Positions 1-32,000 of a stretch of DNA of 32,000 nucleotides are shown in pieces. Position 1 is the first letter of the stretch, and each line of letters begins with the position of its first letter. This DNA comes from Breznakia blatticola (GTDB lineage Bacteria; Bacillota_I; Bacilli_A; Erysipelotrichales; Erysipelotrichaceae), in assembly GCF_004365815.1 (NCBI RefSeq), contig NZ_SODD01000004.1:68617-100616 (forward strand). Direction: 5' to 3'. The notes under the pieces were generated by a model. The model worked only from the letters and a program-made list of their open reading frames with translations, was not told the DNA's origin and did no database searches. Made by a program: the position numbers and the translations under genes.

Positions 1-1
1 T

Positions 2-289
2 TTGGAACATCCACTACAAGAAGCGGATATTCAACAATTGTATGATGGTGTATGTATTGATGATGAAATAAGTAAAGCGATAAAAATAAAGCAAATTGCA
101 GACATGCAATATGCTATGGTGATTGATGAAGGGAAATACCATCAAGTAAAACGAATGATGCATGCAGTACATAATGAAGTGCTAGGATTGAAACGCATTC
201 GTATTGGTGATCTTTATTTAGATGAAAATTTAGATGAAGGAGAATATCGTGCATTAACAAAAGAGGAAGTAGAAATTTTAGGAGGGTAA
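2..289 (+). CDS. C-terminal fragment of an RsuA/RluB-family rRNA pseudouridine synthase (gene starts upstream of the window)
   Basis: The frame is open from the window edge to the TAA at 287-289. The tail contains the EGKYHQVKRM motif typical of the RsuA family. The leading M in the ORF track is a window-edge artefact (TTG). Confidence 0.75.
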   Translation: MEHPLQEADIQQLYDGVCIDDEISKAIKIKQIADMQYAMVIDEGKYHQVKRMMHAVHNEVLGLKRIRIGDLYLDENLDEGEYRALTKEEVEILGG

Positions 290-292
290 AAG

Positions 293-1180
293 ATGCAACA
301 ATATTTAGATTTATGTAAGTACATCTTATCAAATGGTGAAGACCGTGATGATCGTACAGGAACTGGAACACGTAGTGTATTTGGATATCAGACACGTTAT
401 GATCTACGTGATGGATTTCCATTAATGACAACAAAAAAGATGTTTTTACGCCCGATTGCTGAAGAATTACTTTGGTTTTTAAAAGGCGATACAAACATTA
501 AGTATTTAGTGGATCGTAATGTCCGAATATGGAATGAGTGGCCATATGAAAACTTCAAGAAAAGTGATGATTATCATGGGGAAACATTAGAAGAGTTTGT
601 TGAGTTGGTTAAAAGTCATGATGCAGATAGCGAATTTGTGAAAGTGCATGGAGCACTGGGACCAGTTTATGGTGCACAGTGGCGTGACTTTAACGGAGAA
701 GGTATTGATCAAATCCAGGAACTTGTTGATGGGTTGATTAATAACCCATTCTCACGTCGTCATATCGTATGTGCTTGGAACCCTGCAAAAATCGATAAAA
801 TGGCACTTCCACCATGTCATGCGTTCTTACAATTCTATGTGAGTGCAGATAAAAAGTATTTATCTTGTCAGTTATATCAACGTAGTGCAGATGTATTCTT
901 AGGTGTACCATTCAACATTGCTAGTTATGCACTAATGACTGCAATGCTTGCACAAGTTTGTGGATATGAAGCAAAAGAATTTGTACACACAATTGGAGAT
1001 GCACATATTTATAAAGATCATTTTGATGTGGTAAATGAACAACTTACACGTGTTCCATTACCAAAATGCAAATTGTCTTTAAATTCAGAAGTGAAAAATA
1101 TCTTTGATTTTACAATTGATGATATTAAAATCGAAAACTATGAAAGCTACGGAAAACTTGTCGGAAAGGTGAGTGTCTAA
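293..1180 (+). CDS. thyA: Thymidylate synthase
   Basis: 295 aa. Carries DRTGTGT...FG, the active-site [12 protein letters not shown] motif, [20 protein letters not shown] and GDAHIY. RBS-like gggtaaaag lies before the ATG. Confidence 0.97.
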
Positions 1181-1650
1181 TGGTTTCACTAGTAGTTGCA
1201 ATGGGTGATAATCGGGTTATTGGTAAAGATGGATGGATGCCTTGGAATTTACCAGAAGATTTAAAAGTCTTTCGTAGCATTACATTAGATCACAATATTG
1301 TAATGGGACGTACGACTTTTGATAGTATGAAAAAGCCATTACCAAGACGTCACACTTATGTCGTAACAAGAAATACAGAGTATACATACGATCATGAAGC
1401 TGTAACGATAACACATGATTTAAAAGCGCTATTAGAGACATTTAAAAATAATGAAGATGTCATATATGTAGCTGGTGGTGCCCAAATTTATACAGAAGCG
1501 TTACCCTATGTAGATGAAATGTGGATTTCTTTAGTAGATGAACACTATGAAGGAGATACATTTTTCCCAGCTTTTGATCCAAATGATTTTATCGTAGTAA
1601 CAAAAGAAAAAAAGGAAGGATTTACGTTAATACACTATCGTAAAAAGTGA
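1180..1650 (+). CDS. folA: Dihydrofolate reductase
   Basis: 156 aa. N-terminus LVVAMGDNRVIGKDGWMPWNLPEDLKVF is typical DHFR. The ATG overlaps the thyA stop (TAATG), giving the classic thyA-folA pair. Confidence 0.93.
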   Translation: MVSLVVAMGDNRVIGKDGWMPWNLPEDLKVFRSITLDHNIVMGRTTFDSMKKPLPRRHTYVVTRNTEYTYDHEAVTITHDLKALLETFKNNEDVIYVAGGAQIYTEALPYVDEMWISLVDEHYEGDTFFPAFDPNDFIVVTKEKKEGFTLIHYRKK

Positions 1651-1657
1651 GAAGGAA

Positions 1658-2956
1658 ATGAACATTGTTGAAATAATTGAAAAAAAACGTGATAGACACG
1701 AATTAAGTTCACAAGAAATTGCATACTTTGTGGAGAGTTATGCAAAAGAAGAAATCGCAGAATATCAAGCCAGTGCATTGTTGATGGCAATTTATTTACG
1801 TGGGATGAGTGATCGTGAATTATCTGACTTAACCAAAGATATGATTGCAACAGGTAAGGTATATGACTTTAGTGATTTGGAAGGTATCTTTGTTGATAAA
1901 CACAGCACGGGTGGTGTTGGTGATAAGACAAGCCTTGTACTTGCGCCAGTACTTGCAGTATGTGGTTTAAAAGTTGCTAAAATGAGTGGACGTGGTCTTT
2001 CTTTTACTGGAGGAACACTGGATAAACTAGAATCAATTCCAGGCTTTCAAGTAGCCATCTCTGAAGAAGACTTCAAGAAACAAGTAAGTGAAATTGGATG
2101 TGCCATTATCGGACAAAGCAACGATATGGTGTATGCAGATAAAAAAATGTATGCATTACGTGATGTTACAGGTACTGTAAGTAGTATTCCATTAATTGCA
2201 TCAAGTATTATGTCTAAAAAACTAGCTGCAGGAAGCGATGTGATTTTACTTGATGTGAAGTGTGGGGATGGAGCATTTATGAAAGATGTTGAAAGTGCTA
2301 CAGAACTTGCTAAACGTATGATTCAAATTGGTAAAGATGCAGGAAAAGTTGTGAATGCAGAAATCACAAGTATGAATGATGTCTTAGGAAGCATGGTTGG
2401 TAACTCATTAGAAGTACTTGAAGCAATCGAAACATTGCAAGGTAAAGTACATAATGATTTCTATGAACTTTGTGTACACTCTGCTGTTACATTGTTGCAA
2501 TCATCAGGAATTTGTACAGATGAAAAAGCAGCACACGACATGGTAGTAAAAACGTTAAATGATGGTTCAGCACTTGCTAAATTTAAAGAAATGGTCGCAA
2601 GTCAACACGGAGATACAAGTGTAGTTGATGATCCATCAAAACTTACAATTAGTGATAAAACAATCGAAGTACTTGCAGATACAAGTGGATATATTTCAAA
2701 AATCCATGTAGAAGGAATTGGTTTACTAGGATGTGCTTTAGGTGCAGGACGTATGCGTATTGAAGATGCAATTGATCACAGTGTTGGTATTGAAGTATAT
2801 AAGAAACATGGTGATGCAATTGAAGCTGGTGAAGCTTTATGTAAACTGTACTACAATGAAGTATTTGATGAATCATTTGTAAAACAAGCAAAAGATTGTT
2901 TCACAATTTCAAAAGAACCAGTGGAAGTAGAACCACTAATTTACACAGTATTATAA
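1658..2956 (+). CDS. pdp: Pyrimidine-nucleoside (thymidine) phosphorylase
   Basis: 432 aa. Carries the HSTGGVGDKTSL and SGRGLSFTGGTLDKLESIPG motifs. RBS gaagga lies upstream. Confidence 0.93.
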   Translation: MNIVEIIEKKRDRHELSSQEIAYFVESYAKEEIAEYQASALLMAIYLRGMSDRELSDLTKDMIATGKVYDFSDLEGIFVDKHSTGGVGDKTSLVLAPVLAVCGLKVAKMSGRGLSFTGGTLDKLESIPGFQVAISEEDFKKQVSEIGCAIIGQSNDMVYADKKMYALRDVTGTVSSIPLIASSIMSKKLAAGSDVILLDVKCGDGAFMKDVESATELAKRMIQIGKDAGKVVNAEITSMNDVLGSMVGNSLEVLEAIETLQGKVHNDFYELCVHSAVTLLQSSGICTDEKAAHDMVVKTLNDGSALAKFKEMVASQHGDTSVVDDPSKLTISDKTIEVLADTSGYISKIHVEGIGLLGCALGAGRMRIEDAIDHSVGIEVYKKHGDAIEAGEALCKLYYNEVFDESFVKQAKDCFTISKEPVEVEPLIYTVL

Positions 2957-2987
2957 GATTTATGAATAAAGAAGGGAGTGGCAAAAG

Positions 2988-4853
2988 ATGAAAATCGCTT
3001 TAGCCCAAATGAATGTGGTAGCAGGTAAGTGTGAACAAAACTTCCAATCCATGGAACGTTGTATCGCTCAAGCCAAAGATGATGGAGTCGATATCATCGT
3101 ATTTCCAGAAATGTGTATTTCTGGATATCTATTGCAAGATAAGTTATTAGATGAAGCATTTTGTGCGTACGTACATAGCTTTAATGAGCGAATCCTTGCC
3201 TTAAGTGATACGATTGGTATTATCTATGGAAACCTGTATCATGGCGCTCTAGAAGGGATAGAAAAAGGTCGTGATGGACGAATCTTGCGTTGTAATTGTG
3301 CATTCTTTGCGCATAATCAACGTTGGGTAAAAAAAGAAAACGGAATCATGGATGGAATGCACATCAAGCATTTAAATCCAGATTATCGAATCTTTGATGA
3401 TTCACGTTTCTATTTAAGCGGGATGGAGGTAAGTAATTATCTCTATAAGAAAATGGATGCACTCATCTCACCATTCCTATTTACAACAAAAGATAAAACC
3501 TATCGAATTGGACTTGAAGTTTGTGAAGATATTTGGTCATATGATTACAGTGTCGATCCTACGAAGATACTTGCGAATCAAGATGTTGATTTTATTGTGA
3601 ATGTATCAGCGAGTCCATATACACGCAATAAAGAAATTTCACGAAATAAACAACTGCTGAAACATGCAAGTGAGCTTGGTGATAAAATGCCAATGGTTAT
3701 TTATGTAAATGCAGTTGGTATGCAAAACAATGGTAAAAATGTAATTGTATTTGATGGAGATTCTACTGTATTTGATACAAGAGGAAAACCAATCTTCGCA
3801 TGTAATGATGGATTCAAAGAAGAATATGCAGTTTATGATTTCCATAGCATTCGTTTAGATTCGTTCTGTGAAAATAAAATACTTGAAGCACTTACAGTTG
3901 CTTTATATGAATTTGATAAGCAAATGTTTCCATTTCAACCAAAGTGGATTATTGGTTTAAGTGGAGGCATTGATAGTTGTATCAATGCAGGTTTACTTGT
4001 AAAAGCATTAGGAGCAAACCGTGTGGTTGGTTATAACTTAGCCACAAAATACAATAGCGATCTTACAAAAAACAATGCAAAACAAGTTGCTGATACATTA
4101 GGTATTGAATTACGAAATGGTTCCATTGAAGAAGTTGTTGGGGCTACTGAAAAAACAGCACAGATGTATGGCTATGAAAAACCATATCCATCACTCGTTG
4201 TAGAAAATATTCAAGCTAGAGTTCGTGGACATATGTTAAGTACATTTGCAGCACTTGAAGGCGGAGTAATTGTAAATAATGCCAATAAAGTGGAAATAGC
4301 AGTTGGATACTGCACACTCTATGGTGATAGTATTGGTGCTATTTCACCAATTGGAGATTTAACGAAAGTAGAAGTATTTGAACTTGCTAAACAAATCAAT
4401 GCATACTTTGGAAAGGAAGTAATTTCAAAAACACTCATTCCTGAAATTAAGGATGGAATGTTGGATTGGAAAATGCCTCCTAGTGCAGAATTGAAAGATG
4501 CACAAATTGATCCAATGAAATGGTATTATCATGATGAATTGATTCATCGTTTCTTTGATTATCCAACGATGAATGTGGAAGCCTATTTAGAAAACTATCT
4601 TGATGGCAGTATTTATGATGAAGAAATTGGTAAGTGGATACGATACTATCATTTAGATGATGGAAAAGCATTTATTGAAGATTTGGAGTGGTTTTTAAAG
4701 CAAATCGCAAATTCTGTCTTCAAACGAATCCAAATGCCACCGATTGTTAGTTTAAGTCGTGGAGCCTTTGGAAATGACTATCGAGAAGCACAACTCGGTG
4801 TGATTCAAAGTAAACGCTATCAAGAATTGAAAGAAAAGATACTCTTGCGTTGA
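2988..4853 (+). CDS. nadE: Glutamine-dependent NAD+ synthetase (N-terminal CN-hydrolase domain plus C-terminal NAD synthase domain)
   Basis: 621 aa. The N-terminal nitrilase-like region has FPEMCISGY and EVCEDIW. The C-terminal region has the PP-loop GLSGGIDS. RBS aagggag lies upstream. Confidence 0.9.
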   Translation: MKIALAQMNVVAGKCEQNFQSMERCIAQAKDDGVDIIVFPEMCISGYLLQDKLLDEAFCAYVHSFNERILALSDTIGIIYGNLYHGALEGIEKGRDGRILRCNCAFFAHNQRWVKKENGIMDGMHIKHLNPDYRIFDDSRFYLSGMEVSNYLYKKMDALISPFLFTTKDKTYRIGLEVCEDIWSYDYSVDPTKILANQDVDFIVNVSASPYTRNKEISRNKQLLKHASELGDKMPMVIYVNAVGMQNNGKNVIVFDGDSTVFDTRGKPIFACNDGFKEEYAVYDFHSIRLDSFCENKILEALTVALYEFDKQMFPFQPKWIIGLSGGIDSCINAGLLVKALGANRVVGYNLATKYNSDLTKNNAKQVADTLGIELRNGSIEEVVGATEKTAQMYGYEKPYPSLVVENIQARVRGHMLSTFAALEGGVIVNNANKVEIAVGYCTLYGDSIGAISPIGDLTKVEVFELAKQINAYFGKEVISKTLIPEIKDGMLDWKMPPSAELKDAQIDPMKWYYHDELIHRFFDYPTMNVEAYLENYLDGSIYDEEIGKWIRYYHLDDGKAFIEDLEWFLKQIANSVFKRIQMPPIVSLSRGAFGNDYREAQLGVIQSKRYQELKEKILLR

Positions 4854-4907
4854 TTTTCTTTTGCATTTGCACGGTTTTATAATATAATAAAACATGGTAT
4901 TTAAGGA

Positions 4908-5213
4908 GTGAGGGAATTGAATAAGGACAATATTGTCAATGACAAGGATGTCCGTTTGGCACTAACGCTTAAAACAAGTCAGTTGAAACGTGAACAAATC
5001 AAAAATATAACGTATCAGCAAGTCGTGAAAACGATGAAAGAATTTGTTTGGAAGAATAAGACCATTCGACATGTCCATGATGCAGTAAATGATGTTATGT
5101 CATTACAGGCATCAACCGTGGTCGCATACTTGTCGTATTGTGCAATTGAAAAAGGATCAAGCATGGGACTTGATAAAATCGAAGGGGTTATGAGAGGAGA
5201 TTTGGATGAATAA
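4908..5213 (+). CDS. Small post-transcriptional-regulator-like protein (ComN/YrzD-like), first gene before secDF
   Basis: About 100 aa, sitting directly upstream of and overlapping secDF, as comN (yrzD) does in B. subtilis. It shows weak recognisable similarity (VVKTMKEFVWKNK, VMSLQASTVVAYLSY). The track start is GTG 4908. TTG 4917 is better spaced from AGGAG (4904-4908) and may be the true start. Confidence 0.6.
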   Translation: MRELNKDNIVNDKDVRLALTLKTSQLKREQIKNITYQQVVKTMKEFVWKNKTIRHVHDAVNDVMSLQASTVVAYLSYCAIEKGSSMGLDKIEGVMRGDLDE

Positions 5214-7497
5214 AAAAAGACTCGTTGTCTTTCTGGTATCGGTAATAGCGATTATTGGAATTGTGGGTGTAAGCGCAAAACCAGCAATAGACAACATGAA
5301 CCTAGGATTAGACTTAAAAGGTGGATTTGAAATTTTATATGAAGTATCACCACTAGAAGGTTCAGAAACAAAAAAAGTGGATATGGCAGCAGTAGCAAGC
5401 TCTGTATCAAAACGTGTAAATGTACTTGGAGTAAGTGAACCAGATATCACAGTTGAAGGGGATCGTATTCGTGTACAATTAGCAGGTGTACAAGATAATG
5501 AACAAGCACGTAATGTAATTTCTAGTAGTGCAGTACTTTCATTTAGAGATACATCTGACAACTTATTAATGGATGCAACGGTTTTAAAAGATGGTGGTGC
5601 ATCATTAGCTTTTAATGAAGGAAAACCAATTGTTAACTTGAAAATTGCAGATACAGCTAAATTTTATGAAGTGACTTCTGCACTTTCACAAACATCAGAT
5701 AAATTGATGGTTACTTGGTTGGATTACCAAGAAGGACAACGTTATGCTGAAGAAGCAACAAAAGCAGAGACAGAAGAAGGTCCTGCATATATTTCTGCAG
5801 CGAAAGTAAGTGAAGGTTTAAATTCAGAAACGGTAATGATTTCTGGTAACTTTACCGAAGAAGAAGCACAAGAACTTGTTGATTTATTAAACTCAGGATC
5901 TTTAAACTTCCAAATGAAAGAAATTTACTCGAATGTAGTAAGTCCTAATTTGGGAGAAGGTTCATTTGAATCAACAATGTTAGCTGGTGGAATTGGTATT
6001 GTTGCTATCGCGATTTTATTAATTGCACTATACCGTTTCTGTGGATTTATTTCTGCGCTTTCTGTAGCGATTTACTTAGTATCAACATTAGCTTTATATA
6101 CACTATTAGGAGGAGTATTTACACTTAGTGGTATTGCTGCCTTAGTTCTTGGTGTAGGTATGGCTGTTGATAGTAGCGTTATTACATTTGAAAGAATTAA
6201 AGATAGTTTATACGCTGGACGTAGTGTGAAAAATGCCTTTAAAGAAGGTAGTCATAACTCACTATCAACAATTCTTGATTCACAAATTACAACCATGATT
6301 GCTGCATTAATTCTTTATATTTTCGGAACAGGAAGTGTTAAAGGATTTGCGACAATGTTGCTTATCTCAACAATTCTAGCAGTTGTATTTAACGTAACAT
6401 TGGTACGTTTCTTACTTGGACAAGTTGTAAAAAGTGGATACCTTGATAACAAAAAATCTTGGTTTGGAATTAAGGAAGATTACATTCCAAATGTGCAAAG
6501 AGGAGAAACATACGAAGATCACTCACCATGGAAAAACTTTGACTTTGTTGGTAAAGCAAAATACTTTATTGCAATTTCAGCAGCTGTAATGGTGTTAGGA
6601 ATTGGATCTATGGGATTCAATGGAATGAAGGGTGATGGTGTCTTTAACTTTGGTATCGATTTCTCAAGCGGTACAAAAATCACTTTAGAAAGCAAAGGTG
6701 GTTTAAAAGCTGATACCTTACAAAAAGAATTCGAGAAACTAGGTGTTGAACCTAGTGATATTACACTTTCAGGAAAAAACAATGAAATTGCATCTGTATC
6801 AATTAAAAAAGCGATTACAGAAGAGCAACGTGAACAAATTTCAGATTATATGACAGACACATATAAGGAAATTGAAGTATCAGATTCTACAGTTTCTCCA
6901 ATTGTCGGTCGTGAATTAGTTAAAAATGCGATTATTATGTCATTACTATCTTGGCTTGCAATTCTAATTTATGTAAGTATCCGATTTAAATGGGACTTTG
7001 CAGTTAGTGGAATTGTTGCCTTGATTCATGATGTGTTTGTTATTCTTGCAGTATTTGCAATAACACGTATGGAAGTTACAACAGATGTTATTGCCGTATT
7101 GCTGACAATCATTGGATATAGTATTAATGACTCGATTGTAATCTTTGATAGAATGCGTGAAAACTTGAAAGGATTTACGCGTAAACAACCATCGCAAGAA
7201 CAACTACGTGATATTGTAAATGTATCATTACGTGAAACATTTGGACGTTCCGTTGTAACTGCATCAACTACGATTTTACCAGTTATTGCACTACTTGTTT
7301 TTGGTAGCCGTAACATCTTCCAATTCAACGTAGCACTTCTTGTTGGACTAGTTGGTGGTTGTGTATCATCATTATTTATCGCACCACAACTTTGGTATGT
7401 GTTACGTTTAAAATTTAAAGTTAAAAACAAACCAAAGAAAAAACAAAAGAAATTAAAAGGACCACAAGAACGTATTATTCCTGGGGTTAACGATTAA
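5206..7497 (+). CDS. secDF: Fused protein-export membrane protein SecDF
   Basis: 763 aa. It has an N-terminal TM, a large periplasmic-type domain, and two 6-TM blocks of SecD and SecF type (LGLDLKGG, GIDFSSGT, INDSIVIFDRMRE). RBS gaggag lies upstream. Confidence 0.95.
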   Translation: MNKKRLVVFLVSVIAIIGIVGVSAKPAIDNMNLGLDLKGGFEILYEVSPLEGSETKKVDMAAVASSVSKRVNVLGVSEPDITVEGDRIRVQLAGVQDNEQARNVISSSAVLSFRDTSDNLLMDATVLKDGGASLAFNEGKPIVNLKIADTAKFYEVTSALSQTSDKLMVTWLDYQEGQRYAEEATKAETEEGPAYISAAKVSEGLNSETVMISGNFTEEEAQELVDLLNSGSLNFQMKEIYSNVVSPNLGEGSFESTMLAGGIGIVAIAILLIALYRFCGFISALSVAIYLVSTLALYTLLGGVFTLSGIAALVLGVGMAVDSSVITFERIKDSLYAGRSVKNAFKEGSHNSLSTILDSQITTMIAALILYIFGTGSVKGFATMLLISTILAVVFNVTLVRFLLGQVVKSGYLDNKKSWFGIKEDYIPNVQRGETYEDHSPWKNFDFVGKAKYFIAISAAVMVLGIGSMGFNGMKGDGVFNFGIDFSSGTKITLESKGGLKADTLQKEFEKLGVEPSDITLSGKNNEIASVSIKKAITEEQREQISDYMTDTYKEIEVSDSTVSPIVGRELVKNAIIMSLLSWLAILIYVSIRFKWDFAVSGIVALIHDVFVILAVFAITRMEVTTDVIAVLLTIIGYSINDSIVIFDRMRENLKGFTRKQPSQEQLRDIVNVSLRETFGRSVVTASTTILPVIALLVFGSRNIFQFNVALLVGLVGGCVSSLFIAPQLWYVLRLKFKVKNKPKKKQKKLKGPQERIIPGVND

Positions 7498-7506
7498 ATG
7501 ACATAT

Positions 7507-7547
7507 AGATTTCTCTGTGTATGCTATACATGGAGAAATCTTTTTTA
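7507..7547 (+). terminator. Rho-independent terminator after secDF
   Basis: AGATTTCTC (7507-7515) pairs with GAGAAATCT (7533-7541). An inner TGTAT/ATACA helix extends the stem, and a T6 run follows. Confidence 0.8.
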
Positions 7548-7584
7548 CTTTAATGAAATTCGTGCTTTTACGGGTGATTTTATA

Positions 7585-7611
7585 TTGCTTACTAGTAAAC
7601 TGTGATACAAT
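7585..7611 (+). promoter_or_regulatory. Putative recJ promoter (extended -10)
   Basis: TTGCTT (7585-7590), a 15-nt spacer, then TG-a-TACAAT (7603-7611). The -10 ends only 6 nt before the recJ ATG (7618). Confidence 0.45.
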
Positions 7612-7617
7612 ACTTTC

Positions 7618-9210
7618 ATGATATATGAAGAATATAAAGCAGATGATATAGCAAACATTGTCCAACAGTATCAAGTAGATCCACTCGTGGCAAAAGTGTT
7701 TAGTTATAATCAACTTACGAAAGCTCAAATTGAGCAAATTTTATATGATACGAAAACAACAGAAGACTTATCATATACAGATGCTAAGCCAATTGTAGAA
7801 CGATTACATCAAGCAAAAGTGAATGGTGAAAAAGTTCTTATTTGTGGAGATTATGATGCAGATGGGATTTGTTCAACAACCATCTTGTATGATGCACTAC
7901 AAATCTTTGGAATTACTTGTGGATACTATATTCCAAATCGTTTTACAGAAGGATATGGATTAAACAAGAAAACCGTTGAGATGGCAATTGAAAAAGGCTA
8001 TAAAATATTGATTACAGTGGATAACGGGGTGAAAGCTTTTGAAGCACTTGCATATGCAAAGCAACAAGGCCTAACAATTATCTTAACTGACCATCACAGC
8101 TATGAACAAGATGAACTGATCTGTGATTACTTTTTGCATCCACAAATCATGCAAGAAGAATTTCATCATTTATGTGGTGCAGGTGTAGCTTTCATGATTA
8201 GTCGTGCACTTATCGGACGACACGATTATCATACAACACTAGCGGCAATTGCCACTGTTGCAGATATGGTTGGTGTACTTGATGCCAATCGAATTATTAT
8301 CAAGGAAGGTTTATCATTTCTTAACCAAAACTGGTTTGCGAATATTCAACTACTTGCAGATGATAAAAGCACATGGACAACAACAAAAATCGGATTTCAA
8401 ATTGCACCGAAGTTAAATGCGATTGGTCGATTAGCAGATAAAGCAAATGTAAATACAATTGTTCGCTACTTATTATTACAAAATATTGTGCAAATTGAAC
8501 AAAGTGCAAAACAAATCAAATCAATTAATGGCTTACGTAAAGAAATCAGTGTTAAAAATGAAGCGATGGCATTACAAAAAGTAAATGCTGATGATGATTT
8601 TATGGTTGCATACTCAAAAGATTTTCATGAAGGTCTTAATGGTATTGTTGCGATGAAGCTTACACAAACCTATGGAAAAAGTGCCATGGTTCTTTCCAAT
8701 AAGGATGGAGTCTTAAAAGGAAGTATTCGTTCTGTTGGTTTAGATTTACGACAGGTGTTTAAAGATATGGATGATGTTTTGCTTGCATATGGTGGACATA
8801 AACAAGCAGCTGGTATTTCATTTTATGAAAAAGATATTGATACAATTTATCAGCACTTGCAAAAAATCGCAAAAGAAGAAAGTGTGGAAGATGTTGCAGT
8901 GTATATTCCTTTGCAAAATGAGGACTTAACCATTGATCGTATTGAAAAACTTGAAGCACTGGATCCTTTTGGAATTGATTTTGCAAAACCAAAGTTTGCA
9001 TGTACGATTGATGAATTTCAAATGAGTACATTAAGCTATGGAAAACACTTGAAAATACAAACATCAAATATGGACTTTTTATACTTTAATCATGGCCATG
9101 AATTAGCAAGTTATGAGCATAAAAAGTTGACTCTTATTGGCGATGTTTCAATAAATACGTTCCGTAATAAAAAAACAATAACCATGATTGTAGAATCTGT
9201 GTTATTATAA
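7618..9210 (+). CDS. recJ: Single-stranded-DNA-specific exonuclease RecJ (short form, DHH/DHHA1)
   Basis: 530 aa. Carries DHH-family motifs DYDADGI, ITVDNG and TDHHS, plus GGHKQAAG (DHHA1). The secDF-recJ-apt-rel synteny supports the call. Confidence 0.88.
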   Translation: MIYEEYKADDIANIVQQYQVDPLVAKVFSYNQLTKAQIEQILYDTKTTEDLSYTDAKPIVERLHQAKVNGEKVLICGDYDADGICSTTILYDALQIFGITCGYYIPNRFTEGYGLNKKTVEMAIEKGYKILITVDNGVKAFEALAYAKQQGLTIILTDHHSYEQDELICDYFLHPQIMQEEFHHLCGAGVAFMISRALIGRHDYHTTLAAIATVADMVGVLDANRIIIKEGLSFLNQNWFANIQLLADDKSTWTTTKIGFQIAPKLNAIGRLADKANVNTIVRYLLLQNIVQIEQSAKQIKSINGLRKEISVKNEAMALQKVNADDDFMVAYSKDFHEGLNGIVAMKLTQTYGKSAMVLSNKDGVLKGSIRSVGLDLRQVFKDMDDVLLAYGGHKQAAGISFYEKDIDTIYQHLQKIAKEESVEDVAVYIPLQNEDLTIDRIEKLEALDPFGIDFAKPKFACTIDEFQMSTLSYGKHLKIQTSNMDFLYFNHGHELASYEHKKLTLIGDVSINTFRNKKTITMIVESVLL

Positions 9211-9226
9211 CAAATGAGGTATGAAA

Positions 9227-9742
9227 ATGGACTTAAAAAAATATATAGCTGAAATAGAAAACTTCCCAGTTGATGGGGTATTATTTAGAGACATTACACC
9301 GCTTATGCAAGATGGAAAAGCATTCCGTGAAGCGTGTGATGCATTAATTGCATTTGCTCTTGAAGTAGGTGCTGAAGTGATTGTTGGACCTGAATCTAGA
9401 GGATTCATTTTTGGTTGTCCAGTTGCCTATGCATTAGGTATTGGCTTTGTGCCAATTCGCAAGCCTGGAAAACTACCAAGAAAGACAGAATCAATTGCTT
9501 ATGACTTAGAATATGGTTCAAATGAATTACATATTCATGCGGATGCAATTAAGCCTGGACAAAAAGTATTAATCATTGATGATTTGCTTGCAACAGGTGG
9601 AACTGTAAAAGCAACAATTGATTTAGTAGAACGTCTTGGTGGGGAAGTTGTAGGATGTGAATTCTTCAATGAACTTATGGAGTTAAAAGGTCGTGACTTA
9701 TTAAAAGGTTACAAGATTAAATCAATTATTCAATATGACTAA
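9227..9742 (+). CDS. apt: Adenine phosphoribosyltransferase
   Basis: Carries the PRPP-binding motif [13 protein letters not shown]. The track ORF starts at 9221, but GAGGT (9216-9220) is properly spaced only for ATG 9227. Confidence 0.95.
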
Positions 9743-9762
9743 AAGTGCGAATGCACTTTTTT
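9742..9762 (+). terminator. Rho-independent terminator after apt
   Basis: AAAGTGC/GCACTTT stem with a GAAT loop and a T run. It is followed by an extended -10 TG-t-TATAAT (9773-9781) that probably serves rel. Confidence 0.7.
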
Positions 9763-9803
9763 CATAAGGTTATGTTATAATTTGTGTAATAAAGAGGAAT
9801 TTT

Positions 9804-27294: not shown

Positions 27295-27775
27295 AGATGT
27301 CTAGATACATATCATACCACACAGCATCACCATGTGTAGAAGAAGAAATCCCTTGATTGTTAAAGCCAAATTGCTCATAGAAAGATAGTAATTGCTTTTT
27401 GCAAGTAAGAATCATACCTTTACGATTTTGACTTTTACAAGTAGCAATAACATGATTCATGAGAGTAGATGCATAGTGCTTTCCTTGAAAGTCAGGATGT
27501 GTACTAACAGAAAAAATCGCAAAATATACACCATCTGCTTGATACATGTCGCTAGAATCATACATAGAATCACAAATGCATGGTGTATTTGTATACATTC
27601 CACTAATAAAACTTACAATTTGATTGTTTACTTCCAAAACAAAACAACAGTGCTCATAAGTAGTAAGACGCATCATAATTGCATGTAAATTTGCAGCCTC
27701 TGATTTTGGGAAACAAGAAGCTTCAATTGATGCTAATGTTTGTGCATCATCTAAAGTTGCATAACGTATATTCAT
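27293..27775 (-). CDS. GNAT-family N-acetyltransferase
   Basis: 160 aa from ATG 27775 (MNIRYATLDDAQTLASIE...). The acetyl-CoA-binding region is VSTHPDFQGKHYASTLMNHVI. The longer track start at 27832 would overlap the upstream gene. Confidence 0.85.
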   Translation of the reverse strand: MNIRYATLDDAQTLASIEASCFPKSEAANLHAIMMRLTTYEHCCFVLEVNNQIVSFISGMYTNTPCICDSMYDSSDMYQADGVYFAIFSVSTHPDFQGKHYASTLMNHVIATCKSQNRKGMILTCKKQLLSFYEQFGFNNQGISSSTHGDAVWYDMYLDI

Positions 27776-27782
27776 AATAATG

Positions 27783-28535
27783 TTATCTTTCTGACGTACC
27801 AGTATCTTTTTTCCATAAATGGATATTTTCATTACTCAGCATATTTAGTAAGTTTTTATCTGCTTGTGGATAGATTTTATAAATACTTTGAACAAGTTGC
27901 TTCATATCTTCACGTTTACTTACTCCATCGTTTGGACACGTACTTTCTACGATTGGAAGATCGTATTTTTTAACTGCCTGTTTGATATCTTTTTCGTAAG
28001 TATAAATAAGCGGTCGAATAAAGTGAATCTCTTTATCTTCATAATAGATATCTGGTTGAAAGGTTTCTAATCGTCCACCATAGATCGCATTTAAGAAAAA
28101 TGTCTCAATTGCATCATCTGCGTGATGGGCAAAGCATATTTTAGTTGCTTGTCTTTCTTTTGCGATATTGACAATTGCTCCACGCTTTAAAGTAGAACAT
28201 AAACTGCAATCATAAGATCCATCTTTGCGTTGATGATACGCAAGAATCTCATTCATATAGGTGTCTTCTTCATAGTATTCTACACCTAACTTCTTACAAT
28301 ATTCTCTGATTGGTGTACTATCCATATCAGGGAAATTCATTTTTAAATGAACTGCAAGTAGATTAAATTTTTTATGTTCAAACTTTTGGTATAGTGATAA
28401 TGCATATAACAATAACATACTGTCTTTACCACCACTAACGCCAACAATAATTAAATCATTCGATTCGATTAAATGAAAGTCTTCATCTGCTTTGCGTAAT
28501 TGTTTCAGTATTTTCTTCATGCATCTATTATACAT
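27783..28535 (-). CDS. PP-loop ATPase of the TtcA family (tRNA 2-thiocytidine synthetase-like)
   Basis: 250 aa. Carries the PP-loop VGVSGGKDS and the cysteine motifs CSLCSTLKRG and CPND typical of TtcA-type Fe-S thiolases. Confidence 0.82.
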   Translation of the reverse strand: MYNRCMKKILKQLRKADEDFHLIESNDLIIVGVSGGKDSMLLLYALSLYQKFEHKKFNLLAVHLKMNFPDMDSTPIREYCKKLGVEYYEEDTYMNEILAYHQRKDGSYDCSLCSTLKRGAIVNIAKERQATKICFAHHADDAIETFFLNAIYGGRLETFQPDIYYEDKEIHFIRPLIYTYEKDIKQAVKKYDLPIVESTCPNDGVSKREDMKQLVQSIYKIYPQADKNLLNMLSNENIHLWKKDTGTSER

Positions 28536-28655
28536 AATTCCACTTCTTTAGAATACCGTAATTCACAAATTGTAATAATCACCAATTTCGATAGTTTATT
28601 ATACATATTTGTTGTAGCGAATATGGTATAATATGAAAGGAAAAAAGGATGGCTT

Positions 28656-29486
28656 ATGGACGGAATACTCGTAATAAACAAACCAACAGACATGACAAGT
28701 CATGATGTTGTAAATATCGCAAGAAGAAAATTAAAGACAAAGAAAATCGGACACACGGGAATTTTAGATCCTAATGCAACTGGTGTTCTTTTATTGTTGG
28801 TAGGTAAAGCCACAAAAATCTTACCGTTTTTAGAAGATACAGATAAAGAGTATATTGCAACTCTTGCTTTAGGAAAAAAGACATTAAGTGATGATATTTG
28901 GGGTGAAGTGTTAGAAGAAAAGCCAATTACACCAATTGAAGATTTTTCTTCACTTTTACAAAAGTTTCAAGGAACCATCACACAAACTCCACCATTGGTT
29001 TCTAGTATAAAAGTGAATGGAAAGAAACTCTATGAATATGCTAGAGCAAACGAGCCTGTAGAAATACCAACACGCCAAGTGGATATTTATGAAATTGAAT
29101 GTTTAGATGCATCTGCACTAAAGTTTCGTGTGCACTGTGGTAGTGGAACCTATGTACGTTCACTATGTGTAGATATTGCAGCAGCAAGTAATAACTTAGG
29201 CTGTATGTCTTCACTTGTACGCACAAAAGTGGGTCGCTTTGATATAAATCAAGCAACAAATTTAGATGATCTACATCCTGAATCTATGAAATTATATCCA
29301 ATTAAAGAATTGCTTAATCATTTACAGATGGTGGAGTATGAACCAATTGAGGAAATCTATCATGGTAAGAAAATTAAACTAGATACGACTGAAAAACGTG
29401 TATGCATTACACATGATGGTAATTGTATAGCGATTTACAAACGATTAGATAACGGTTTATATGGTAGTGAAAGAGGACTTTGGTAA
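28656..29486 (+). CDS. truB: tRNA pseudouridine(55) synthase
   Basis: 276 aa. Carries GILVINKPTDMTSHDVV and GHTGILDPNATGVLLL (catalytic Asp). An extended -10 TG-g-TATAAT lies at 28624-28632. Confidence 0.95.
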   Translation: MDGILVINKPTDMTSHDVVNIARRKLKTKKIGHTGILDPNATGVLLLLVGKATKILPFLEDTDKEYIATLALGKKTLSDDIWGEVLEEKPITPIEDFSSLLQKFQGTITQTPPLVSSIKVNGKKLYEYARANEPVEIPTRQVDIYEIECLDASALKFRVHCGSGTYVRSLCVDIAAASNNLGCMSSLVRTKVGRFDINQATNLDDLHPESMKLYPIKELLNHLQMVEYEPIEEIYHGKKIKLDTTEKRVCITHDGNCIAIYKRLDNGLYGSERGLW

Positions 29487-30412
29487 TGAAAATATTTGAT
29501 ATATATGCAAACAAGCACTATCAAGTAATGAATAAGACAGTTGCTTGTATTGGTTTCTTTGATGGGGTACATGTAGGACATCAACACTTAATCAAACAAA
29601 CCGTTGAGCTAGCAAAGCAAAAAGGATTAACGCCTGCTTGCATTACGCTTTCAAGAGAACCACTGCAAGTTTTATATCCAGAACGTGATATTAAAACAAT
29701 TATGGATATCGAACAACGTTTACAAGCAATCGGTTCTTATGGAATTCAACAGTGTTATTTACTACATTTTGATCAAGCGATGGCAAATGTAAGTGCTGCT
29801 GATTTTATCGAATTACTAAAATCATTATGCATTGATACAATTGTTGCTGGTGAAGATTTTCGCTTTGGTAAGCAAAACAAAGGGGATGTCTTAATGCTTG
29901 AAAAACAGATGCCAACAAAAATCATTCCATTAGTTGAGTTATATGGACAAAAAATTTCTTCAACAACGATTATTGAAGCACTAGAAAAAGGTGAAGTGGA
30001 ATATGTTAGTTCATGTATGAATCGTTACTATGCAATTGATGGTTTTGTTATCCATGGGAATAAAGTTGGAAGTACAAAACTAGGATATCCAACAGCAAAT
30101 ATAGAGTACAACCCATTTATTGTATTACCTCGGGTTGGGGTATACATCGGACGTGTGATTTATGAAGGGAAAACGTATCGAGCAATGATTAATATTGGAC
30201 ATAATCCGACAATCAACCGACGTGATTTTTTATCGCTAGAAGCACATATACTTGATTTTGATCAAGATATCTATGGAAAACGACTTGTTGTTGAGTTTTC
30301 AAAGTATTTGCGATATGAAAAGAAGTTTAACAGTAAGGAGGAGTTGATTGAACAGTTAGATAACGATGTTCAATCCGTTAGAGATTATACCTATGAAATT
30401 AGAAATGTTTGA
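29486..30412 (+). CDS. ribF: Bifunctional riboflavin kinase / FAD synthetase
   Basis: 308 aa from ATG 29486, which forms a TAATG overlap with truB and follows RBS aagagga. Carries GFFDGVHVGHQHLI and GYPTANI. The riboflavin kinase C-terminus is NIGHNPT...EAHILDF. Confidence 0.93.
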   Translation: MKIFDIYANKHYQVMNKTVACIGFFDGVHVGHQHLIKQTVELAKQKGLTPACITLSREPLQVLYPERDIKTIMDIEQRLQAIGSYGIQQCYLLHFDQAMANVSAADFIELLKSLCIDTIVAGEDFRFGKQNKGDVLMLEKQMPTKIIPLVELYGQKISSTTIIEALEKGEVEYVSSCMNRYYAIDGFVIHGNKVGSTKLGYPTANIEYNPFIVLPRVGVYIGRVIYEGKTYRAMINIGHNPTINRRDFLSLEAHILDFDQDIYGKRLVVEFSKYLRYEKKFNSKEELIEQLDNDVQSVRDYTYEIRNV

Positions 30413-31754
30413 TATTATCGACAGAAGCATTAATTTATTTCAGGAAAACCAAGAAGAGTATTTGATTATCACTAGAGAAATCAAATATACACTTTTAAAT
30501 ATGTTGGATTCAGAAATTCATACTGGAATTACGACGCGAATTAAAACAGAGATGTCTTTACGTGAAAAGATTATTCGTAATCGTTACTATTTGACATTTG
30601 ATTCACCAAGAGCAATTATCGATAATATGCATGATTTAATTGGTTTGAAAATTGATGTGCGTTTTATTGAAGATGAATTTAAAGCATATAAACAATTGAA
30701 AGAATTTTTCAATGTGCAATTGGAAGATGGATACTATATTAATGATCATCATAAGAATTTAGCACTTGATATGGGAAGTTTTCAACCACAAACACAAAAG
30801 AATGGATATACGATTTATCGTATTGATGGATATTTCTTAAATGGAACCCATAAAGTACGCTTTGAACTGCAAATCAAAAGTCTAGTTAACTCGTTTTGGT
30901 CAGATATTGAACATAAACTTGTCTATAAAAACCATACGTTTCGTGTAGCGGATGGGATGATTAAAGATATGTTGAGTTCAATTAAAGCAAATCTAGTGAT
31001 TATCGATCGACAATTGCAAATTATTTATGATTCGTTTGATGGTGAAAATCAAATTACGAGCAGTTTTAATTCCAGATTTTCATTCGAAGAGTTAATAAGT
31101 AAAGCAATCAATGATTTGTGTTTACAAAAACTACAAACTTCGATTGGCTTTGGTGTGGATATACGAGGCACTAGTGCAATTCTTGGACATTATATATTTG
31201 AAAAAGACTTAATGGATTACAGCAATAAAGATCAAATATTATCGTTACTAGGAATTTTTAAACGAATTCAAGATGATGACATGGATTTTGAAAATGCGCT
31301 TGTTGTACATCCGCCAAAACGTGCGAAAGATGCATTTAGTAAAGCAATTTCAAACTTCTTTATTGAAGTGATGAATAAGGATTTTGAATGGTATGTATTC
31401 TTTAAAATACTATTTGCAGTAGAACCAGGAAATAATGATCAAGACTTTGCATTGTTTGTGAAAGTATTCCATGATTCTATTATTGAAAAAGATTGTTATG
31501 AGCAACGATTTAAAAGTTGTAGTCAAAGTGATGCAACTTTAGTTATTCGAGATTTAGAGTTAATGTTAGCACAAGCACTTATTCAAGTAGAAACGATTCA
31601 AATCGTACATAACGAAAGAATCAAGAAAATTCAAGAAACCTATAATAACTTCTTAAACAGTGTAGATAAACGAATTATTAATTACATTGATTTTGAAGTG
31701 AATAAAGAGAATTACCAAAAAGAATTATCTGACAGTGTTGCTCAACTATTTTAG
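30366..31754 (+). CDS. Divergent RelA/SpoT-type (small alarmone synthetase-like) nucleotidyltransferase with an uncharacterised ~260-aa C-terminal extension
   Basis: The longest ORF is 462 aa. Alternative in-frame starts are ATG 30393 and ATG 30405, the latter overlapping the ribF TGA as ATGTTTGA. No start has a good SD. SAS motif equivalents are RIKTEMSLREK (30537-30569), DLIGLK (30633-30650), GYTIYR (30804-30821), ELQIKS (30864-30881) and W..IEHKLVYK (to 30929). The rest has no motif I recognise. Confidence 0.75.
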   Translation: MFNPLEIIPMKLEMFDIIDRSINLFQENQEEYLIITREIKYTLLNMLDSEIHTGITTRIKTEMSLREKIIRNRYYLTFDSPRAIIDNMHDLIGLKIDVRFIEDEFKAYKQLKEFFNVQLEDGYYINDHHKNLALDMGSFQPQTQKNGYTIYRIDGYFLNGTHKVRFELQIKSLVNSFWSDIEHKLVYKNHTFRVADGMIKDMLSSIKANLVIIDRQLQIIYDSFDGENQITSSFNSRFSFEELISKAINDLCLQKLQTSIGFGVDIRGTSAILGHYIFEKDLMDYSNKDQILSLLGIFKRIQDDDMDFENALVVHPPKRAKDAFSKAISNFFIEVMNKDFEWYVFFKILFAVEPGNNDQDFALFVKVFHDSIIEKDCYEQRFKSCSQSDATLVIRDLELMLAQALIQVETIQIVHNERIKKIQETYNNFLNSVDKRIINYIDFEVNKENYQKELSDSVAQLF

Positions 31755-31784
31755 TCTTTGTTGTGCTATAATGAGTTAGTGAGG

Positions 31785-32000
31785 GTGCGCCAGTTCGGTG
31801 CATAATATATAATTGGGTGAAACTCCCAATCTGGTAAAGAATAACCAACAACCAGTACCTAGACTTGGAGCCGAAGCGGTGACGTTAGGTTTAAGCGTAG
31901 TCAAAGAAGTTTGAGAGCCGAAATGCGAAAGCGTGAAGTGATTGAGCCCCGTTAGTTATATAGAGTGGAAGTCGATTCAGTCCTCGCTGACGCAGACAAA
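31785..32000 (+). mobile_element. 5' end (domain I) of a group II intron, truncated by the window edge
   Basis: It begins with the canonical GTGCG (31785-31789). GTGCGCCAG resembles the start of Ll.LtrB. The hairpin ATTGGG-tgaaact-CCCAAT (31812-31830) and CTGG...CCAG (31831-31855) mirror the GGGUGAGAGUCCC / CUGUGAAGG...CAG elements of the bacterial introns I recall. GCCGAAATGCGAAAGCGTGAAG resembles ACCGAAAAGCGAAAGCTGA of Ll.LtrB. No long ORF lies in this stretch. Confidence 0.82.

Follow-up and report, generated by a model that had tools for sequence, protein, structure and literature searches.

A probable cloRel/RelC orthologue from Breznakia blatticola: a RelP/RelQ-like module joined to a family-specific helical domain, with predicted pyrophosphokinase function

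Introduction

The small alarmone synthetases (SAS) RelQ (YjbM/SAS1) and RelP (YwaC/SAS2) of Bacillus, Staphylococcus and Streptococcus are single-domain proteins of about 210–230 aa, encoded by chromosomal genes that are not part of toxin–antitoxin pairs. In the long RSH protein Rel, a PF04607 synthetase domain is joined to further domains of regulatory function, with an HD hydrolase at the N-terminus and TGS/AH-RIS/ACT domains at the C-terminus. CapRel from Salmonella phage SJ46 (PDB 7ztb) likewise carries, in a single polypeptide, a SAS-type domain and a C-terminal domain fused to it; it is sporadic in distribution, associated with prophages and defence, and acts on tRNA. The stacking Tyr of the G-loop has proved essential in every SAS and toxSAS tested.

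A further subgroup of small alarmone synthetases, cloRel, was classified by Atkinson et al. in 2011, who list Finegoldia magna as having Rel and cloRel, and Clostridioides difficile as having Rel, RelP and cloRel (PMC3153485). The C. difficile protein RelC (CDR20291_1607) was described by Poudel et al. in 2021 as a SAS domain, its GDP motif divergent, joined to some 250 aa of unknown character; its expression in Escherichia coli was unsuccessful (10.1101/2021.08.02.454818). We found no literature on RelC later than this preprint.

Here we describe a gene from a 32,000-nt stretch of the Breznakia blatticola genome, referred to below as the window. The initial annotation had described it as a SAS-like domain fused to an unknown domain; this architecture had already been noted in C. 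difficile RelC (10.1101/2021.08.02.454818) and classed as cloRel (PMC3153485). Our overall reading, to which we assign a probability of about 0.8, is that the gene is an inherited cloRel/RelC orthologue whose product joins a RelP/RelQ-like module to a helical domain confined to the family, and that this product is a predicted pyrophosphokinase. The gene is thus a new member of a known family and not an acquired defence gene.

Results and Discussion

The gene and its start codon

The open reading frame annotated at 30366–31754 (+) is present in the window, but homologues place its start elsewhere than at the listed ATG 30366. The first Met of all 29 homologues compared (in the context MKL/MRL..F) corresponds to residue 10 of the annotated frame. 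Since the homologues all begin at this residue, the true start is, judging from these alignments, almost certainly the ATG at 30393, 27 nt further downstream. The relC/cloRel-type gene so defined spans 30393–31754 (+) and encodes 453 aa. Its first 20 nt overlap the end of ribF, and the overlap is identical in the MTC7 orthologue (locus L001, 81% identity). Two residue numberings are used here: the upstream numbering, counted from ATG 30366 as in the initial annotation, and our own, counted from ATG 30393 and lower by 9.

Relationship to C. difficile RelC

The protein aligns over its full length with a 455-aa C. difficile homologue (P0413), residues 1–453 matching 1–454 with 37% identity and an E-value of 1e-91. 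P0413 has a Gln (QPNKQ137KNGF) exactly where Poudel et al. place Q137 in CdRelC. The Breznakia and C. difficile proteins are collinear and share the intact ATP motif, the acceptor segment QP.xQKNG[F/Y] and about 240–250 C-terminal residues devoid of any known domain; both are restricted to Firmicutes. They differ at the Arg of the DxxGxR motif, which is kept in C. difficile RelC (DLIGLR) and replaced by Lys in the Breznakia protein, and in their genomic setting, the C. difficile gene adjoining mobA-like and molybdenum-cofactor genes downstream whereas the Erysipelotrichales gene lies between truB-ribF and asp23. Homology to RelC is thus full-length and the C-terminal region holds no recognised domain; the sequence comparisons make it highly probable that the cloRel/RelC subfamily of RelA/SpoT-homologue synthetases has its Erysipelotrichales orthologue in this gene.

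The equation of RelC with the 2011 cloRel subgroup is made by elimination. F. magna and C. difficile both carry the SAS plus C-terminal-domain architecture, and with Rel plus cloRel assigned to the former and Rel, RelP plus cloRel to the latter, cloRel is the label that remains for it. Of at least 570 loci, the best 80 were inspected, and the named matches among them all belong to Bacillota, namely Erysipelotrichales, Peptostreptococcaceae, Clostridium, Tissierellia and Ectobacillus.

A full-length Rel had been annotated at window positions 9804–12014, and the HD_4, RelA_SpoT, TGS and ACT domains are indeed found there. The cloRel/RelC-type protein resembles this long RSH enzyme in joining a PF04607 domain to additional sequence with a putative regulatory role, but has neither the HD hydrolase nor the TGS/AH-RIS/ACT domains.

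The N-terminal synthetase module

Pfam RelA_SpoT (PF04607) matches residues 57–190 (upstream numbering) with an E-value of 6.4e-14 and a score of 52.6 bits (cut-off 27), the alignment spanning positions 1–111 of the 113 in the model. The gene product therefore belongs to the RelA/SpoT synthetase (SYNTH, PF04607) superfamily, in agreement with the divergent SAS-type nucleotidyltransferase domain first proposed. The complete RelP/RelQ-like module, with flanking N-terminal helices and a long helix at residues 196–225, occupies residues ~13–225 (upstream numbering; 30402–31040, +).

In a profile search of PDB sequences, RelP and RelQ are the only matches (E-values of 2e-9 to 7e-8), and no toxSAS appears at E≤1. 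The AF2 model has a pLDDT of ~86–93 across the synthetase core. When it was compared with the PDB using Foldseek, RelP (6ex0) and RelQ (5ded) were matched at E~2e-7 over ~215 aligned columns with a target TM of ~0.7; the range across 6ex0, 6fgj, 5ded, 3l9d and 2be3 is 0.7–0.74. The toxSAS proteins score far lower, at E~1e-3 for CapRel and 3e-3 for FaRel2. By sequence and predicted fold, the module is nearest to RelP/RelQ, with the flanking helices included in the match, and much further from the toxSAS CapRel and FaRel2.

The protein has the catalytic motifs of RelQ and RelP and is, like them, encoded by a chromosomal gene outside a toxin–antitoxin pair. It differs from these enzymes in its length of 453 aa, with an extra domain of 237 aa, and in having a rebuilt G-loop preceded by ~10 extra residues and a Lys in place of the EIQIRT Arg. 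It is therefore neither a single-domain protein of ~210–230 aa nor one with a canonical G-Y-R-S-x-H motif, and it scores only 36.8 bits with the NCBIfam YjbM equivalog (GTP diphosphokinase), whose cut-off is 320. The match in predicted fold supports the view that the module works like RelP/RelQ, not that it is a member of either group.

Active-site motifs

The five motifs quoted in the initial annotation, RIKTEMSLREK, DLIGLK, GYTIYR, ELQIKS and WSDIEHKLVYK, are all in the sequence, as are the catalytic Asp and Glu said to be kept. Their conservation was scored in 33 diverse family sequences with identities down to 26%. In the ATP-phosphate motif R-I-K-x3-S-L-R-E-K (30537–30569, +; R58, K60, S64, E67 and K68 in the upstream numbering), R, K, S and the final K are invariant in all 33. 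The metal-binding motif D-L-I-G-L-K-I-D-V-R-F (30633–30665, +; D90, G93, R99 and F100, upstream numbering) has an invariant D, G and F and a family-specific C-R-F that is nearly so. The canonical Arg of DxxGxR, here a Lys, is retained in 18 of the 33 members and variable in the remainder. The catalytic strand, E-L-Q-I-K-S followed by F-W-x2-I-E-H-x3-Y-K-N (30864–30932, +), contains invariant E, Q, H, Y, K and N, and the canonical Arg of EIQIRT is a Lys in 32 of 33 sequences. Hence the residues of RxKxxxSxxxK, the metal-binding Asp, ExQ and EHxxxYK are present and unchanged in all 33 sequences; numbered from ATG 30393, they include R49, K51, S55, K59, D81, G84, E158, Q160, H174, Y178 and K179.

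The acceptor site has diverged in a manner characteristic of the family. Its G-loop segment, Q-P-Q-T-Q-K-N-G-Y-T-I-Y-R-I-D-G (30783–30830, +; residues 140–155, upstream numbering), is conserved almost throughout: Q, P, N, R/K and D occur in 33 of 33 sequences, the second Q in 32, G in 31, Y in 30 and an aromatic F/Y in 27. The Arg and His of GYRSxH are not kept in place. The position of its Tyr is ambiguous, HMMER aligning the G-loop differently against different templates. The equation of GYRSxH with GYTIYR made at the outset is one of two possible alignments; the other, given by HMMER and by Poudel et al., sets RelQ Tyr116 opposite a Gln (Q144, upstream numbering). With the base-stacking Tyr so replaced, acceptor nucleotide binding might be lost or radically changed. 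We favour the alignment of N-G-[F/Y] with N-G-Y: the segment's N and G are invariant or nearly so and, in the model, the predicted strand begins directly after the aromatic residue.

These observations bear on whether the protein might be a catalytically silent, nucleotide-sensing pseudoenzyme, with the SAS fold as the binding site for ATP or an alarmone and the signal passed to a partner through the helical domain. The displaced Arg and His of GYRSxH, the possible loss of the stacking Tyr and the fact that no activity has been reported in the literature for any family member are in keeping with such a role. However, the ATP-Mg-binding and catalytic residues (Asp, Glu and Gln) have remained invariant over large evolutionary distances, and the near-invariance of the rebuilt acceptor segment is the pattern of an active site under selection, rather than one that is degenerate or decaying. 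We consider a pseudoenzyme unlikely.

The C-terminal helical domain

The remainder of the protein is a predicted all-α domain of ~237 aa (31041–31751, +) with an acidic pI of ~4.9. Modelled alone by AF2, it forms about 10 helices with a pLDDT of 81.9 and a pTM of 0.79. The full-length model has a pTM of only 0.48 with low confidence for residues 189–330, so that the arrangement of the two domains cannot be read from it.

The initial annotation had described a helical region of ~260 aa resembling nothing recognisable, and its proposal to submit the two parts separately to profile and fold searches has a divided outcome: the N-terminal part matches RelA_SpoT, while the C-terminal part, of ~240–260 aa, has no relative in Pfam, the PDB or the viral structures of BFVD (searched with Foldseek). 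Pfam searches of the whole protein at E≤10 returned no family for this region. Those of 21 isolated C-terminal domains gave single, non-recurrent matches (Tad8 and HTH_48 among them) that we treat as noise, and NCBIfam and PDB sequence profile searches left it unmatched. Foldseek comparison of the isolated model with the PDB gave nothing at E≤0.001, the best E-value being 0.29; the top matches are helical bundles of GPCRs (E>0.29, TM ~0.2), as expected from generic helix packing. A degenerate HD/SAH hydrolase domain, also all-α, was considered and rejected, there being no PDB chain at E≤0.001 and no RSH hydrolase or SAH structure among the 50 fold matches listed.

A profile search of 1.84 billion representative sequences identified 159 clusters that match the domain. 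All near-full-length matches (~440–512 aa) bear it at about residues 220–455, and the shorter matches are mostly fragments. On this sequence evidence, the domain is exclusive to the SAS plus helical-domain architecture.

Locus and distribution

The gene lies downstream of truB (28656–29486, +) and ribF (29480–30412, +), which were identified from Pfam families on orthologous loci. The three share one orientation with overlapping reading frames and so probably form a single transcription unit; the scan of 28400–32000 found no terminator-like site on the plus strand. The 20-nt overlap with the end of ribF, shared by the window and its closest relative, suggests translational coupling within the truB-ribF-relC unit.

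The initial annotation had called the gene an orphan, acquired and embedded in accessory DNA, citing the B. subtilis order truB-ribC-rpsO, which is the wrong reference for Erysipelotrichales. In nearly all sampled loci of this order the arrangement is ttcA-like(−)/truB/ribF/relC/asp23: setting aside loci of the Clostridia type leaves 71 sampled loci, those of Erysipelotrichales, and about 68 of them have the gene in this place. The ttcA-like gene is of the PP-loop type. At least 570 species genomes encode the family, among them those of the pathogens C. difficile, C. tetani and P. sordellii and of many Erysipelotrichaceae of the gut. A survey of homologue neighbourhoods had been proposed at the outset, with conservation at this locus in related genomes named as evidence against acquisition, and the order-wide synteny truB-ribF-gene-asp23 is precisely such conservation. 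The gene is a vertically inherited chromosomal core gene of Erysipelotrichales.

The neighbouring genes raise the possibility of a housekeeping RNA or tRNA 3′-end pyrophosphokinase, which would accommodate a CCA end or some other RNA terminus, rather than a free nucleotide, in its rebuilt acceptor site and whose function would be tied to tRNA/rRNA modification. In Erysipelotrichales the neighbours include truB (a tRNA pseudouridine synthase) and the ttcA-like gene of the PP-loop type, joined in one subclade by a gene for an RsmF-like methyltransferase that lies between ribF and relC; moreover, the SAS relatives FaRel2, CapRel and PhRel2 are described as pyrophosphorylating tRNA. Against this, the linkage to RNA-modification genes is not seen in Clostridia or Tissierellia, and neighbour clustering of 16 Clostridia loci revealed no conserved neighbours outside Erysipelotrichales that hint at function. 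The fold is also nearest to the nucleotide-using RelP/RelQ, and the acidity of both domains (median pI 5.7 and 4.8, with a net charge of about −14 on the C-terminal domain) would be unfavourable for RNA binding. We judge an RNA substrate of this kind to be rather improbable.

Comparison with toxSAS and CapRel

The protein had also been likened to toxSAS and CapRel, as a fused toxin–antitoxin or anti-phage protein, horizontally acquired, in which a toxSAS N-terminus is restrained by a C-terminal antitoxin or sensor. The two share a superficially similar layout of SAS domain plus extra C-terminal domain, the fold search does list CapRel (7ztb) with an E-value of ~1e-3, and toxicity might explain why CdRelC could not be produced in E. 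coli. The resemblance is nevertheless weak, with a TM of 0.25–0.32, and RelP/RelQ match far better than any toxSAS by both profile and fold. The C-terminal model, with its best PDB E-value of 0.29, does not find CapRel among the 50 fold matches listed.

Distribution points the same way. PADLOC returned 0 matches for defence systems, and the sampled Erysipelotrichales loci and 16 Clostridia loci contain no conserved small neighbour gene of the kind expected for a toxin–antitoxin partner. Among 50,697 phage records there is no full-length copy; plasmid copies occur only on megaplasmids or chromids, none on small plasmids being full-length. Whereas CapRel is sporadic and acts on tRNA, relC is a core, syntenic gene inherited vertically across the order, and its protein is acidic. 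In its nearest SYNTH clade, in the absence of a cognate or fused antitoxin and in its distribution away from mobile elements and defence islands, the gene thus departs from toxSAS/CapRel. A CapRel-like defence role is largely refuted by distribution, and we consider it very improbable.

Predicted function

The protein most likely functions as an ATP-dependent pyrophosphokinase whose acceptor site is altered and which carries a family-specific domain for regulation or assembly. It is fairly likely that ATP-Mg would be bound by the R-x-K-x3-S-x2-E-K, D-x2-G and E-x-Q motifs, all of them intact, and the β-γ pyrophosphate transferred to the 3′-OH of a purine nucleotide. The acceptor pocket appears to have been rebuilt, with an invariant Q-P-Q-x-Q insertion ahead of the invariant N-G-[F/Y], an invariant Arg/Lys in place of the GYRSxH His and a Lys in place of the EIQIRT Arg, so that the acceptor, or its preferred 5′-phosphate state, is probably not GDP/GTP as in RelP/RelQ. 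The chances are about even that the C-terminal domain controls activity or assembly as a sensor, autoinhibitory or oligomerisation module, and a second catalytic activity within it is probably not to be expected. C-terminal regulation of a pyrophosphokinase with a non-canonical acceptor is a reasonable prediction from the sequence.

A bolder proposal, which we regard as doubtful, is of a regulated pyrophosphokinase in which the pocket QPQxQ-[KR]-N-G-[FY]-x-I-Y-[RK]-I-D-G selects an acceptor other than GDP/GTP and the acidic helical domain is a new kind of sensor. The acceptor may be a monophosphate, another metabolite bearing a 3′-OH or an adenosine nucleotide, in which last case (p)ppApp would be formed. 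If true, many Firmicutes of the gut, with C. difficile, C. tetani and Erysipelotrichales among them, would possess a second-messenger pathway that has gone unrecognised, and in Erysipelotrichales this pathway would be co-expressed with tRNA-modification and flavin-cofactor genes. The alarmone of C. difficile is pGpp only, produced by RSH and RelQ, and this biology leaves RelC unexplained. To what was known of the family we add a C-terminal domain exclusive to one architecture and without structural relatives, a near-invariant acceptor segment, and membership of a core truB-ribF unit in one order. The Erysipelotrichales orthologues and their operon context offer an experimental alternative to the intractable C. 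difficile protein.

The downstream region

Between the gene and the end of the window lies an intergenic remnant of the asp23 leader (31764–31784, +), with an extended −10-like element, TGcTATAAT (31764–31772), that presumably acts as the asp23 promoter, and a Shine-Dalgarno-like GTGAGG (31779–31784). The same leader is found at positions 3287–3325 of the MTC7 locus L001, followed there by the asp23 ATG. We considered asp23 as a possible antitoxin and rejected it: it has its own −10-like element, is missing beside the Clostridia copies and is a housekeeping gene in a conserved asp23-nusB-xseA-xseB-ispA-dxs block. The group II intron annotated after the gene is borne out by a match of Rfam RF02005 to 31820–32000 (71 bits, E=3.8e-18, incomplete at the 3′ end). 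Its 5′ part begins with GTGCG and occupies 31785–32000 (+), outside relC and running past the end of the window; comparison with L001 places its insertion point after the ribosome-binding site of asp23 and before the start codon of that gene.

Gene extent and family membership

The open reading frame at 30366-31754 (+) is present as described in the initial annotation, and all the motif strings quoted there are found in its translation. In each of 29 aligned homologues the starting methionine (MKL/MRL..F) falls at residue 10 counted from ATG 30366, so that the gene probably begins at ATG 30393, spans 30393-31754 (+) and encodes 453 amino acids. From this start, the gene overlaps ribF, whose stop is at 30412, by 20 nt, an overlap of the same length as in Erysipelotrichaceae bacterium MTC7, whose orthologue is 81% identical. 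Residue numbers below count from ATG 30393 and are nine lower than those from ATG 30366.

An initial protein search gave 779 relatives. The 120 best are 454-470 residues long and cover 94-100% of the query, and the named organisms among them are Erysipelotrichaceae, for example Breznakia, Amedibacillus and Longicatena. With each species represented by one genome, a scan found a relative in at least 570 species. The same architecture is found, at greater distance, in Finegoldia magna, Parvimonas, Ezakiella, Tissierella, Sarcina ventriculi and Clostridium hydrogeniformans, as well as in Paraclostridium, Romboutsia, C. tetani and Clostridioides difficile. The 455-residue C. difficile protein (P0413, from a cluster of 422 sequences) is collinear with the window protein over its full length at 37% identity (E=1e-91). 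Poudel et al. (10.1101/2021.08.02.454818) gave the name RelC to C. difficile CDR20291_1607, reporting that its homologues are confined to Firmicutes, that the ATP motif is conserved, that the GDP motif lacks the stacking tyrosine ('Q137 in RelC'), that the protein has a ten-residue insert, and that expression in E. coli failed. P0413 has Q137, in the context QPNKQ137KNGF, which identifies it on sequence as this RelC. The Firmicutes synthetase subgroup 'cloRel' of Atkinson et al. 2011 (PMC3153485) is assigned to the same architecture by elimination, since the tables there list Rel and cloRel for F. magna ATCC 29328 and Rel, RelP and cloRel for C. difficile 630. In the later literature we found no functional study of RelC.

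The window gene is therefore the Erysipelotrichales member of a known, uncharacterised family, cloRel/RelC. The fusion of a divergent small alarmone synthetase (SAS) to an unknown domain was real and correctly recognised in the initial annotation, an observation already made for the C. difficile orthologue in the literature describing RelC; it was wrong, however, to frame the gene as an orphan, as acquired and as toxSAS-like. Orthologues from the Erysipelotrichales, being well conserved and embedded in an operon, may help to clarify the product of the family and the role of its helical domain.

The synthetase half

The Pfam family RelA_SpoT matches residues 57-190, counted from ATG 30366, far beyond chance (E=6.4e-14; 52.6 bits, with a gathering score of 27). 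In an AlphaFold2 model of the full-length protein, built from a 30-sequence alignment, pLDDT is about 86-93 in the catalytic core and about 85-95 in the last 130 residues; residues 189-330 are uncertain, and the pTM is 0.48. Comparison with the PDB using Foldseek gave RelP and RelQ (6ex0, 6fgj, 5ded, 3l9d and 2be3) at E values of about 2e-7 and target TM scores of 0.7-0.74, with alignments spanning some 215 columns of the N-terminal half. The toxSAS enzymes, to which this half had been likened, lie far lower (CapRel, 7ztb, 1e-3; FaRel2, 3e-3), and a family sequence profile run against the whole PDB retrieved RelP/RelQ chains only (E 2e-9 to 7e-8). The protein thus shares the catalytic-module fold of RelP and RelQ in its N-terminal half, yet it is neither, because its score against the NCBI YjbM equivalog model is 36.8 bits, with a cut-off of 320.

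Conservation was assessed in 33 sequences down to 26% identity. The RxKxxxSxxxK motif, which binds the phosphates of ATP in RelP, RelQ and Rel, is invariant (R49, K51, S55 and K59), as are the metal-binding D81 with G84, E158 and Q160 of the catalytic strand, and H174, Y178 and K179. Such a pattern is what a functional donor site would show. Some deviations from the canonical motifs are conserved in their turn: the Arg of EIQIRT is Lys in 32 of the 33 sequences; that of DxxGxR is Lys in the window protein, Arg in 18 of the 33 and variable in the others, with a nearly invariant C-R-F nearby.

The acceptor (G) loop reads Q131-P132-Q-x-Q135-[KR]-N137-G138-[F/Y]-x-I-Y142-[R/K]143-I-D145-G146. No variation is seen at Q131, P132, N137 and D145, or in the basic character of position 143, and very little at Q135, G138, Y142 and G146. 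The loop can be aligned in two ways to the canonical K-P-N-G-Y-R-S-x-H. The gapless alignment, obtained with HMMER for RelP and for 3l9d and also by Poudel et al., sets the stacking Tyr opposite Q135; the other, that of the initial annotation, equates N-G-[F/Y] with N-G-Y. We favour the latter because N137 and G138 are conserved, as N-G is in canonical enzymes, because the next residue is aromatic in 27 of the 33 sequences, and because a predicted β-strand begins directly after it. On the N-G-Y alignment the loop would carry a four-residue QPQx insertion and a shorter hairpin, and the base-stacking residue would be kept, with the phosphate-contacting His replaced by the invariant Arg/Lys.

These features suggest, with a probability that we put at roughly 60%, that the protein is a pyrophosphokinase dependent on ATP and that its acceptor is a purine nucleotide differing in identity or phosphorylation state from that preferred by RelP and RelQ. 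It is less likely to be a pseudoenzyme, since strong purifying selection acts on its rebuilt loop as well as on its catalytic residues. Nor is RNA or tRNA as likely an acceptor as a nucleotide: both domains are acidic, and only in one order is the gene linked to tRNA-modification genes.

The helical domain

Modelled separately, residues 226-462 counted from ATG 30366 are confidently predicted to form a bundle of about 10 helices (pLDDT 81.9, pTM 0.79). The domain had been described as unfamiliar, and so it proved: Foldseek found nothing in the PDB at E≤0.001 (best E 0.29, TM 0.2) and no significant structural neighbour among viral models, and Pfam gave no recurrent match over 21 isolated copies. 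Among 1.84 billion representative proteins, a profile of the domain retrieved 159 clusters only. All near-full-length matches (about 440-512 residues) carry it at about residues 220-455, and shorter matches are mostly fragments; the domain is therefore confined to a single architecture. This is an acidic domain (median pI 4.8, net charge about -14). The chances are even that it controls activity or assembly.

Family members from Clostridium and Sarcina are 505-520 residues long (for example P0429 of C. cochlearium and P0444 of C. tetani). Two aligned members from these genera, P0155 and P0168, have an extra tail of about 55 residues beyond the helical domain, which is absent from Erysipelotrichales and Peptostreptococcaceae members.

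Genomic context

Synteny was assessed with a tblastn script over all 87 fetched loci, 16 of them Clostridia-type. The order truB-ribF-gene-asp23-nusB-xseA-xseB-ispA-dxs is found in MTC7, Amedibacillus and Breznakia, and ttcA-like(-)/truB/ribF/gene/asp23 in about 68 of the 71 remaining (Erysipelotrichales) loci. With relatives in so many species, this is the conservation at one locus in related genomes that had been named beforehand as evidence against an orphan gene acquired in accessory DNA; the gene is instead expected in this lineage. The arrangement in B. subtilis, truB-ribC-rpsO, is not that of Erysipelotrichales. The window is ordinary core chromosome, with thyA, folA, pdp, nadE, secDF, recJ, apt, rel, hisS and aspS; the full-length Rel reported at 9804-12014 has HD_4, RelA_SpoT, TGS and ACT domains. 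A scan of 28400-32000 found no plus-strand terminator-like site, and promoter-like matches in this interval are no commoner than in shuffled sequence. Because the frames also overlap, truB, ribF and the gene are likely to form one transcription unit.

In a subclade of Solobacterium, Bulleidia and Anaerorhabdus, a 440-residue gene separates ribF from the relC-type gene (4670-5992 in locus L043; also L036-L086). By-eye motifs (DLCAAPGGKS and VDAPCSGEG) make it look like an RsmB/RsmF-type (NOL1-NOP2-Sun) m5C RNA methyltransferase, which adds to the local link with genes for RNA modification.

A CapRel-like defence gene was considered and rejected. PADLOC gave no match for the gene, and no conserved partner gene was found in the Erysipelotrichales loci or the 16 Clostridia loci; asp23 belongs to the housekeeping asp23-nusB block, with a -10-like element of its own immediately past the relC-type stop. 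CapRel is absent from the 50 PDB matches listed for the helical domain model (best E=0.29). A phage collection yielded solely weak matches to the synthetase core (identity ≤27%, coverage ≤37%). Full-length plasmid matches, among the matches listed, are on C. butyricum replicons of 0.7-0.9 Mb and a 2.6 Mb 'plasmid'. Three human faecal phage contigs (MT835514.1, MT835505.1 and MT836567.1) encode core-only relatives, 26-28% identical to residues ~14-181, which are presumably toxSAS-type genes distinct from the RelC family.

The group II intron noted after the gene was confirmed (Rfam RF02005, 31820-32000, E=3.8e-18); its 5' end is GTGCG at 31785. In MTC7 (locus L001, 3287-3325) the corresponding sequence is TGCTATAAT...GTGAGG, with the asp23 ATG 8 nt on. 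By this comparison, 31764-32000 (+) comprises a remnant of the asp23 leader and the 5' part of the intron, inserted in the sense strand between the ribosome-binding site and start codon of asp23. Translation of asp23 would depend on splicing, because the intron separates these two elements. Both asp23 itself and the remainder of the intron fall past the window end.

Other features of the window

Directly downstream of rel is a 295-residue ORF (12036-12923) with no Pfam match at E≤1e-5. A GNAT acetyltransferase gene (27293-27832 (-)) shares 50 nt with the 3' end of the PP-loop (ttcA-like) gene, and tblastn found no counterpart in the 87 related loci. The hisS-aspS pair is preceded by a T-box leader at 15398-15588 (Rfam RF00230, 114 bits). 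A pentose/arabinose cluster of about 8 kb (19477-27255) separates aspS from the PP-loop gene, comprising by Pfam a GntR/LacI-type regulator, araA, a 241-residue ORF, an aldose 1-epimerase and an FGGY kinase; two ORFs at 25526-27255 read, from sequence alone, as a split transketolase. In Breznakia (locus L004) aspS nearly adjoins the PP-loop gene and truB, and it is this cluster, rather than the synthetase gene, that looks like a lineage-specific insertion.
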